From a virus, in the IMG/VR virus record IMGVR_UViG_3300044617_002308, positions 7,268-71,267 of that record: a stretch of DNA of 64,000 nt. One strand, written 5' to 3'. The notes below the pieces were generated by a model. The model was given only the letters and a program-made list of their open reading frames with translations, was not told the DNA's origin and made no database searches. Below are positions 1 to 64,000 of the stretch, piece after piece. The stretch's first letter is position 1; every line of letters starts with the position of its first letter. The translations under genes were made by a program, and so were the position numbers.

Positions 1-224
1 CTGCCTGGGTCTTTGCGCTCGTCCATGTTGCCCATGTATTGCTGCATGGCGCGGTTGCGCTTCTCCAGCCAGCCGCTCTTGGAATAACTCTGCACCGCGC
101 TGCCCATGCGCAACTTGACAAGGCGCATGAGTTCGCGCTCCTGCGCCCCGGTGAGTTTGAGCGCCCCGCGCAACGGGGTCGTGGGCGGATCGAGGCTTTC
201 GGCGAGTTCGGGAAGTGCGGTCAT
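1..224 (-). CDS. Probable portal protein, N-terminus (runs off the window edge)
   Basis: Not in the ORF track. ATG at 224 reads MTALPELAESLDPPTTPLRGALKLTGAQERELMRLVKLRMGSAVQSYSKSGWLEKRNRAMQQYMGNMDERK..., resembling podoviral portal N-terminal helices. It follows the 19-bp box at 241-259, and no other portal is seen in the window. Confidence 0.55.
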   Translation of the reverse strand, partial: MTALPELAESLDPPTTPLRGALKLTGAQERELMRLVKLRMGSAVQSYSKSGWLEKRNRAMQQYMGNMDERKDPG

Positions 225-240
225 GGCGGTGGGTTACTAA

Positions 241-259
241 TTGTCTATTGTCTCGGCAA
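241..259 (-). promoter_or_regulatory. 19-bp box (minus-strand consensus YTGCCGARACRATHGACAA), upstream of the portal-like gene
   Basis: + strand ttgtctattgtctcggcaa; overlaps the giant-gene stop codon. Confidence 0.7.
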
Positions 260-3200
260 GGTCAAATTGGCTTGCGGTTGGTTGAACATGAGTTCCGGCG
301 TGAGCGTGGAGGGTTGCTGGCGCAGGGACTTGGGCTTCGGGAACGGTCGGATGTTGACGCCCGTGGCGATCTTGAAGAGCGAAAGGAAGGGATCGCGCAC
401 GGCCACATTGTCGGGATCGGGGTAGGTGATGTAGGTGCGCGTTTCGCCGGACGGGAGTTTTTCATCGTAAACCCGCACGCTCTCCGGGCCAGCGCCCATG
501 GCTTGCAACCGGGCTAGATCGCCTGCGATGTTGCGGGTGGTCTGGCCTGCGTCGGAAACCTTCGCGGGGTTTACGCCCATGCCGAAAAGAAGTTCGCGCA
601 GATCAATGGGCGCACCGCTGGAAGAAACCGGCGTGGCGACTTGCGCGGAGAGGTTTGCCAGCGCGGCGTCTTTCTCGGCGGTGGTGAGTTTTTCGTTCGC
701 GCGGATTTTCTTCGCCTCGCGGGCCATGTAGCCGGCGCGGTCGAAATTGAGCGTGAGGCGGGCCGGGGTGATGGGATCGCCGGCGACGGGGAGGTTTTTG
801 CGCAGGCCGGGGACTTTGGCCATAATGCTTTCCAGCGGCCCCATCGTGAAGTCGAGGCTCTTGTTGCTCGTCGTGCGGCGCACCACCGGATCGGTCATGT
901 TGTTGATGTATTCGGTGAGGGCGCTGGGGTTGATCGGCGAACTGAGCGCCTCGAAAAACGCCTCGCTGGCCAAATTCACCGGGCTCTTCTTTGCATCAAT
1001 GCTGCCCACTTTGGCGATGCCCACCATGCGGCTCAGGATGCCGAGCGCGGTGAGGTCGGAAATGTAGGCTCCGGCATCGCGCAGGAAACCGGGCATGTCG
1101 CCCCGCACGGCGCGGCCCATGAGAAGACCTTCCTTCATCCAGGTCATGTTTTGGTAATACATCCAGTAGTCGTCGCCGCGATGGTTCGTGAGATCGTCGT
1201 TGATATTCACGCCCGCCATGCGAAGAGCAGTAGCCACCATGCGGCCAAGTTGGGTTTTGCGCCCGAGCGCGGAGAGGTTCATGCGGCTGCTGGTATCCTG
1301 ATCGCGGTCCTTGGCCTTGCCTTCGGCGTCGAAGCGGGAGCCGATGATCGGGTCTTCCTCGTCGTCGCCAGAGAGTAGGGCCGCGCCACCGTAGGCGATG
1401 GCGGCGAGCGTGAGCATGTTGGCCAGTCCGCGCGCGCGCTCCTGCTTGGTGGAGGAAGGCGAGAAGGTTTCAATCGCTCCATCGAGGCCCATGCGCTTCA
1501 TAAAGCGCACAAAGTTGTATGGCCACTTGATGAACCACAGGCCGTGTTCCTTGAGGAATTTTTTTCCTTTCTCTTCGGGCAGGCTCGCGGAGGGGTCCAT
1601 CCACGCCGGCACATTCGCGTAGTCCATGAAGTAAAGCCGCGCGGCGTCCATCACCTCGCGGTGGATCGCGGTGTTTTCGCGCACCTGCTTTTGAATCCAG
1701 TTGCGCATCCACTCGGAGCGCCCGCTCTTCACCTTGGCTTCGTTGGCGGCCACCTCGGCGCGGGCGCGGTAGGCCGCATAGGCGCTCTGCTGCTTCACCG
1801 CCGCATCGCCGCCGGAGTAGTGCACGGCGTAGAGGATGCTCGCGGAGATGCCACCTTGTTTGAAGGCGTTCACCAGGCCTTGCGCGGGGCCGCGCAGGAT
1901 GCCGTTGCGTTTGATGTCATCCACCATGTTGCCGTAGTCGGTGCCCGCATCGAGGCTGGAAAGCGCGGTGGTGTTGTCGAACAACTCGCGCGGGATGAGA
2001 TCGCCGATGCGCGATTGATTGAGCGTGTTCGGCGCGCGGTCGGTAATGAGGCCGCGTAGGAGGAACAGAGCCTCCATCGTATTCACTGCCGCGCCCTTGG
2101 AGTCCAGCACCATCAGGTGGGTGATGCCTGCAAACATCCGGTTCATGGCCTGCGTGAGCGTGAGAATTTGGTTGCCGATCCAGTTGATGCCTACGGAACC
2201 GGCGGCAAGTTTTCCGAGCTTCGCGCCGCGCAGGAAGAAATTGAGCGTGCGCAGGAGAATGCCTTCGGTCTGCGCGCGGGCCATGGAGAGCATGAGTTCG
2301 CGGTAAACATTTTTGTGAACCATCTGCTCGATGCCGTTGAGCCGCGCGGCGTCGCCCACCAACTTCATGAGTTGCACCTGATCCTTCGGGTTGAGCCCCT
2401 TTGAGAGGTGCGGGTAGGCTTTTTTGTCGAGCAGGCGGGCGGCTTCCACGGCCTTCACGATGCTGCTGAAGACATCCTCCAGCGCCACATAGTCGCCGAT
2501 GTTCTCGGCAGGCACATCGTCGCGCAGCACGACGGCTTTTTCGATGATGCCCTCGCGCATGCGCATACGGATTTTCTCGCGGTGGGCCTCCATCGCACGG
2601 GTGCTGAACCCATCGACAAGGTTCTTCACATTGCCGGCCTCGCGGAGCGCGCCGGTCTTGAAGCGGCGGCCAGGGGATTTGTAGATGCCCAGCAGGCGGG
2701 CGATCGTGGCGATGATCGAGCGCTGCGCGGCGATGTCGGGCGTGTAGCCCTCCACGCGCGGCACCTCGGGAAGAAGATCGCCGAAGGCATCCTTCAAATC
2801 CTGCGGCCACTCGTTCATGAAGGAGAGAAGCGCCTCGCGGTTGAACTCCACGCTCATCGTGCTGCCAAGGCCCACGGTGTAGGCATCCTTCAAGTCCGGC
2901 GTGATCCAGCGGTCGAGGATCGGGAGCGCCTCGGGGAAGTTCTGCCAGAATTCCTCGTAGATCGCCTGCTGCATTTCCACGCTGATCGGCTCCAGAAGAA
3001 CAAAGGCTTTTTCATCGGGCAGGAAGTCGCCCAGGCGGTAGGTGCGGCCATCGTATTGGAACCACTCGCCGTCGCGGAGCCGGAGCTTGCGGGCCTCCAC
3101 TTGGGAGATCGTGCCGGATCGGCGCTCGAATTCACGCCACTCGAAGCCGCCATCCACGCCCGTGCGCTGGGGTTGGAGATAGCTGGCTGTCGGGAGGAGC

Positions 3201-6200
3201 AGGCGCGTGGCTTCTTTCAGGCGAGTGCGGTTTTTGCTCCAAAATGCGGGATCGCCGAAAGCCTTTTGAAGTTCGCGGCGCAGGCCGTCCACCACGGCAT
3301 TCACGCCGATCTGGGCAAGTGCCTCCTCTTGCTGCGCGGCTTGCAGAATATTTTTCACGCCGGGGGCGAGGGCGTCGGCCACATCCAAGCGGCCACGGAA
3401 AAGGTTTTGGTAGCCGCGCCAAAGTTCGTAAGGCATGGCCTCGCGGATTTCGCCGGCGACTTTGCGCACGCTGCCCGCGGGCTTCTCCTCCGCCGCGCGC
3501 AGGACATTGTTCCAGTTCTCGATCGAGTCCAGGCTCGCCTCGATGCGCTTCTCCATCGGAGGAAGCGCGGGGCGGCGTTTGGCCCCTAATACAGCCCCGG
3601 GCTGTCTCCCCTTGGGAGTTGCTGGAACCACTCCGGCAGTTCGGCCAGCGCCTCCTCGTCCTCCAGAAGGTCGTCCAGTTCCGTCCCGATCCCGTCCGTC
3701 CGCAGGTAGCTCTCCTGCGTCATTGGCTTTTTCCGATGTTCCAAGATTATTTTCGCCGCTCCTGGCAACCTTTGCCCAGTCCGGTCGGCCCACTCCTGAA
3801 CCATCCGCAATTGCTTCTGACGCAGTTCTTCCGCGTCGCCCTTGGAGGGTGTCGCGGTTGCTCCATTCGTCGGTGAGTCGGAATATGAGATCATGGGCTT
3901 CTTTGGTGGTGATAATGCCTTGTTCGTGCTTTTTCCAGATCGCTCGGACCTTGTTGACATTCGCTTTCTGGCTCTTGAACTTCGCTGGGAAAAGTAAACG
4001 GACAGACTCCCATGTGATACTCTGGACTTCACGCGGAAGCAAGTTGAATTCCTTGGCAACGATGCGGTAGGCTTCCGCAAAGGCGGGGTAGAGTCCGCTA
4101 ATGCCGAGGTTTGCGCTGCCAGCGGCTCCGCCTTGGCCGAAATTCTGGCTGACCTCCGGGCTGTTGCCGGAGAGGGCTTGCCACAGGATGGCGGCGATGG
4201 CGTGGGTATCCATGGTGACATGGCCGTCCGGGTTCGCGGGGTCCACAATGTTGTTGTAGAACGATCGCACCTTGTGCTGAACGCCGAGTTCGGCGCTGAT
4301 CGTCTGTATCTCCGCCTCGGCTGGAGCCGAAAGGATGTTGATCGCTTTTTCAATCGTGTTGTAGCTGCCCCATGCGATGGAGCGTTGCTCGCCTTTTTCT
4401 GTGAGCATCGGGTTGCCGAAGCGGCCATCGGGTGAGACGACGGGGAAGGAGGGTGAGTCGTAAACCTCGCTCCACATGCGGATGAAGCGGGCTTGGAATT
4501 CCAGCGGAAGGTCTTTGAGTTTTTTTCCTTTGAGTTCTTCAATATCCGCCTTGGCTTCCTCAAGTTTCTCCCGCGCCTTGGCGTTGTCCCAATTCTCCCA
4601 ATCCACGATATCGCCCGCGTCGTTGGTAACCGGCTTCGCGCCTTTTTCGTAGAGGATGTTTCCTTGGGCGTCGCGCTTGTAGTCGTCTAGCTTCTTGTCC
4701 CATTGCGGCTGGGGCTCGCCGCTGCGGCGGATGTATTGGGCCGCCATGGCATCGTCGAAGATGGTGTCCTGGTGGTTGCGCCAGACATTCATCATGCGCT
4801 CGGCCAGGGCCACATTCATGAACCAATCCTTCTGCGGGCTGAACACGGCCAGCACGGCGGCGGAGCGGTTGAGCGTGGTGCCGAAGCGGGTGGCGAAATC
4901 CTGCGCGATGATGTTTGCGCCATCATACCAAAGGCGGGCGATGTCGCGGAGGTCGGCGGGGAAAAGATCGATGAGGCGCTCCAGATTGTCCACGGCCATC
5001 TCGGTGAGGGCTTGGTAAACGCTTTCGGCCATCGAAGTCGGGAACCGGCGCTCGTTGGCGAGGATGGCCTTCACCTCGTTGTCGAAGGCTTTCTTGGCGA
5101 CATCGACCTCCGTCTTGGCTTTCTCGGCGGCGGTGCGGGCGGCGTTGATGCGTGAGACCAGCCCGCGCACCTTGCGGGAGTTCTCATCCGGCTTGGCTTC
5201 GATGGCGGCATCCACGGCGGCCATCTTCACCTTCGCCTTGCGCACGCCCTGCTGGCGGGCGAGTTCGACCTGGAGCGCCTCGCGGGCTTTCTTGTGCTCG
5301 TCGGTCTTAATCTCCAATCGGGCCTGCGCCCTCACAAGCGGAGCGCGCACCTTGCGGACAAGCGCGGCGGCCTCGGGAAGGCGGCCAGCCACCAGCGGGT
5401 AGTCGGCCAGGAGCATGGCGTTCTTGCGGAACAGCGCGGGGTCTTGGCGCATGGCGTCGAGGCCCACCAGCATCGAGGCGTCCGTGCCGGAGCCGTCTGG
5501 ATTTTTGCCGGTCGGGTTGCGTGTGCCAACCGCCGTGCCTGCGACCACTTTGCCTTTTGTCTCGGCAAGGATACGCGCGGGGCGCGATTTGGCGAAGAGC
5601 GCGCCCTGTTCAATCACAGGGGCTGCTGGCGCGGGATCAAGCAAGCCTTCGCGTTGCAACTCGTTGACAATTTCGCCCGAGATCGGTTGGTTGCCTTGCA
5701 CTTGCCGCGCTTGTTGTGCGATCTGCTGCGCTTCTTTTTGCTCCACGAACCGGCCTGTGGTGGTGACAAAGCCGAAGTTCTGCGTGGGCGGGAATTCTCC
5801 GCCATCCAAGTCATACTTCGTCTCCTCCATGAGTTCTGCGTGCGTTTTGGCGGGTGAGCTTAGAACAGTGCCGTCCTTGTCGATCACGGCGGTGGCGGCT
5901 ATGCGCTCGGGCATGGCTTGTGTAGCCGGGGCAGGCTGTGCAAACAAATCCCCCACATCTTTTGTGTTGATGGCTGGCGCTGTGCTGGCTTCAACACTCG
6001 CAATCTCTCGGCTGAAGTTTTCCAGAACCGCGCTTGGGTCGTCTTCTTGGAAGAGCGCATCGGTAATCGCTTGTTCTCGCGTCTTTCCAGCAGCCACGCC
6101 ATTGAGAATCTCGCTTCTTACTTTGCTGGCGTCTGCCGTGACCATGGTGTCCGGGGCGCTTTTTGCAACAACCGCGAGCAATGGGTTGATGTTGACATCA

Positions 6201-9200
6201 GCCGCCGCTCCGAGGAAATGAATGCGCGGCGGTTTTGCTTCGGATAAAAACTCCGCAAGTTTTTCCCTGCTGACAGCCTGCGCGTTTGAAGGAATGCCAA
6301 CAATAAATTTGGATGGATCAATTGTTATTCCTTTGGAGTTGGAGTTCAGTATCTCAAGAATTTTATTGTAAGCCTGCGCAAGAGATAGTTCGCCAAGCGG
6401 AATAGGAATAATCGGAGTAAGTGCCTGCGCTTCTGTTTCGACTGCGATCCTGTCTTTGTATTTGTCTGTCAAAAGCAAGGATGCCTTTTGGTTGCCGATA
6501 ATGTCCGGCATGACCATAAGGGGCGAAGGATAGTCTTTTTCTACGGCGTTTTCTTTTTGAATCGCATCTAAAATAGAATCGTATTTTTCAAAAATTTTAT
6601 CAAAACTCAATGGCTTCAAGGTATTCCCCTTTTCAGCCTCCTTTTGAGACTTGATGAAGTGACTGAATGCCCCGGAATCGATAAAGACTTGCGCGTCGAG
6701 ATTCACCACCGCGTTGGCCAGCGCCTCTATTGCATTTTTAGACAGAAGGCCGACATCAAATCCGACTCCATAGTTCTGCATCCCGCCGCGAACAAATGTG
6801 GATGTAGCGAGGTCGCTTATTCCGCTCATGCCCGAGGCAAAGCGAACCATGTCTTTTTTGATTTTTTCTATCGGCGCATCGATTTCCCTTGTAAAACCAA
6901 ACTCTGTGGCTGTCGGCGAAGGAGCCGGGGATGATGCATCTCCAAACAAATCCTCCACATCCTCGCGCCCGCTGCGGCGGAAGGCTTCTTCGCGGGCTTG
7001 GGCGTCCACCACCGTGTCGGGCTTCACCGGCGCGGGCGGGAGCGTTTCGCCGACTAGGTTGAACGGCGTCTCGTCGCCGAAGAGTTCGCCCGTGGTGTCT
7101 GATGAGCGGCGGGGCTTGGCGAAGAGCGGAGTCTCTTGTCTTCTTTGGGCGTATTCCAACACGGGGCCAAAAACATTGCGCACCAACGGTGGAGGAACTC
7201 CATTTCCAATAATTGTGAAAGCAACATCTTGGTCGGCGGGCAAAGGATAGTCATCAGGAATACCAGTCATTCTGGCTTTTGCTCTTGGTGTCAGCCTTTT
7301 AACTATACCGCCTGGAAGAAGTATTCGATCTACGGTATTCGGAGACGCCTTAAATGTAAATGCGGGCTGGGTAGCTCTGGCAAAAGCGACCTGCTTGAAA
7401 AGAGTCGTGCCGCTCACCAACACAGGCTCGCTCACATTTAGCGGATCGGGAAAAGCGCTGCTGAATCCGTTGCCCTCTCTCCAAAGGTATTCTTGACCGG
7501 GTTTTGGTTTGTTCTCAATTACATCATCAGGCAAGTCGTCAATCAAATCAGCAATCGTTTCATACCATCCCGGCCCTTTGACCGGCGTAGGATCGGGGAG
7601 AAAAGCGGCTCCGCGAACAGCGCGGAGCAGATAGCGCCTGCGGGCGGTGGGTGCGCCGTAGTCCGCGGCGTTGTAGATGCCTTCGTCAAAGGTGTAGCCC
7701 TCGCGCTCTAGAGCCTCGCGGATGATTCCGGCAGAAATGGTCTTGCGGTATTCCCAGACATTTTCAATCGTGACCACTTGTGGCTGGATTTCCTTAATGT
7801 GGCGGGCAACCGCGCGGGCGGACTCCACATCGAGGTCTTTCTCGCCGCCGCCCTTCGCTGCGCTGTTCATAAGCGAGGAATTTTTGCAGACCGGCGAGGC
7901 GTGGTAGTGGAACGCGCCCTTGTGTTTCTCCAGCGAAACCTCGCGGATGTCGGAGACCTGGACATGATCGCCGTGCGCGGCGCGGTAGGCTTGGGCGATG
8001 GAGGCGTCGTATTCGACGGCGGCGACGGGATTCACCAAACCGCGAAGGCCGATTTCCACAAGCCCGCCACCAGAAAAGGTGGTGATGCCGCTCGGGAGTT
8101 TGGCGAGATTCGGAACTAAGTCGCTTGAGCCTCGCGCTGGCTTTGCGCCGAGAATTTGCGGTCCAGAGCTTGGTCGATTGCGCTCTGCATCCATGCGGCT
8201 TCGTGCCGCGAAAATTCCTGCTCGGTTGCGAAATCTTTCCTTGAGTAATTGCGAACCGGACCAGTTGCGCTCAAGATTGGCGATTCGGTAGATTTCACTG
8301 CCTGTAAGGGCTTCGATGGGGAATCCAAGTTCACGCTGGAATGTTTCGCTTGTGAGGCCCGCGCGGTCAAGGAGTTTTTGGGTGTCCTGCGGGCGCGGTT
8401 TGAGGTAGTTCTGGGACTGGCTGTCGGCCAGGGCGGCGGCGGCGACAACCTCGGCTCCGTTGGAGACCAGGTGGTCGATCAAAGCCGTGAGCGTGTTGCC
8501 GCTGGTGTAAACATCGTCCACCACCACATACTGCGCCGAGGGATCGACCTCGCCCTCGAAGGTCTGGATGTTGCCCATGCGCTGGGCCGCCGAGACTCCC
8601 GTGTTCGACATTCCGCCGCTCTTGACGATGCCGGTATCCACGCGGCTATTGGGGATGCGGCGTTGGAGGCTGCCAGCCAGCGCGGCGGGTAAGGCGTTGT
8701 GGAACACGCCGGGATCGGAATGCCGGACGGGGACGAAGATCACATCTTGGTCAGCATTGAGTCTGGCTTTGACTTCATCAACCATTTTCTGGGTGATGAG
8801 GGACTCGCTGATATCCACGGCGGCCACGGGGTCTCCGCCTTTCTTGGCGGCTTGGTAGGCGGGGCTGACCATGGCCAGATCGGGGGCGCGGCCTGCGATG
8901 ACGGGCGCGGGGTCAAGCTCTACGAGTTGCTCGCCTGGCTTCAGCCCGGTGGTGCGGAGTTTCGCCACTTTCGTGGACCGGGCGACGATATCAAGTGTGT
9001 CGGGGTAGTTCCCAGGAAGGGAACTGGCCGGAGCAGCGTTGCGGCGCGCCTTGGCGAACAGTGCCACGCCTTGGTCGGTCTCGCGGGTATCAAGCGTGTC
9101 GAACAGGATATCGTAGGCTTGGCGGATGCCTCCTTCCATTTCCTGCGGGAGCGGGTAGGCTTCGCCGCTGGGGTCGATGTTGGCGAGGTAGTCGTTGGTG

Positions 9201-12200
9201 ACGCTGCTCTTGGCGAGGCGTTCGACGACATAGGTTTCAAACGCGCGGGCGGCTTTCTCGATGGTGGTGCCGTAGTAGGGCGTGGAGCGGGTGGCATCGA
9301 GCTTCTTGCTGCGCTCGGCGAAGGTTCCCGTGCCCACGGCGTTGCGGATGGCGCGGAAGGCGTCCATCACGGCGGGGCGCACATTCTTGGGGTTGCGGAT
9401 CGAGTCGGTGGCGTATTCGTCCACGGCCTTGGGCGCTGTGCTTCCGGTGCGCTCCACGCGGGCGAAGTAGTTGTCGAGCGCGTGGAACCATTCGTGGGCC
9501 AAGCTGCCAGGGCCTGCGTTTTTTGTGAGGTTGATGACAACTTGGCCGGGTTCGTAATGCGCGGCGGCGGGGCGCTTGCCTCCTGTGCCTCGCGCGCCAA
9601 AGGCCATTCCAAGAGCGCCATCAAGCGAGAGCGCTTTGGTGGGGACGTTGAGCGCCTCGGCCAAGTCCATAAGGGCGTCGAAGGCGTTGTTCAAATCGCG
9701 CTGGCGGCGCTCGCCTTCCACATAGTTGCCAAATTGGACTCCACGGAAGCCGAATGCCTCGGTGAACATCTCGGGCGAGACATCGCCTTCGCGGCGGGCT
9801 GGGCCGGTGCGCGGATCGTTGAGGGCTTTGCGAAGGATCGGCTCCTTGCGCATTTCCTCCCATTGGAAGCGCAGGTTGTCGTAGTTGTCGGTGAGCCAGT
9901 TGCTCGCCTCCTTCACACTCTTGAATCCGGGCTTGAGGCGAATCACGCCGCTCGCGCCTTTTTTGCCAATGAAGATGTCTCCAGTCGTGCGGTCGCTGTA
10001 GAATTGGAAGTCGATCTTCTTGGCCTCGGCGGGCTTCGCGGCCTGCGCTTGGAGGTGGGCGCGGAATTTTTCAAGCGTTTGGCTGTAGCCGCGCCTCCAG
10101 TCGCCATCAGGGACGACGGAGGAAAGGTTCCATGCCATGCGATAGTCCTTCTCCATGTAGGAAACGATGTCGCTGGCTTTGGTGGGTTGGCCGTTGAAGG
10201 TGGTGTAGCCTTGCTTCTGGCGCAGTTTCCAGCCTTTGGCCTCCAGCATGAGCGGGTAGCCAAGAGCATCGTAAAGTTCCACTTGGTCGCGCATCTCGGG
10301 GGCGTCGGCGAGCAACAGGTTGAAGCGTTCGATGGCGATGGGGTTTGAGGGATCGACGAGGCGCTGGATGATCGTGCGCGTGCTGATCAAGCCCTCGGTC
10401 CAGCGGCGGAGCTTCCAGCCGGTCGATGGTTTTCTCGGGATCAAGTCGCGCAGGGCGCGCACGGCGGCGACACGGCGCGGCTCCATGCCGCTGGCCAACA
10501 TGGCTTCGTAGTCCGGCTCGGGGAGGAATTTCGCCAAGGTGATGTCGGCGGAATCTTCGGGCAGGTCGGCCATGATGGCGTCGGTGTATTTTTGCCAGAG
10601 GTCTTTGCGCGCGCCTTCGATCTTCTCGCCGAAGTCTTCGATGCGGGCGGTGTTCTCGGTCTGCGGCTCCAGCTTGAGTTCGGGAGCGTTCTCCACCTTC
10701 GTGTCGGCCTTGGCCTGCCAGCTTGGAGTCCAGGGTTTCGCGGTCTGGTTATAGGCGTCAGCAAAGAGATCGAGTTGCTGGGCTTGGCGGGGCTTGGCTC
10801 CCAAGTAGGTGGCCGGTTCTTCAAGAAGTCCGGCTTCTTTGAAGGAGAAATAGTTGCTGCCGTCTTCTTTCACGGCATCGATAAAGGTCACTTGCATTCT
10901 TCCTGTGACTTCGCGCAATTGCTGAACCAATCTGCCTTGCGCGAATCCAGGATCGACTCCCGCGCCTTTCAGCGTGGGCAGCAATACGGTGAAAGCATGT
11001 GCGCCTTCCCTTGAAACGGTCTGGAAAATTTGCTGGCCGAGTTCCTGTGCGGTCGGGTTTTTCTTATTAAACTGCTCGACGGCCAGAACGCGCAACTTGG
11101 TGTTGAGATAGACAATGTGTCCGGCGTCGGGATTGGACTGGCTTAATTCCTTGGCGATGGCTGCAAACTGGAAAGGCAACTCCGCCGTAGCAAGTGTATC
11201 GAATGAAACCTTTTCCCACTCCGCCTGTGTAGGGGTTTCAAACGAGCCTGATCCGAAACCCTTGAGCGAATAATACTTTGTTCCGTTGGTGATGACATGA
11301 TCGATCAGATTGAAATCCAGCGCGCTTGCGAGTTCCTCGAAGTTTTTTTGAACTCTGTAATCCGCCTGCGAGGGCGTGGGGTCGCCGCTCGGATGGTTGT
11401 GCGAGATGATAATGTTTTCGTATTTTTTGCCATACCGCTCCGAGACCCTTGCCAAAAACCCAAGAACATTGCGGGGATGCGCCATGGCTTCGTTGAGCGA
11501 GCCGACGCTGACGATCTGCGCGCTGACAATGTTCAAGTCGTCGTCCAGCACGGCCACCTTGATCATCTCATGGTAGGGCGAGCGGATCGGCATCATCAGG
11601 GCCGCGAAGTCTTTTGTCTCGGTGATCTTCGTGCCGACTGGGTTCCATGCGGGAATAGTTGAATCAACAAGCTGCGGGAGGATCGCGGAGGCGCGTCCGC
11701 GCATCGCTACGGCGTTGGCAAGTGCTTTCCAGTCGCCAGCCAGGCCGCGCTCGACGAGTTGTTCGTATTCGTCCTCGGCAACTTCCACTGGCTCGTTGGC
11801 TGGAGCGGAGCGGTCGAAAAGATCGAGTTGGTAGGTAGTCTGCCGGAATGGCGATGCGACTTGGGCAAGCTGCATGGCCACGGCATCTTCGGCGACATTG
11901 GCGGGTTGGCTGCCGTTGGCTTCGGTGTAGGCTTTCGCAGAGGCGCGCTGGGCGGCTGTGGGCTTGGCCCCAAGCACCCTGGCGTTGCCGATCTCCTCGC
12001 CGTTTTCCGCGATGATGCGGATGAGGTTTTCGTCGAAGATCACATAGTTGTAGGTGCGCTCTGGAAAATTCCGCAGGAGGTCTGCGCGCATTTTTTCCTT
12101 GGCTTTTGGCGCGTCATAGACACTCCGCATGAAGTCATCGACGGCAGCTTCCTTGTTGCCGTTATTCTTCGTGGCAAGCTCCAAAAGTCGCTCGTCCGTG

Positions 12201-15200
12201 GCGTTGAATTGCCGGCTGCCTTGGTCGGCGTAGCGGATGCCGGGGATGCCTGCGGCGAGGAGGGCTTCGGAGGCTTTCTTTGAAGCGTCAACGCCATCGC
12301 GTGAAAACTCCGCATCGGGAAATGTGGCGCGAAGTGTGCTGTATAATGCCCCGCCAACCTGCTCCCCACTTTTCCCAAAAATTGCGTCCTGCCACAACCA
12401 ATTGCCGGAGATTGATTGCAATGCTGCCTGCACCTTTGGACTTTGGTCGGAGAGCGGCTTGTCCCAATCGAGCATGTCAGCATCATCCACATCGAGTTCG
12501 ACGGCGTAGAGGTTGCCGGGTTGAGTTGTTTCTCTGCCTACGCGCGGGATAACCGCATCATAAGCAGCGATGATTCTTTCTTTGTTCGCGTAGTTATCAT
12601 CGTATTTGGTTGCATTGTCGCGTTGCTGAATAAGCCACGCTTTTAGATCGCTGGTTCCATTTGCGGGAAATGCGCCGATGTCGTTAAATACCAACCGGAC
12701 ATTTTCATCTGAACTTGATTTGAGTTTTTTGGCCAGCGTTGGAGTGATCGTTTGCCCATCAAGTGTATTCTTCTTCCGTAAATCTCCAGCCAGCCTTCTG
12801 CGGTATTCCTCCGCAGCAGCCCGCGCCTCCGCAAAATAAAGCCCCCAGCCATAAGCCTGCGCGCCCTCGCCGGTTCCGATCTTGTCGAGGCGGAAGCGGT
12901 CCACCTTGTGCGGCGTGCCGTGGTGGGCTTTTTTGAGGAACAGGATGCCGGGTTCGGTGGTAACCTCGGCGTTGGCCAAACGCACGCGGGGCTTTGCGGC
13001 TACGGCGCGTTCGCCCATGCCGTCATCGAAGTCCGTGGTGGTGCCATACATCGGGCGGTTTTCGGTGAACCGCGCATCCACCAAGTCGAGCACGTCGCTG
13101 GGCGTGAAGGTGTCGAACCCATGCCCGCGCAGGCTTTGGGCGAGCCGATCCAAGTCGGGCGCGTTTTTGCGGAAGATGCGGGAAACAAAAATGCCCTTGC
13201 CGCCGTAGGCTCCCTTGCCCATGGCTTTGGCGCTTTCAAAGAGCGTGGTGAGTTCGCCGCGGTGGCTTTCGGCGCTTTCAGAAGTGGGCGAGGGCAGTCC
13301 GCCCGCCATTTGGATGGCGTCCAAAAGCTCGAAGCCGCTGGCGCTGGCGTCTTCCATGGCTTTGTCGAGGTTGCCCGCCTCGGCTCGCAGATCGTCGAGA
13401 TACTCGCGCTGCATGGCCTCCAACTCGGCCTGCTCAGCGTCGGTTTTCATTTGCTCGGGCGTCTTGCCCATGCGCACGCGCAGGGAGCCATCCGGGCGCG
13501 GCGTGGCTTTGAGCGCGCCGAGTTGGATCATTTGCGCCCAGGAGAGCGGAGCGGAGTCGCGGTTGGTGAACCCGGCGGGGCTGGCGATGCCGGCCTTCAA
13601 TGTCAAGTCGGCGGGGGCGATGTCGCGGGTGCCATCCTGCAAGACGTCATGCACGGCGTCGATGAAGGCGGCCTGCGAGCGCAGGAGCGGGCCTTCCGGC
13701 AAGCGGCTCATGTTCATGAGGAGTGTGCCGGGGTGGAGATTCGCCATGCCGAGGCGCTTGGCCACAGCCACAGCCTGCGTGACAAGGCGGTCGAGACTCT
13801 CGGGCGTGGACTCGCCGCGCTCGCGGGCCTCGCGGAAGTCGCGCATCTGGCTCACAAAAAGCTGGTAGAATTTCGGGACGAGCTTGGCGTCTTTGTCGCT
13901 CAACTCCGGCATGCCCTCGTCCTCGGCGGCTGGATCGGCCTCCTGCTCCATCTCGGCGGCGCGGGCTTCCAGTTCGGCCTCCTTCGCGTCGAATTCGGCG
14001 GCAACGCGATTGGCCTCGGTGCGGGCCTGCGCATCGTCCGTGATCGGAATCTGCGCGGGCGTGCCTCCCTGCGGGCCGCGAACGAGGTAAAGCCGGCCAC
14101 TCTTGGTGACGCGCGGGTGGAGCGGGATGTCGGACGCGGGTTTTTCCACCGGGCCGAGTTGGGCATCGATCTCCTCCACACGCTCATTGCGGGTGAGGCG
14201 CGGGGCGATGCCCGCCTTGGCCATGAGGTCGTAGCCTTTCTGGTTGATCACGCGCTGCCCGCGGTAGATGTCCACCATGCCGCGCTGGCGCAGATCGGCG
14301 ACATCGGCCTCGCTGGCGGTGTTGCCCGCCACGGCGGCGAGTTTTTCCAAAACCGGAGCCTGCTTGGCGGCGCGCTCGGCGGCGTAGGCATCGAGCGCTT
14401 CCTGCGTGAAGAGGTAGTTGTTGCCGCGCTTCTCGGCGGGAATCACGGCGGCTTTCACTAGGCGCAGGAGTTCCTTCGGCGTGACGCCAAGGGTTTTCGC
14501 GGCTTGGGCCATTTTGATCGTGGGCGCGGCGGCTGGCTCTGTAGGCTCCGGCGGCAATGGCGGCGGGGTCGCCTCGTCTGTCACGACTTCCTGCTTCGGT
14601 GTCACGACTTCTTCCGGCGGGAGCGGGGGCGGTGTGGCTTCGACGCTCTGCACCGGCTGCACGGGCAAAGTGGTAGCAGGAGCGGGAGTCGAACCCGCGT
14701 CTCCAGGATATGAGCCTGGCAACTTAACCTCTCGTCCATCCTGCGGTGTGGAAAATTCTTGGGAAACTGGTGCAACGGCTGTCGGCGCGGCCACACGCTC
14801 GAAGAGATCGCGCACGGCTTGGGGCTTTTTGTTAAATTCTTGGATGCCTTTTTTGAACGCCGCCTTCACCTGATCAAGGTTCGTGACGAGGATCGCGGTA
14901 TCGGCTAGGCCTGAGAGGATCAGGAACGGCTGGGCCGTCATCACGCCGGAGACGAGTTTGAGCCCGATGCCCACGGTGGCGAAGATCACCTGTGGCTTGC
15001 TGAGTTTTCCGCCTTGGGCAGCGCGGTAGAGCTTGTAGGTGCCAAGGAACGAGAGTCCGCCGCCGAAAACCTCGCCGATGTTGGTCGAGAGCCAGTCGGT
15101 GGCCACGCGGTCGCTCACTGCGCCGCTCTGCACCAAAAGCTCCACGCCGGGGAGCGGCAGGCCGCTGCGGGTGAGGCTGTCTTTGAAAAGTTGGATGATG

Positions 15201-18200
15201 TAGCTCGGGACTTCGCTCCAGCCGAACTCGGCGGCCACATTGTCCACATTGGTGAAAAAGTCGTGTCCATACCACACGCGGTGCAGTCCGGGTTCGCTCG
15301 CGGCTTGGATGATCGCGTTACCGGCGGGGTTGGTGTCCGCGTTCATGGCGTCGATCCATTTCCCGATTTCGTTTCCGGGGTTGAGCTTGTCGTAGAGCGC
15401 GGTGCCGTAGTTCAGCGTCTCGCCGTAGGCCGTGTATTGGCTCGGGATGCCGGTATCGACGATCTTGTAGCCGAAGGAGCCAGCAGCGGAAGTGAGGGAG
15501 GTATTGAGGGCTTCTTGCGTCCACTTCTGCGCCCCGCGAGCGGGCTTGGGAACGAAGGCTTGGTTGCGCGGTGCGGCCTTCTCGGGCAGGCGGGTGAGCG
15601 GCGCGGCGGGAGTGTCGATTGTCTCGGCAGGCTCAACAGCAGAAACCGGCGGCGCGTTGGCCTGCTCCACGGGAGCCTCCATGGGCGAAGCAGCCTCGGC
15701 GGCGGGAGTCGCGGGCTGCGGGGTGATGCCAAGCATGGCGTCGAGTTTGGCCACTTCGGCATCGATCTTGGCGGCGGTTTGCTCAAACTCGGCGCGGGTG
15801 TCGGGATCAAGTTGGCCGAGAAGCTCCTCGCGCAGCCAGCGGGCGATGTCTTGGAGCGCTTCCTTGATGCGCTGGGCGAAGGAAGGATCGCTTTCCGCAA
15901 GTGAAGCCACCTCGGAGGCCATGTCCACCTGCTCGGTGGTGCGGCCCTCGGTGACGGCGTTCAAATACATGCGCCAGAACTCGGCTCCGGCTTGGAACTC
16001 ATCCACTTCGACTTGCGTCCAGTCGCCGCCCACGGCTTCGAGTTCGGCGGTGAAGTAGGTTTCCACCACACGCTGCTTGGCGGTGTCGGGCAGGGTTTGC
16101 CAGTCTTGGATCACCTCGGCGCGCTTGCGCACGTTCATGGTGGCGACATGGATCACCTCCTCGCGCAGGGCGGCTTTGAGTTTTTCTTGGCGGGCTTCGG
16201 GGGCGACTCCGCCCAAGTATTCCACCAGCGCGGTTTCATCGATGTAAACCTTGCCTTGATGGGCAAACATGGGCGATGGGCTCGGCGTGTAGCGGGCGCG
16301 CTCTTGCTTAGGAAGCTCGGCGTAGGTTTTGGCATCCACCACCCGGTTGCCGCGCGTGAAAAAGCGTGGCGAACGAACCACCAGAGGTGCGCTGGAAACC
16401 CACGGCGCGGCGGTTTGAAGCATGAGAAGCGCGGTGCCGCGGTTGACGGGTTGGGTGAAGACATCGGCGGTTTCCGTCTCGGGAAGCGGCGGGGGCGTTG
16501 TGTCTGCGGTTGGATCGAGGGTAGTGGTGACGCTCTCGGAAGTCGTGTCGGTAGCGCTGCCTGCCGGGGTGGTGGCCGTGTAACCTTCTTGGCCAAACTC
16601 GCCGGGTTGCACGGCATCAGGAGTCTGCGGGTTGAGCGCGTAGGCGGCCTTGTCTTCGAGCGTCTGGAAAAACTGCGTGTTCTCCGGCGTGATGGTGAAG
16701 ATCGGAGCCTCGGGGCTGGTTTGCTGCCAAGTGCCATCGGGTTGCTTCTCAAAAGTTCCGGTGACTTGCGCGCCGTCCGGGGTTTGGAAGTTTTGCGTGA
16801 CGGGCGGCGTGACAGAGATCGGAGCGGGGATTTGCGGGCCGGTGGTATTGGTTGGGGTGCTTGGCGTGACTGGCGCGGGCACTGGAGTCTCGCCAACAGG
16901 AGTCTGCGGCGTGGCAGGAGCAGGCGTTGTTGGCTGCACCGGAACAGTCGGCGTGGCGGGCGCGCTGGGGGCAGGAGCGGAAGGCGTGGTGCTGGCGGCT
17001 GGCGGTTGCGTGGAGACGCTTGGCGTGGTCGGTGTGGGCGCGGAGGGCTGAACGGGAGTTGTCGCGCTGGCGGGTTTCTTGTCGGCGATCAAAACAGGAC
17101 GGCCATTCACCATGCGAAACACGCCGCCATACTTGGCGCGGAGTTCGGCGTCGCGCTCGGCTTGCGTTTTGCGAAGCACGGGGGCTTTGGCCGTCTCGGG
17201 CGCGGCTTGTTTGATCTCCTCGCGGAATTCATCGGTGAGCACGATGTCGTCGCCGTAGGTGTAGGCGGCGGGCTTGCCGCTCGCGGTCTGGTGGCCGAGG
17301 AGCGTGGACTCCTGCGAGACGCTCAAGGGCACGCCGTTGGCGGCGCGCAGGGCGGCATCCACCACCTCGCGCTGGCCGGGGGGCAGGGCGTTGATCTCGC
17401 GGGCGGTGTTGATCGACATCTCGCTCACGGCGGCGGTGTCGAGCAGGTTGGCTTGGAGGGAGTTCTCGATGCGGGATTTTTCCGAGAGGAGTTGTTGGCG
17501 CTGCGGGTTCGGCGTGAACGGGATGTTGCCCGGGCGCACTTGCGGATCGGCGGGAAGGGCGTTGAGACGGGCATTGACATCGGCCAATTGCACCATCAAG
17601 TCCTTGCGCTGGGTGTTGAGCGTGGCAACGAACTGCGGGCTTTGGTAGTTCTGGGCCTGGCGGGCGACTTCCACCGTGAGTTGGGTGCCGGTGTTGTTGT
17701 GTTTGTTGTAGTTGGCAACGAACTTGGTGAGCGCCTTGGTTTGCGCCCGCTCGTTTAGCATTTGCTTGGTGGCGTCGTAGCCCAGGCTGACGGCTCCGCC
17801 GCCAATGGCATGAACTGGCCCCATGCCGACGCCGAGGATCGCTCCATGGATGCCTTGGTTGATGGCATCTCCGAATGATGCTCCGGCTTCGCCAAACGAG
17901 GCCACGGCTTCTTGGAAAAACTCGCCGCCGCCGGAGACGAGGGACTGCTTGCCGAAGTCCACGCTGGAGTTCCAGATTTGCTGCCCTCGGGTGAGGGAGA
18001 TGCCGGGTGTGGTTTCGATCTTGCCAAGGGTGCGCCAACTATCGGCGATGTTGTCGCCGATGCGTGAAAAGGAAGACACGGCATTGGCGGCCTTATTGAG
18101 GTTCGAGCCCACGCGGGTGGCCGCGCCCACGGCTTTCACGCCGTAAAGTGCGCCGCCTGAAACAATGCCAAGGAGGTTGACTCCCAGTTCGATGGCTTGC

Positions 18201-21200
18201 TCTGTCAGAGGGGCGACATAGCCGCCGCGAATGGCGGACTTGAAGCCGCCGAATGGCGTTGTCTCATTGATCGCGCCGTTCATGGTGGCGTAGTCGGCGG
18301 CGGCGCGCTGAATTTCGAGTTCGGACTGGCTGCTGAACGAGGCGGCGCGGGCCTGCGCGGCGAGGCGGGGATCGCGGGTCTGCTGGTAGGCGGCGGCGAA
18401 TTGCGCGATGGCCGAGCGAGGATCGCTCATGCTGTTCTCGTAGCTCATGCGGTAGCCCGCGCCGTCTTCGAGGCCGAGCGCGGAAGTCCAGCCGCTGGCA
18501 TTCGCGCGCATCTGGTTGAATTCCCCAGTGAGTCGGGAAATTTTTTCCTCATGGGCCTTGTATTTGACTTTCGTCAGGTTGCCGGAATCGACATCGCGCA
18601 GGTAGTCGTCCCACGCGCGGTTAAGCGCGCCGGCGGTTTTTCCGTCCCAGACATCTTTCATGGCATCGTCCACGGCGTAGGTGCCAGTGAGGGCTTGCAG
18701 GGCAATGCCGGTGGGTGATGTCAAAAATGAAAGGTTACGGATCGGGGTGATGCGATCGGCCACGGCAGCCGACATATTGCGCACGCTGGCCATCGTCTGG
18801 CTGCCGATGATTTGCTTTTCCTGATCGGTTAAAAGATTTCTGCCCCCCTCGGGAAGCCACGCATTGACTTTGGAGGAAACCGTCTCTCCGGCCAGGTTGG
18901 CCAGCGGGCGGGCCACAGAGCCAAAAACATCGGTGACTTTGTTGTAAAGTCCGTCGCCCAGAATCGCGCCTGTGCCTTGTAATATGCCGACAACCGATCC
19001 GCCCATGTCGACGATGTCCCAGAAACCTTTATTCACCCACTCGGTGAATGGCACATCCTTGAGTGCATTGTCGCGGGCGGCAGTAAAAGCCGGGTCGGTG
19101 AAGTCCACGCGGGTGCGGTTCTGATCAAGATATTCGGAAAGGAAGGCTTGGCGGGCGTCGGCGGTGAGGTTGGTGGCGCGGCGCTGGGCTTCGCCGCCTT
19201 TGAACAGGCTCCCCACAAAGTCGATCGTGCTTTGTCCGAAAAGATCAAGCTGCTTGTCTTTTAGGATGCCACCGAGTTTCTGTGTGTATTCTTGGCCTTT
19301 GGCGGTGTTTTTCTGCCAGTCCTGCCAAGCCTCGTTCACGCTCGGCATCACGGGATCGGTGCCGTAGAACGCGCGCTCCAGCAGTCGGCCTTCCTGCGCG
19401 CTGATGATGCCATTCTCGAAAAGAGCACGGGTATCAAGGCGGCGGTTGGCCGGGGCGATGTCCTTCTGGCGCGGGTCCAACTCCGCGATCATCTCTTGGC
19501 GCTGGGCGGGCGTGGCCACGGTCCAGCGGGTGAGCGTGTCGTTGAAGCGCTCGGCGTCCATTTTCTGGCCAGCCCAGGCGTCCTTGGCGGTTTGCTCCCA
19601 AGTGGCGAGTTCGTTCTTGTAGTTGTTCATCACCTCGCGGCGCTGGTCGGCCGGGAGCATGGAAAGGGAGAGATCGCTGGGCTTGCGGGGCTTGAACTGC
19701 GAGGCCCACTCATCTGACATCGGCAGGTATTCCTTCACGCCGTCGAGCGGGCTGCCGCTGAGTTGGGAGGGGGAGAGGCGGTTGTCCTTGTTGAGTTCGA
19801 TAAATGGCACGCCGTTGCGGTCGAACTGGTAGGTGCCGACATCCACGGGCTTGCCCTTGGAAGTCCACGGCATGGGGATGCCCCAGATGCTCGACTGCTC
19901 GTCGCGGGTGGTGGTGATCGCGCCTTTGTTCAGAACGAAGTTCTGCGGAAGTTTGACGTCGTAGAGGCCGAACTGGTTGGCGTTGGCGCGGGCTTCCTGC
20001 GCCTCGGGCGTCATCCAGGAGCGGGGAATCTCGGTGATGCCGGTTTTGTTGACGAAGTCTTGGATTTTGGCCTTGATGGCGGGCGAGGCGTCGGGATCGT
20101 GCAGGAGGCCGGTGGGCTGGCCTTTGGCGTTCGTGCCGGTGAGCTTGTAGGTGCCGGTGGCGTCCATCTTGGCCAGCAGGGCGTTGGTTTGCTCGATGGA
20201 CTTGTTGCGGCCCCAGGCGTCGATCTTGGCGTCGGTGCGGGCTTTTTGGTTGGCGTTCCAAGCGTTCGTGATCGAGTCCGCGATCTTGAGGGAGTCGGGC
20301 GCGAGGTTTTTGGCAGTCGCGATGCTGCGATCTGTGATCGCGCCCATGAGGGCGGCGACGGGATCGTTGTTGTAAGTGGTGGCGGACTGCTGGGACTTGG
20401 AGATGCGATCAAGCGCGCTTTGCAGGCCGAGGCCGCCTTTGGGATCGCCCTGGTAGGCGAGCTTCTGGCGGGAGGCGAGGTCGTCGGCGAGGCGCTGGTC
20501 GTTGGCGCTTTCGACCTGCTGGCGGTAGGCGGCTTTCTTGTAGGCATCGATCTGTTCGAGTTCCAGGCGCTCGCGCAGGCCCTTGTTCTTGCCGTTGAGT
20601 TGGTCGATCTCGCCTTGGAGGCGCTTGTGCTCCTCGCTGTTGGACTGGCGTTGTTGCTTTTCCAGCGCGCGGATCGCCTTTTCGTTGTCGGCAATGAGCT
20701 TGCGGGTGGCCGCGGCCTTGTCGCTGGCTTGGTCGGCCTCGCGCTTGGCATCGGCGGTCTTGGCGGCGAGTTCCTTGGCCAGCGCGGGATCGTTGCCGAC
20801 TTTGGAAGGATCGAAGCCCACCCATTTCCACGGGAGCCCTTCGACAACTTTGTAAACATGGCCGTCCTTGACGACGGTTTTCCCATCCGCATCGGGATCG
20901 ATCGGCGTCATGGCCCTCGTCTTGGGGTCCATGGCGTAGGGAAGGCCAGTGTCGCCGTCCCAAAGCACACCGCTGTTGCCCCACTTCTTCATCACGCCGC
21001 CGGAGGGGGCGGTGATCGGGACAATGCGCCGCGAAGCTCCGCTGCCCTCGGTGAAAAATGCAATGGCATCGCCCTTGTAGTCGCTGGCTTGCTGGCGGGC
21101 GGCGCGCTCGGCATCGCGGGCTTGCTGGCGGGCTTGGCGCTCTTGTTCACGCTGGGCGCGGATGAGTTCGCGTTGGGCTTTTTCCTGCGCCTTGGCGTAT

Positions 21201-21334
21201 TCGCGCAAACCGCGCTCGGCTTGCCGCATGATGTCGCGGGAACCAAAGCGCGCCGCTTGGCTCGCCACTTCCTGCATTCCGCTCACATCACCGCCGCGCA
21301 TGGCGCGCTGGAGTTTTTGGTTGAGGTAATTCAT
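245..21334 (-). CDS. Giant 7029-aa polyvalent (DarB-like) protein, probably virion-ejected
   Basis: Uninterrupted ORF. Domains recognised N to C: coiled-coil/helical region; Pro/Thr linker; zincin-like (REEVIH); HRxxxGHD membrane domain; excisionase-like HTH; ADP-ribosyltransferase-like (HHGT...YGWGLYF...NYVIFD); tandem RadC/JAB (HNHPSG); LPD1-like HEWFH; PRTase (VVDDVYTSGNT); C5 DNA MTase; TGT-like; HhH glycosylase-like; helical C-terminus. Confidence 0.9.
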   Translation of the reverse strand: MNYLNQKLQRAMRGGDVSGMQEVASQAARFGSRDIMRQAERGLREYAKAQEKAQRELIRAQREQERQARQQARDAERAARQQASDYKGDAIAFFTEGSGASRRIVPITAPSGGVMKKWGNSGVLWDGDTGLPYAMDPKTRAMTPIDPDADGKTVVKDGHVYKVVEGLPWKWVGFDPSKVGNDPALAKELAAKTADAKREADQASDKAAATRKLIADNEKAIRALEKQQRQSNSEEHKRLQGEIDQLNGKNKGLRERLELEQIDAYKKAAYRQQVESANDQRLADDLASRQKLAYQGDPKGGLGLQSALDRISKSQQSATTYNNDPVAALMGAITDRSIATAKNLAPDSLKIADSITNAWNANQKARTDAKIDAWGRNKSIEQTNALLAKMDATGTYKLTGTNAKGQPTGLLHDPDASPAIKAKIQDFVNKTGITEIPRSWMTPEAQEARANANQFGLYDVKLPQNFVLNKGAITTTRDEQSSIWGIPMPWTSKGKPVDVGTYQFDRNGVPFIELNKDNRLSPSQLSGSPLDGVKEYLPMSDEWASQFKPRKPSDLSLSMLPADQRREVMNNYKNELATWEQTAKDAWAGQKMDAERFNDTLTRWTVATPAQRQEMIAELDPRQKDIAPANRRLDTRALFENGIISAQEGRLLERAFYGTDPVMPSVNEAWQDWQKNTAKGQEYTQKLGGILKDKQLDLFGQSTIDFVGSLFKGGEAQRRATNLTADARQAFLSEYLDQNRTRVDFTDPAFTAARDNALKDVPFTEWVNKGFWDIVDMGGSVVGILQGTGAILGDGLYNKVTDVFGSVARPLANLAGETVSSKVNAWLPEGGRNLLTDQEKQIIGSQTMASVRNMSAAVADRITPIRNLSFLTSPTGIALQALTGTYAVDDAMKDVWDGKTAGALNRAWDDYLRDVDSGNLTKVKYKAHEEKISRLTGEFNQMRANASGWTSALGLEDGAGYRMSYENSMSDPRSAIAQFAAAYQQTRDPRLAAQARAASFSSQSELEIQRAAADYATMNGAINETTPFGGFKSAIRGGYVAPLTEQAIELGVNLLGIVSGGALYGVKAVGAATRVGSNLNKAANAVSSFSRIGDNIADSWRTLGKIETTPGISLTRGQQIWNSSVDFGKQSLVSGGGEFFQEAVASFGEAGASFGDAINQGIHGAILGVGMGPVHAIGGGAVSLGYDATKQMLNERAQTKALTKFVANYNKHNNTGTQLTVEVARQAQNYQSPQFVATLNTQRKDLMVQLADVNARLNALPADPQVRPGNIPFTPNPQRQQLLSEKSRIENSLQANLLDTAAVSEMSINTAREINALPPGQREVVDAALRAANGVPLSVSQESTLLGHQTASGKPAAYTYGDDIVLTDEFREEIKQAAPETAKAPVLRKTQAERDAELRAKYGGVFRMVNGRPVLIADKKPASATTPVQPSAPTPTTPSVSTQPPAASTTPSAPAPSAPATPTVPVQPTTPAPATPQTPVGETPVPAPVTPSTPTNTTGPQIPAPISVTPPVTQNFQTPDGAQVTGTFEKQPDGTWQQTSPEAPIFTITPENTQFFQTLEDKAAYALNPQTPDAVQPGEFGQEGYTATTPAGSATDTTSESVTTTLDPTADTTPPPLPETETADVFTQPVNRGTALLMLQTAAPWVSSAPLVVRSPRFFTRGNRVVDAKTYAELPKQERARYTPSPSPMFAHQGKVYIDETALVEYLGGVAPEARQEKLKAALREEVIHVATMNVRKRAEVIQDWQTLPDTAKQRVVETYFTAELEAVGGDWTQVEVDEFQAGAEFWRMYLNAVTEGRTTEQVDMASEVASLAESDPSFAQRIKEALQDIARWLREELLGQLDPDTRAEFEQTAAKIDAEVAKLDAMLGITPQPATPAAEAASPMEAPVEQANAPPVSAVEPAETIDTPAAPLTRLPEKAAPRNQAFVPKPARGAQKWTQEALNTSLTSAAGSFGYKIVDTGIPSQYTAYGETLNYGTALYDKLNPGNEIGKWIDAMNADTNPAGNAIIQAASEPGLHRVWYGHDFFTNVDNVAAEFGWSEVPSYIIQLFKDSLTRSGLPLPGVELLVQSGAVSDRVATDWLSTNIGEVFGGGLSFLGTYKLYRAAQGGKLSKPQVIFATVGIGLKLVSGVMTAQPFLILSGLADTAILVTNLDQVKAAFKKGIQEFNKKPQAVRDLFERVAAPTAVAPVSQEFSTPQDGREVKLPGSYPGDAGSTPAPATTLPVQPVQSVEATPPPLPPEEVVTPKQEVVTDEATPPPLPPEPTEPAAAPTIKMAQAAKTLGVTPKELLRLVKAAVIPAEKRGNNYLFTQEALDAYAAERAAKQAPVLEKLAAVAGNTASEADVADLRQRGMVDIYRGQRVINQKGYDLMAKAGIAPRLTRNERVEEIDAQLGPVEKPASDIPLHPRVTKSGRLYLVRGPQGGTPAQIPITDDAQARTEANRVAAEFDAKEAELEARAAEMEQEADPAAEDEGMPELSDKDAKLVPKFYQLFVSQMRDFREARERGESTPESLDRLVTQAVAVAKRLGMANLHPGTLLMNMSRLPEGPLLRSQAAFIDAVHDVLQDGTRDIAPADLTLKAGIASPAGFTNRDSAPLSWAQMIQLGALKATPRPDGSLRVRMGKTPEQMKTDAEQAELEAMQREYLDDLRAEAGNLDKAMEDASASGFELLDAIQMAGGLPSPTSESAESHRGELTTLFESAKAMGKGAYGGKGIFVSRIFRKNAPDLDRLAQSLRGHGFDTFTPSDVLDLVDARFTENRPMYGTTTDFDDGMGERAVAAKPRVRLANAEVTTEPGILFLKKAHHGTPHKVDRFRLDKIGTGEGAQAYGWGLYFAEARAAAEEYRRRLAGDLRKKNTLDGQTITPTLAKKLKSSSDENVRLVFNDIGAFPANGTSDLKAWLIQQRDNATKYDDNYANKERIIAAYDAVIPRVGRETTQPGNLYAVELDVDDADMLDWDKPLSDQSPKVQAALQSISGNWLWQDAIFGKSGEQVGGALYSTLRATFPDAEFSRDGVDASKKASEALLAAGIPGIRYADQGSRQFNATDERLLELATKNNGNKEAAVDDFMRSVYDAPKAKEKMRADLLRNFPERTYNYVIFDENLIRIIAENGEEIGNARVLGAKPTAAQRASAKAYTEANGSQPANVAEDAVAMQLAQVASPFRQTTYQLDLFDRSAPANEPVEVAEDEYEQLVERGLAGDWKALANAVAMRGRASAILPQLVDSTIPAWNPVGTKITETKDFAALMMPIRSPYHEMIKVAVLDDDLNIVSAQIVSVGSLNEAMAHPRNVLGFLARVSERYGKKYENIIISHNHPSGDPTPSQADYRVQKNFEELASALDFNLIDHVITNGTKYYSLKGFGSGSFETPTQAEWEKVSFDTLATAELPFQFAAIAKELSQSNPDAGHIVYLNTKLRVLAVEQFNKKNPTAQELGQQIFQTVSREGAHAFTVLLPTLKGAGVDPGFAQGRLVQQLREVTGRMQVTFIDAVKEDGSNYFSFKEAGLLEEPATYLGAKPRQAQQLDLFADAYNQTAKPWTPSWQAKADTKVENAPELKLEPQTENTARIEDFGEKIEGARKDLWQKYTDAIMADLPEDSADITLAKFLPEPDYEAMLASGMEPRRVAAVRALRDLIPRKPSTGWKLRRWTEGLISTRTIIQRLVDPSNPIAIERFNLLLADAPEMRDQVELYDALGYPLMLEAKGWKLRQKQGYTTFNGQPTKASDIVSYMEKDYRMAWNLSSVVPDGDWRRGYSQTLEKFRAHLQAQAAKPAEAKKIDFQFYSDRTTGDIFIGKKGASGVIRLKPGFKSVKEASNWLTDNYDNLRFQWEEMRKEPILRKALNDPRTGPARREGDVSPEMFTEAFGFRGVQFGNYVEGERRQRDLNNAFDALMDLAEALNVPTKALSLDGALGMAFGARGTGGKRPAAAHYEPGQVVINLTKNAGPGSLAHEWFHALDNYFARVERTGSTAPKAVDEYATDSIRNPKNVRPAVMDAFRAIRNAVGTGTFAERSKKLDATRSTPYYGTTIEKAARAFETYVVERLAKSSVTNDYLANIDPSGEAYPLPQEMEGGIRQAYDILFDTLDTRETDQGVALFAKARRNAAPASSLPGNYPDTLDIVARSTKVAKLRTTGLKPGEQLVELDPAPVIAGRAPDLAMVSPAYQAAKKGGDPVAAVDISESLITQKMVDEVKARLNADQDVIFVPVRHSDPGVFHNALPAALAGSLQRRIPNSRVDTGIVKSGGMSNTGVSAAQRMGNIQTFEGEVDPSAQYVVVDDVYTSGNTLTALIDHLVSNGAEVVAAAALADSQSQNYLKPRPQDTQKLLDRAGLTSETFQRELGFPIEALTGSEIYRIANLERNWSGSQLLKERFRNRAGIFAARSRMDAERNRPSSGPQILGAKPARGSSDLVPNLAKLPSGITTFSGGGLVEIGLRGLVNPVAAVEYDASIAQAYRAAHGDHVQVSDIREVSLEKHKGAFHYHASPVCKNSSLMNSAAKGGGEKDLDVESARAVARHIKEIQPQVVTIENVWEYRKTISAGIIREALEREGYTFDEGIYNAADYGAPTARRRYLLRAVRGAAFLPDPTPVKGPGWYETIADLIDDLPDDVIENKPKPGQEYLWREGNGFSSAFPDPLNVSEPVLVSGTTLFKQVAFARATQPAFTFKASPNTVDRILLPGGIVKRLTPRAKARMTGIPDDYPLPADQDVAFTIIGNGVPPPLVRNVFGPVLEYAQRRQETPLFAKPRRSSDTTGELFGDETPFNLVGETLPPAPVKPDTVVDAQAREEAFRRSGREDVEDLFGDASSPAPSPTATEFGFTREIDAPIEKIKKDMVRFASGMSGISDLATSTFVRGGMQNYGVGFDVGLLSKNAIEALANAVVNLDAQVFIDSGAFSHFIKSQKEAEKGNTLKPLSFDKIFEKYDSILDAIQKENAVEKDYPSPLMVMPDIIGNQKASLLLTDKYKDRIAVETEAQALTPIIPIPLGELSLAQAYNKILEILNSNSKGITIDPSKFIVGIPSNAQAVSREKLAEFLSEAKPPRIHFLGAAADVNINPLLAVVAKSAPDTMVTADASKVRSEILNGVAAGKTREQAITDALFQEDDPSAVLENFSREIASVEASTAPAINTKDVGDLFAQPAPATQAMPERIAATAVIDKDGTVLSSPAKTHAELMEETKYDLDGGEFPPTQNFGFVTTTGRFVEQKEAQQIAQQARQVQGNQPISGEIVNELQREGLLDPAPAAPVIEQGALFAKSRPARILAETKGKVVAGTAVGTRNPTGKNPDGSGTDASMLVGLDAMRQDPALFRKNAMLLADYPLVAGRLPEAAALVRKVRAPLVRAQARLEIKTDEHKKAREALQVELARQQGVRKAKVKMAAVDAAIEAKPDENSRKVRGLVSRINAARTAAEKAKTEVDVAKKAFDNEVKAILANERRFPTSMAESVYQALTEMAVDNLERLIDLFPADLRDIARLWYDGANIIAQDFATRFGTTLNRSAAVLAVFSPQKDWFMNVALAERMMNVWRNHQDTIFDDAMAAQYIRRSGEPQPQWDKKLDDYKRDAQGNILYEKGAKPVTNDAGDIVDWENWDNAKAREKLEEAKADIEELKGKKLKDLPLEFQARFIRMWSEVYDSPSFPVVSPDGRFGNPMLTEKGEQRSIAWGSYNTIEKAINILSAPAEAEIQTISAELGVQHKVRSFYNNIVDPANPDGHVTMDTHAIAAILWQALSGNSPEVSQNFGQGGAAGSANLGISGLYPAFAEAYRIVAKEFNLLPREVQSITWESVRLLFPAKFKSQKANVNKVRAIWKKHEQGIITTKEAHDLIFRLTDEWSNRDTLQGRRGRTASEAIADGSGVGRPDWAKVARSGENNLGTSEKANDAGELPADGRDRDGTGRPSGGRGGAGRTAGVVPATPKGRQPGAVLGAKRRPALPPMEKRIEASLDSIENWNNVLRAAEEKPAGSVRKVAGEIREAMPYELWRGYQNLFRGRLDVADALAPGVKNILQAAQQEEALAQIGVNAVVDGLRRELQKAFGDPAFWSKNRTRLKEATRLLLPTASYLQPQRTGVDGGFEWREFERRSGTISQVEARKLRLRDGEWFQYDGRTYRLGDFLPDEKAFVLLEPISVEMQQAIYEEFWQNFPEALPILDRWITPDLKDAYTVGLGSTMSVEFNREALLSFMNEWPQDLKDAFGDLLPEVPRVEGYTPDIAAQRSIIATIARLLGIYKSPGRRFKTGALREAGNVKNLVDGFSTRAMEAHREKIRMRMREGIIEKAVVLRDDVPAENIGDYVALEDVFSSIVKAVEAARLLDKKAYPHLSKGLNPKDQVQLMKLVGDAARLNGIEQMVHKNVYRELMLSMARAQTEGILLRTLNFFLRGAKLGKLAAGSVGINWIGNQILTLTQAMNRMFAGITHLMVLDSKGAAVNTMEALFLLRGLITDRAPNTLNQSRIGDLIPRELFDNTTALSSLDAGTDYGNMVDDIKRNGILRGPAQGLVNAFKQGGISASILYAVHYSGGDAAVKQQSAYAAYRARAEVAANEAKVKSGRSEWMRNWIQKQVRENTAIHREVMDAARLYFMDYANVPAWMDPSASLPEEKGKKFLKEHGLWFIKWPYNFVRFMKRMGLDGAIETFSPSSTKQERARGLANMLTLAAIAYGGAALLSGDDEEDPIIGSRFDAEGKAKDRDQDTSSRMNLSALGRKTQLGRMVATALRMAGVNINDDLTNHRGDDYWMYYQNMTWMKEGLLMGRAVRGDMPGFLRDAGAYISDLTALGILSRMVGIAKVGSIDAKKSPVNLASEAFFEALSSPINPSALTEYINNMTDPVVRRTTSNKSLDFTMGPLESIMAKVPGLRKNLPVAGDPITPARLTLNFDRAGYMAREAKKIRANEKLTTAEKDAALANLSAQVATPVSSSGAPIDLRELLFGMGVNPAKVSDAGQTTRNIAGDLARLQAMGAGPESVRVYDEKLPSGETRTYITYPDPDNVAVRDPFLSLFKIATGVNIRPFPKPKSLRQQPSTLTPELMFNQPQANLTLPRQ
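14671..14745 (-). tRNA. tRNA-Met(CAT), initiator-type, nested inside the giant ORF on the same strand
   Basis: CGCAGGA TG GAC GAGAGGTTAA GTT G CCAGG CTCATAT CCTGG AGAC GCGGG TTCGACT CCCGC TCCTGCT A CCA. All four stems pair. It has a canonical T-loop, anticodon CAT (14712-14710), encoded CCA, an unpaired 1:72 position and an A11:U24 pair. Confidence 0.9.
15612..15630 (-). promoter_or_regulatory. 19-bp box inside the giant ORF, about 870 nt upstream of the nested tRNA
   Basis: + strand gtgtcgattgtctcggcag; close match to the intergenic copies. Confidence 0.5.
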
Positions 21335-21346
21335 CCAGCGATGGGG

Positions 21347-22900
21347 TTAGGCAATTAAAACTTTGCGTCCTTTGATCGTGCGCCATGTTCCTCCGCCGCC
21401 GGCAGATGCGGATGAACCGATTTGTGGCAAGGGAACATCCGGCATCGGTATTGGACCTCCGAATCCATCGCTTTGCGGGACATTGTATTGCCAAGGATCA
21501 GCGGCAGGAACACTGGGTTGGTTTTTCGGATCGGACATTTTTGGGGTGTTTTTCCACTGAGCGTCACGCTGTTTCTGGGCGTAGGCGGAATCTGAAAGTC
21601 CGCCCATATCTTCGCGGCGGGCGGCTTCGGCGGCGCGTTTGGCCGCCAGATCGTTGCGCTCCTTGGCGGTCATCTGTGGGCTGCGGTTGCCGCCGCGCTT
21701 GCCCCCCCCACCCCCGCCACCTCCGATTGGTAATTTATCTCCGATATTGCCGATCTTGGCTCCGGCTTTTTCCGCTTCGGCGGCATTTGGGAAGCCCATC
21801 TTTCTGGCGGCGGCATCGCGGGCGGCTTGGTTTTCTGCGGCCTTGCGGGCGGCCTCGCGTTGTGCTGCCGCTTGCGCCGCCATTTCTCTTGCGCGGTTGC
21901 GTTTGTCCATCTCGGCGGCCATCTCCTCGGCGGTTGGAGGCTTGGAGGGACTGGCGGACGATTTGATTTGCTGGTTTGGCGGCGGCGAACCTGAAGGTCT
22001 GCTTGGCGTGCTTGGCCGTTTTTCTTGAAGCGTCTTCACAGCTTCGGCAGCTTGAGGGTCGCCTGCGGCTGCGCGTTGTTGGAGTTGAGTTAGCGCACCA
22101 GCGTTTCCGGCGCTGGCGTTTTGAGCAAGATTGTTCAGCGAGCTTTTCCCGCTTTTGGCGAATTCCGCAGCCTCACGAATTGCTGGCGAGTCCGTTTTTC
22201 CATGTAGGCGATCCAGCGCGGGGCGGCTCATGCTTTTGGTTCCAAGTCCCAACTCAAGACGACGCGCAATTTCGTTTTTGGCTTTTTGATCCCCGCGCGC
22301 TGCGGCTTTTTCCATCTCCCAAGATTCCTCGGGGGTTGTGCGCTGATAAAGCGATTTTCCTGTGAAGTTGTTTTCTTTGCGGTTTGGCCCGCCTTGGTTA
22401 AACCAGCTTTCAAAAGTCCTCTGATTTCCGAATACCCACTCCTTGTTGTTTTTATAGAATTCTTTGGAGTTCGTGTCTGGCGGTAGCTGCGGCTTTGGAC
22501 TGCTTTTTGTAGTGGAAGGGCTTGGGGATTTTGATCCTTTTATGGCCCACTCATTGGTTGGATATTGGAAGTTAGAATTCGGGTTGCTGATCGGGTTGCT
22601 GCCGACCGCTCCGCTGCGCCATTGTTGTTGATCGCGAGGATTGTTGCTTGGCGCTTCATGTAAACGCGGTGGCATGTTCGACCATGAGTTGGTGCTTGGG
22701 TCGCGATACAGCCCGGGTCGTGGCGCATTGATGTCTTCAAGTGTATTGGAAAATCTTGGATCAATAGGCGGGTTTTGAGGAGGGATTCGGACAGGTCCCC
22801 CGGGAATGTTGCGCGGGCCGTCGTCGCGTGGCTGTTCTCGCGCGCCTCCATTATTCCACCACGGGCGCGGACCCATGTCTTCAATTTTTGGTTTTTTCAT
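21347..22900 (-). CDS. Low-complexity P/N/S/A/G-rich protein, putative internal virion/ejection protein
   Basis: 517-aa ORF directly upstream of the giant gene, preceded by a 19-bp box. Function inferred from position and composition only. Confidence 0.6.
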   Translation of the reverse strand: MKKPKIEDMGPRPWWNNGGAREQPRDDGPRNIPGGPVRIPPQNPPIDPRFSNTLEDINAPRPGLYRDPSTNSWSNMPPRLHEAPSNNPRDQQQWRSGAVGSNPISNPNSNFQYPTNEWAIKGSKSPSPSTTKSSPKPQLPPDTNSKEFYKNNKEWVFGNQRTFESWFNQGGPNRKENNFTGKSLYQRTTPEESWEMEKAAARGDQKAKNEIARRLELGLGTKSMSRPALDRLHGKTDSPAIREAAEFAKSGKSSLNNLAQNASAGNAGALTQLQQRAAAGDPQAAEAVKTLQEKRPSTPSRPSGSPPPNQQIKSSASPSKPPTAEEMAAEMDKRNRAREMAAQAAAQREAARKAAENQAARDAAARKMGFPNAAEAEKAGAKIGNIGDKLPIGGGGGGGGKRGGNRSPQMTAKERNDLAAKRAAEAARREDMGGLSDSAYAQKQRDAQWKNTPKMSDPKNQPSVPAADPWQYNVPQSDGFGGPIPMPDVPLPQIGSSASAGGGGTWRTIKGRKVLIA

Positions 22901-22927
22901 GCTTGGGATGTTGGCTTGCGGTTTACT

Positions 22928-22946
22928 CTGTCAAATGTCTCGGCAG
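22928..22946 (-). promoter_or_regulatory. 19-bp box
   Basis: + strand ctgtcaaatgtctcggcag, 27 nt before the ATG at 22900. Confidence 0.65.
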
Positions 22947-22976
22947 TATCAATTGAAAAGTTGATTCATTTTTTGC

Positions 22977-23504
22977 CTATCCCGCATCTTCGGTGGCTTG
23001 GGCGCGGGCGGCTTCGCGTTGAAGTTGTTTTTCGGTGGGTTGCTTGGGACCGATGGATTTGACGCCGGGAGTTGTGGGGTTCACGCGCTTCACAGCCTTG
23101 TCCATGCGATATTGGATGGCATCGACGATGTATTGCGGAGTTTTCTTCATGCCGGCGATGCCGCCTTTGTTGAGCACATCATTGATGTCGAGCATGCGGC
23201 CATCGACGCTGCGCACGGCTTTTTCTTCTCCGCGCAGGGTGAGGCGGTCCTTGCGGTTGTAGTCCTTGGTGAGTCGGCGCGGCTTGCGGAAGGTGCGCTT
23301 TTTCACGGCCTCGGGGTTGGGCGGGACGACTTTGGTGAGGGCGACGAGCGCATTGCGGGCTTCGAGGTTCCCATCCTGCGCGGTCTTGATGAGTTGCACG
23401 CGGGCCACCATGGCTTCCGGCGTGGTGCCTGCGGCGGTCGCCGTCAAAGCGGCGAGGCTTTTCTCGGGCTCGGGGAAGAAGACTTGGCTGGGAGGGTTGG
23501 GCAT
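22977..23504 (-). CDS. Hypothetical basic protein (possible virion protein)
   Basis: 175-aa ORF whose start overlaps the stop of the upstream gene. Confidence 0.6.
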   Translation of the reverse strand: MPNPPSQVFFPEPEKSLAALTATAAGTTPEAMVARVQLIKTAQDGNLEARNALVALTKVVPPNPEAVKKRTFRKPRRLTKDYNRKDRLTLRGEEKAVRSVDGRMLDINDVLNKGGIAGMKKTPQYIVDAIQYRMDKAVKRVNPTTPGVKSIGPKQPTEKQLQREAARAQATEDAG

Positions 23505-25507
23505 TATCGCATTCCTGCCCGGGTTTTTGCTTTAGTTGGAGCCGATGGGCGAGTTGGCTGGGTTTGCCCCATGGACTGCGGCAAATCGGCCTCGTTGGGG
23601 GACTTGGGACCGGTTGTGCCGACAACTCGAACTTGGCCGCCGAGCGCGACAACCCTTCCCTTGATATTTCGGAAGGTGGGTTTTGCGCCACCTCCTGCGG
23701 TTGGCGGAGGAGTTTGGGCAGCGGGCTTTCCTTTGAAGGAGAAAGTCGTTGGGCCTGCGGAAACCTGCATATTGCCATCGCCGCCATAGGACATTTGGGT
23801 ATTAAACGAGTCTGGAGTCAGCGTGGTTGATCCGACAGCGCCGGGGCGGTTGTGGCTAATCGTGATCGAGGGCGCGGAACCTTTCTTGGCATTGAGTGCG
23901 GAGAGTTTGTCCAGCGGGCTAGGAAGAGTCTGGCCTCCTCTGGGCGGTTTGCTTGCTGTTCCACGGACTTTGCCTCTGACGGGTTGTGCGGGTTGTCCGC
24001 CAGCGGATTGCTGCGCTTCTTGCTCGGCAATCAACTGTTTCGCATACGGCGTGAGTTGATCCGGGGACTGTGCGCCTCGTCTTTTGTATTCGGCTTGCCG
24101 CTCCTCAAACTGTTGCTTGGCAGCCTCGTAATACATTGGATTGATTTTTGTAAGCCTAAAAGCCCCTTGGTAGTCTGGCTGTTTGCCGGTCCTAACCTGC
24201 TCGCCGATTTTCAAGAGTTCTTGAGCTGTCTTGGAATCGGGGCGTGGCATGTTTTTGATTTGCTCGCGCTGCCATTCTTCCTCCATGGCGTCGGGATTTC
24301 CTCTGGCTGCCGCAAGCATCAACGCATTGGCTTGCTCTTGGGTGATCGGCATCTTGGCCCGCTCTTGCGGGGTGCTTGGTTGGGATTGGGTTTGAGGGGC
24401 TGGCCTTGGTTTGCTGGACGGCTTGGTTGGTGAGGCTCCTGCGCCAGCGGGGAGTTGCGTGGCACGCAATGCGGATGGTTGAGCATAAACCAATTGTATT
24501 TCGCCACCGGATGCGAAATCTATGGCTCCGGTTTTTGGATCTCTTGCAAAAACTCGTTGGGTTTTCCCGTCGTCAAGCATGTAACGCCCGTCCGGCATAA
24601 TGCTTCCCCTAGGTTGTGGGTCTACGATGGGACGGCCTGGACGGATAACGGACTCTCTGACGCCACCTGGTTGCTGGTAAAAATGCCTCATGTTTGGAGG
24701 AATGGCCTCAAGTGGTCGATCTCGATATGGAACACTGCTGTAGTCGGGAACATCGCCAGGTCGTATTGGGCTTGGCCTTACAGGATAACCAGGGCCGGGG
24801 TTGACTGGGTATCCTCCGGGCTTGACTGGGGTGCCGGGTCTTGGCCTTCCTCCGGGCTGGACTGGGGAGCCGGGCTGCGATTCATCGTTTGGCAGGAATG
24901 ACTGGTTAGGGTTGGGGGGCAGCGGAGGTTTTCCTGTTCCTTGCGCTTGATTCAGTTCCTCTTGAGCCTTGCGGGCGGCTTCGTTTTGTTTTGCTTGTTC
25001 TCGAAGGTTGATGTCTTGTTGATCGAGTTTGTTTAATTCGTATCTTCCCGGTTGATTGCCAACTACTTTATATCCCAAATCCCAGAGCTGGTTTTCCAGG
25101 GCTTTGCGGCGTGCTCGGATTTCGTTATTCTTTTCCATCTGGCCTGGATACATGGTGTTAAGGTTATACCCCCCTTTTCGCACAATATTATTCGGTATTG
25201 GCAAAGCGTTTAACTGCTCCAAAATTCGGATATGCTCAGTCTTTTTTAGTTCAATATCGTGAAGCTCTCCTCGTTTTTTCGCATACTCCTCGTCTTGCTT
25301 TTTTATCGTAAGGTATTGAGTGGGATTTTCATTGAATCTCTTTAAGTTTCGCAGTATTTCTTCCCGCTGGGAACCGGTGGGCGCTTTGTAATCACCGCCC
25401 GTTCCGTATCTTAACTGGTTTTCTAGGGTTTTTCTATAGGCTTTGATTTCAGCGTCAGAAAAAACTGGATTGGAGACGTTCTGTGAAGTCTGTTGAGTCT
25501 GGTTCAT
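23504..25507 (-). CDS. Pro/Gln-rich putative internal virion/ejection protein
   Basis: Start moved to ATG 25507 (MNQTQQ), just after the 19-bp box. Coiled-coil N-terminus and PG-rich repeats near 24760-24880. Confidence 0.6.
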   Translation of the reverse strand: MNQTQQTSQNVSNPVFSDAEIKAYRKTLENQLRYGTGGDYKAPTGSQREEILRNLKRFNENPTQYLTIKKQDEEYAKKRGELHDIELKKTEHIRILEQLNALPIPNNIVRKGGYNLNTMYPGQMEKNNEIRARRKALENQLWDLGYKVVGNQPGRYELNKLDQQDINLREQAKQNEAARKAQEELNQAQGTGKPPLPPNPNQSFLPNDESQPGSPVQPGGRPRPGTPVKPGGYPVNPGPGYPVRPSPIRPGDVPDYSSVPYRDRPLEAIPPNMRHFYQQPGGVRESVIRPGRPIVDPQPRGSIMPDGRYMLDDGKTQRVFARDPKTGAIDFASGGEIQLVYAQPSALRATQLPAGAGASPTKPSSKPRPAPQTQSQPSTPQERAKMPITQEQANALMLAAARGNPDAMEEEWQREQIKNMPRPDSKTAQELLKIGEQVRTGKQPDYQGAFRLTKINPMYYEAAKQQFEERQAEYKRRGAQSPDQLTPYAKQLIAEQEAQQSAGGQPAQPVRGKVRGTASKPPRGGQTLPSPLDKLSALNAKKGSAPSITISHNRPGAVGSTTLTPDSFNTQMSYGGDGNMQVSAGPTTFSFKGKPAAQTPPPTAGGGAKPTFRNIKGRVVALGGQVRVVGTTGPKSPNEADLPQSMGQTQPTRPSAPTKAKTRAGMR

Positions 25508-25521
25508 AGGTTCCACCACAC

Positions 25522-25540
25522 TTGCCAAGTGTTTCGGCAA
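25522..25540 (-). promoter_or_regulatory. 19-bp box
   Basis: + strand ttgccaagtgtttcggcaa, 14 nt before ATG 25507. Confidence 0.6.
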
Positions 25541-25571
25541 ACGCAACTGAAATGTTGTGCCCTTTTGCGCC

Positions 25572-27326
25572 TCAACGGCATTCGGCGACGAGTTGGCGGG
25601 CGGGGCGGTAGTAGGCGCTGCGGCGGGCTTGGCGGGCGAGTTTGGTTTCTTCGCTCTCCATCACGCGGGCGGCGGGGAGAACATGGGCGAGGATGGCGAG
25701 GGCCATCACCCAGTCGTCGTGCGCGCCTTCGGCGGCGGCTTCGGTGCCGTCGGAATGAACGATGAAGTTGCGCAGTTCGGCGAGAATGCGCGGGCAGGGG
25801 ATTTCGAGTTCCTGTTCGCGGATCAAGGTGGCGAGTTCGCCGATGATCTGGCGCTTGGTGCTGGTGTTGGTTTGGAAGCCGGGGACCATCACGGTTTTGC
25901 CGGTGCCTTGCTTCTTGCGCATCCAGAGGTTTGCGCCGTGCCGGCGGATGAGTTCGATGATGCCGTGGAGGTTGTTGACTTCCGGGGCCATCAAGCACCC
26001 GCCGTAGAATTTGGAGAGGAGTGCGATGCGCTCGGCCACGATGTCCAAGTCTTTCTGGCGGTCGTCGGGCATGAAGGCGGCGACGATCGCGGCCTTGTGG
26101 GGTTCTTGGCTGTCGTCGATGTAGGCGGCGCGCGCGATGAGCGTGGCATGGCAGTCGCTTTCGCGGCGGGAGCCTGCGGCCTGCTCGCCGGTCATGAAGT
26201 CGTCGGCCCCGATGTAGCGGCGGCCTTCCTTGGGGAATTCCCAAATGCGCACCCAGGCTTCGTGGCGGGCGGTTTGGATGAAGGTGGGGGCGGCGGCTCC
26301 TTCGGGCTGTTCGAGGATGCCGTATTGAGGTTCTTGGCGCAGGGCGATCTGGTCGCTGAGGACATCGAGGCCTTCGGCGTCGAAGCGTCCAGAACCGCTT
26401 TGCAGAAAACAACTTATGGAGTCACTCGGATATTCTTGTTGAAACTTTCTTGGATCGCCGCCGCAGGCCGGGGAGTCGATGATTTGCCTGCGCCACTTGA
26501 GTTTGTCGGCGGTGACGCCGTGGCGTTCGACAAGGGCGATCTCGCCGTTGTAGCGGCTTTCGCTGTCGAGATCATCGAGGATCGCCTTCTCCTCGCCGGG
26601 GTGGAGCGGAGCGCGGCTGTCGTCGAATTCGAACCACGGGGCAAAGATGCGGATGTAGCCGTTGCCCTCGCGGCCCGCTTGGAATTCGGAAAAGTCCACG
26701 GCGTTTTGCCAGGTGTTGTAGAACACGCCCTGCGTTCCATTGGGTGTGGACTCGATGATCACGCAGGAGGAGGGGAGGTTCGGCACCGAGTTCATCACCG
26801 ACTGCATCACATACTCGCCGCTGGTTTTTCCTTTGGATCGGTAGTGCGCGGCTTCGGAGGCGAGGAGGAAATGGATGTCGCCGCCCATACCGGCGCGGGG
26901 ATCGTTGGCGGTTTCCTCGTAAACCTTGCTACCGTGACTGAACGCTCGCTTGCTCAAGGAGGGTTCATTGCCCCAATGCTTGAATTTGTCGTGCTCGACA
27001 TAGCGGTTCCAGGTCTCCATGAGCTTGGCGGTGGTGCCGAGGTCGTCGCCAAGCACGGCTCCGTAACCCATGTGGTTGCGTAGATGGGTGTAGGCCAGCG
27101 CGAGGGAGACGGTCGAGGAGCCTTTGCGCCGGGGTTTGAGGATGATGATCCGGCAGGGTTTCTGGTGGTCGCGGCACCAGCGGTAAACTCCGAAGACGCG
27201 CGCTTGGAAGCTATTGGCCGTTGGTCTGATCAACTCGCCAGCGCGGTTCAAAATCGTTCCGAAAACCTCGAACCAGAGTTGCGGGTCGGTGCGGATTTCG
27301 TAGGCGGCTTGTTCCTCTGGGGTCAT
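25572..27326 (-). CDS. terL: Terminase large subunit
   Basis: Walker A (IIILKPRRKGSST), Walker B (FLLASEAAH), coupling motif (IIESTPNG), RNase H-like nuclease motifs (YIGADDF...HDDWVMA). Confidence 0.93.
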   Translation of the reverse strand: MTPEEQAAYEIRTDPQLWFEVFGTILNRAGELIRPTANSFQARVFGVYRWCRDHQKPCRIIILKPRRKGSSTVSLALAYTHLRNHMGYGAVLGDDLGTTAKLMETWNRYVEHDKFKHWGNEPSLSKRAFSHGSKVYEETANDPRAGMGGDIHFLLASEAAHYRSKGKTSGEYVMQSVMNSVPNLPSSCVIIESTPNGTQGVFYNTWQNAVDFSEFQAGREGNGYIRIFAPWFEFDDSRAPLHPGEEKAILDDLDSESRYNGEIALVERHGVTADKLKWRRQIIDSPACGGDPRKFQQEYPSDSISCFLQSGSGRFDAEGLDVLSDQIALRQEPQYGILEQPEGAAAPTFIQTARHEAWVRIWEFPKEGRRYIGADDFMTGEQAAGSRRESDCHATLIARAAYIDDSQEPHKAAIVAAFMPDDRQKDLDIVAERIALLSKFYGGCLMAPEVNNLHGIIELIRRHGANLWMRKKQGTGKTVMVPGFQTNTSTKRQIIGELATLIREQELEIPCPRILAELRNFIVHSDGTEAAAEGAHDDWVMALAILAHVLPAARVMESEETKLARQARRSAYYRPARQLVAECR

Positions 27327-27344
27327 GAGGAGTGTGGTGGAAGT

Positions 27345-28856
27345 CTATGCTGTGATCGGAATCACTTTGCCGTCGCGGGTGAAGAAGCCGGTGGCTCCAC
27401 CTCGGCCTCCAGTTCCACCGGCGGGAGCATAGGCCGAAGCATTGTTCATGGCGGGAATTCCCTCCATCAATTCTTGCATGGGATCGGTTGGCAAATTGCC
27501 ATTCAGTTTATTCTTATCGGCTTTGGACAAAGGCTTGATGCCGCTCAAGTCTTCGTTTTTCTTGTCGCTGATTTTCTTTTCGCGGTCCTTGGCCTTGTCG
27601 GCGTATTCGGCAGCCATCTGGAGGGCGTGTTCCTTTTGCTCGGGGGTGGTGGCCTTGGCGGCTTTGTCGCGCCAGCGTTGTTCGACTTCGCGAAAGTCTT
27701 TGACTTGATCGTTTAGGTCGCGGGTTTCGGCGTTGCGCTTGCCTTGATCCACGATGGATTTTCGTTTCGCCGCATCAGACTCCATCAACTGGTGGTTTTT
27801 CTTGATGTCGTCGGCGGTGACTTTGTCGTCGGCTTTTTTGACGGACTCAGAAGCCATCGCTGCGTTCATCATGTCGCTCCGGTATGCGGCGTCCTCGGCG
27901 GCATTGGTGGGGGGATTCATTGTCCAATCCCTGCCACTTGGTTTTGCGCTCGATGATGGCGTGGACGATGGCTTTGGGGACGAGGCCGCTGGCGGGCCGG
28001 GTTTCGGCTTGGCGTTTTCGTAAGGTTGGACGTTGGTGAAGTTCCCATTGTAGCCGAGTTGCTTGGCCTTCGCTCTTTGTTCGGAGGCCGTCTGGTTCCA
28101 CATATTGGCGGCCCAAGTGTCTCCTTTGGCTTTTGCCCGGTCGGCTTGTTGTTGAAACGCCTGCGCTCGAAACGCAGCATTGTGGGCTGGGCTGTTTTGA
28201 GCTTCCCGGGCGGCCACGTCGGCTTTGGATTTTTCTGTGACTTGGCGGGTGCGCGGGCTAACGTCGTATTTTCCTCTTGAGGCGTTAGCTGCTTCGGCTC
28301 GCGGGACATAACCCAAGCCTTCCTTGGTGGCGTCACTGATGTATGCGCCTGGGGCGGCTTTGGCGGCGGCTTGTTCTGTCGAATAAATTGAGATTTTCGA
28401 AGTTGGGTTGCTGGAAGAATTGGTTTTTGCTAGGTTGTTCGCTTGATTGGCCAGTGCCTGCCATTTGGCGGCGGATGTTGCGTTTCCTTTTTTCAATTCT
28501 CGTTCCGCTATGTCCGCATAAAGATCGGAGCGCTTGGCAGCATTCGATGCCGAAATATTAGGATCGTATTTTGATCCATCGCCGGATTTCGGCATTGGAT
28601 CGAATTTTATTTTCCTGTTTTTTTCTACAAAATTTTTAACTTTATCTGGAATTTTTCGACCAGCTTTTTCGTGGCTATCAATTAAGGTAATAAATTCATC
28701 CGTAGTTAGCCCATACGCTGTAGGGTGGGGCATTGTGGGAACAGGATTTGCGGTAAATTTTTTTCCCATCTCCGCGTTGGAAATATTGCCACCTGTCCAT
28801 TGGGCGGGCGTATCATTCCAAAAATCATTTGGAAGTGGTATTTGTCGTGTTGCCAT
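27345..28856 (-). CDS. A/K/N-rich putative internal virion protein
   Basis: 503-aa ORF with a lower-GC 5' half, preceded by a 19-bp box. Its C-terminus (FFTRDGKVIPITA) resembles FFTEGSGASRRIVPITA in the giant protein and WRTIKGRKVLIA in 21347..22900. Confidence 0.6.
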   Translation of the reverse strand: MATRQIPLPNDFWNDTPAQWTGGNISNAEMGKKFTANPVPTMPHPTAYGLTTDEFITLIDSHEKAGRKIPDKVKNFVEKNRKIKFDPMPKSGDGSKYDPNISASNAAKRSDLYADIAERELKKGNATSAAKWQALANQANNLAKTNSSSNPTSKISIYSTEQAAAKAAPGAYISDATKEGLGYVPRAEAANASRGKYDVSPRTRQVTEKSKADVAAREAQNSPAHNAAFRAQAFQQQADRAKAKGDTWAANMWNQTASEQRAKAKQLGYNGNFTNVQPYENAKPKPGPPAASSPKPSSTPSSSAKPSGRDWTMNPPTNAAEDAAYRSDMMNAAMASESVKKADDKVTADDIKKNHQLMESDAAKRKSIVDQGKRNAETRDLNDQVKDFREVEQRWRDKAAKATTPEQKEHALQMAAEYADKAKDREKKISDKKNEDLSGIKPLSKADKNKLNGNLPTDPMQELMEGIPAMNNASAYAPAGGTGGRGGATGFFTRDGKVIPITA

Positions 28857-28864
28857 CCCGCAAC

Positions 28865-28883
28865 TTGTCTATCGTCTCGGCAA
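28865..28883 (-). promoter_or_regulatory. 19-bp box
   Basis: + strand ttgtctatcgtctcggcaa, 8 nt before ATG 28856; TTGACA lies immediately upstream on the minus strand. Confidence 0.7.
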
Positions 28884-28885
28884 TG

Positions 28886-29098
28886 TCAACGCTTTTGGCG
28901 TGACAGTTTTTCGCCGTTTTGCATGGCAAGCCACGTTACGGCCTTGCCGGAGTCTCCGACCTCGGCGGCGGAAACGCAGTTGTCGCTGATGACGCCGTGG
29001 CCTTGGAGTTCGTTCATGGCTTCCACTTCATCGAGGCCGGTGGCGGCGAGATAGTCTTGGAGACTGTTAGTCTTTGCAGAAGGCGGTGTCGTGGGCAT
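28886..29098 (-). CDS. Hypothetical protein
   Basis: 70-aa ORF in a tightly packed operon. Confidence 0.6.
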   Translation of the reverse strand: MPTTPPSAKTNSLQDYLAATGLDEVEAMNELQGHGVISDNCVSAAEVGDSGKAVTWLAMQNGEKLSRQKR

Positions 29099-29759
29099 TG
29101 CGGCGGCTGGTTTCGGCGTGCCAGGTGTTCGGGGCCATCACGCGGTAGTCGAGCGGGTGGCCGGGTTTGACGAACGAATCGTCCTTCCAAAGGATTCTGT
29201 TGTTGGGCTGGGCCGCGATCTGACCAGAACCATCCTCCAATAGGAGGAGGTGGTAGCATTTGTGTTCCGGCGGGTATTGGCTGTAGCCGTTGTCCGAATG
29301 GTCGAGGGTGAACCAATAGCTGGCATTCACCAGCGAGCCGTCGCGTTTGCGGAAGGCGCAGCCCATTTCGCGCAGATATTCGTAGCGGCAGACGGCGAAA
29401 TCCCACCCGTGCGCGTCCCACATTTGCAGGTCGGTGAGCGGGTGGACCGGCGCTCCTGCATCGGGGAGTTCCCAGCGCAGCATGTGCAAGGGGATTCGTG
29501 CCCATTGGGCACCGGACTCGCAGAGGATCGAAAAATGCAGGGCGCGGGAGGGGATCGAGGTGACGCCGAAAATCACGCAGGGTTCATAGCGCTTCGGGCG
29601 CGGGATGCGTTTTCGGAAAATCCAGCACAGGATTCGTCGCCACAACGTCTCGGGATGGACCGCTGGCGGGTCGGGTTCCAGTCCTTGGAGGATCGTCCGC
29701 CGCACGAAACCATACAGGTGCTGTGGGACGCTGGCGTTCATGGCGTGGTGGTTGGTCAT
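29067..29759 (-). CDS. Conserved phage protein of unknown function
   Basis: Motifs CVIFGVTSIPSRA, LQMWD, YWFTLD, EHKCYH and AAQPNNRILW resemble a family I recall from aquatic phages. Start trimmed to ATG 29759. Confidence 0.65.
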   Translation of the reverse strand: MTNHHAMNASVPQHLYGFVRRTILQGLEPDPPAVHPETLWRRILCWIFRKRIPRPKRYEPCVIFGVTSIPSRALHFSILCESGAQWARIPLHMLRWELPDAGAPVHPLTDLQMWDAHGWDFAVCRYEYLREMGCAFRKRDGSLVNASYWFTLDHSDNGYSQYPPEHKCYHLLLLEDGSGQIAAQPNNRILWKDDSFVKPGHPLDYRVMAPNTWHAETSRRNAHDTAFCKD

Positions 29760-30007
29760 GGCGTGGGTTGGAAAAGGCGGCGGATGCGGTCGATCCAGTT
29801 TTCTGATGGCGGGGGCGGAAGGCGGAATTGGCGTTTGGGTTTGTATCGGCCACGGCGGGTGTCTTTGTGCAACCACTGATCCACGCTGGTTTCGGCGGTG
29901 TAGAACGCCTGTCGGCATTTCAGGCAGCGGCGGCGGCGGGCCACACCGTGCAGGAACCGGCGGGTATCGAGCACCTTTGTGCTGGCTTGGCAATTCGGGC
30001 AGGTCAT
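29756..30007 (-). CDS. NrdR-like zinc-ribbon protein
   Basis: MTCPNC...TKVLDTR...RRRRCLKCRQAFYTAE matches the NrdR N-terminal Zn ribbon; no ATP-cone. Confidence 0.75.
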   Translation of the reverse strand: MTCPNCQASTKVLDTRRFLHGVARRRRCLKCRQAFYTAETSVDQWLHKDTRRGRYKPKRQFRLPPPPSENWIDRIRRLFQPTP

Positions 30008-30025
30008 TGTCAATCGTCTCGGCAG
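30007..30025 (-). promoter_or_regulatory. 19-bp box abutting a start codon
   Basis: + strand ttgtcaatcgtctcggcag; its last base is the A of ATG 30007. Confidence 0.65.
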
Positions 30026-30234
30026 GTTGTTTTTTTCCGTTTCTTGGCGGTCTTGCGCTGGCGCGGGGCGTCGTCATACCACTCGGCAAAGTGGCCGAAG
30101 TCGCGTGGTTGTGTCACTTCGGCATTCTTTCCGCACACATCGCAGCGCCCGTAGTGCCAGCAGGAGACTTCCTTCTGGCGGGTGCCGTGTTCAAGACCGC
30201 AGGGCTGACAGGTCCAGTTCGGGTAGGGTTTCAC
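30010..30234 (-). CDS. Small CxxC...CxxC zinc-finger protein
   Basis: YPNWTCQPCG...WHYGRCDVCG...VTQPRDFGHF; paralog at 32290..32499. Confidence 0.7.
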   Translation of the reverse strand: MKPYPNWTCQPCGLEHGTRQKEVSCWHYGRCDVCGKNAEVTQPRDFGHFAEWYDDAPRQRKTAKKRKKTTCRDD

Positions 30235-30533
30235 GGGTTGAAAACACGGCGCAGTTTTTTCAACACGCGGCGGGTGATTCGGCGCTTTCCGGTTTCAAGG
30301 TCGCTCCAGTGAGGGCCGGAAATGCCGATGCGCTCGGCGGCGGCGCGCATCGAGAGGTTTTCGGTTTCGCGGATGGCATGGAGCACTTGCCCCATGGGGA
30401 CGCGCAGGCGCTCGGCGGTCTTTTGCGCGGCACTGATCGTGTTGAGGGCGACCTCGTATTCGAGGAAGGTTTCCGAGGCGGAGGATGAGGTGGTTCTTGC
30501 GCGGAACGCGGTGAGTATGTTGCGAAGGATCAT
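30231..30533 (-). CDS. XRE-family HTH protein
   Basis: IRETENLSMRAAAERIGISGPHWSDLETGKR. Confidence 0.8.
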   Translation of the reverse strand: MILRNILTAFRARTTSSSASETFLEYEVALNTISAAQKTAERLRVPMGQVLHAIRETENLSMRAAAERIGISGPHWSDLETGKRRITRRVLKKLRRVFNP

Positions 30534-30997
30534 GGTGTTTTTTTCAGGGTGATTTTGAGAGGAGGTTCGTGGAGGAGTTCGGCGATGGTTTCGCGCAGGC
30601 GGGCGCGCTCCTCGGTGAGTTTCTTGATTTTGTCGTGGAGTCCTTCCAGTTCCTTCACCATGCGGTCGTGGTGTTCCGCTTCGCGTTGGGCATCAAGGCG
30701 GAGGATGTCTCGCTCGGCTTGCGCTTCCTCACATCTCCGCTCCAAATCCCGAACGCGCTCGGTTGTCCACGCTTCCCATCCGATGCCCTCGCGCAGCCAA
30801 TGGGCGTGAACCCGGTGCGGGTCGTTGAGCATTGCAATCGCTTCATTGCGATCGCCTTCCATTGCTGAAAACTCTTCGCGAATAGTAGCCAGTTCAGATT
30901 CTGTGAGAATAAGCCAACCCTGTGGGGCTTTGTGTTTGTTCAGCCATTCGGCTCGGAGTTTGGCTTCTTCCAGGTTTGCTTCTGGCGTGTCGCTCAT
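30530..30997 (-). CDS. Coiled-coil phage protein (MSDTP-type)
   Basis: 155-aa ORF with 4-nt overlaps on both sides. Confidence 0.65.
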   Translation of the reverse strand: MSDTPEANLEEAKLRAEWLNKHKAPQGWLILTESELATIREEFSAMEGDRNEAIAMLNDPHRVHAHWLREGIGWEAWTTERVRDLERRCEEAQAERDILRLDAQREAEHHDRMVKELEGLHDKIKKLTEERARLRETIAELLHEPPLKITLKKTP

Positions 30998-31281
30998 TTC
31001 GCGCCCTCCAGTGCCTTCTTTGCTTTATTTCGCGCCCAATTTCCTATGTTGTCGAAGTGGCTTGCATTTGCAATTTCTCGCAGGGTAGCAATTGCCTCAT
31101 CGCGCTCGCCGCAGACTTTATTGATCGCTAGCATGTGTTCGGTAGCTTCGATGTCGAATTTCTCCAGCGCCGCGTCGCGTTCGCGTTCCAGTTTGCGGGA
31201 AAAGTCGGCATCCACCACCTCTCCACCCTGTCCGGCGAAGGGATCGAAGGCGGCGGTGTTGGTTTCGGGCGTGTCGCTCAC
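30994..31281 (-). CDS. Phage protein (MSDTP...ERERD type)
   Basis: GTG start at 31281 overlapping the upstream stop. Confidence 0.6.
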   Translation of the reverse strand: MSDTPETNTAAFDPFAGQGGEVVDADFSRKLERERDAALEKFDIEATEHMLAINKVCGERDEAIATLREIANASHFDNIGNWARNKAKKALEGAK

Positions 31282-31841
31282 AAGTCCCTCCATTTCTTGC
31301 CGGTGCGCTCGTTGTAAAACGCCGTGAGTCCGGCCATGCAGAGTTGCCATTGGCAGGTTTTCCCGTCCGTGATGCGAATCCCCATGAGGCCCACCTTGTC
31401 GATGAGGTCGTGCAGATCGCTCCAGTCCTCGGGCGCGTCGTGGGTTTTGGCTTTGCTTGCGGAGATCGCGGGCTTTGGCGGGGCGGTTGGTTCGCCGTAG
31501 CACACGCCCTCGGTGTCGTGGCTGTCGAGGCCCCAATACAGGCGGATGTAAACAAACGGACGGCGCTCGTCCTCGTCGATCCCGCTCTGGTAAATGGCGG
31601 TGAATCCTCCCGAGGACGATCCACAGCGGGTGCGAGCCGCTTCGCGGAGCATTTCGCGGGCGGCTCGGCGCAGGCGGCGCTCGTCGGGGAATTCCATTTC
31701 CTGCGCGCTCTCCTCGGTGCGCCATTTCCAGTCCACGGCCCGCATCATTTGCTCCACTTGGCCGAAATCAAAGGTGTCCATGATCTCGTCGATGATCTCG
31801 GTGCAAGCGTCGTCGTGGGTTTTGGGTGCGGTTTTGGTCAT
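31278..31841 (-). CDS. Hypothetical phage protein
   Basis: ATG 31841; IIDEIMDTFDFGQVEQMMRAVDWKW...SSSGGF pattern; 4-nt overlaps. Confidence 0.65.
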   Translation of the reverse strand: MTKTAPKTHDDACTEIIDEIMDTFDFGQVEQMMRAVDWKWRTEESAQEMEFPDERRLRRAAREMLREAARTRCGSSSGGFTAIYQSGIDEDERRPFVYIRLYWGLDSHDTEGVCYGEPTAPPKPAISASKAKTHDAPEDWSDLHDLIDKVGLMGIRITDGKTCQWQLCMAGLTAFYNERTGKKWRDL

Positions 31842-32293
31842 GGGTTTGTCGAAACAGGGGGTTCTTTGGGCAAGGGCTTTCCGTAATGCCGGCGGATCTT
31901 CTCGAAAAACCGCTCGCGGGCGGTGCCGTGTTGAAAATCCGGCCCGGTTTTTTCCACCTTGGCCCAGTAGTCGAGGATGCGGTCGCTCATGCGGCGGGGG
32001 CTTTCCTCCAGTAGGCTTTTGTAGGGCGAGAGCACGCCCTGCCAGTAGCCGGAGGCGAGGTCGGCGAGGATGTCCTCGGCCTCGGTGAGCCGTTGGCAGG
32101 CTTGGGCGCGTTCGCGCACGGCGCGCTGCTCGGTCAAAACGCTGTTGGCCCAGCCGTCTTGGCAGGGGTGGAGTTCGCGCAGGCGCTCGGCGGCTTCGCG
32201 TAGGCAAAGCGCGGGCACGTCGTCGGGGCTCTGGATGTCGCGGGCGAGGACATCGAGCGCGCCGGCCAGCGTGAGGGTGTCGCTTCGTTTCAT
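31838..32293 (-). CDS. Hypothetical protein
   Basis: ATG 32293 with ATGA overlap. Confidence 0.6.
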   Translation of the reverse strand: MKRSDTLTLAGALDVLARDIQSPDDVPALCLREAAERLRELHPCQDGWANSVLTEQRAVRERAQACQRLTEAEDILADLASGYWQGVLSPYKSLLEESPRRMSDRILDYWAKVEKTGPDFQHGTARERFFEKIRRHYGKPLPKEPPVSTNP

Positions 32294-32499
32294 TGGGCGG
32301 GGCTTTGGGGGTTGGGCGAGGGCCAGAACGGGAAATGCCGGAAGTCGCGGGGCTCGGTGACGGGTTTTTCCTGCCCGCACACGCCGCAAATTCCGGTGTG
32401 CCAGGTGGAGACATGGCCCTCGGGCATTCCGCGGCCATAGTCTTCGCCGCAGTCGCGGCATGTCCAGACGGGATAGGGTGGCGGTTCGGAGGCGTTCAT
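32290..32499 (-). CDS. Small zinc-finger protein, paralog of 30010..30234
   Basis: YPVWTCRDCG...WHTGICGVCG...VTEPRDFRHF. Confidence 0.7.
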   Translation of the reverse strand: MNASEPPPYPVWTCRDCGEDYGRGMPEGHVSTWHTGICGVCGQEKPVTEPRDFRHFPFWPSPNPQSPAQ

Positions 32500-32687
32500 T
32501 CGCGCAGGATTCGCAGCACGTCGGGGTTGCTTTTCCAACCGAGGCGCTCGGCCAGCCCGCGGACGCGGCGTTTTTTCTTTGCCGGAGCGGGAGCGGGCAG
32601 GTTGTGCTTTTGGGACAGGTGGCGCACGGCGGACAGGGTGGCCTCGTAGTCGTAGGGTTGCGGGTGGATGGTTTTGGCGTGGTTCAT
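32496..32687 (-). CDS. Hypothetical protein
   Basis: ATG 32687 with ATGA overlaps. Confidence 0.55.
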   Translation of the reverse strand: MNHAKTIHPQPYDYEATLSAVRHLSQKHNLPAPAPAKKKRRVRGLAERLGWKSNPDVLRILRE

Positions 32688-33127
32688 CGATGCTTGGCGG
32701 TTTTGGCGGCGATTTTCTTGGGTTGGCTGGCGAATTGCTCCCCGGCGCGGGTCGCTTCGCGCTTGGCTTGGCTGGTGGCGCGGTATTCGGCGGGCGTGAG
32801 GGCGGCAATCGCGCGCTTGGGCAGGTAACGCTCGCCCGTGGCCTCGGGCCCTTGGGTGCTGGGCTTGCCGCTCTTGGTTCCCCATTTTTCGCGGGTCCAT
32901 TTGTCGAGGCTTTTCTGGGGCGCGGCCTTCCCGCTGCGGTAGCCGCCACCGGCTTTCTTGTATTCGGCGGCGAGCATCTGGGCCTTGCGGGCGCTCCATT
33001 GGCCCGGTGCCCCGCCCTTGTCGCCGGCGAGGAGGCGGTTTTTGAGGCGCTCTCGGAGCGCGGGCTGGGTGTAGGTGGGTTTTTTCATGTCACAGGCTTT
33101 GCATCCGCAGGGTTTCCCGGCTTTCAT
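32684..33127 (-). CDS. Basic phage protein, DUF5872-like
   Basis: YTQPALRERLK...GDKGG.PGQWSARKAQMLAAEYKKAGGGY...QKSLDKWTREKW...GERYLP; family name recalled from memory. Confidence 0.7.
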   Translation of the reverse strand: MKAGKPCGCKACDMKKPTYTQPALRERLKNRLLAGDKGGAPGQWSARKAQMLAAEYKKAGGGYRSGKAAPQKSLDKWTREKWGTKSGKPSTQGPEATGERYLPKRAIAALTPAEYRATSQAKREATRAGEQFASQPKKIAAKTAKHR

Positions 33128-33447
33128 GGTTCCTTCACAAAGGTTCCCTCGGGCGTGAGATAGCCTTTGCGGTCCTTGATCTCCTCGTAGGCGCTGGCGA
33201 GGCAGTCGGTGAGCTTCAGTCCGCGGATCGCGGCGTAATTGATCAGGCACACCAGCACGTCGCCGAGGCCGTCGATCACTCCGGCGGTGTCGTGCTTGGC
33301 GTGGGCGTCGGCCAGTTCGCCCATCTCGGCGATGGCTTTCAAAAGCTGGCTGGTTGTGGTCGAGTTCTGGATGATCTGGCGGGCTTTCGCCCAGGCGATC
33401 ACGCTGGCTTCGAGGGTTTCGTAGGTGGTTGGGTTCATGGTTTGCAT
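33124..33447 (-). CDS. MazG-like NTP pyrophosphohydrolase
   Basis: VIAWAKARQI...QLLKAIAEMGELA...DGLGDVLVCL...AYEEIKDRKG...GTFVKE. Confidence 0.85.
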   Translation of the reverse strand: MQTMNPTTYETLEASVIAWAKARQIIQNSTTTSQLLKAIAEMGELADAHAKHDTAGVIDGLGDVLVCLINYAAIRGLKLTDCLASAYEEIKDRKGYLTPEGTFVKEP

Positions 33448-33911
33448 TAAAAAACTTCCTGCGGATCGCAAAACCGCACATGCTTCACCGGCACGGTGTA
33501 GTTGCGGCATTTGCGGCCCTGCTTGGCGTCGAAAACCTCTTCGATCTGCCAGTGCCGGCGCGTCCACCCGTAAACCACCGCGGCGGCGGTGCGCTCCGCG
33601 TTCTCGATCACATAGGCGAAAACCGGATCGCCGGCCTTGGTTTCCACCTTGTAGGCTTCGTCCACGATCACGGTCGGGTAGGGGTAGTCTTCGCGGGAGC
33701 GGAAATGCAGGTTGCGCACCTTGTGCTCCACGCGGCCCTGCACCATCAGGTCTCCGGCGTCCGCATACTCCTCCCGCTGCGCCGCATCCGGGCGCGTCCG
33801 CTGGGGCGGCAGCCAGACCTTCAAGCCCTTTTGCCGCAATTTGTCGGCAAAGTCGTTCACCGCCCTGCGGCTGGAATCCAAATCGTTGAGAAAATCCTTG
33901 TCGCTTTTCAC
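33447..33911 (-). CDS. Putative PD-(D/E)XK nuclease
   Basis: DAGDL...RVEHKVR pattern. Confidence 0.6.
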   Translation of the reverse strand: MKSDKDFLNDLDSSRRAVNDFADKLRQKGLKVWLPPQRTRPDAAQREEYADAGDLMVQGRVEHKVRNLHFRSREDYPYPTVIVDEAYKVETKAGDPVFAYVIENAERTAAAVVYGWTRRHWQIEEVFDAKQGRKCRNYTVPVKHVRFCDPQEVF

Positions 33912-34135
33912 TTGGGCGTCTCAGCGGGGTGGTATTTTTCAAGCATCGCGTGCGCGATGTCCTCGATGGCGTGGGCGAGGTGAAAAAGCGCCCAGTCCTG
34001 GCGGGTAAGGGGCTCGGGCGGCTGGTTCTTCCCGGCGCAGATGTCGCGGGCGATCGAACAGGAGAGTTTTGCGCGGTAGAGTTCCGCGCTGCGGGCGAGT
34101 TCGCCGAGCTTTTTGGGTGAGCGGGGTTGGCTCAT
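33908..34135 (-). CDS. Hypothetical protein
   Basis: 75-aa ORF downstream of a 19-bp box. Confidence 0.6.
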   Translation of the reverse strand: MSQPRSPKKLGELARSAELYRAKLSCSIARDICAGKNQPPEPLTRQDWALFHLAHAIEDIAHAMLEKYHPAETPK

Positions 34136-34166
34136 GGAGCCGGGAAGTTTTCACAGCCCCCGGTAA

Positions 34167-34185
34167 TTGTCAAATGTTTTGGCAA
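34167..34185 (-). promoter_or_regulatory. 19-bp box
   Basis: + strand ttgtcaaatgttttggcaa. Confidence 0.55.
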
Positions 34186-34310
34186 TTCATGGCGGGTTGT
34201 TCACACGCGTGTGAATTGTTCACGATGGGGCTCCGCCCCAGGGCCCCGATGCTCGCCGCATAGGCGTTCGGGGGTAACGCGATACTAAGGCACGGGCGTG
34301 CCCCTGTTTT

Positions 34311-34514
34311 TCAAGGCTTCGCGGGGCGGATGGAAAAGCCGATCTCGCCCACCGGAATGGCCTGCCCTCGGCATCCTCTCCAGTAGCCTTGGGCCTCCAA
34401 AAGCACCACGCGCTTGTCGATCACCGAAAACGCCTCGCGCAGCCCCACAGGTTCAGGCGTCAACGGGATTTCCGGCTCTCCCTCCACAATCGGGAAAATG
34501 TCGTATTTTGTCAT
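34311..34514 (-). CDS. Hypothetical protein
   Basis: ATG 34514 (MTKYDIFP...). Confidence 0.5.
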   Translation of the reverse strand: MTKYDIFPIVEGEPEIPLTPEPVGLREAFSVIDKRVVLLEAQGYWRGCRGQAIPVGEIGFSIRPAKP

Positions 34515-34583
34515 GGGCGCGCTCGGTGCTTCCGGTGAATCCACCGAATCGATCCGCGCTTCAATCAAAAACTCGCCGGCGGA

Positions 34584-34823
34584 TTACTTTTTCTTCCGCT
34601 TCTTGCTTTTCTTCGGGCGCTGGGGCGGATCGTCGGGACCGAAATCATCGTAGCTCCAGATCGGCTTTCCGGTGTCTTCAAGGAACGGAAAATGCCGTGT
34701 GCAGGATCGCACCCGCTGCCGCATCTCGGCCACCGTCTTCGGCCTCTTCTGCGGGTCCATCAAATCCCACAGAAAATCCCGCGTCTTGCGCAGGGCCCCG
34801 TATTGCTCAAAGCGCAGGCTCAT
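34584..34823 (-). CDS. Conserved small phage protein
   Basis: MSLRFEQYGALRKTRDFLWDLMDPQKRPKT...CTRHFP; ATG 34823. Confidence 0.65.
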   Translation of the reverse strand: MSLRFEQYGALRKTRDFLWDLMDPQKRPKTVAEMRQRVRSCTRHFPFLEDTGKPIWSYDDFGPDDPPQRPKKSKKRKKK

Positions 34824-34833
34824 AGGGAAAGAA

Positions 34834-34978
34834 TTCGGGCGGGCGGGACGCTGCCCCCGCTGGTGCCGGTTTCCGTCGCGGCCCCGGCGTTGCCGCTCGC
34901 TGGGTGAGAGCATTGGTGTTCGCGGGTTTTCGGCCTCCGCGTGGCCCTGTGTCTGCGGCTTCCACAGCGCCGCCCGAA
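34834..34978 (-). ncRNA. Structured tRNA-like element C (~145 nt)
   Basis: Closing stem TTCGGGCGG/CCGCCCGAA; D-like hairpin CTGTG-GAAGCCGCAGA-CACAG; internal stems; T-like hairpin GCGGG-GGCAGCGT-CCCGC stacked directly on the closing stem. Confidence 0.6.
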
Positions 34979-34980
34979 AA

Positions 34981-35118
34981 TGGATTCCCCGCCGCTGGAG
35001 TCCCCCGAGAATTCCCGAAGGTGGTGATGCCCTCCTTGCGCTTGATGCTTTTCCGGCCCGACCACCATACGGTAGCCCTTTTCAGAGGCATCATCTCGTC
35101 CGGCAAAGGAACGGGGAA
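34981..35118 (-). ncRNA. Structured element B (~138 nt) ending in a 7-bp stem plus T-CCA
   Basis: Closing stem TTCCCCG/CGGGGAA followed by TCCA; internal stems CGAGA/TCTCG, TGATGCC/GGCATCA and GGCTACC/GGTGGTC. Confidence 0.55.
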
Positions 35119-35123
35119 AACTC

Positions 35124-35264
35124 TCGCAGGAACGGGCGCGCGCTCCCTTTTCAGGCGTGGGCGTTCGGGAGTCCAGGGCCATCGAGGGCCGCCCAGTCCC
35201 ACCAGTCGATAGTGTGCGTCGTTGCCGAGAGGCCCGCCTGGTCGTGTCATCCACCTGCCTGCGA
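35124..35264 (-). ncRNA. Structured tRNA-like element A (~141 nt)
   Basis: Closing stem TCGCAGG/CCTGCGA; GTG-GATGA-CAC hairpin; stems CAGGCG/CGCCTG and GGGCG/CGCCC; T-like hairpin before the 3' strand. Confidence 0.55.
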
Positions 35265-35280
35265 AATTCTGGAAAATGTT

Positions 35281-35553
35281 TCACCATAAGTTCTTACAAG
35301 CCCAGTAGCCGGGCTTTGTCTTGTCGGTTTTCTCCGCGCAATTGTGGCGGGCATGGAAATTCTTCCGGCGCTTCTCGTTCTTGTGCTTCGTGAAATCACT
35401 CATCGAGGCATCGCCGAAATGCACCACCCGCACTTTCCCGCTCTCTGGATCGCGCACATACACCGTTCGTTTCTTTCCTGCCGGCGTGACTCCCGCGATC
35501 TTGCGCGGTTTGTTGAGCGTGACGGCCTTTCCTTGGTGTTCGGCGACTGGCAT
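35281..35553 (-). CDS. Small basic phage protein, DUF5754-like
   Basis: KKRTVYVRDP...VHFGD...KHKNEKRRKNFHARH...PGYWACKNLW; family name recalled from memory. Confidence 0.7.
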   Translation of the reverse strand: MPVAEHQGKAVTLNKPRKIAGVTPAGKKRTVYVRDPESGKVRVVHFGDASMSDFTKHKNEKRRKNFHARHNCAEKTDKTKPGYWACKNLW

Positions 35554-35557
35554 GGCG

Positions 35558-36187
35558 TTACCCCTCCCCTCCCGTGGTGAGGAGTTTGTTTTCCTCAAGC
35601 TCCAGGCTCGCGCGGCGGGCTTTGCTCTCTTCAATCCTGCGCCGAAGCTCGTCCAGCGGGATGAAGTCGGTTTTGACTTCATGCTCGATCTTGTCGCCGT
35701 AGCGCTTCGCGTTCCATTTTCCGATGAGCCGGATGCGCGTATCAATCCGCACCCGCTTGTCCGCGGGGTCCATGAGCGGGTCGTCGGCGATTTCGATGCA
35801 CTGATCGGCCAAAACGTGCGTTCCGTGCTCCCTCGCGCGCGCGGACAATTGCGCGAATTCCCCGATTTTCGACTCCCATTCAAACACGGTGGTGATGCAC
35901 GGCATGTGGTTCATCATGCAAATGCTCTTGAGCGTTTGGCCCTGCGCGAGCCGCCAGCAAATTTCCTCGGCGATTTCGCGCGAGTAGGTGCTCGGAGCGC
36001 CCGGGCCTTTCTTTGGCGGCGGAGTGGCCGCGTCGTCGGCGAGCAGGCTTTTCTTTGGCGCGCCGTTGTCGTTTTGGGAAAAATCCCCCGCCTTTTTTGG
36101 CGTGCCGGAGCCGTCCTCCGGGGCCGTGCTTTTTTTGCGGCCACGCGGTTTTTCCACGCTCTCGGTGCTGGTGTTTTCCGTTGTCAT
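35558..36187 (-). CDS. terS: Terminase small subunit (Sf6 gp1-like)
   Basis: GAPSTYSREIAEEICWRLAQGQTLKSIC...MPCITTVFEW...ARE...LADQCIEIAD...RIDTR...KRYGDK. Confidence 0.85.
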   Translation of the reverse strand: MTTENTSTESVEKPRGRKKSTAPEDGSGTPKKAGDFSQNDNGAPKKSLLADDAATPPPKKGPGAPSTYSREIAEEICWRLAQGQTLKSICMMNHMPCITTVFEWESKIGEFAQLSARAREHGTHVLADQCIEIADDPLMDPADKRVRIDTRIRLIGKWNAKRYGDKIEHEVKTDFIPLDELRRRIEESKARRASLELEENKLLTTGGEG

Positions 36188-36777
36188 TTCGTGGGTTGTT
36201 TTTTGGAGTGTAAACTTTGTCGATTGTCTCGGCAATTTTTTTCTTGACGCCTTTTCGGAATCGTCGTTAAAATGGGCTCACTGGTGTGAGCGGAGCAGGA
36301 AGTTTGTGTGGTGTTGCTCTTTTGTTTTTTGGGTTTCGCGTCGATGTGCCTTCGGATGAAACCCGGCACCAATCCTGACTCTTCGGGCGATTCGACAAAC
36401 ACGGGCAGATGTCCGATTCGGATGGTTTCGTTGAGATATTCCACGCAGTCGGCGAATGTGTGGCAGCGTTTCCAGCAATGCTTTTCGACGCCGGCTTTTT
36501 TCGCTTCCTCGTTGTCGATCGTCTCGAAAATTTCGCGCGGGTGCTGGGTGGTTGTCTCGTCGAATTTCGCGCGCTCCAGGTGGAGTGTCACGGTGGTTTT
36601 GGTTCCGTGCACGGTTCGCGTGAAATACACGGCGTGGTGGCTTTTGAGCGCATCGGCGGCGGCGGCGAAAAGCCACTGGCTTTCGTTCGCGCGGTAGGGA
36701 CCGGCGAAGGGTTCGAGGTTCGGGGGGATGTTCTTTTTGTCGAGGATTCGGAGGTGGAGCAGCGGGTTGAGTGTCAT
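36184..36777 (-). CDS. Hypothetical protein
   Basis: ATG 36777 with ATGA overlap. Confidence 0.55.
   Translation of the reverse strand: MTLNPLLHLRILDKKNIPPNLEPFAGPYRANESQWLFAAAADALKSHHAVYFTRTVHGTKTTVTLHLERAKFDETTTQHPREIFETIDNEEAKKAGVEKHCWKRCHTFADCVEYLNETIRIGHLPVFVESPEESGLVPGFIRRHIDAKPKKQKSNTTQTSCSAHTSEPILTTIPKRRQEKNCRDNRQSLHSKKQPTK
36217..36235 (-). promoter_or_regulatory. 19-bp box upstream of terS
   Basis: + strand ttgtcgattgtctcggcaa, identical to the copy upstream of the MCP gene. Confidence 0.75.
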
Positions 36778-37034
36778 GGTTGGTTTTTGAGTTTTTGGTA
36801 GTGGGCGAGTGCGGCGTTTTCGGGGTTCTGGGTTTGGAGGACGGCGGCGAGTTGCTCGGCGCAGTCCTGCCATCGGGAGAGTTTTGCGGCGTCGTCGCGC
36901 AGCCAGAGCCGGAGCGTGCGGGCCTCGGTGGTGAGGTGCTCGATGCTGGCGCGCAGGGCGTCGTTTTCTTTTCGCAGATGCCGGAGTTCGCTGATCAGCG
37001 CGTCGATCGCGGCGGGGTTGCTGTCGGATGTCAT
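36774..37034 (-). CDS. Coiled-coil hypothetical protein
   Basis: ATG 37034 with TAATG overlap. Confidence 0.6.
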   Translation of the reverse strand: MTSDSNPAAIDALISELRHLRKENDALRASIEHLTTEARTLRLWLRDDAAKLSRWQDCAEQLAAVLQTQNPENAALAHYQKLKNQP

Positions 37035-37315
37035 TAGGCGTAGGCGGTGGTTTGGTTTTTGAGGTTGCGGTGGGCGTCCTGGAGCGCGGCCCAAAGCATT
37101 TGGGCGAGCGGTTGGAGGGTTTGCGGGCGGTGGCGGCCGATCACGGTTGGCCAGGCCCAAATGCGGGCCTCGATCAGGTTGCCCGTGTGATCGAGGCTCC
37201 AGCCGAGCCGGAGGTTTTCGATCTTGCCCACCATGTAGTCGGGCGTGACCGCGGGATCGTCCGCGGGGAAGGGTTGCAGGAATTCGGCGAGGGCTTCGGG
37301 TGGTGGGTGTGTCAT
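37034..37315 (-). CDS. Hypothetical protein
   Basis: 93-aa ORF directly after the 19-bp box at 37319-37337. Confidence 0.6.
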   Translation of the reverse strand: MTHPPPEALAEFLQPFPADDPAVTPDYMVGKIENLRLGWSLDHTGNLIEARIWAWPTVIGRHRPQTLQPLAQMLWAALQDAHRNLKNQTTAYA

Positions 37316-38640
37316 AAAATGTCAATCGTTTCGGCAGAGTTCGGAAAAGAGGGTTCGGTAGGCGAGTTCTCCGGTGGTAACGCACACGCCGTTGCCAAGC
37401 AGCCGGAGTTCGTCGGTGCGGTTCGTGCAGCGCTCCATCCACTCGTAAATTTCGGCCAGTTCCGAATCACCGAGGGCGGGCAGTCCGGGCTCGTCCAGCC
37501 GAGCGGGACCGCTTGGAGCATCTCCACCCAGCGAGGGTTGAGTTTGCCGCTCTGCGTCCTCTCCACCATCGGCGTGAGTTCCTTGTATTCCCGCTCCTCG
37601 TTGCCCCGTCCGCTCTTGTGGTCGCGGGCTGTTGGGGTGCCCCAGCACTTCACCTGCGCCGTCAGCGGCATGGTCGCCACATCGCCCTTGGCCTGCCTCG
37701 CTGCCCATGTCTCGGGGTTCTCGTCCGTGGTCTTGCCGCTGCGGGGCGTTGCCCATTGGGCCGTCTTCTCGACCTGTATTGTCAGACTTGGGCTGCAATG
37801 CTGGCCTCGGTCGCCGTTCCTCGACACAAAGGTCGAGTCTCCGGTTGGCTCGTTGGCTCTTGGCGTCAACCACAACCCTTGGCGGCTCCCATCCGTGCTG
37901 GGGTTCGCCGGGGCGGCTTGGCCATATGTTGGCATGGCAACTTGTATCTCCAGCCTGCCGTCTCCCGTTGGTCCCTGTTTGCTCGGTCTGGTCGGTGATC
38001 CGTCCATCTGGGCGCAGGGTGTCGCCCAATTCGCCGCATCCTGCATCAGCGCCATCGTTCCAAGCGGAATCGAATTGCGATGCTCCTGCGATTTGCCAAC
38101 CGAGTTCTTCGACTCGTTGACGCTGATCGTGGGCCAAGATAAAGACCCGCTTGCGTTGGTGCGGTGCGCCGACTTCAGACGCGCTGAATATTCCCCACGC
38201 CGTTTGGTAACCGATTGATTCCAGCTCTCCAATGACTTCTCGGAGTCCAAGGCTAATGTGTCCTTCGACATTCTCGAAATAGCAGAGTCGGGGGCGAAGA
38301 AGTCGAATTCCGTCTGCGATGAAAGGCCAGAGGTGCCGAGGGTCTTCTGTGCCGAGGCGCTTTCCGGCTGCGCTGAAGGGCTGGCAGGGATAGCCCCCAG
38401 TGAGGATGTCCACGCGGTCACGAAACTCTGCCCATGGGAAGGATTTAAGATCCGTCCAGATAGGAGCGCAGTCCATGAGTCCCGCTTCCATTTTGCTGAC
38501 CAGGTTCGCGCAGGCGAAGGCTTCGATCTCACAAAGAGCGACCGTGCGCAGATTTCGGATAACTCGGTGCAGTCCAATCTCAATGCCGCCGTATCCGGCA
38601 CAAAGGCCGATGTGTGTAATTGTTTTGGGATTATCCACAT
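37312..38640 (-). CDS. Overlapping alternative-frame methyltransferase partner (W-x-T-P repeats, motif IX-like)
   Basis: 442-aa ORF on the same strand in a different frame; repeats WPTI/WATP/WLTP/WATP/WGTP and LNPRWVEMLQAVPLGWT. Confidence 0.7.
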   Translation of the reverse strand: MWIIPKQLHTSAFVPDTAALRLDCTELSEICARSLFVRSKPSPARTWSAKWKRDSWTALLSGRILNPSHGQSFVTAWTSSLGAIPASPSAQPESASAQKTLGTSGLSSQTEFDFFAPDSAISRMSKDTLALDSEKSLESWNQSVTKRRGEYSARLKSAHRTNASGSLSWPTISVNESKNSVGKSQEHRNSIPLGTMALMQDAANWATPCAQMDGSPTRPSKQGPTGDGRLEIQVAMPTYGQAAPANPSTDGSRQGLWLTPRANEPTGDSTFVSRNGDRGQHCSPSLTIQVEKTAQWATPRSGKTTDENPETWAARQAKGDVATMPLTAQVKCWGTPTARDHKSGRGNEEREYKELTPMVERTQSGKLNPRWVEMLQAVPLGWTSPDCPPSVIRNWPKFTSGWSAARTAPTNSGCLATACALPPENSPTEPSFPNSAETIDIL

Positions 38641-38656
38641 AATTTTGGGGTTTCAT
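37322..38656 (-). CDS. C5-cytosine DNA methyltransferase (catalytic, alpha-type frame)
   Basis: Motifs I (LCAGYGG), IV (GYPCQPFS), VI (FENVEG), VIII (HQRKRVFI) and X (RLLGNGV). Confidence 0.9.
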   Translation of the reverse strand: MKPQNYVDNPKTITHIGLCAGYGGIEIGLHRVIRNLRTVALCEIEAFACANLVSKMEAGLMDCAPIWTDLKSFPWAEFRDRVDILTGGYPCQPFSAAGKRLGTEDPRHLWPFIADGIRLLRPRLCYFENVEGHISLGLREVIGELESIGYQTAWGIFSASEVGAPHQRKRVFILAHDQRQRVEELGWQIAGASQFDSAWNDGADAGCGELGDTLRPDGRITDQTEQTGTNGRRQAGDTSCHANIWPSRPGEPQHGWEPPRVVVDAKSQRANRRLDLCVEERRPRPALQPKSDNTGREDGPMGNAPQRQDHGREPRDMGSEAGQGRCGDHAADGAGEVLGHPNSPRPQERTGQRGAGIQGTHADGGEDAERQTQPSLGGDAPSGPARLDEPGLPALGDSELAEIYEWMERCTNRTDELRLLGNGVCVTTGELAYRTLFSELCRND

Positions 38657-38661
38657 AATGT

Positions 38662-38680
38662 TTGCCAATCGTCTCGGCAA
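38662..38680 (-). promoter_or_regulatory. 19-bp box upstream of the MTase
   Basis: + strand ttgccaatcgtctcggcaa, 5 nt before ATG 38656. Confidence 0.7.
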
Positions 38681-38682
38681 GA

Positions 38683-38994
38683 TCAAAACGGAATGTCGTC
38701 GCCGGCGTCGTCCTGGGCGCGGCCTTCGTAGCGTTGGGCGGGGGGTTTGGAGCGGGCGGGTTGCTCGTTTTCCCAGCCGAATTTTTTCTTGGCGCTGCCG
38801 ATGTAAATTTTCGGAGACTTGGCGGTGCGCTCCTCTTTGGTTTGCGCCATGCTCACGCTGGCATCGTTGCCGAATTTGTCCGGCTCGTCGTTGAGCCAGA
38901 TGTCGGCATCGAGGTAGGTGCCTTTTTCGCCCTTGAAGAGGCGGTTTTTGTCGATTTTGGTGACGTCGATTTTGATGGTGATGAGTTTGCTCAT
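38683..38994 (-). CDS. Single-stranded DNA-binding-like protein
   Basis: KIDVTKIDK...GEKGTYLD...DKFGND..., acidic tail DDAGDDIPF; next to dnaB. Confidence 0.7.
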   Translation of the reverse strand: MSKLITIKIDVTKIDKNRLFKGEKGTYLDADIWLNDEPDKFGNDASVSMAQTKEERTAKSPKIYIGSAKKKFGWENEQPARSKPPAQRYEGRAQDDAGDDIPF

Positions 38995-39176
38995 GGTTGG
39001 TTTTGATTTTGGTTTTTGGTTGGTTCGGGGTTGGGAAAATAGGTGTCGCGGAGTTCCACGGCGCGGCGGTAGGCGGCTTCAGCCTGCGGGTAGCGGGCGG
39101 TCTCCTTGGACTCCCAGATTTTTGCGCAGAATTCCAAGTCCAGACTGGCGGCCTCGTAGACGAGATCGGTGTTCAT
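38991..39176 (-). CDS. Hypothetical protein
   Basis: ATG 39176 (MNTDLVYEAA), overlaps on both sides. Confidence 0.55.
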   Translation of the reverse strand: MNTDLVYEAASLDLEFCAKIWESKETARYPQAEAAYRRAVELRDTYFPNPEPTKNQNQNQP

Positions 39177-40441
39177 GCTTCGGGGGCCTCCTCGAAGCGG
39201 CTGATTTCGCCGCGCATGGTGACCGGGATCGTGACTCCGCGCTGACCGCGGCGGTTTTTGTCCACGACGATGATCGGGGAGCCGTCGTGCCAGATGTTCA
39301 CCACGGCGTCGGCATGGTGGCCGATCGCGCGGCTTTCGCGCAGGCGGCCTTCCTCGTTGAGTTGGCTGGCCGTCAAAACGACGCTGCGGGTTTTCAGCGC
39401 CGTGAGTTTCAAGCGGCGGGCGAGTTCGCTGATCGCTTGTTCCCGGCTGTCGGCCTTCGGCATGGTGACGATTTGCAGGTAGTCCACGACGATCATGTCG
39501 GCCTTGCCGGTTAAGGCGAGCCGGTGGGCCTCGGCGTCGATCTCGCCCACCTCGGAGAGTGTGTCGTGGATCGTGAGGGGCATCCGCATCAGGCGGCCCA
39601 GGGCGTTGGAAAGTTCGTGGCCGGTCGCGATGTTGCGCTGGTCTGTGGCTTGAAGGATGTCCCGCGCGCCTTCCACTCGCTTGCCGATCAGGTTCGCGGC
39701 CATGCGTCGCAGGATCGCCTTCGCGGGCATTTCCAAGGAAAAGATCGCCACGTTTTTGTTGTCCTCCAAGGCTTTCAACGCGGCTTGGTAGAGCAGAATG
39801 CTCTTGCCGCCGCCGGTGTCGGCCCCGACGACGAGCATTTCGCCGCGCATCATTCCGCCGTGAAATGCCTTGTCGAGCGCCGGGATGCCGGTGCTGAAAG
39901 TTTCCAGCGGGGTTTTCTGCTCCAGGTCGTCGATGAGTTCGGCCAAGTGCTCCTTGATCGTTTTGGCTTCGGCCACGTTGTCTTGGGCGGCTGTGGCGAT
40001 TGTCTCGGCAAGGGTGGAGAGTTCCGTGCGCATCCGGCGGATGTCGGGTTCGGCCTCCTCCCATGCGGCCAGCGCGTCGCGGTAGCCTTTGGCCTTGGCT
40101 AGTTGCCGGCGGTAGTCCGCGGCCACGGACTGCGCGATCGTGCCGGGACCATGGAGCGCTGTGCGGAAAATCTCCATCACGCCCTCGGTGCCGCCGCAGA
40201 AGTCCAGCTTGCCGGTCGTCTCAAGCTCGGAAATGGCCTGTATCGCACTGCAAGTGCCGCTCCGCTGGTGGACCCTTTCTATGGCCCCGAAAAGCGTCCT
40301 GTGGGCATCCAGCGCGAAAAGCGAGGCATCCCACGGAAGGGAGGAAAAGATATCGGGATCGGTGACGATGAGCCCCAGGGCCGCGGCCTCGGCGGTTTTG
40401 GCGATGGGGACGGATTTTGTGGTGTCGGGTTGGGTTTTCAC
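39173..40441 (-). CDS. dnaB: Replicative DnaB-like helicase
   Basis: GADTGGGKS, FSLEM, IVVDYLQ, SQLN, LRESRAIGHHAD, KNRRG; GTG start overlapping the rep stop. Confidence 0.93.
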   Translation of the reverse strand: MKTQPDTTKSVPIAKTAEAAALGLIVTDPDIFSSLPWDASLFALDAHRTLFGAIERVHQRSGTCSAIQAISELETTGKLDFCGGTEGVMEIFRTALHGPGTIAQSVAADYRRQLAKAKGYRDALAAWEEAEPDIRRMRTELSTLAETIATAAQDNVAEAKTIKEHLAELIDDLEQKTPLETFSTGIPALDKAFHGGMMRGEMLVVGADTGGGKSILLYQAALKALEDNKNVAIFSLEMPAKAILRRMAANLIGKRVEGARDILQATDQRNIATGHELSNALGRLMRMPLTIHDTLSEVGEIDAEAHRLALTGKADMIVVDYLQIVTMPKADSREQAISELARRLKLTALKTRSVVLTASQLNEEGRLRESRAIGHHADAVVNIWHDGSPIIVVDKNRRGQRGVTIPVTMRGEISRFEEAPEA

Positions 40442-41142
40442 AGGCAGGAGGCGGCGCGGGGTTTCACAAAGGGAGTTCTGACAATTGTTCCGGCAGGGGT
40501 GGTTTTGGGCGGGAAGATTCCCTGCCAGCCGTTGGCGATGGTTTCGGTGATCGCGGCGATGGCCATGTCGTGGCCCCACTCGGAGAGTTTTTTGAGTTGG
40601 GCGGTGATGCTGGCGGTTTGGAGGGGTTTCATGCGTGCCGTCTTGCGGTAGGCGATGTAGCCGTCCCATGCCTTGCGGAAAGCGATTGTCTGGAGGTTCA
40701 CCGGGAATTCCACCTCTGCCTCTCTTTTATTATTATTATCTTCTCTTATCTTATCTAGTAACGCTTCATCCGTTACCTCGGTAACTTTTCGAGCGTTACT
40801 TTTCGCCTTGGATTTTCGGACTCGTTCTTTCGTAAGAGTTCTAGTTTTAGCCCCTTCGGAAAGATGCCGATCAAAGTGGGGGATTTCGAGAGAGCCTGAG
40901 CGGTCTCGAAGCCAGCCAACCTTGAGGAGCGCATCCGTCATACCAGTGTGCCCGATGACAAAATCGAGCGTTACCTTGGTAACGCCGCGAGCGTTACCGT
41001 CGAGGATCTGGTCGTCACACCACATCCAAAATTTTACACACAGTCCAAAGGCGTGGACAGGGTGGATATTCAGCTCCTCGGAAAGAGCCAGCACCTCGGG
41101 TTTGTGAAGGGTGGCTTTTTCCACTTTGATCCAGTCGCTCAT
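40438..41142 (-). CDS. Phage replication initiator
   Basis: MSDWIKV...KPEV N-terminal domain, linker, and C-terminal AWDGYIAYRK...IANGWQGIF domain; directly upstream of dnaB; contains iterons. Confidence 0.8.
   Translation of the reverse strand: MSDWIKVEKATLHKPEVLALSEELNIHPVHAFGLCVKFWMWCDDQILDGNARGVTKVTLDFVIGHTGMTDALLKVGWLRDRSGSLEIPHFDRHLSEGAKTRTLTKERVRKSKAKSNARKVTEVTDEALLDKIREDNNNKREAEVEFPVNLQTIAFRKAWDGYIAYRKTARMKPLQTASITAQLKKLSEWGHDMAIAAITETIANGWQGIFPPKTTPAGTIVRTPFVKPRAASCL
40721..41000. repeat. Putative replication origin: GAGCGTTAC/GTAAC iterons plus an AT-rich tract within the rep gene
   Basis: gagcgttac at 40791, 40966 and 40989; near-palindromes cgttacctcggtaac (40771-40785) and cgttaccttggtaacg (40969-40984); AT-rich tract at 40721-40757. 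Confidence 0.65.
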
Positions 41143-41594
41143 GGCGCAACCTCCGCCGCCGGCGCTTCGGCCTCGGCCCCGCGCTTCCAGGAGAAAGGCA
41201 GACGCTCGCCCTCGGGCAGGAGCCAGAGGTGGCGCATGTTGGCGATTTTCACCTCGTCGCTCTGCGGAGGGAAGACTTCGATCGCCTCGCGCTCGGCAAA
41301 GCCGCATTCGTTTTTGATCCGCTGCATTTCCTCCCACGAAATCCCGTCCTGCCACATGCCGTCCTTGTTGAGAGCCGTGCGGCACAGAGAAATGCGGGTC
41401 ACGCCCGCGGGATCGTCGTGGATTTGGGCGCAGTAGTCGCGGGATCGCCAGACGGCGCTCACCGTGCCGGGGTTTGCCTCCTCGGCCTCCTCGGTCCAGT
41501 CCTCGCGGGGGATCGGCCGCATTTCGCGGCCAAATTGGCGGTTCTGGAGCTTCAGGAATTTGCGTTTCAGGGAAAGCTCTTGGTTTTTTTTCAT
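41139..41594 (-). CDS. Conserved phage protein
   Basis: RISL...DGISWEEMQRIKNECGF...AIEVFPP...NMRHLW pattern. Confidence 0.7.
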   Translation of the reverse strand: MKKNQELSLKRKFLKLQNRQFGREMRPIPREDWTEEAEEANPGTVSAVWRSRDYCAQIHDDPAGVTRISLCRTALNKDGMWQDGISWEEMQRIKNECGFAEREAIEVFPPQSDEVKIANMRHLWLLPEGERLPFSWKRGAEAEAPAAEVAP

Positions 41595-41598
41595 GGGT

Positions 41599-41931
41599 TC
41601 AGTTGTTTTGGGTTTGGGTTTTGATCAGAATGAGTTCGCTGAGTTTTTTCTGCGCCTCCACGGTCGTCACCTTGTCGAGGGCGGCGAGCGCGATCATTTT
41701 GCAGATCACCACCTCCTCCTCGGCCTTCTTGGCGCGGGTCTTCCAGTATTTGCGCCCGCGGGCGAGGCCGGTGGCGGCTTTGGACAGGCACTCCATGCGG
41801 TCGGCGGCGTCCAGGCAGAGAGCCTTGGTTTGGGCAACCATCTCCGCCATGGTGTCCTCCGGCGCGGGCACTTCGATGTTTTGCCCGAGCGTGCGCAGGG
41901 CAAGATAGATATTGTGGGTGGGGTTGTTCAT
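41599..41931 (-). CDS. Hypothetical protein
   Basis: ATG 41931 with ATGA overlap. Confidence 0.55.
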   Translation of the reverse strand: MNNPTHNIYLALRTLGQNIEVPAPEDTMAEMVAQTKALCLDAADRMECLSKAATGLARGRKYWKTRAKKAEEEVVICKMIALAALDKVTTVEAQKKLSELILIKTQTQNN

Positions 41932-42128
41932 GCTTCGTAATTCTTGTGGGTGAGGTGCCAGTATTTGCAAAATGGGCAGCGGTAAACGCGCAGGCGCAGG
42001 TTGCGGTTGCGGCGGGCGCGCTGGAGGCCCGCGCGGTGTCTTTCCGCGCTGCTGGGGCTCGGATACCGGCGTTTTGCGGCGCATTGGCTTTCGTAGGCTC
42101 CGGGGGCGGTAAATTCGGCGGCTTTCAT
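41928..42128 (-). CDS. Small zinc-binding phage protein
   Basis: CAAKRRY...RVYRCPFCKYWHLT. Confidence 0.7.
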   Translation of the reverse strand: MKAAEFTAPGAYESQCAAKRRYPSPSSAERHRAGLQRARRNRNLRLRVYRCPFCKYWHLTHKNYEA

Positions 42129-42772
42129 GGAATGTAGGATTCTTTGAGCCAAGGATTCTCCTCGCCGATCCGCTCCAACCGCTGGGCCGTGCCGATAAAT
42201 TGCTCGCCATCAAGATAAATGCTCAAGCGGCTGAACAGCCAATGGGCTGTGCGCTTGAGGGCGGCGAGTTCATCCTGCAACTCGTTGCATTTCTTCCTGT
42301 TTTCGTTCAACTGGGCTTCTTGAAACTTGAAAAGTTCCCGTCGAAATTCCAACGCCTCCCGCGCCTCGTCGCGCTCGCGCTCAAGGAGGCGGGCCACCTC
42401 AGTCGGCACCATGTATTCGCCAGAAAAAGCCATGCGCTCGGCTTGGTTGCTTACAGGCGTATCGGCGTTTTCGTCGGCGTCCAGTTCGGCGCACAAGCGC
42501 GTGGCTTCGGCGAGGGGAAGGTGGATCGTGTCGCTCATGGCTTTTTCTGCCATCATCGGCACATCGTCGCCCATCAACCATTCTGCCGAAAAACCCGTTA
42601 TACCTTGAAATAAAACAGCCTTTTCGTATTGAAGCTCTGTTTGACCGCAGGATACTTTTGTAAGCCACGAACGGCTAACGCCAGATTTATCAATTAAATA
42701 ACTTGGTTTTCCCTTCGGACCAAGTTTGTGGCGCATTATCGCAAACCGCGTTTTAAGTTTTGAAACGGCCAT
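42125..42772 (-). CDS. HTH-like domain fused to an MSDT...ERERD coiled-coil domain
   Basis: AT-richer N-terminal part (SGVSRSWLTKV...GFSAEWLMG) runs in frame into a GC-rich domain with an internal ATG. Confidence 0.55.
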   Translation of the reverse strand: MAVSKLKTRFAIMRHKLGPKGKPSYLIDKSGVSRSWLTKVSCGQTELQYEKAVLFQGITGFSAEWLMGDDVPMMAEKAMSDTIHLPLAEATRLCAELDADENADTPVSNQAERMAFSGEYMVPTEVARLLERERDEAREALEFRRELFKFQEAQLNENRKKCNELQDELAALKRTAHWLFSRLSIYLDGEQFIGTAQRLERIGEENPWLKESYIP

Positions 42773-43236
42773 CACTCCAGCCCTCCTTTGCGGTTGCGCC
42801 CAGAGGCATTCCATTTTTTTGCCTCCAAAAGTTGAAGTATTGCAATGACATCGGCCACGCCGTGGACGACATGGACGATCCAGCCGTCGTCGCGCATTTT
42901 GTCGTGCCGCTCCAGTTGCTCGGGCCGGGGCTTGCAGCCTTGGGCCTTCACCTCGAAAGCCAGCGCGTGCCCGCGGAAGGCCAAGGTGAAGTCCGGCCAG
43001 CCCTCGGGGAGCAGGCTGCGCTTGTTCATGGGTGGGCAGATGAATTGCAAGCCCCTCATTCGCAGGTAGCCGGCGATTTCCTTCTGCGCGTGCTTCTCGG
43101 TTTTCTTGTTGAGTTCTTGCCGGATTTCCTCGGCGGTTTTCCCGGCGTTCGGGTGGCCCACCGCCTTGGCGTGGGACGCGCGGTCCTCGGGGGACATGCA
43201 GCGCAAGATGTTGTCGGGCAGGACTTCGGATTTCAC
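42772..43236 (-). CDS. VRR-NUC / resolvase-like PD-(D/E)XK nuclease
   Basis: GWPDFTL...AFEVKAQG...PEQ...GWIVHVV. Confidence 0.8.
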   Translation of the reverse strand: MKSEVLPDNILRCMSPEDRASHAKAVGHPNAGKTAEEIRQELNKKTEKHAQKEIAGYLRMRGLQFICPPMNKRSLLPEGWPDFTLAFRGHALAFEVKAQGCKPRPEQLERHDKMRDDGWIVHVVHGVADVIAILQLLEAKKWNASGRNRKGGLE

Positions 43237-43448
43237 TTTTTCCCTTTCTCCTTGGCTTTGCGTTCTGCGGCCTCCTCCTTGAGGATGTCGGCCAAGTGTT
43301 TCATGCGCCAGAGATCAAGCTCCTCCCAGCCGACATCGAGAATTTGCGAGGCCGCGCGGATCGCCGCGAGGCTCTGGAAAATGCGTTCCAGTTGATCTTC
43401 CGCCGCCGAGAGGCGGGACTGGAGTTGTTGGTAGGTTGGTTTTTTCAT
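43233..43448 (-). CDS. Hypothetical protein
   Basis: 71-aa ORF with 4-nt overlaps. Confidence 0.6.
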   Translation of the reverse strand: MKKPTYQQLQSRLSAAEDQLERIFQSLAAIRAASQILDVGWEELDLWRMKHLADILKEEAAERKAKEKGKK

Positions 43449-43750
43449 GCGTATATTCCTGGCACCACGCCGCGTTTTGGGAGTTCAATGGTTTTCGGGA
43501 CTGTGTAGCCGCATTTTGTGCAAACGGCGTTTTCATGGCCAAATATCCAGTTGTGATCGTGTGTTCCTTTTCCGTTTTTGTTTACGGCATTTGAAAGAAA
43601 CCGGCCCTTTCTCTCTTGAATTGCGCCGATACTGCTTGAGCCCGGCAAACTGCCGGATTCTGTTTGTGCGCCAGAATCTGGGCGCATGGCCTTCCAATCC
43701 GAAGCCCAGCCTGTTCCGCCTTTTCGTTTTAACGGGGATGTTTTATTCAT
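43445..43750 (-). CDS. Hypothetical protein with a C-terminal H...CxxC motif
   Basis: ATG 43750; HDHNW...CTKCG. Confidence 0.5.
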   Translation of the reverse strand: MNKTSPLKRKGGTGWASDWKAMRPDSGAQTESGSLPGSSSIGAIQERKGRFLSNAVNKNGKGTHDHNWIFGHENAVCTKCGYTVPKTIELPKRGVVPGIYA

Positions 43751-43881
43751 GGCTTCGCTTCCTGTCCGCACAACGGGCAGAGGTTCAGGTTCGGTTGGGC
43801 GGCTTCGTGCCAGTAGAGGGCGCAGGCCCCGAGGTAGAGCAGCACCAGCATTGCGCCGGCGGCGATGGCGGAGGGTTTCAT
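43747..43881 (-). CDS. Small membrane protein (44 aa)
   Basis: Not in the ORF track: MKPSAIAAGAMLVLLYLGACALYWHEAAQPNLNLCPLCGQEAKP; ATGA overlaps on both sides. Confidence 0.55.
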   Translation of the reverse strand: MKPSAIAAGAMLVLLYLGACALYWHEAAQPNLNLCPLCGQEAKP

Positions 43882-44036
43882 AGTTCGTCAAATTCCTCCC
43901 GGCGCATCATGCGTTCGCGCTCCCGGCGGCGCATGTTTTGCCAGCGAATGCGTTCCTCCCATTTCCCGAGGCTGTAGCTCACAAAGGCGCTGGCCAGCGT
44001 GAGCAAAAGCAGGCCGATGGCGAATGACAGCGTCAT
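43878..44036 (-). CDS. Small membrane protein
   Basis: MTLSFAIGLLLLTLASAFVSYSLG... Confidence 0.6.
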   Translation of the reverse strand: MTLSFAIGLLLLTLASAFVSYSLGKWEERIRWQNMRRRERERMMRREEFDEL

Positions 44037-44338
44037 GGTTGGGCCTCCTTCACGGCGGGCACGGCGGGGTATTCCAGCCAATGGGTGACGGGTTCGTTCA
44101 CGGCGTCGCCGGAAATGAATTTCCACGCGCCGTCGTCGGCCAGGAAGCCGGTCCATTCCTCCCCGCACAGCAGGGCCATGAGGACATTCTTGCCCTCCTC
44201 GGGGAGTTCGTGGCGGGCGTCGCGCCAGCGGCAAATCGCGAGGTGGCTGCCGGACGGGGCGGTAATCGAACCAATCCAGACCGTCTCGCCATGGCCGCGG
44301 ATGAGTTCATCGGGCTTGTCGATAATGGGGTTTGTCAT
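44033..44338 (-). CDS. DUF551-like phage protein
   Basis: WRDARHELPE...VL...VTHWLEYPAVP. Confidence 0.65.
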   Translation of the reverse strand: MTNPIIDKPDELIRGHGETVWIGSITAPSGSHLAICRWRDARHELPEEGKNVLMALLCGEEWTGFLADDGAWKFISGDAVNEPVTHWLEYPAVPAVKEAQP

Positions 44339-44652
44339 TGGGCTCCTTCCCAAACGGCGACGGGCCGTGCGTGGCACTCGGGGCGGGTGCTGTTCACCCA
44401 TTTTCCCGTGCGGCGGATCACTCCGCTGCGGGCCAAGCTCATCATGGTGGCCCCGAGGGCGCGCGGCTCGGGCGGCTGGCCGTCCAGGCGGCTCCACACT
44501 TCGTCGGTGGTAAACTCGCCGCCGCGGCGGGCGAGAGTTTCGACGACATGCCGGAGCGCGGTGCGCCATTCGGGCGGGGTGCTTTTGGCCACTTTGGCCA
44601 CCGCCCGGTCGCGGGCGGCGGTGCTTTGGAAGAGGTCGAGTTGGGCGATCAT
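44335..44652 (-). CDS. Winged-helix-like phage protein with N-terminal QLDLF
   Basis: FTTDEVW...PEPRALGA...GVIRRTG...HARPVAVW. Confidence 0.65.
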   Translation of the reverse strand: MIAQLDLFQSTAARDRAVAKVAKSTPPEWRTALRHVVETLARRGGEFTTDEVWSRLDGQPPEPRALGATMMSLARSGVIRRTGKWVNSTRPECHARPVAVWEGAQ

Positions 44653-44807
44653 GAGCGAACCTCCAATTCTTTTGTGTCGAACTCCCGGTCGCGGACTTGG
44701 CCGTGCAAGCGCACCCAGGCTTTTTTGCCTTCGATGCGTTTCACAACGCCATGCCGACAAGACTGAGGTCGCGGGTGCTTGGTGCGAACGTAGGTTCCAA
44801 CTTTCAT
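44649..44807 (-). CDS. Small SH3-barrel-like protein (52 aa)
   Basis: Not in the ORF track: MKVGTYVRTKHP...GVVKRIEGKKAWVRL...ELEVRS; overlaps on both sides. Confidence 0.55.
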   Translation of the reverse strand: MKVGTYVRTKHPRPQSCRHGVVKRIEGKKAWVRLHGQVRDREFDTKELEVRS

Positions 44808-45088
44808 TTCAGTCCCTCCGGTTGGGCTGCGGCTTCGAGTCGGGTGATCTCGGCTTCGATCGCGGCGAGCCTGCGCCAGTCGGCGCGGGTGTAGGGGTTG
44901 CGCATGTCGAATTCCGCGCGTTGGAATTCGCCATTCGCGAAGTGAATTCGGGTGCCGCCTTCGTAGGCGAATTCATGCCGATGTTCGTGGGTGCTGATGC
45001 CGTTGTAGTGCGTCGTCACTTGTGTGTGCGTGCTGCTGATCAGTTCCATTTTGGGCAGGCTGATCCGGTAGGGCGTCGGGTCTTCCAT
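44804..45088 (-). CDS. Hypothetical protein
   Basis: ATG 45088 preceded by GGA. Confidence 0.55.
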   Translation of the reverse strand: MEDPTPYRISLPKMELISSTHTQVTTHYNGISTHEHRHEFAYEGGTRIHFANGEFQRAEFDMRNPYTRADWRRLAAIEAEITRLEAAAQPEGLK

Positions 45089-45099
45089 GGTGGTTCCTT

Positions 45100-45912
45100 T
45101 CAGGCGGCTTTCGCCCAGCGGGGCAGGGTGATGGTTTCGATTTCCTGCGAGTAACCAGCCCACTCGTTGGTCTTGAGGCAGAGTTCCAGCAGGTCGAGGT
45201 GCCGGTTGTTGCGCTCGCGGCCCAACGCGATCGATTCCTCGTCGAGGCAGTAAACAGCCACCTCGTAAGGGGCGGCCTTCTCCACGGCGATGAAGAGGAA
45301 GTAACTGGCTCCCACCAGGTCCATGTAGAATGCGGCCTGTTGCGCGTAGCCCCATTGAGCGATCGCGCGGGCAAAAGCATCCGGGCTCGCATCGTCGGTG
45401 GTCTTGATGTCCGCGATCGTGGTGAGCCCTTGCTCGTCCACGGTCACGCCATCGAGGCGGCCTTTCAGCAATAGATCGCTGGTGAGGCTGCGGCGCTTGA
45501 ACACGCTCACTTCCTTCTGCGCTCCCGCAAGCACGGCGCTGGCGCGGGGGTGGGCGAGCACCTTCGCCGCGGCTTCGGTGAGCGCGGTGGCTTGGCCTCT
45601 GTCAATGATCGGGGCGGTTTGTGCGTCGCGCCATTCCTTCCCGGCTTTGCTACGGAAGTCCATGTCCTCGGGTTTCACGACGAACGAACCGGCGAGTTTC
45701 TCGGGCTCCAGGCACGCGCGGTGCAGGAGGGTGCCGAAGATCATGGCGGGCGTGGGTTCCTGCTTCGGTCCCGTCACCCGCGCATGGTAGTGCGCGGGCG
45801 AGCGGCCCATGAGTTTGAGGTTGCTGATGTTCACTCCGGGGGCTTGGCGGTAGATGTCCTCCGGCAGGTTGTGGAAGACGCCCTCGGCGTTGGGTTCAAA
45901 GAGGTCGCTCAT
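45100..45912 (-). CDS. RecE/exonuclease VIII-like PD-(D/E)XK exonuclease (DUF3799-like)
   Basis: ISNLK...SPAHY...AMIFGTLLH...LEP...KGRLD...IADIKTT...YAQQAAFY; adjacent to recT. Confidence 0.88.
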   Translation of the reverse strand: MSDLFEPNAEGVFHNLPEDIYRQAPGVNISNLKLMGRSPAHYHARVTGPKQEPTPAMIFGTLLHRACLEPEKLAGSFVVKPEDMDFRSKAGKEWRDAQTAPIIDRGQATALTEAAAKVLAHPRASAVLAGAQKEVSVFKRRSLTSDLLLKGRLDGVTVDEQGLTTIADIKTTDDASPDAFARAIAQWGYAQQAAFYMDLVGASYFLFIAVEKAAPYEVAVYCLDEESIALGRERNNRHLDLLELCLKTNEWAGYSQEIETITLPRWAKAA

Positions 45913-47018
45913 TATTTGGCCTCCTCGATGTTGGCGATGATGTAGTCGATGTCCTTGAGCGCCTCGGCGGCGACATGGTCGGTGAGTTCCGAGAGCGTCG
46001 CGGCCTTCTTGGCGGCGGGGACGATTTTCTTGAGCGCCTTCATGAATTCGGCTTCGGGAACCGAAGCGTCGGAGAGAGCGAGTGCTAAATTTTTTTGCGG
46101 CGTGTCGGCTTCAAAAACCGGAAGCTCGTCTTCGGCGATCGGGGCCGCGGGCTTGCTGGCGCGGGGCGGCGGCGCGGCGCTGGCGCTGGCCTCCGGCGTG
46201 TCCATCGGGATCTCGTCCATTTCCATCTCCAGGGCCGGAGCCGGTGCGGCGGGGCGGGTGAAGACGGGTTTGGCCTGCGCAGCCTTCTCCACCACCATGC
46301 CCTGAATCGCGGGAAGTTGATCGGCGTCCTTGTCCAGCGCGTCGCGATATTCCGAGGAGATCGGGAGCCATTTTGAGAGGCGGCGGAAAACCGTCTTCTT
46401 CGCCATCTCGTCAAAGTCCGTCACCCACGGGCCAGAGTTGCCGGCGCGGCTGCGGTTGCGGATCGCCTCCACTTCCTCCAGCGTCATCACCTCGGCCTTC
46501 TCCGTCCCGTCCTTGAACCGGCAGAGCGCGTAGTAGGCATAGGCACGGCCGCGTGGGCGCTTGAAGTCGATCTGGTGCCGCCCGATCTGCCCGCGGTCGT
46601 AGTCGAAAATGTCGTTCTCGCAGATTTTATCCGCGTGGACATTGCTGATCTCCCCGGTGCGCATGGCCAGTTCCAGCAGGCCCATGTAGCTGATGATGAG
46701 TTGGCACTCGGTCACGCCGCGTTTGCGGTTATCAAACGGAATGAGGTAGGCGCGGCGTCCGTCCGGTTCGATGCCGCACTGCGAGAGCGTGAGGAGCGAG
46801 TTGAAGAAGCTCGCCTGATCGCAGTCCGCCAGCTTCGGCGTGCGCGTCATCGCGGTGATCGCCACGCGAATGAACCGCTCTGCGGGCAAATGTTTCGGCA
46901 AGGCCGCGGTGATGGCGTTCTTGAATTGTTCCCCCTCCAGCAAGCTGCGGAGGCCTTTTTTGGGCTGGCTGTTGACAACCGCCCCGTTTTGGGTAGTGAT
47001 TTCGGTGTTAGGATTCAT
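45912..47018 (-). CDS. recT: RecT-family single-strand annealing protein
   Basis: ALPKHL.AERFIR...AYLIPF...CQLIISYMGL...GPWVTDFDEMAKKTVFRRLSKWLPIS. Confidence 0.93.
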   Translation of the reverse strand: MNPNTEITTQNGAVVNSQPKKGLRSLLEGEQFKNAITAALPKHLPAERFIRVAITAMTRTPKLADCDQASFFNSLLTLSQCGIEPDGRRAYLIPFDNRKRGVTECQLIISYMGLLELAMRTGEISNVHADKICENDIFDYDRGQIGRHQIDFKRPRGRAYAYYALCRFKDGTEKAEVMTLEEVEAIRNRSRAGNSGPWVTDFDEMAKKTVFRRLSKWLPISSEYRDALDKDADQLPAIQGMVVEKAAQAKPVFTRPAAPAPALEMEMDEIPMDTPEASASAAPPPRASKPAAPIAEDELPVFEADTPQKNLALALSDASVPEAEFMKALKKIVPAAKKAATLSELTDHVAAEALKDIDYIIANIEEAK

Positions 47019-47033
47019 ATTCTTCGATAGGAG

Positions 47034-47068
47034 CCCCGCCGGTTTGCCCCGGCGGGGTTTTTGTTTTT
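47034..47068 (+). terminator. Intrinsic terminator-like hairpin, U-tract on the + (antisense) strand
   Basis: GC-rich inverted repeat ccccgccgg...ccggcgggg followed by tttttgttttt. Confidence 0.55.
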
Positions 47069-47081
47069 GGTTGGGTTTTGG

Positions 47082-47258
47082 TTATTCGCCTTGTCGATCG
47101 TCTCGGCAGGGCGAAGTTTCGCGGCTCTTGCGGCCTTCGCAGTAGTCGCGGAATTGTTCGATGATGTAGTTTTGGCCAGCCTCGTAGCCGAGCTTCCAGC
47201 AGGCCCACATGGAGCCAAAGCCCAGAACGGTGAGGGCGATCGCGAATTCGGCGCTCAC
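47082..47258 (-). CDS. Small membrane protein
   Basis: GTG 47258; hydrophobic N-terminus AEFAIALTVLGFGSMWACW. Confidence 0.5.
   Translation of the reverse strand: MSAEFAIALTVLGFGSMWACWKLGYEAGQNYIIEQFRDYCEGRKSRETSPCRDDRQGE
47091..47109 (-). promoter_or_regulatory. 19-bp box upstream of recT
   Basis: + strand ttgtcgatcgtctcggcag. Confidence 0.7.
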
Positions 47259-47479
47259 AGGAGACTGTCCTCCAGCACGCGAATGTCCTTGTTGACTCGG
47301 CAGATTTCCTCGGTGCTTGGAAACATCGGGTGGATGTTGTGTTGCAGGCACAGTTCCGCGCCGTGGACGTTAAAGGCGAACATGCCTTTGAATGCTGGGT
47401 GCAACATTTCCCATTCCACGCGCCGGCCGTTGAAGAACATGAAGGCACCATCCGCGCTCATCGTGCGGCGAGCCTCCAT
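47255..47479 (-). CDS. Hypothetical protein
   Basis: ATG 47479 (MEARRTMSADG...). Confidence 0.5.
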   Translation of the reverse strand: MEARRTMSADGAFMFFNGRRVEWEMLHPAFKGMFAFNVHGAELCLQHNIHPMFPSTEEICRVNKDIRVLEDSLL

Positions 47480-47618
47480 GTGATGACGCCCGCCACCAGC
47501 GCGGGGCCAAATGTCCAACCTGCGTCTAGCGTATAGCCAAGCAGGCGGAGAATTGATTCGGGGTTCATTTGTTTTTACATGGGTGGCCCGCCGCGAGCAC
47601 GGCAGCGGGCTGGTAGAG

Positions 47619-47876
47619 TTAGGCCGTGCCGCCTGGGGTAAACGCCGCCTGCGCTTCTTCAAGAGAAGCGAAGTAGGCTTTGAGACTTTTGAAGTTGACG
47701 ATGCGGGCCGCTTTGCGCATACCCGGTTCCCGAAGAGAAACGCTGCGGACAGGGGCGTTGTAGTTGTTCCGCTTGGAGGGAACACACAGGCGCTCCAGCA
47801 CGCTGCGTTTCAGGCCAGTGTGCGGACACACGCCACGGCTTGGCAGGCGGATGTAGAGGGGTTCGATGTCTTTCAT
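47619..47876 (-). CDS. Excisionase-like DNA-binding protein
   Basis: YIRLP...CPHTGLKRS.L..L...VRSVSLR.PG....RIVNFKSL..YF, a pattern I associate with integrase-linked small DNA-binding proteins of Verrucomicrobiota elements. Confidence 0.6.
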   Translation of the reverse strand: MKDIEPLYIRLPSRGVCPHTGLKRSVLERLCVPSKRNNYNAPVRSVSLREPGMRKAARIVNFKSLKAYFASLEEAQAAFTPGGTA

Positions 47877-48034
47877 TGGCGCAGTTTCGCGTCGGGTGCA
47901 TTGCACCTTTTTGCCAAAAAAAATCGGAGCAGGGCGCTGGGGTTGCTACCAGCTGCGGCAGCGAGTTTTTCAAGTTGCCTTTTCAGGCGACGATCCACGG
48001 CGAAGCTAGCGACGACGGTTGCCTGTTTTTCCAT
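47873..48034 (-). CDS. Ribbon-helix-helix protein
   Basis: VVASFAVDRRLKRQLEKLAAAAGSNPSALLRFFL. Confidence 0.7.
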   Translation of the reverse strand: MEKQATVVASFAVDRRLKRQLEKLAAAAGSNPSALLRFFLAKRCNAPDAKLRQ

Positions 48035-48257
48035 GTGTTGTTTTTTTCCTTTTTTGTTGCTGTTCGATTTCATCGGCGATCGTTCTATAATCTTCCGCCG
48101 TGAGTTCAACATGTTGGAGTTCTTCCATCAAAATTCGGTTCACCAAGCCGGTTGGAGTGATATTTTGAACTTTGGCCTCTTTTTCAATTTGGTGTTTCAA
48201 GGCCCGTTCCAACCGCACCACCAGTTGGGTTTTGTTAATGTCGGGGCTGTTAGGCAT
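48006..48257 (-). CDS. Ribbon-helix-helix (Arc-like) regulator, candidate repressor
   Basis: KTQLVVRLERALKHQIEKEAKVQNITPTGLVNRILMEEL; preceded by a promoter containing an operator. Confidence 0.7.
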   Translation of the reverse strand: MPNSPDINKTQLVVRLERALKHQIEKEAKVQNITPTGLVNRILMEELQHVELTAEDYRTIADEIEQQQKRKKTTHGKTGNRRR

Positions 48258-48263
48258 GGAGGT

Positions 48264-48291
48264 AGAATACAAGGTGCATTGCACCCGTCAA
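48264..48291 (-). promoter_or_regulatory. Sigma70-like promoter with the palindrome GGTGCAATGCACC in its spacer; probably leaderless
   Basis: TTGACG (48291-48286), 16 nt, TATTCT (48269-48264), then ATG 6 nt later. The same palindrome recurs at 47895-47907. Confidence 0.65.
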
Positions 48292-48496
48292 TGGATATTT
48301 GAAAAAAAATTCAATAGGGCGTTCACCTACCAGACAAAAAACTATTGACACCCGCATAAACAAAGGCGCAGCGGGCTAAAAAATATTTTCACCCGCTTAA
48401 ACACTGCATCCGCAGCCCGAATCATTTTGCGTGTCCCGCGTGTCACACTTTTCAACAGCCCGAAAAACCGCATGAATACTGAATCTGCGGGCGTTT

Positions 48497-49093
48497 TCAA
48501 TTTCTATACGAAAAGTGTTTTTTCTGTTTCGCGCGGCGCGCATCGAAGAAAAAATAAATTCCAAGCAGTGCCGTAAGCAGCACCCAATACGGGAAAATTC
48601 CAACCGCCCGCTCGATGGCTGCCGCGATCAAAACAGCCGCGATCGGGAAGTCTTTGGCTTGCGGAATATCTTTCCGGCTGGGTTCAAAGCCCGCCACCTT
48701 GGCCGTCTGCCAATACGCAAAGTAATGAAGCTCGCGATACCAATCGTCTTTCCGCGTTGGCTCGATGTTTTTCGACTCCATGCTACCGATCGGATACACG
48801 CGGCTTTGCTTGTCGTTTCCAAGGGAAACCGCCACATAGCGCGGCTCCATGAACTGCACCGGATGTTGTGCCATGTGATAAACCGGCAGGTAAATAATGA
48901 ACGCCATTAAAATCAGGGTTTCGCTGTCTGCTTCCAAGCGCACAAGCCATGGCAAAGCAAAAATGCAAACCACAGTTCCGACGCCACAAGCCAGCAAGAT
49001 CAAAGGCGCGCTCGGCGTCCAAGGGAACTGCGGGGAGGAAAGCAACTGCCAGGCCGCGATCACCGAACCAGCAAACCAGAGTCGTGTTTTCAT
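48497..49093 (-). CDS. Multi-pass membrane protein (possible moron or superinfection exclusion)
   Basis: Three N-terminal hydrophobic segments and one or two C-terminal ones; lies between attP and the regulators. Confidence 0.6.
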   Translation of the reverse strand: MKTRLWFAGSVIAAWQLLSSPQFPWTPSAPLILLACGVGTVVCIFALPWLVRLEADSETLILMAFIIYLPVYHMAQHPVQFMEPRYVAVSLGNDKQSRVYPIGSMESKNIEPTRKDDWYRELHYFAYWQTAKVAGFEPSRKDIPQAKDFPIAAVLIAAAIERAVGIFPYWVLLTALLGIYFFFDARRAKQKKHFSYRN

Positions 49094-49206
49094 GGAAGGC
49101 AATGGTAGGTTTCAAAAACTTTCCGGGAAGAATTTTGAAAGAAAACTATCCTTCGCCAAGTGCTTTTATTGCTGCTATGTGCAACAGATGCATCAGACGC
49201 CAGAAT

Positions 49207-49380
49207 TGTTGCCAGTCCAAAATAAAAACATTGATAAAACAAATACTTATGTAATGATAAAAGCACCCGTGGGTTCGAATCCCACCCTCTCCGCCATGCC
49301 TCTTCCCTCTAGTGTTGATGCACCAGAAACAATAAAAACACATAAAAAAATAGGTGACTGTTGCCAGTGATGTTGCCAGT
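49207..49380 (+). repeat. Integrase arm-type sites TGTTGCCAGT x3
   Basis: Exact copies at 49207-49216, 49359-49368 and 49371-49380 flank the core; aataaaaaca is also repeated at 49221 and 49331. Confidence 0.75.
49258..49296 (+). other. attP core: 3' portion of a tRNA-Ser gene
   Basis: ...aaaagcacccGTGGGTTCGAATCCCACCCTCTCCGCCA gives the T-arm, acceptor 3' strand, G discriminator and CCA. No 5' half lies upstream. About 90 nt from the integrase start. Confidence 0.85.
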
Positions 49381-49388
49381 ATTTAGGC

Positions 49389-50549
49389 ATGGCTAGCGTA
49401 AGAAAAAAGCGGGCTTCGGCGTATTGGTTTGGATGCTTTGTGATGCCGGACGGGAGGCGGGTGCAACGCTCAACCAAGTCAAAAGACAAAATGGAGGCTC
49501 TTCAAATTGCCCTGACTTGGGAGAAGGCGGCGCGCAAACGGGTGACGGTGGAGCAGTCAAAAAAAGTTGTCGCGAGCATTGTGAAGCTCGTCCACGGCGA
49601 TGTGGTTTCCGAGGAGACGGTGAGAACCTATTTCCTGCGTTGGGTGCAGAGGAAGACGATCGAGGTGGGCAAGAACACGGCGGATCGCTACCAGAACTGC
49701 CTGGATAGTTTTTCGGAATATCTCGGAACCAAAGCGGACGGGCCGCTGGCCGAGGTGCAGGCGACACAGGTGGCGCAGTGGCGGGACGGCTTGGCCAAGA
49801 AGCTGGCGGCGGGAACCGTGAATGTTTATTTGAAAGTGGTGCGCTCGGCGTTCCGCGATGCCCATGCCGAGGGCGCAATCACCGAGTCGCCGGTGGGCGC
49901 GATCAAACTGCTCAAGCGTTCGGTGGCGGAGAAAAGCGCGGCGGCTTCGTCGCGGCGGGCGTTCACTGCGGACGAGTTGAAAAAGACGGCCGCCATCATT
50001 CCCGAGGACTCCGAGTGGCGCGGGATGTTCCTTGCAGGGCTCTACACGGGCCAAAGGCTCTCGGATATTGCCACCATGCAGAAAGGCGAGTTGAAAAGCG
50101 GTTGGTGGCGTTTCCGCGTGAAAAAAACCGGACGCTCGGCTGCGGTGCCGCTTGCGAAGCCGCTTGCAGAGTGGCTCGCCAAACACTCCAAAAAAACGAT
50201 CGGGCCAAATGTTTTTCCTGCGGCGGTGAAAACCTTGGAGCGTTCCAAAGGAACTCCAGGAACATTATCAAACCAGTTTCGCCGGTATTTGGAACTGGCC
50301 GGCGTGGTGGAATATCGCATGCACCGCTCGAAAGGCGTTGGCCGCGACGGCAAGCGCTCCACGGGCGGGCTCTCTTTCCATTGCCTGCGCCACACCACCA
50401 ACTCGCTCCTGAAGGCCGCTGGCGTGCAGGAAAGCGTGGCGATGGACTTCGTAGGCCATGAGAGCGAGCAGATCTCCCGCCTCTACACGCACGTTCCCGA
50501 GGAGTCGCTGCTGGCTGCGGCGAGGAAGCTGGAGGATGTGCTGGGGTGA
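49389..50549 (+). CDS. int: Tyrosine integrase
   Basis: YTGQRLSD, KKTG, FHCLRHT, VGH and RLYTH supply the R-K-H-R-H-Y set; N-terminal arm-binding domain. Confidence 0.95.
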   Translation: MASVRKKRASAYWFGCFVMPDGRRVQRSTKSKDKMEALQIALTWEKAARKRVTVEQSKKVVASIVKLVHGDVVSEETVRTYFLRWVQRKTIEVGKNTADRYQNCLDSFSEYLGTKADGPLAEVQATQVAQWRDGLAKKLAAGTVNVYLKVVRSAFRDAHAEGAITESPVGAIKLLKRSVAEKSAAASSRRAFTADELKKTAAIIPEDSEWRGMFLAGLYTGQRLSDIATMQKGELKSGWWRFRVKKTGRSAAVPLAKPLAEWLAKHSKKTIGPNVFPAAVKTLERSKGTPGTLSNQFRRYLELAGVVEYRMHRSKGVGRDGKRSTGGLSFHCLRHTTNSLLKAAGVQESVAMDFVGHESEQISRLYTHVPEESLLAAARKLEDVLG

Positions 50550-50613
50550 ATGCCCCATCTGTTTTGCCGAAACAATTGTTGTCAATATTTCCGGCTTGCG
50601 CTTTTGTTGCTGC

Positions 50614-50994
50614 ATGAAGAATTCAAAATCCGATTCGGACTACAACCGGGAATGGCGTCTGAGAAATGCGGAATACGATCGTGAGCGCAAACGCCAGTGG
50701 TATTTGGACAACCGGGCGAAGCTGGTTGAAAAGGCCAAGGCCAGACTCTCCAAAGTGCGCCAGCAGGACGGGCCAAAGTATCGGGTGGATACAACCAGAA
50801 GCTATGTGATCGCGGACGGGCGCGTGTATTTCAATTCCAAGCTCGGCTTCTCGGAGGAGGAAATTTTGCAGATCGCGCTCAAAATGCGCCAAGCCGCGCG
50901 GGATGAGGCGAGGCGCTTGATTAGCGAGTCTTCTGTCGGTCGTATCCCAGCACGGCGTCGCGCAAAACAAAAGGCCGGTTCGCCGACAACGTGA
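50614..50994 (+). CDS. Basic hypothetical protein
   Basis: ATG 50614; YNREWRLRN.EYDRERKRQWY..N repeats resemble HNH N-termini but there is no nuclease motif; its 3' end overlaps the nozzle gene convergently. Confidence 0.5.
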   Translation: MKNSKSDSDYNREWRLRNAEYDRERKRQWYLDNRAKLVEKAKARLSKVRQQDGPKYRVDTTRSYVIADGRVYFNSKLGFSEEEILQIALKMRQAARDEARRLISESSVGRIPARRRAKQKAGSPTT

Positions 50995-53665
50995 CTTCCA
51001 TGGCGAGCCGCACGGCGTAGCCGGAAAGCATAAACGCACATTTGTTGCGCTCGCCGCGGAGTTGGCCGTAGTTGAAAGTTTTTGTGCGGCCCTCGTCGGT
51101 TTCGAGGGTGATCACAATGTTCTCGGCGTAGCTGCCGCGCACCGTGTTGAAGAGGAATTCGAGATAGGCTTTTTGTTCGTGCGGGACTCCGAAGTCCATG
51201 AATTGGGTTTGGAAAAAAAGTTTGTTTGGCGAGACGGACAGAAAATTTCCTTCAAATGTTTCGGCAGGTTGGAATTCGTCTCGGTTGATGTCCTTGGAGT
51301 CGATGACGACCAGGTTGCCGTCCTCGGTTTGGCCGACGATGCGGGGATCGATGGCCGAGAGTTTTGTGGTGCTGATGAGCCCCGGCCAGGTGATCGGGCC
51401 GGAAAAGCCCTTTGTTTCGTAGTCGAACAGGAAACCGGCGAGGCGGGTGGTCCCGTCGATCTTGCACGGCAGCCACACCCAGACGAGTTGGTTCGTGAGA
51501 TCGCCGGCCACATTGGCGCGCCAGGGGTTGCGCTCCAGTTCGGCTATGTCCGCAAAGGAGCGGATGAATTCCCAACTCGCCGCGCTGGCGATGTTGCTTT
51601 TGAGCGCTTGCTGGTTGGACATTTCGTAAAGCACGCCGTCCGCGCCAAGGTATGGGGAAATGTGGTGGCTCCAGCTTGTGGCGGCGGCGGGGTTCATCGC
51701 GCCGAAGTCCGAGCGAGAAAACGCGCGAACAAAAGTAGATCCATGAATGAGCGTGATGCCGCGGGAAGTGTGAACCTGGAGGCGTTGCTCCATGGCTTTG
51801 AGGTGCGTCACCTTGGCGTTGCTGCCCTCTTCCTTGCGCGCGGGCATGTCGATGTATTTTTTGGAAAGGTTGAAACCCTCGGGGAGGAGTTCGGTTTTGT
51901 GGACGGGCTGGGAATACCAGATGCGCGTCGGATTCGCCGGGTTGCCGCTGGCAAAAATTTTCCCCTCGCAGAGTTCAAACATCGTGCAAGGCGGGAGGCG
52001 ATTGATATCGGTGCCGTCGAAAAAGATTGAGTCGTTGGTGAGTTGGCGTGGAAGCGAGGCTCGGAATGTTGCGCCGGGAGCATTGTTGCATTCGCCGAGG
52101 AGGAGCCAGGTGTTCGCGGGAAGGCCGTTGGTTTGGTTTGGGGTGGGCTGGCGATACCACACGCGGAATTTCGAGTAGCGGGCAAATTCTCCAGCGGTGT
52201 TGCTGCCGGGTATGATTGTTTTAATGTCTGAAGTTCTGATTCTCGTTGGAATGCTCAAGCCAGAGCTAAAACCAAGCCCATTCACCCCAGGATCGAAAAA
52301 ACTGGTAGCAATTTCTCCGGTGCCCTCCAGCGGGTCTTCAGTTCGAGTTCCAGTGCCGAGGCCGCCTGTAAGCGCTGTTGCGGCCAAGTCACCAATTGCT
52401 GGCGCTCCGCCTGGCGATAGCGATTGCAACTGCACTGTAAGAATACCTTGAATCACTTCATCGCGATCAATGTATTCAATAATTTTATCACTCGTAGTCG
52501 AGCCGACTCCATAAACCGTATAAATGAGCGGACTAGCGGCTGTCCCTTCTCCCGAACGGCTAGAGCTAAGTGTTGCACCTGCGGAAACAAAAGCTATGCG
52601 CAGATGGTTTCCAGTTTCCCCAAGAAACGAGACTCCGGCGGTCGCCTTGAGCGTGGTGAAAATGTCAGTGGTGCCGTTGATCGGAGTTTGAGTTGGCTCG
52701 CCCAAATTATTTCCATTTGTTTGAGTCGCAGACATGGTGCGATTGACGCCCGCATCAGAATTTCCAGAAATGTTCGCATCGTATTTGGCTCGCACTCGGT
52801 AGTAGTAAAGTGTGCTAAAACTCAGCCCTTCAAAAGTGTGCGATGTGGCCGATGTGGAAATGGTTGTTGGTGCCGTGAACGCCGAAGTTGCGGATATATC
52901 TACCTCGTATTCGCTGGCCGTATCCGCGGGCGTCCACTTTACCTTGAGCCATGGAGCGGCTGGTGTGCCGGCGATTCCTGTTTCGGAAAGCGGGCGCGGC
53001 GGCGGGTTGTAGCGTTTGCCGGTAAAAACCAAATTCGCTTCAGCTTGGATTGTTGGCGTGATGGTAACGCTTGCGCTGCTCACAATCGGCGCTTCCGGCT
53101 GCGCATCACTCCCCATCGTGCGCAGGCGCATCGATGTTCGGGCATGCTGGTAGATCAGATTTTCATCCACGCCATTGCCCATCACGATCGCGTCGTAGAA
53201 ACGGTAAAAGAACCAGCGCTTGTTTTCGGCCAGGCCTTTTTTGAGGACTTGGATGGTCGTGGTGATGGAGGGCGGTGAGGCGTTCTGGGGAAGGAAATGA
53301 TAGAGGCTTTCAAGCGAGATGTCTTGGTTGCTTGCGGCCAAGTCCACCGCGCAGAAGAGGCCCATGGCCTTGTTGTTTTTGAAGTCGTGGGCAACGAGGA
53401 AGACGGCGGGAGTGTTGTTGGTTCCTTGGGGCTGGCTGATGGAGAGTAGACAGGTTTTATCCACGGCGGGATCGATGCCGAGTTGCGTGGCGTAGGTGCC
53501 GAGCGCGTTGAGGTTCCAAAGTTTTCGGAAGGGCGGCATGCGACTCACTGAGCCGCGCGGGCGCAGGACGACATTCTCGGCAATCCGCAGACTCTGCTCG
53601 CTGGCATCCGTGCTTTCTTCGGAGACATCGATCCCTTTGAAGCGGTTCAGCCGTTTGTATTCCAT
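50921..53665 (-). CDS. Tail nozzle / DNA-stabilisation protein (P22 gp10/T7 gp12-like) with an FN3 insertion
   Basis: N-terminal FKGID...AENV...GSVSR, beta-propeller-like body, position after MCP and adaptor, FN3 signature (LKVKW...Y.V...GL...TLYYYRVRA). Confidence 0.7.
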   Translation of the reverse strand: MEYKRLNRFKGIDVSEESTDASEQSLRIAENVVLRPRGSVSRMPPFRKLWNLNALGTYATQLGIDPAVDKTCLLSISQPQGTNNTPAVFLVAHDFKNNKAMGLFCAVDLAASNQDISLESLYHFLPQNASPPSITTTIQVLKKGLAENKRWFFYRFYDAIVMGNGVDENLIYQHARTSMRLRTMGSDAQPEAPIVSSASVTITPTIQAEANLVFTGKRYNPPPRPLSETGIAGTPAAPWLKVKWTPADTASEYEVDISATSAFTAPTTISTSATSHTFEGLSFSTLYYYRVRAKYDANISGNSDAGVNRTMSATQTNGNNLGEPTQTPINGTTDIFTTLKATAGVSFLGETGNHLRIAFVSAGATLSSSRSGEGTAASPLIYTVYGVGSTTSDKIIEYIDRDEVIQGILTVQLQSLSPGGAPAIGDLAATALTGGLGTGTRTEDPLEGTGEIATSFFDPGVNGLGFSSGLSIPTRIRTSDIKTIIPGSNTAGEFARYSKFRVWYRQPTPNQTNGLPANTWLLLGECNNAPGATFRASLPRQLTNDSIFFDGTDINRLPPCTMFELCEGKIFASGNPANPTRIWYSQPVHKTELLPEGFNLSKKYIDMPARKEEGSNAKVTHLKAMEQRLQVHTSRGITLIHGSTFVRAFSRSDFGAMNPAAATSWSHHISPYLGADGVLYEMSNQQALKSNIASAASWEFIRSFADIAELERNPWRANVAGDLTNQLVWVWLPCKIDGTTRLAGFLFDYETKGFSGPITWPGLISTTKLSAIDPRIVGQTEDGNLVVIDSKDINRDEFQPAETFEGNFLSVSPNKLFFQTQFMDFGVPHEQKAYLEFLFNTVRGSYAENIVITLETDEGRTKTFNYGQLRGERNKCAFMLSGYAVRLAMEVTLSANRPFVLRDAVLGYDRQKTR

Positions 53666-53678
53666 GAGAGAGAAAGTA

Positions 53679-54881
53679 TCAGTAAACGATACGAACGCGG
53701 CCCACGCTGATGGGTTGGGGCTTGAGCTTGGCGAGGATTTGCCAGGCTTCGTCGTATTGAGTTTTGTATTCGTTGCCTTGGTTGCCGAGGTTCACATGTT
53801 TCCAAGTGGAAAACTGGTAGCGGAGGATCGGGAGAAAAACCGAGTGCGCGTAATTCTGCGGGATAGGAATTTCCGTGGTGGTGTTGAGCGCGGTGATCTC
53901 TGGCGCACCGAGGCGGACATCGAAACGCAGGGCGTATTCTTTGTCGGGAAGCGGCGAGACGCGCAGGCGCAGGGTGGTTTTGCCGGAGGCGCGGCGGTAG
54001 TTTTCTACATAGAAACCTACCGGCACATCGATGTCGCGGTTCTCAGCGATGACGGTGGAGCCCGGGCCGACAACAGTATCGGCGTAGGAGTGGAAGTTGT
54101 AAGCGTCGCTGAAAAGCATGACATCGCGCTGGCTGCGGAGCGGTTTCAACTCATGCTCGCCGTGGATGAGCACGGGCGGGATCACGCTCATCACGGCATC
54201 AGGCAAAATAATGCTGTCCGTGAATAATGTTCCGGTGCCTGCAGTCGTAGTGGTGCCGGCGTAGGGGCGCACCAGCGTGGCGGTTTTTGTCGCCACATCG
54301 TAGGCGGCCAGTTCGTTGTCGAAGGGATCGTCGCCGAGGCGCACGGTTTGGCCAAGCATCGAGGGGTTGAAAACTTCATCGGGGTAAATTGTCTCTTGAG
54401 CAACAGCGGGACTGGGGCTTACTCCAGAGACATTCGTGTATCCGCTAGCCGGAGGCATCGCTGCGCTGCTGGTAACTTGGTAATAATGCGCGATGCGCCA
54501 GATTGTGCCGCCCGAATCTGAATTTATTGAAAGCGGCCCCTTCACCCACACGGGCTTTCCGTCCACAGTAGTGTTGTGGAGCGTGTAAACTCCGTTCGCA
54601 GCGGCTGTGCCAGCACCGCTCACGATTAAATTGCCGGTTGGCACCTGCACCTGAATTGAAGATGAGCCTTTCGTAAGCGGGAATCCGCTGATCGGCTGCG
54701 GCCCGCGGAGCACGCCGCCGCTTTTGCCCGCGCTCCACCAAGGTGAGGCCATCGTCCAGATTTTTTGGAGGACGAGGTTGATGTCGCTCTGGATGCGGCG
54801 GAGGATCGAGTCGCTGGCGTGGGCCGGGTCTTCGATGCCGATCATGCTTAACAGATCGTCGCGGGCTTCGGCGCTGGTCAT
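53679..54881 (-). CDS. Head-tail adaptor-like protein with an inserted domain
   Basis: Helical N-terminus (ILRRIQSDINLVLQKIW...WW), LRVSPLPDKEY and PIPQNY C-terminal pattern; AT-richer insertion near 54400-54680. Confidence 0.6.
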   Translation of the reverse strand: MTSAEARDDLLSMIGIEDPAHASDSILRRIQSDINLVLQKIWTMASPWWSAGKSGGVLRGPQPISGFPLTKGSSSIQVQVPTGNLIVSGAGTAAANGVYTLHNTTVDGKPVWVKGPLSINSDSGGTIWRIAHYYQVTSSAAMPPASGYTNVSGVSPSPAVAQETIYPDEVFNPSMLGQTVRLGDDPFDNELAAYDVATKTATLVRPYAGTTTTAGTGTLFTDSIILPDAVMSVIPPVLIHGEHELKPLRSQRDVMLFSDAYNFHSYADTVVGPGSTVIAENRDIDVPVGFYVENYRRASGKTTLRLRVSPLPDKEYALRFDVRLGAPEITALNTTTEIPIPQNYAHSVFLPILRYQFSTWKHVNLGNQGNEYKTQYDEAWQILAKLKPQPISVGRVRIVY

Positions 54882-55288
54882 TGGTCGATGGGTTCCTTGT
54901 GGGCGGGTTTACGCCGGCGTGGGCGGGCGGTTTTTTTGGAGGACTTGGCTTTGGCGAGCGCGGCTTCGAGTTCCGCGACGCGGGCCTCCAGCGCGGGGAC
55001 GAGGCTTTGCTCCTCGCGCTCCTCGCCCTCTTCATAAATAAATTCCAAGTCTGGGATGAGGTGGAAGAACCGGCGGCGGGCGGTGAAGAGATTCTCTTTA
55101 TGTCGCCGGAAGACATCCACCGGCATTCGCAGACAATGCCGGTTGCGGATCGGGCAGAATGTCATCAGCCCGATCTCGCTGCCGTCCGCTCCGGGAACCG
55201 GGAAGACGGGGCTGGTGGGCTGCTCGGTGAGTTCAAGGACGACGACGACTTCCTTGATGCATTTTGGTTTTTCGGTGGTGTTTTCCAT
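54878..55288 (-). CDS. Hypothetical protein
   Basis: 136-aa ORF after the MCP gene. Confidence 0.6.
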   Translation of the reverse strand: MENTTEKPKCIKEVVVVLELTEQPTSPVFPVPGADGSEIGLMTFCPIRNRHCLRMPVDVFRRHKENLFTARRRFFHLIPDLEFIYEEGEEREEQSLVPALEARVAELEAALAKAKSSKKTARPRRRKPAHKEPIDQ

Positions 55289-55323
55289 TGGGGTAAAAAT
55301 ATGGCGGGGCGCTTACCTGACTG

Positions 55324-55351
55324 GAGGGGGCGAGTCGAAACCCGCCCCCTC
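55324..55351 (-). terminator. Strong hairpin downstream of the major capsid gene
   Basis: Minus strand GAGGGGGCGGG-TTTCGA-CTCGCCCCCTC inside a longer CTGACT/AGTCAG stem; no immediate U-tract. Confidence 0.45.
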
Positions 55352-55379
55352 GTTGTCAAGTCAGTTACCCCTAGCTGAC

Positions 55380-56864
55380 TTAAACTGTCGGGAAGCCCGG
55401 GATGGGCAGGGCGCACTCCACGACGGCGTAGCCGCCGACTTGGCCATCGATACGCTCGAAGGCGCGGGAGCCGAAGGTGGTTTCCAGGCCGATGGCGTGA
55501 TCCATGTCGTGGTTGCGGTGCTCTTCCGTGCGCTTGGCGATGGCGGATTTGCCGTCGATCGATCCGTGGCCCATGACTCCGGCCATCTCGCCGAGGGCGA
55601 GGACATAGCCGAAGGGCACGCCGAAGCTGTTGACTTCGACGATGAGCGCGCCTTCGTGGGCGGCGTCAGCAAGGGCAACGCCACCGTAGGAGGCAGAGCC
55701 CCAGGTGATGTTGCCGATCTGGGTGGCTTGGTCGCCGGAGTTCGAGGCACCGAGGCGCTTGAACATGGTGAGCTTGTTGCCGTTGTTCACCTTGTAGGAG
55801 GCAAACATCACTTTTCCGGCGTTGGCACCGGTGTGGTTGAGGATCGCGACGAAACGCTCGGTCGAGGCATCCGCGGCGCGCTTCTGGCCTTCGCAACCCA
55901 CAATGGGCGAGTTGGAGAAGTAGCCGAAGAATTGCACGTCGGTATCAGCCGCGTTCGCGCTGGAACCGCCGCCTTTGATGTCCGTGGCGCTGGTGCCGCT
56001 GGCAATCGCGTTGCCGAGGTAGGCACGGGCGACGAGCGGGCAGCCCGCGGGAGCGAGGTCTTCAGGGTCTTCGACATTCCACTGGTAAATGGCGTTGCCA
56101 TTCCAGGGTGTGATGTCGCCCGTGAAGAGGGAGTTTTCAGAACCGCGGACTTCGGCGTTGTAGGCTGCCTCCAAGTAGGTGGAGGAGTTTTTGAGCGCCT
56201 CCATGGCAAACTGGGTGCCGAGGAAGGTGAACATGCGGATGTCCGCTCCGGCATTGCTCTTGGCGAGCTTGACGGGTTTCGCGCCGAGGCTCGTCAGCGT
56301 GGCTTGGCCACGGAGGACGGTGCTGGTGCTGAACACGTCAGCGGTGCGGAGCGCATCGCGGGTGCCCTTGTTGTTCGGGCGCACGGTGTTGCGGGCGTTT
56401 GAGCGGACGAGGAGTTCGAGCAGCATGTCGTCGGTTTTCTTGATACCGAGGTTGCGCTGGAGGAACTGGCTCGCGGCGCGATCCCACTTGGAACCGATCA
56501 CCGTCTCGTTGAGGGCCACGCTGTTGATGGCGAAACCATCCCACCAGCGTCCGATCTTGAAGTCGAAGTCTTTGGGGACGAGTTTCTTTTCCTTACCGAT
56601 GCGGTCGCCGCTACCTTGGACGCCGCCGCCGCGCGCTCCGCCGACGAGGGGGAGGACGACTCGGTTGCCCGCGGTGACGCGGAGGTCGGAATGTTCGATG
56701 AACGCCTTGCCGGAGCCGAGAGGCCCGACGAGGTAGCGATAGAGCTCGCTGTAGTCGTTGGATTTGCGGATCGCAAGCTCACCCCAGGCGACGCGTTGCG
56801 CCTCCGGGGAGCGAGCCAGCACTTCCGCCACTGTCTGTGCGTTGATTTTTTCGTAACTAGCCAT
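55380..56864 (-). CDS. Major capsid protein (N4-gp56/DUF4043-like)
   Basis: W...IEHSDL...AGNRVVLPLV...GGGVQG....GKEKKL pattern; strongly biased codon use; follows the scaffold gene. Confidence 0.85.
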   Translation of the reverse strand: MASYEKINAQTVAEVLARSPEAQRVAWGELAIRKSNDYSELYRYLVGPLGSGKAFIEHSDLRVTAGNRVVLPLVGGARGGGVQGSGDRIGKEKKLVPKDFDFKIGRWWDGFAINSVALNETVIGSKWDRAASQFLQRNLGIKKTDDMLLELLVRSNARNTVRPNNKGTRDALRTADVFSTSTVLRGQATLTSLGAKPVKLAKSNAGADIRMFTFLGTQFAMEALKNSSTYLEAAYNAEVRGSENSLFTGDITPWNGNAIYQWNVEDPEDLAPAGCPLVARAYLGNAIASGTSATDIKGGGSSANAADTDVQFFGYFSNSPIVGCEGQKRAADASTERFVAILNHTGANAGKVMFASYKVNNGNKLTMFKRLGASNSGDQATQIGNITWGSASYGGVALADAAHEGALIVEVNSFGVPFGYVLALGEMAGVMGHGSIDGKSAIAKRTEEHRNHDMDHAIGLETTFGSRAFERIDGQVGGYAVVECALPIPGFPTV

Positions 56865-56883
56865 TGTGGTTGTGTGGTTGTGT

Positions 56884-56902
56884 TTGTCGATTGTCTCGGC
56901 AA
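56884..56902 (-). promoter_or_regulatory. 19-bp box upstream of the MCP gene
   Basis: + strand ttgtcgattgtctcggcaa, 19 nt before ATG 56864. Confidence 0.75.
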
Positions 56903-56977
56903 ACTAGGTTTTTGGTTGTGTGGTGCGGTCGGGCGGCTGGCCTGCGGGAGATCGCGGGGGAGCGGAGAGGGAGTCCT

Positions 56978-58171
56978 TTAGATGCGCAGCAGGACATCGC
57001 GTCCTGACATGCCGTATAAAGCTTCCTCGATCGCGGCGAGGTCTTCCTGGCTGGCTTCCCGAACCATTTGGCCCATTTGGGCCGGGTTGAGGGTGCTCAT
57101 GTCGGGTTGTGCGGTCCGGGCCGTCGCAGCTACGGGCAGCGCGCGCATCGTGGGAACGGGCGGCGCGGTCGGGAGCGGCGGGGCTTCGCTTGTCTTTTGG
57201 ACTGGTGGTTTGGGTTGTGCCACCGGGGCCTTTGGTTGGTGCTTGGGCGGCTCCCGACGGGGAGCCACGGGCACACGGGCCTCTGGCGGCAAAAGGATGT
57301 TCGCTTTGGAGAAAATGAGTTCCGGCGCGTTGGGCGCGGAGAGATCGGGATGGTTCTGCGCCTGGTATTGCTCGATGAGTTGGCTCATCGCGCGGCCGAT
57401 CGGGGTGTTCGCGTCACCGGCCTCCGGGCAGATGTCGAGCACACGGGCGCGGCTTTCGGCCATGCTGGCGAGGAGTTGCTCGCGGTGGCTGGCGGCTTGG
57501 CGGGCGGCGTTGTCGGCCTCGCGCTCTTGGTGGATACGGGCTTCGGCCTGTTCCACGGCGTGCTGGGAAAGCAGGCGGGCGTGTTCTTTGGTGAGTTCGG
57601 CGATCTTTGCCGTGAAGAGCCCTTCGTTTGCCCCTTCCTCTTCCAGGGCGGCTTCCAGCGCCTCGATCTTCTCGGCGGTGGTGGGTTCGGGATCGCCTTC
57701 GGGCTCTGACTCGGTGGCGGCGTCCTCGGCTGGGAGATCATAGCCGAGGCGCACCTTGGCCATGGCGAGCGCGGTATCGAGGAAGATGTCGGGGTTGCGC
57801 TCGCGGATCTCGGCGGCGAGGCGCTCGTAGTCCTGCCAACCGGCTCGGGGATCGTAGGCCTCCTCGGCGGGTTGTTCTTCGTAGGCCTCCTCGGCGGCGG
57901 GCTCTTCCTCGCCTTCGGAGGCCGGGGAGTCCTCGGAGTATTCGTCCAGGGTTTCGGGCTCCGGCTCCCCGGCCTCGCTGGGTTCGGGAGAGTTGTCATC
58001 AGCGGCGGGCGCTTCGGCGGGGGTTTCGGGCGCGGGACTCGCGGGCTGGGGTTCGGCCTCAGCCTGCGGGGCGGCAGGTGTGGTGGGCACATCCACTCCG
58101 GTGGCAGCGGCTTCGAGAGCGGCTTCCAGCGTGGCGGTGTCCACATTTGCGAACGAGTCGGTGGTTGTCAT
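56978..58171 (-). CDS. Capsid scaffolding protein
   Basis: Acidic E/P/A-rich N-terminus and coiled coil, directly upstream of the MCP gene. Confidence 0.75.
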   Translation of the reverse strand: MTTTDSFANVDTATLEAALEAAATGVDVPTTPAAPQAEAEPQPASPAPETPAEAPAADDNSPEPSEAGEPEPETLDEYSEDSPASEGEEEPAAEEAYEEQPAEEAYDPRAGWQDYERLAAEIRERNPDIFLDTALAMAKVRLGYDLPAEDAATESEPEGDPEPTTAEKIEALEAALEEEGANEGLFTAKIAELTKEHARLLSQHAVEQAEARIHQEREADNAARQAASHREQLLASMAESRARVLDICPEAGDANTPIGRAMSQLIEQYQAQNHPDLSAPNAPELIFSKANILLPPEARVPVAPRREPPKHQPKAPVAQPKPPVQKTSEAPPLPTAPPVPTMRALPVAATARTAQPDMSTLNPAQMGQMVREASQEDLAAIEEALYGMSGRDVLLRI

Positions 58172-58200
58172 CAACGCCCTCTTTACGGGCGTCAAGCAAA

Positions 58201-58219
58201 TTGTCTAATGTTTCGGCAG
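58201..58219 (-). promoter_or_regulatory. 19-bp box upstream of the scaffold gene
   Basis: + strand ttgtctaatgtttcggcag. Confidence 0.65.
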
Positions 58220-59213
58220 TCACTTTTTGCGCCATTTTTCAGTCAATGGTTTTGTTGGTAACTGTCGCCGCATGACAGTTTCGCGCGTGTTGAGGTGCCA
58301 GCTTGGAACCTCAAGCCAAACGCTACAACCGCTACAAACGCTACAAACGCGCGGTGTAGGGTTTGCCCTGGGTGTATGGAAAATGCGAAGGGAAAAGTGG
58401 CTTTTCGCCGACAATTGGGGAAGTGGGCGAGCGGCGACAATTGGGCCGCTTCGTGCGGCACTATTCCGGTTTAATGTGGCGCGATGTTTACCGAATGCGC
58501 CACTATTCACTCATGAGTAAGAAAACTCGCGTCCGGTAAAAACAAAGTGCATACACTTGTGAAGAAGTGTATGCGGTTTGTAGCGCTTTCCGCGTCGGTG
58601 CGCGAATAGAATACCGCAAGGTAAAAGGTTTTATCTTGCGGTTTTTACGCTGGCCGTGAATAGAAAACGGCCAAGATAGACAGTCATTTTGTTTATAGGG
58701 AATCGTCAGATTCCGTGCCGGGTATTGTCAGAAAAACGCCTACATTTTTCCGACACAATGCTCATAGAATTTACGCTGTTGGTGAAGGCTGGCTTGAGGT
58801 TTGCATTAAAAAGTATGCGGTTGGGGGTATAAATTTGAGATATACGGCAAAAGGTATATCCGGCGTGGTATAGCGCGGAGCGCTATGGATCGGGCGCGGC
58901 AATTACTAACTAACTACCAACTCATGCGAAATTGGTAGTTTGAAATTTTAGTTTGAACGGGCGGCTGGAAACCAAGCGGTTTTCGGTTTGCGGGCGCGGA
59001 ATGTTCTGGGCGGGGAGGGCTTGGAAAAGTTTGTGCCTACTATCAGAGAATTTTTGCGGTTTTCTGGAGATAGTAGGTTCGGGGAGTTGTAAACCACTGA
59101 TGAACACTGATGCACACTGATAGGGGCGGCTGGCGGGGCGGAATTTTCTTTTTTGGCAAAGAAAGTTTGCGTTTCGGGCGGTTTTTGGAAAGAAAAAGAA
59201 ACTATCTTTTCTT
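58220..59213. repeat. AT-richer non-coding region with short direct and inverted repeats
   Basis: cgctacaa x3 (58321-58349); cgacaattggg x2; several hairpins; cactgat x3 (59091-59121). Confidence 0.6.
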
Positions 59214-59444
59214 TCAAGGCTCGCGGTCGCCGAAGATCGGGCCGAAGATGTCCCGGAAAAGCGGATCGCGAGGAAGTGTTTTGCGGGTGGTGCGTTGCGC
59301 GGACTCGCGCCCGAAGGTTTCGCCGCGATCCCAGGCTTGATCGAATATCTTGCGCAGGCCGCGGGCGGAGAGCGTGACATTGCCATCGCCGTCGAAACTT
59401 GGATTGCGCTCCACAAATTTGGCCCAGAGTTCGGATCGCGTCAC
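59214..59444 (-). CDS. Hypothetical protein
   Basis: 76-aa ORF, last of the operon. Confidence 0.6.
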   Translation of the reverse strand: MTRSELWAKFVERNPSFDGDGNVTLSARGLRKIFDQAWDRGETFGRESAQRTTRKTLPRDPLFRDIFGPIFGDREP

Positions 59445-59830
59445 AGGAGTTTAGTGGTTGGCGGGCTAACTTCGCTCGAATTCAGTCCGCATTTGTTTAT
59501 CGTTTTTGATAACTTGTGTGGAGTCGTTTTCCCGCTCGGGAGCTTTTGGGCATTTTTGCGGGGCCGGCGGGGCGGTTTTTCCTGCTCGGGAAGGCGGCGG
59601 TAGCCATCCACCCACAAGATGCGCGCCAAGTTCACGGCATCGCGGGCCACCGTCTCCTCATCATGGTGCGGTTGCAGGGCGTGCAGACTCTCATGCAAGA
59701 GAACTTCCAGGTGCTCTTCGCCTTCCAAGCGCTCGTCCAACTCAATGACATTGAGCGCGGGGAGGAATTGCCCGCGCGCCTGTTCCCGGCCGAGCTTGCG
59801 GTAGCGAATTTGGAGGCTCTTGCGCGGCAT
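59441..59830 (-). CDS. Small HExxH zincin-like protein
   Basis: IELDERL...LEVLLHESLHAL...EETV. Confidence 0.7.
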   Translation of the reverse strand: MPRKSLQIRYRKLGREQARGQFLPALNVIELDERLEGEEHLEVLLHESLHALQPHHDEETVARDAVNLARILWVDGYRRLPEQEKPPRRPRKNAQKLPSGKTTPHKLSKTINKCGLNSSEVSPPTTKLL

Positions 59831-59839
59831 GAGTGTGAA

Positions 59840-60109
59840 CTAGAGTTTCGGGCGGTAAACCCAAGCCGCGCGTGCGCCATGATTGGTGGGGAGTCGGGTT
59901 TTTTTCTGTTCAAACTTGCCGGACTCGGCGTTGCGCGAGCAAAGCGTGCGGGCAGCGTTAATGGTTGTCCCAAGAGTTTCGGCGATTTCTTGCGGAGTCC
60001 GCCAGCCTTCGGCTCGGAGTTTTTTGGGATCATCCAGCTTTTGGGAATCGAAAAAGGCTCCCCAAGCGGCGTCGAGTTTTGAGGCGGCAGGCGCGGGTTT
60101 TCTCTTCAT
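59840..60109 (-). CDS. Small winged-HTH protein
   Basis: GWRTPQEIAETLG...ARTL...GKFE. Confidence 0.65.
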   Translation of the reverse strand: MKRKPAPAASKLDAAWGAFFDSQKLDDPKKLRAEGWRTPQEIAETLGTTINAARTLCSRNAESGKFEQKKTRLPTNHGARAAWVYRPKL

Positions 60110-60837
60110 AGGGGAAGGAGCCAAGGCATGTCGGGACGGCGTTCAATGAGGTGAACGGAGCAGGCGCGGTCGTTGTAGTAGCCGTAGGCGAAGCCCTGGC
60201 TCCAGGCAAAGGTGGCGCGGCGGGTGGCGGCGTAGCCCATGTCGAGGCGAGCGAGGGTGCCGGTGCAGTAGCCGCTGGCGTGGTCGCTGCGGCGGGCGCG
60301 TTCCCAGCCGACTCGGTGGAGGTGGGCCATGACGACGTTGCCGTATGTCTCGGCATGGTCGCGGATCGCTGAGACATTGAACATGAAGCCGTGGAGAAAC
60401 TTTGTATCTCCGAGCGTGAAGTGGCTGCGGATGGTGTAGGGCAGGCTTTTGGCTCGGAGTTTTTTGAGCGCCTCCTCGATCCGCTCGATGGTGAGCGTGG
60501 CAGCGTGGGCGAGGAGGGCGTTCGGGCTGCTGGCGAAATGGTAGAGGCGGGCTTCGTGATTCCCCATGAGCACATGGGTGGGGCGGAGTTCGTGTAAAAA
60601 CTCCAAACCGGCGCTGAGATCTTCGCTCACGCTTGCGGCGTGATCCGGATCGTTGCTATCGCGCACGGCCCCGCCGCGAAAGCTGACGAGATCAAGGAAG
60701 TCGCCAAGGTGGATGACGGTATCGGGTTTCCACTTTTCGCGGAAGGTGAGCACCGCTTTGCGGGCCTCGGGGCAGAGTTCCGCGCCGTGGGAGCAACCAA
60801 CGGCGAGGAATTTTTTCCAGCCTTTGAGTGGGGTCAT
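60106..60837 (-). CDS. Calcineurin-like metallophosphoesterase
   Basis: GCSHG (DxH variant), HLGDFLD, GNHE, FLHG, AHLH. Confidence 0.85.
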   Translation of the reverse strand: MTPLKGWKKFLAVGCSHGAELCPEARKAVLTFREKWKPDTVIHLGDFLDLVSFRGGAVRDSNDPDHAASVSEDLSAGLEFLHELRPTHVLMGNHEARLYHFASSPNALLAHAATLTIERIEEALKKLRAKSLPYTIRSHFTLGDTKFLHGFMFNVSAIRDHAETYGNVVMAHLHRVGWERARRSDHASGYCTGTLARLDMGYAATRRATFAWSQGFAYGYYNDRACSVHLIERRPDMPWLLPL

Positions 60838-60848
60838 GGTGTTTGGTT

Positions 60849-61442
60849 TTAGGTAGTGAACTGAAAGTGCATGGCATCGCGGCTCCACATGGCTCCGGCT
60901 GGGAGCCAGCCGTGGCTAGCGAAGACTTCCATGGTTTCCAGCGGCATGGAGGCGGCGGTGGGCCAATGGGTGTGGTTGCCGTTGCGGGAGGCGTCGAAGT
61001 CGAGCGCGGCGGCGCGGGCGTGGAGGCTGGGGAGCGTGCCGCCGCGCATCCGCCGGGGGTTGTAGCAGCCGAAGAACAAGTTGAGTCCGGCGGCGGTGCG
61101 GGCTTGCTCGCTCCATCCTGCAAAGTCGGCGAGGACGGCGTGAAGGCTGGGCGCGCAGCGTTCGTGGACGCGGATGTTTTTCACGCGCTGGCCGGCGGGC
61201 TGGTAGAGGAACATAGGGAAGGGGACTTCGACGGCTTCCATTGGGGGTTCGTAACCATCACGCTCTCCGGGAGGACCGTAAAATGTGGTGAGGCTTTTTT
61301 GGTCTGATGCTGGCGCGTTAAAGGGATGCGGCATGAGGGCGCGCAGGTAGGCGCGGCAAGCGGCCTCACTTTTGGGTCCCCAAAATCCATCGGGGATGGT
61401 GCCAATTCGCGTTTGGATGGATTTGATTTGTGTGGAAGTCAC
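60849..61442 (-). CDS. Endolysin, M15-type peptidase with a peptidoglycan-binding N-terminus
   Basis: IQTRIG..PDGFWGPKS; YNPRRMRGG...SLHA..AALD; W.RDAMHFQ. Confidence 0.88.
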   Translation of the reverse strand: MTSTQIKSIQTRIGTIPDGFWGPKSEAACRAYLRALMPHPFNAPASDQKSLTTFYGPPGERDGYEPPMEAVEVPFPMFLYQPAGQRVKNIRVHERCAPSLHAVLADFAGWSEQARTAAGLNLFFGCYNPRRMRGGTLPSLHARAAALDFDASRNGNHTHWPTAASMPLETMEVFASHGWLPAGAMWSRDAMHFQFTT

Positions 61443-61519
61443 CCGTTAAAAATGAAAGCGAGCCAGAGGAAGATTCCGGCGAGGAGAACCATGACGGCGA
61501 TGGTGTGCTCGGGGTTCAT
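61439..61519 (-). CDS. 26-aa single-TM peptide in the lysis cassette
   Basis: MNPEHTIAVMVLLAGIFLWLAFIFNG; its stop overlaps the endolysin GTG. Confidence 0.45.
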   Translation of the reverse strand: MNPEHTIAVMVLLAGIFLWLAFIFNG

Positions 61520-61520
61520 G

Positions 61521-61766
61521 TTAAAAATCCGCGCCTCCTCTCACGTCGCGGTGGTAAAAGTCGTATCGGAGGGAGAGGAGCAGGCGGATGAGGAATGGCC
61601 TTGGGTCGTCGCGCTTGACGGGGACGGCCCATTTGGCGAGCGGGGTGGGCTGGCCTGGAGGCGGGATCGTTTTGTTGAGGTCGGCAAAACGATCGACGGC
61701 AAAACACGCGCCCGCGCCGAGGTAGATGGCGAGCAAAAGCGCGGCGGTGAGTTTTGCGGGCTTCAT
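61521..61766 (-). CDS. Secreted or membrane-anchored lysis-region protein
   Basis: Signal-like N-terminus MKPAKLTAALLLAIYLGAGAC. Confidence 0.55.
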   Translation of the reverse strand: MKPAKLTAALLLAIYLGAGACFAVDRFADLNKTIPPPGQPTPLAKWAVPVKRDDPRPFLIRLLLSLRYDFYHRDVRGGADF

Positions 61767-62026
61767 GGTTTCTTGGCTTTGCGGACTTCGGCGTGGGGGT
61801 TGTAGGCTGCGCCGGGGAAAGTGCGTTTGATGGCTTTGCGGGCGGAGAGGCGACCCCAAATGGCGAGCGATGCGCCGAGGGTTTCCATGGCGAGGGTGAG
61901 GATAGCGGTCAACTCTTCGTTCAAAATGTCCACGCCGGATGCGCGGAGGCCCATGCCGAGGAAGACGACGAGGGCTCCGATGATGGTTTTGCTCATCCAC
62001 CAGGGTTTGGATTCGGTGTCGCTCAT
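61763..62026 (-). CDS. Holin-like protein
   Basis: KPWWMSKTI, two TM helices, IWGR and a basic tail. Confidence 0.7.
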   Translation of the reverse strand: MSDTESKPWWMSKTIIGALVVFLGMGLRASGVDILNEELTAILTLAMETLGASLAIWGRLSARKAIKRTFPGAAYNPHAEVRKAKKP

Positions 62027-62322
62027 TTGGTTTTCAAATTTTGAACGGCCAACTCGATGGCCAAATTCGCGGCGCTGGTGCTGGCGCGGATTCCTGCTTG
62101 GACGGCTCTGGTTTGGATTTCGCGGAGGGCGGCTTCGCGTTTTTGGGCTCCGCTGTGGGGGGAGTCGGCGAGGCTGCGCACGACTTCGAGGGCGATGGGG
62201 GCGAGGTCGGCGAGGAGTTTGGCGGCGGTGTCGGCCAAGAGGGGGAGGATGAGGTCGATCAACTGGCGCGATGCGCCGGTGAGTTTCATCAGGATTTTTA
62301 GGAGGGTGGATTTCATTTTCAT
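62023..62322 (-). CDS. Holin-associated / LL-H-holin-like protein
   Basis: ...SGAQKREAA...NLAIELAVQNLK pattern. Confidence 0.55.
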   Translation of the reverse strand: MKMKSTLLKILMKLTGASRQLIDLILPLLADTAAKLLADLAPIALEVVRSLADSPHSGAQKREAALREIQTRAVQAGIRASTSAANLAIELAVQNLKTK

Positions 62323-62624
62323 GGTGTGTGCTTGTGGTAGTCGAGCTTCACTTCCAACCGATCCATAATGGCTATGGCGCGGTTGGTGGTTTGTTGGTTG
62401 CTGGAAATCACTTCGAGCATTTCTTTATTCGCTGTCTTCAAATGCATTACAAACTCCTCATTTTGCTGGTCCATGCGCTGCTCGACGCGCTCTAGGCGTT
62501 TGGTGAACCAGCGAAATAAAACGCTTGCGAAAATTAAACCTATGGCGACAAGCGCAATAAGATGCCAAGTGGCATCCTGTTGCGAGGCGTGGTTTACGAT
62601 TTTGAGTGCGGATTCAGGGTTCAT
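62319..62624 (-). CDS. Single-TM plus coiled-coil protein (BhlA/UviB holin-like)
   Basis: One TM segment followed by a coiled coil. Confidence 0.55.
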   Translation of the reverse strand: MNPESALKIVNHASQQDATWHLIALVAIGLIFASVLFRWFTKRLERVEQRMDQQNEEFVMHLKTANKEMLEVISSNQQTTNRAIAIMDRLEVKLDYHKHTP

Positions 62625-63007
62625 TGTTCGAATTGGGCTTGGAAGATGCGGTTTTGTGGTCGGCCTCGGAGGTTCTCGGCTTGTTGGGCTATGCCGTGCG
62701 CGTCGTGCCAGAAGGCGCGGGTGCGGTAGGAGCCCATGAAGTCGTAGGTCCACATTTGGTTTTGTCCTTGGGGGAACAAATAGGCGGTGATGGCGTGGCC
62801 GGTGAGGCGCTTGGTCTCGGGGTTCGGGTAGTTGTAGGTGACGACCTTGGCCTGAATGTTTTGGCGCTCTAGCCCGCGCTGCATGGCGATGGCGGTGGGG
62901 AGGCAGGCGTTGCGCTCGAAGGCCATCCAGCTTTCGGGATTGCGGGGGGCGCAGGCGGCGAGGAGGGCGGCTGCGGCGAGGAGTGGGAAAATTAGTCGGC
63001 GACCCAT
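62621..63007 (-). CDS. Lipoprotein with a Cys-His-Asp (transglutaminase/papain-like) pattern
   Basis: Lipobox LLAAC; NACLPTA...GHAI...WTYD. Confidence 0.6.
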   Translation of the reverse strand: MGRRLIFPLLAAAALLAACAPRNPESWMAFERNACLPTAIAMQRGLERQNIQAKVVTYNYPNPETKRLTGHAITAYLFPQGQNQMWTYDFMGSYRTRAFWHDAHGIAQQAENLRGRPQNRIFQAQFEQ

Positions 63008-63219
63008 TGCATGACTCCTTCGATGGCTTTGAGGGTGTGGGTGCCGGTGGTGGGCGGGGCGGGGATAAGGCGGGAGATGACGAGGGGGTGGCCGTCGATT
63101 TTTTGGAAAATGAGGCCGTCGGCGGTGTTTACCGCCATCTCTTTCTCATGCCAGGCGTCCGCCGCCGGGGTTCTCCCGGCGACGGCACTGGTGAGGGGCA
63201 GTATGTGCCCGAGGTCCAT
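62992..63219 (-). CDS. Small virion-associated protein
   Basis: GRTP...EMAVNTADGLIF.K resembles tail-fibre N-terminal motifs. Confidence 0.55.
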   Translation of the reverse strand: MDLGHILPLTSAVAGRTPAADAWHEKEMAVNTADGLIFQKIDGHPLVISRLIPAPPTTGTHTLKAIEGVMQWVAD

Positions 63220-63944
63220 TAGGCGAATGGATGCTCTTTGCCTGCTCCGGCGTTGTAGAGTTCGGCGACTTCGGCGCTGGTGAGGGCGCGGGACCAGAGT
63301 CCAGCTGCGTCGATACTTCCTTGGAGTTTAGCTCCCCAACCAGATGGAGGACCGCCTAATCCAAAATTTGGCGCGTCTGAGATCGGCAATGTTGCAGCAA
63401 CCGAGTTTCTGGAACTTTCTTCAGTTCCATCAAAATACACTTTTGCAACAGAGGAAGCTCCATCGTAGACGCACGCCAGATGGTGCCACTGGTTATCTGT
63501 GATCGTGCTGCTGGACTGAATTGGGTCCCAACCACTCATGAAGTTAAATGTGGCTTTGTTATCATGGGTCGAAATAACCAAGAAAACATTGTTCGTAACA
63601 GTGTCCTCGCCGTAAATATAAGTTGTCGAAGATGTGCATTTTACATAACAAGCGAAAGAAAACGCGCTGGCTCCAGACATAAATAGCTGTGGATAGGTAA
63701 GATGGTTTGAGCCGTCAAACACAGCAGCATTTCCAATCTTGCCAGAAGCAAACGAGACATTGCCGTTGTTGGTGAGAGTGCGGTTGTTGCCCGAAGCGTC
63801 GGTGAGGTCGCTCAGGTTGTAGAAGGCGAGGAGACCGGAGAGGAGACCTTCGCCGCCTCCGCCGCCTCCACCGCCGCCGCCTCCGTTGTTGGCGGGTTCA
63901 GGGATTTCGATGCGTAGGTTTCCGAGTTTGATGTAGTTTGGCAT
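63219..63944 (-). CDS. LamG/concanavalin-A-like virion protein with a poly-Gly linker
   Basis: GKIGNAAVFDG, DNQWHHLACVYDG, VYFDG, GSID...WSRALTSAEVAELYN. Confidence 0.85.
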   Translation of the reverse strand: MPNYIKLGNLRIEIPEPANNGGGGGGGGGGGEGLLSGLLAFYNLSDLTDASGNNRTLTNNGNVSFASGKIGNAAVFDGSNHLTYPQLFMSGASAFSFACYVKCTSSTTYIYGEDTVTNNVFLVISTHDNKATFNFMSGWDPIQSSSTITDNQWHHLACVYDGASSVAKVYFDGTEESSRNSVAATLPISDAPNFGLGGPPSGWGAKLQGSIDAAGLWSRALTSAEVAELYNAGAGKEHPFA

Positions 63945-64000
63945 ATGAGTGATGTGTTTAGGTATTGATTATTTGTTTGGTTTTAGGGTGCCGGGGAGCG

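Follow-up and report, generated by a model that had tools for sequence, protein, structure and literature searches.

The window analyzed here, a 64,000-nt stretch of a 71,267-bp freshwater phage genome that is rated 100% complete, contains a 457-nt gene-free spacer (positions 34824 to 35280) that very probably encodes conserved structured RNA modules that are not tRNA-like (rough probability, 0.85 to 0.9). On our best reading of the sequences, its three modules would represent three new families of modular phage noncoding RNAs (ncRNAs), where "new" means that they had no match in Rfam 15 and were not met in our literature search. The support for structure is comparative, not thermodynamic. Phage ncRNAs with complex conserved folds are, to our knowledge, rare, and most of the known ones (pRNA, GOLLD, and ROOL) are structurally or mechanistically unusual. 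With the array, three new RNA families would become available for modeling, sequence searches, and experimental tests.

Layout of the spacer

All convincing genes around the spacer are located on the minus strand of the window, which has a G+C content of 59%, and the folded sense of the RNA is the same strand, common to the terminase small subunit gene (terS), the DUF5754 gene, and the downstream genes. The spacer separates the end of the DUF5754 gene (35281) from the next minus-strand ORF, of 79 aa, the ATG of which (34823) lies 10 nt past unit A. No Pfam or PHROG family matched this ORF, and a scan of IMG/VR for its protein gave 562 pattern matches, none of which was confirmed. The initial annotation had described the region from 34834 to 35264 as three stem-closed units separated by very short linkers. 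This tiling was borne out: three units of approximately 135 to 145 nt (C, B, and A in the RNA sense), with closing stems of 7 to 9 bp, are joined by linkers of 5 to 6 nt, and the two positions coincide exactly with the outer ends of units A and C, which delimit an array of approximately 430 nt (Table 1).

TABLE 1 Coordinates of the array, its helices, and its flanking genes in the window
Feature	Position(s)	Strand	Basis or remark
Terminase small subunit gene (terS)	35558..36235	-	phrog_1482, E = 1.4e-30
DUF5754 family gene, 90 aa, upstream of array	35281..35553	-	Pfam PF19058, E = 1e-10; phrog_7595, E = 9.1e-14
Unit C, 141 nt, 5'-most module in RNA sense	35264..35124	-	Closing stem UCGCAGG/CCUGCGA, 7 bp
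Unit C P1	35264-35258 with 35130-35124	-	Covariation model
Unit C P2, long-range	35257-35252 with 35157-35152	-	Covariation model
Unit C P3, holds variable insert	35242-35239 with 35204-35201	-	Covariation model
Unit C pseudoknot, 4 bp	GGGA 35200-35197 with UCCC 35170-35167	-	U-A in L087, G-U in L001
Unit C P4	35194-35191 with 35162-35159	-	Covariation model
Unit C P5 hairpin	35190-35186 with 35181-35177	-	Covariation model
Unit C P6 hairpin	35147-35143 with 35138-35134	-	Covariation model
C-B linker, 5 nt, GAGUU	35119..35123	-	Read from sequence
Unit B, 134 nt	35118..34985	-	Closing stem UCCCCGU/GCGGGGA, 7 bp including one U-G
B-A linker, 6 nt, UCCAUU, holds nonconserved U-CCA	34979..34984	-	Read from sequence
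Unit A, 145 nt	34978..34834	-	Closing stem UUCGGGCGG/CCGCCCGAA, 9 bp
79-aa ORF, downstream of array	34584..34823	-	GC3 pattern; L001 homolog 66% identical

At the sequence level, units A, B, and C do not repeat one another. Tandem Repeats Finder returned no rows for the array, and the units share only words of 10 to 11 nt. Units A and C had been assigned a common layout in the initial annotation, but they are not homologous, and a search with the unit C model recovered a single copy, whether run on the window or on the complete 71,267-bp genome. Two other candidates were rejected. A type III antitoxin (ToxI-like) array was discarded because tandem direct repeats are lacking and the neighbors are terS, the DUF5754 gene, and the 79-aa ORF, and a retron msr-msd RNA was discarded because the 71,267-bp genome has no RVT_1 match and reverse transcriptase is therefore absent.

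Searches against known sequences and families were negative. A blastn search of the spacer against 50,697 GenBank phage records returned no match. Comparison with Rfam, a check that the initial annotation had proposed, left the array without a family: no Rfam 15 model matched the spacer at its gathering score, and the best matches at E values of up to 10, WT1-AS_2 (14 bits) and RAGATH-8 (11.3 bits), were far under the cutoffs. The GOLLD, ROOL, pRNA, twister, hammerhead, and riboswitch families of Rfam 15 had no match in the spacer, and the abiF RNA motif (RF03085) was absent from the window. Folding energies were no better than those of shuffled sequences, either for the whole spacer (minimum free energy [MFE] z-scores of +1.14 for the plus strand and +0.51 for the minus strand) or for single units (-1.12 to +0.68). 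Such stems are cheap in sequences with a G+C content of 59 to 67%. For unit C, the MFE fold has only P1 in common with the covariation model.

Homologs and covariation

Homologs were collected by a DUF5754-based scan of IMG/VR, which yielded at least 80 loci, and then by pattern scans for conserved cores. One of these DUF5754 loci, L001, has the whole array at 71% identity; in it, blocks of more than 30 nt at 100% identity to the window alternate with variable, indel-rich stretches. For unit C, the core-pattern scan of IMG/VR added L082 and L084, and L113 contributed a further copy. The corresponding scan of metagenomes gave 10 stretches, of which 3 were confirmed by the model (L086, L087, and the truncated L091) and 6 others had no model match. 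Bacterial copies of unit C were sought in 185,579 species genomes; none of the 18 pattern stretches was convincing by the model. Two matches of 18.1 bits, one from the metagenomes (L085) and one from the species genomes (L101), were judged to be chance matches to unit C and were excluded from all counts. When applied to 83 sources, the unit C model recovered known copies only, and L003 to L080, though DUF5754 bearing, have no unit C. Unit C is represented by at least seven distinct sequences or lineages (the window, L001, L002, L082, L086, L087, and L113).

In the structure derived from four sequences of unit C, 93.0% of cells were paired, compared with 34 to 43% when the partners were slid, and double-sided changes occurred at 13 pairs, compared with 0 to 2. 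With seven sequences and the pseudoknot included, 93.3% of cells were paired (32 to 44% when slid) and 20 of 35 pairs were changed on both sides (1 to 3 when slid), in an alignment that was fitted to the model and in which four of the seven rows had served to derive the structure. The three rows that were new to the model (L086, L087, and L113) keep the helices and add new pair types. Compensation in P1 is exemplified by CG:CG in the window, GA:UC in L001, and GG:CC in L002. The 8 G-U cells of unit C, against 2 A-C cells, indicate that the minus strand is the folded strand. Unit C further combines the pseudoknot with long invariant unpaired stretches and, as far as its sequences can tell, resembles RNAs with a specific tertiary fold or partner. 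The GUGGA...GACAC element that had been taken for a hairpin is not one in the covariation-supported fold, where CAGGUG forms the 5' strand of P2 and GAUGACA is a junction.

The 23-nt core pattern of unit B was found in at least seven IMG/VR stretches (L001's contig, L113, L114, L115, L118, L116, and L117). With L114, L115, and L118 being near-identical contigs, the unit is represented by about five lineages and six distinct sequences. It is composed of a closing stem (P1), a 5' block of approximately 25 nt (CCCCGUUCCUNUGCCGGACGA), a variable hairpin (Pa), an A-rich junction, and a P2 domain. The 5' block is identical in all six sequences save for one position, and P1, Pa, and P2 are complementary in all six. 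At one and the same place, Pa is formed by four unrelated sequences (UGAUGC/GCAUCA, GAGAGCC/GGCUCGC, GGUUC/GAACU, and UGCAACCA/UGGUUGCA). A 3' subdomain is common to the window and L117 and shows compensatory changes. RNAalifold found 20 pairs, 3 of them compensatory, on a MAFFT alignment that misplaces the variable hairpins; the alignment is partly manual, and the test is less formal than that for unit C. Unit B contains many G-U pairs, which are present in the minus sense only.

Unit A is the weakest of the three units. It is represented by at least three sequences or lineages (the window, L001, and L113), pattern scans having reached only L001's contig and L113 beyond the window. In addition to its 9-bp closing stem, it has a GGC-CUGUG/CACAG-GCC hairpin and four or five further short helices. 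Its 37 pairs were 97.3% paired (33 to 40% when slid) and included 5 compensatory pairs (0 or 1 when slid), counted on the same three rows from which the structure was derived, two of which are 85% identical overall. A pair in P1 is G-C in the window and A-U in L001, and L113 has lost 3 nt from the loop of the CUGUG/CACAG hairpin.

In the homologs, which come from other freshwater phages, all closing stems are preserved, with compensatory changes. The covariation test, which had also been suggested in the initial annotation, is positive for closing stems and internal helices alike; judged by compensatory changes in excess of those of the controls, the array is a structured ncRNA. Variation between strains agrees with the predicted pairing. 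No RNA run carrying the sequence appeared among the 24 sequencing runs listed. We compared contigs of four freshwater-labeled DNA runs from four studies, with differences occurring in two (X3 and X5). At least six differences in the spacer were found among those listed, and up to three more are possible. Positions 34890, 34898, 34913, and 34919 are unpaired positions of unit A, and the changes at 35074 and 35156 each turn a G-U pair into a Watson-Crick pair. None of the listed differences breaks a pair.

Genomic contexts of the modules

All three units stand together as a C-B-A block in the window, L001, and L113. Relative to the window, the block lies on the other side of the DUF5754 gene in both L001 and L113; in L001, the array is located between terS and the DUF5754 gene, i.e., block and gene have swapped places. 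Among the first 80 DUF5754 loci, L001 is the only one in which terS, the DUF5754 gene, and the 79-aa gene occur together.

Four other lineages carry unit C alone. In L002, the unit is found downstream of a terS-like ORF (phrog_1206; E = 1.3e-6), and a convergent gene ends at the 3' end of the unit. In L082, it is flanked by the terminase large subunit gene terL (phrog_15; E = 2.1e-60) on one side and by a 90-aa ORF plus a portal gene (phrog_21) on the other, and in L087, it is followed by the same downstream gene as in L082. The fourth, L086, is a contig with a G+C content of 46% in which unit C follows a DnaB helicase gene, far from terminase. By eye, this L086 unit has a promoter-like site, TTGATT-16-TACACT, upstream and a terminator-like site, GGAGG..CCUCC-CUUUCU, downstream; both are below the tool thresholds and were not counted. 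In the window and L001, unit C is located downstream of terS. Unit C therefore adjoins a terminase gene in three of four independent context families, a count that carries a bias in that two of the four were first reached via DUF5754. By a rough estimate that allows for the dozens of intergenic sites per genome, this adjacency is unlikely to be due to chance. Only unit C has a genuine link to packaging genes.

Three lineages carry unit B alone or joined to other RNA elements. Unit B without unit C is found in L114, where it is flanked by a 161-aa ORF on one side and by a head-protease-like gene and the major head protein gene on the other, and in L117, where it lies near small ORFs and a tRNA. 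Judging from these contexts, the modules are inherited separately, and their modularity suggests that phages exchange RNA modules as they do accessory protein genes. A gene is located upstream of the unit, on the strand of the unit, in all six loci for which ORFs were listed (the window, L001, L002, L082, L086, and L114). A scan for promoters and terminators around the array, and around the single units in L086 and L114, found none flanking them.

Downstream of unit B, L114 and L116 have approximately 170 nt of further conserved noncoding sequence and then the abiF motif (RF03085) in the same sense, which scored 43 bits in both against a cutoff of 37 (37-nt hairpin model). By eye, the L114 RNA ends in a hairpin and a U-run, which is the abiF motif; this end is below the terminator threshold and was not counted. 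The Abi_2 gene is absent from all four records of this phage group, two of which are 95% and 100% complete. According to the available part of a recent preprint, abiF-motif RNA binds and neutralizes the AbiF toxin in the manner of type III antitoxins (bioRxiv 10.1101/2025.04.15.648962), and escape of phages from such systems by RNA mimicry is described in the accessible portions of two other reports (PMC3475682 and PMC10651486). The joining of an orphan antitoxin-type RNA to unit B suggests that such noncoding cassettes can serve in counterdefense. Such guilt by association is limited to unit B in a single phage group and does not bear directly on the window.

Functional readings of the array

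We propose that the spacer encodes an ncRNA of approximately 430 nt on the minus strand, with three unrelated, independently folding modules (C, B, and A). As the scan detected neither a promoter nor a terminator belonging to it, the array would be transcribed with the packaging/late operon. Its modules would be autonomous, probably trans-acting, binding RNAs, with molecular mimicry or decoy activity against host defense proteins as the preferred function and a possible packaging link for unit C. Taken in its entirety, this statement has a little less than an even chance of being correct. From the sequence comparisons, we consider it an even bet that the modules are trans-acting binders. Within that reading, the analogy with known RNA mimics makes a role as counterdefense decoys conceivable though doubtful, and a packaging-linked role for unit C may apply with smaller odds. 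The decoy idea derives from a single fusion, seen in one phage group, that involves unit B alone. The initial annotation had also named protein sponges and packaging-related RNAs, and, like decoys, both may still apply. The placement of the array in a late operon is unusual for counterdefense genes and counts against the decoy reading.

Several known systems share features with the array. GOLLD and ROOL are large ornate RNAs of phages and prophages (bioRxiv 10.1101/2024.12.08.627333); as portrayed in the available part of that source, they are likewise phage-borne, multidomain structured ncRNAs that are defined by covariation, obscure in function, and carried as accessory cargo. The array differs from them in that it has no Rfam match to either, is shorter (approximately 430 nt), and consists of three modules that also occur separately. 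RNA antitoxins and mimics, such as the abiF-motif RNA RCd22 (10.1101/2025.04.15.648962), the pseudo-ToxI of phage PhiTE (PMC3475682), and the Racr anti-CRISPRs (PMC10651486), are small structured phage RNAs that neutralize host defense proteins, as far as the accessible portions of these sources state; the likeness lies in L114 and L116, whose unit B is joined to a true abiF motif though no abiF gene is present. The differences are that the window has no abiF motif, that the array does not repeat a single unit, and that the species-genome scan for unit C found no bacterial original for mimicry. A previous survey reported 8,495 candidate structured RNA motifs of 29 to 151 nt from IMG/VR, some of them near terminase genes (PMC10690425). 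In what is available of that paper, the data source and the method (covariation in intergenic regions of viral contigs) are the same as ours, whereas no tandem modular array is described; units A to C may already be among its 8,495 motifs.

A bolder form of the proposal, which we regard as rather unlikely, is that the units found new RNA classes, shuffled as cassettes among freshwater phages, either as (a) a terminase-associated RNA or as (b) a counterdefense cassette. In form (a), unit C would be a packaging-motor or terminase RNA, an analog of phi29 pRNA, and several molecules could be joined in a ring through its GGGA/UCCC pairing. The structured pRNA of phi29 works with the machinery that packages DNA. 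Unit C is similar in its position beside terminase genes (three of four context families) and in its 4-bp loop-type pairing, which could in principle be intermolecular. It differs in that pRNA has no sequence or structure match to the array, in that unit C of L086 adjoins DnaB instead, and in that the phages bearing the units have a terS/terL terminase, which phi29 does not. In form (b), the array would be a decoy cassette coexpressed with late proteins that are sensed by host abortive-infection systems, and its one recognizable example would be the orphan abiF antitoxin motif to which unit B is joined in other phages. Either form, if true, would give phage biology a new layer, one based on RNA. 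Decoy, ribozyme, or packaging activity, if demonstrated for any module, would be a mechanism new to tailed phages other than those of the phi29 group.

The alternative that survives best, although we would bet against it, is that the units act in cis on a polycistronic packaging/late mRNA, as processing sites, self-cleaving ribozymes dividing the mRNA into segments, 3'-end stabilizers, or put-like elements acting on RNA polymerase to modify it. The units always lie in the sense of the neighboring genes, the scan found no promoter or terminator of their own, and unit C is linked to terminase genes. The architecture is also compatible with ribozymes: the closing stems join the 5' and 3' ends of each unit across linkers of 5 to 6 nt, many self-cleaving ribozymes have their ends brought together in a closing stem in the same way, and unit C combines a compact, pseudoknotted core with unpaired bases that are invariant. 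Nevertheless, no known ribozyme family matched, even at E values of up to 10. The genes that follow unit C vary with the context (the 79-aa ORF, the DUF5754 gene, the 90-aa ORF before the portal gene, and, in L002, a convergent gene ending at the 3' end of the unit), and no single regulated gene emerges downstream.

A site acting at the DNA level (a pac or cos signal, an origin, or an initiation signal in single-stranded DNA [ssDNA]) appears improbable. Packaging signals are usually located beside terminase genes, and the array adjoins terS, or terL in L082, and has conserved blocks. Folded ssDNA would likewise show compensatory changes, whereas a duplex protein-binding site gives no reason for compensation in seven helices or for the bias of G-U over A-C; on these sequence patterns, a duplex packaging site is unlikely. 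A DNA-level site also fits poorly with unit C of L086, which follows the DnaB gene far from terminase; with the joining of unit B in L114 and L116 to the abiF motif, which acts as RNA; and with the lack of iterated repeats.

The reading of the initial annotation, that the units are tRNA mimics processed by RNase P and CCA addition that serve as decoys for anticodon nucleases, is very improbable. It drew on the unit size, the 7- to 9-bp closing stems, and the CCA after unit B, and the phage does carry a tRNA elsewhere (tRNA-Met, 14671 to 14745, the sole tRNA found by ARAGORN in the window). The T4 tRNA cluster also encodes small stable RNAs, and the array resembles such clusters in having end-paired units of approximately 140 nt, arranged head to tail with short linkers, in a tRNA-encoding phage. 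It differs from them in having no cloverleaf, T-loop, anticodon arm, or conserved CCA. As had been anticipated, tRNA finders miss the units: ARAGORN found nothing in the spacer, and the Rfam tRNA model (RF00005) had no match in 34600 to 35500, even at E values of up to 10. The 7-bp stem of unit B and the U-CCA that follows it (34984 to 34981) are present in the window, but the CCA is specific to the window and absent from all five other sequences (L001, L113, L114, L116, and L117), which represent four lineages. Units A and C have no common fold, and no unit has a 7-nt T-loop or an anticodon arm. The 3' hairpin that had been likened to a T-arm is P6 of unit C, with a loop of 4 nt and a spacing of 3 nt to P1; P2 to P5 and the pseudoknot make up the body of the unit.

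Finally, a missed protein gene or a spacer without function is scarcely credible: three of the six frames of the window are open through the spacer, and long ORFs cross it (147 aa and 155 aa on the minus strand and 205 aa on the plus strand), yet open frames are expected at the G+C content of the spacer, and conservation across phages with G+C contents of 46 to 59% contradicts a lack of function. None of four ORFs in the spacer matched a Pfam or PHROG family, and for the 147-aa ORF, a relative was sought in IMG/VR by tblastn, with nine pattern matches and none confirmed. A 23-codon micro-ORF in unit C of L086 was rejected, as it has no ATG in the window and L001 and meets a stop after 4 codons in L002 (by eye). 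As far as the comparative data reach, the protein-coding reading is refuted. The initial annotation had called the region noncoding and had named protein-level conservation of an overlapping ORF as evidence to the contrary; such conservation was not found in Pfam, PHROGs, IMG/VR, or the frames of the homologs, and the noncoding call is upheld by stops and by nontriplet indels. No frame is open in all three full-array homologs (the window, L001, and L113), frames in L001 and L113 being interrupted by stops, and the L113 array has stops in all six frames. Frame-shifting indels lie between the conserved blocks, 11 of the 12 indels between the arrays of the window and L001 being of lengths that are not multiples of three.

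Order and boundaries of the RNA array

The relative order of the RNA array and the DUF5754 gene is exchanged between related phages: the window has terS-DUF5754-array, whereas L001 and L113, two phage homologues with the full C-B-A block, have terS-array-DUF5754. In both orders, homology of the array begins at the stop codon of the preceding gene (TGAAAC...), whichever gene that is. Among the contigs of sequencing run X5, one high-depth strain variant differed from the window at 45 of 335 letters over DUF5754/terS (window 35365 to 35699) but at only 15 of 630 over the array and its edges (34765 to 35394). This difference in divergence points to a mosaic or recombination boundary near 35365 to 35394. 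At the other edge, the downstream ORF has a possible 5' extension of 30 codons that reaches into unit A. The in-frame ATG at 34823, which coincides with the beginning of the L001 homologue, is the likelier start, preferred over the ATG at 34913.

Within the window, units B and C have in common the 10-nt word CCCTTTTCAG (CUGAAAAGGG in the RNA sense), located in the window-specific insert of unit B (35076 to 35085) and in the invariant junction of unit C (35145 to 35154). They also have CCCGUUCCU in common, 27 nt apart.

Elements accompanying single units in other phages

In L114 and L116, phage loci carrying unit B without unit C, the abiF RNA motif is sited within the phage head-gene operon. 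All four records available for this phage group lack an Abi_2 gene, and the phage may use the motif to counter AbiF, as an antitoxin-type RNA that is an orphan. The conserved noncoding stretch between unit B and this motif may be a fourth RNA module. By eye, the changes between L114 and L116 in this stretch appear compensatory.

Among the loci with unit C alone, L082 and L087 have a recurring motif followed by a hairpin on both sides of the unit and once more past a 90-aa gene, which may be a promoter or other regulatory element of this phage group. The convergent ORF of L002 is composed of tandem repeats of approximately 54 nt (peptide repeat type KNTF(F/Y)SDG) and had no match among the PHROG families.

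Features in and around the array and its homologues
Feature	Location	Strand	Remarks
DUF5754 gene/array order swap	window 35281-35553 vs L001 1741-2007 and L113		
Downstream ORF, extended form	window 34584-34913	-	upstream ATG at 34913
abiF RNA motif	L114 5793-5829	-	RF03085, 43 bits
abiF RNA motif	L116 5026-5062	+	RF03085, 43 bits
Conserved noncoding stretch, unit B to abiF motif	L114 about 5830-6003	-	~170 nt
Conserved noncoding stretch, unit B to abiF motif	L116 about 4859-5025	+	~170 nt
GTGGTTAAA(N)..TTTGACAC, then hairpin	L082 about 1780-2110	-	also L087
165-aa convergent ORF	L002 5480-5974	-	terminates at unit C 3' end
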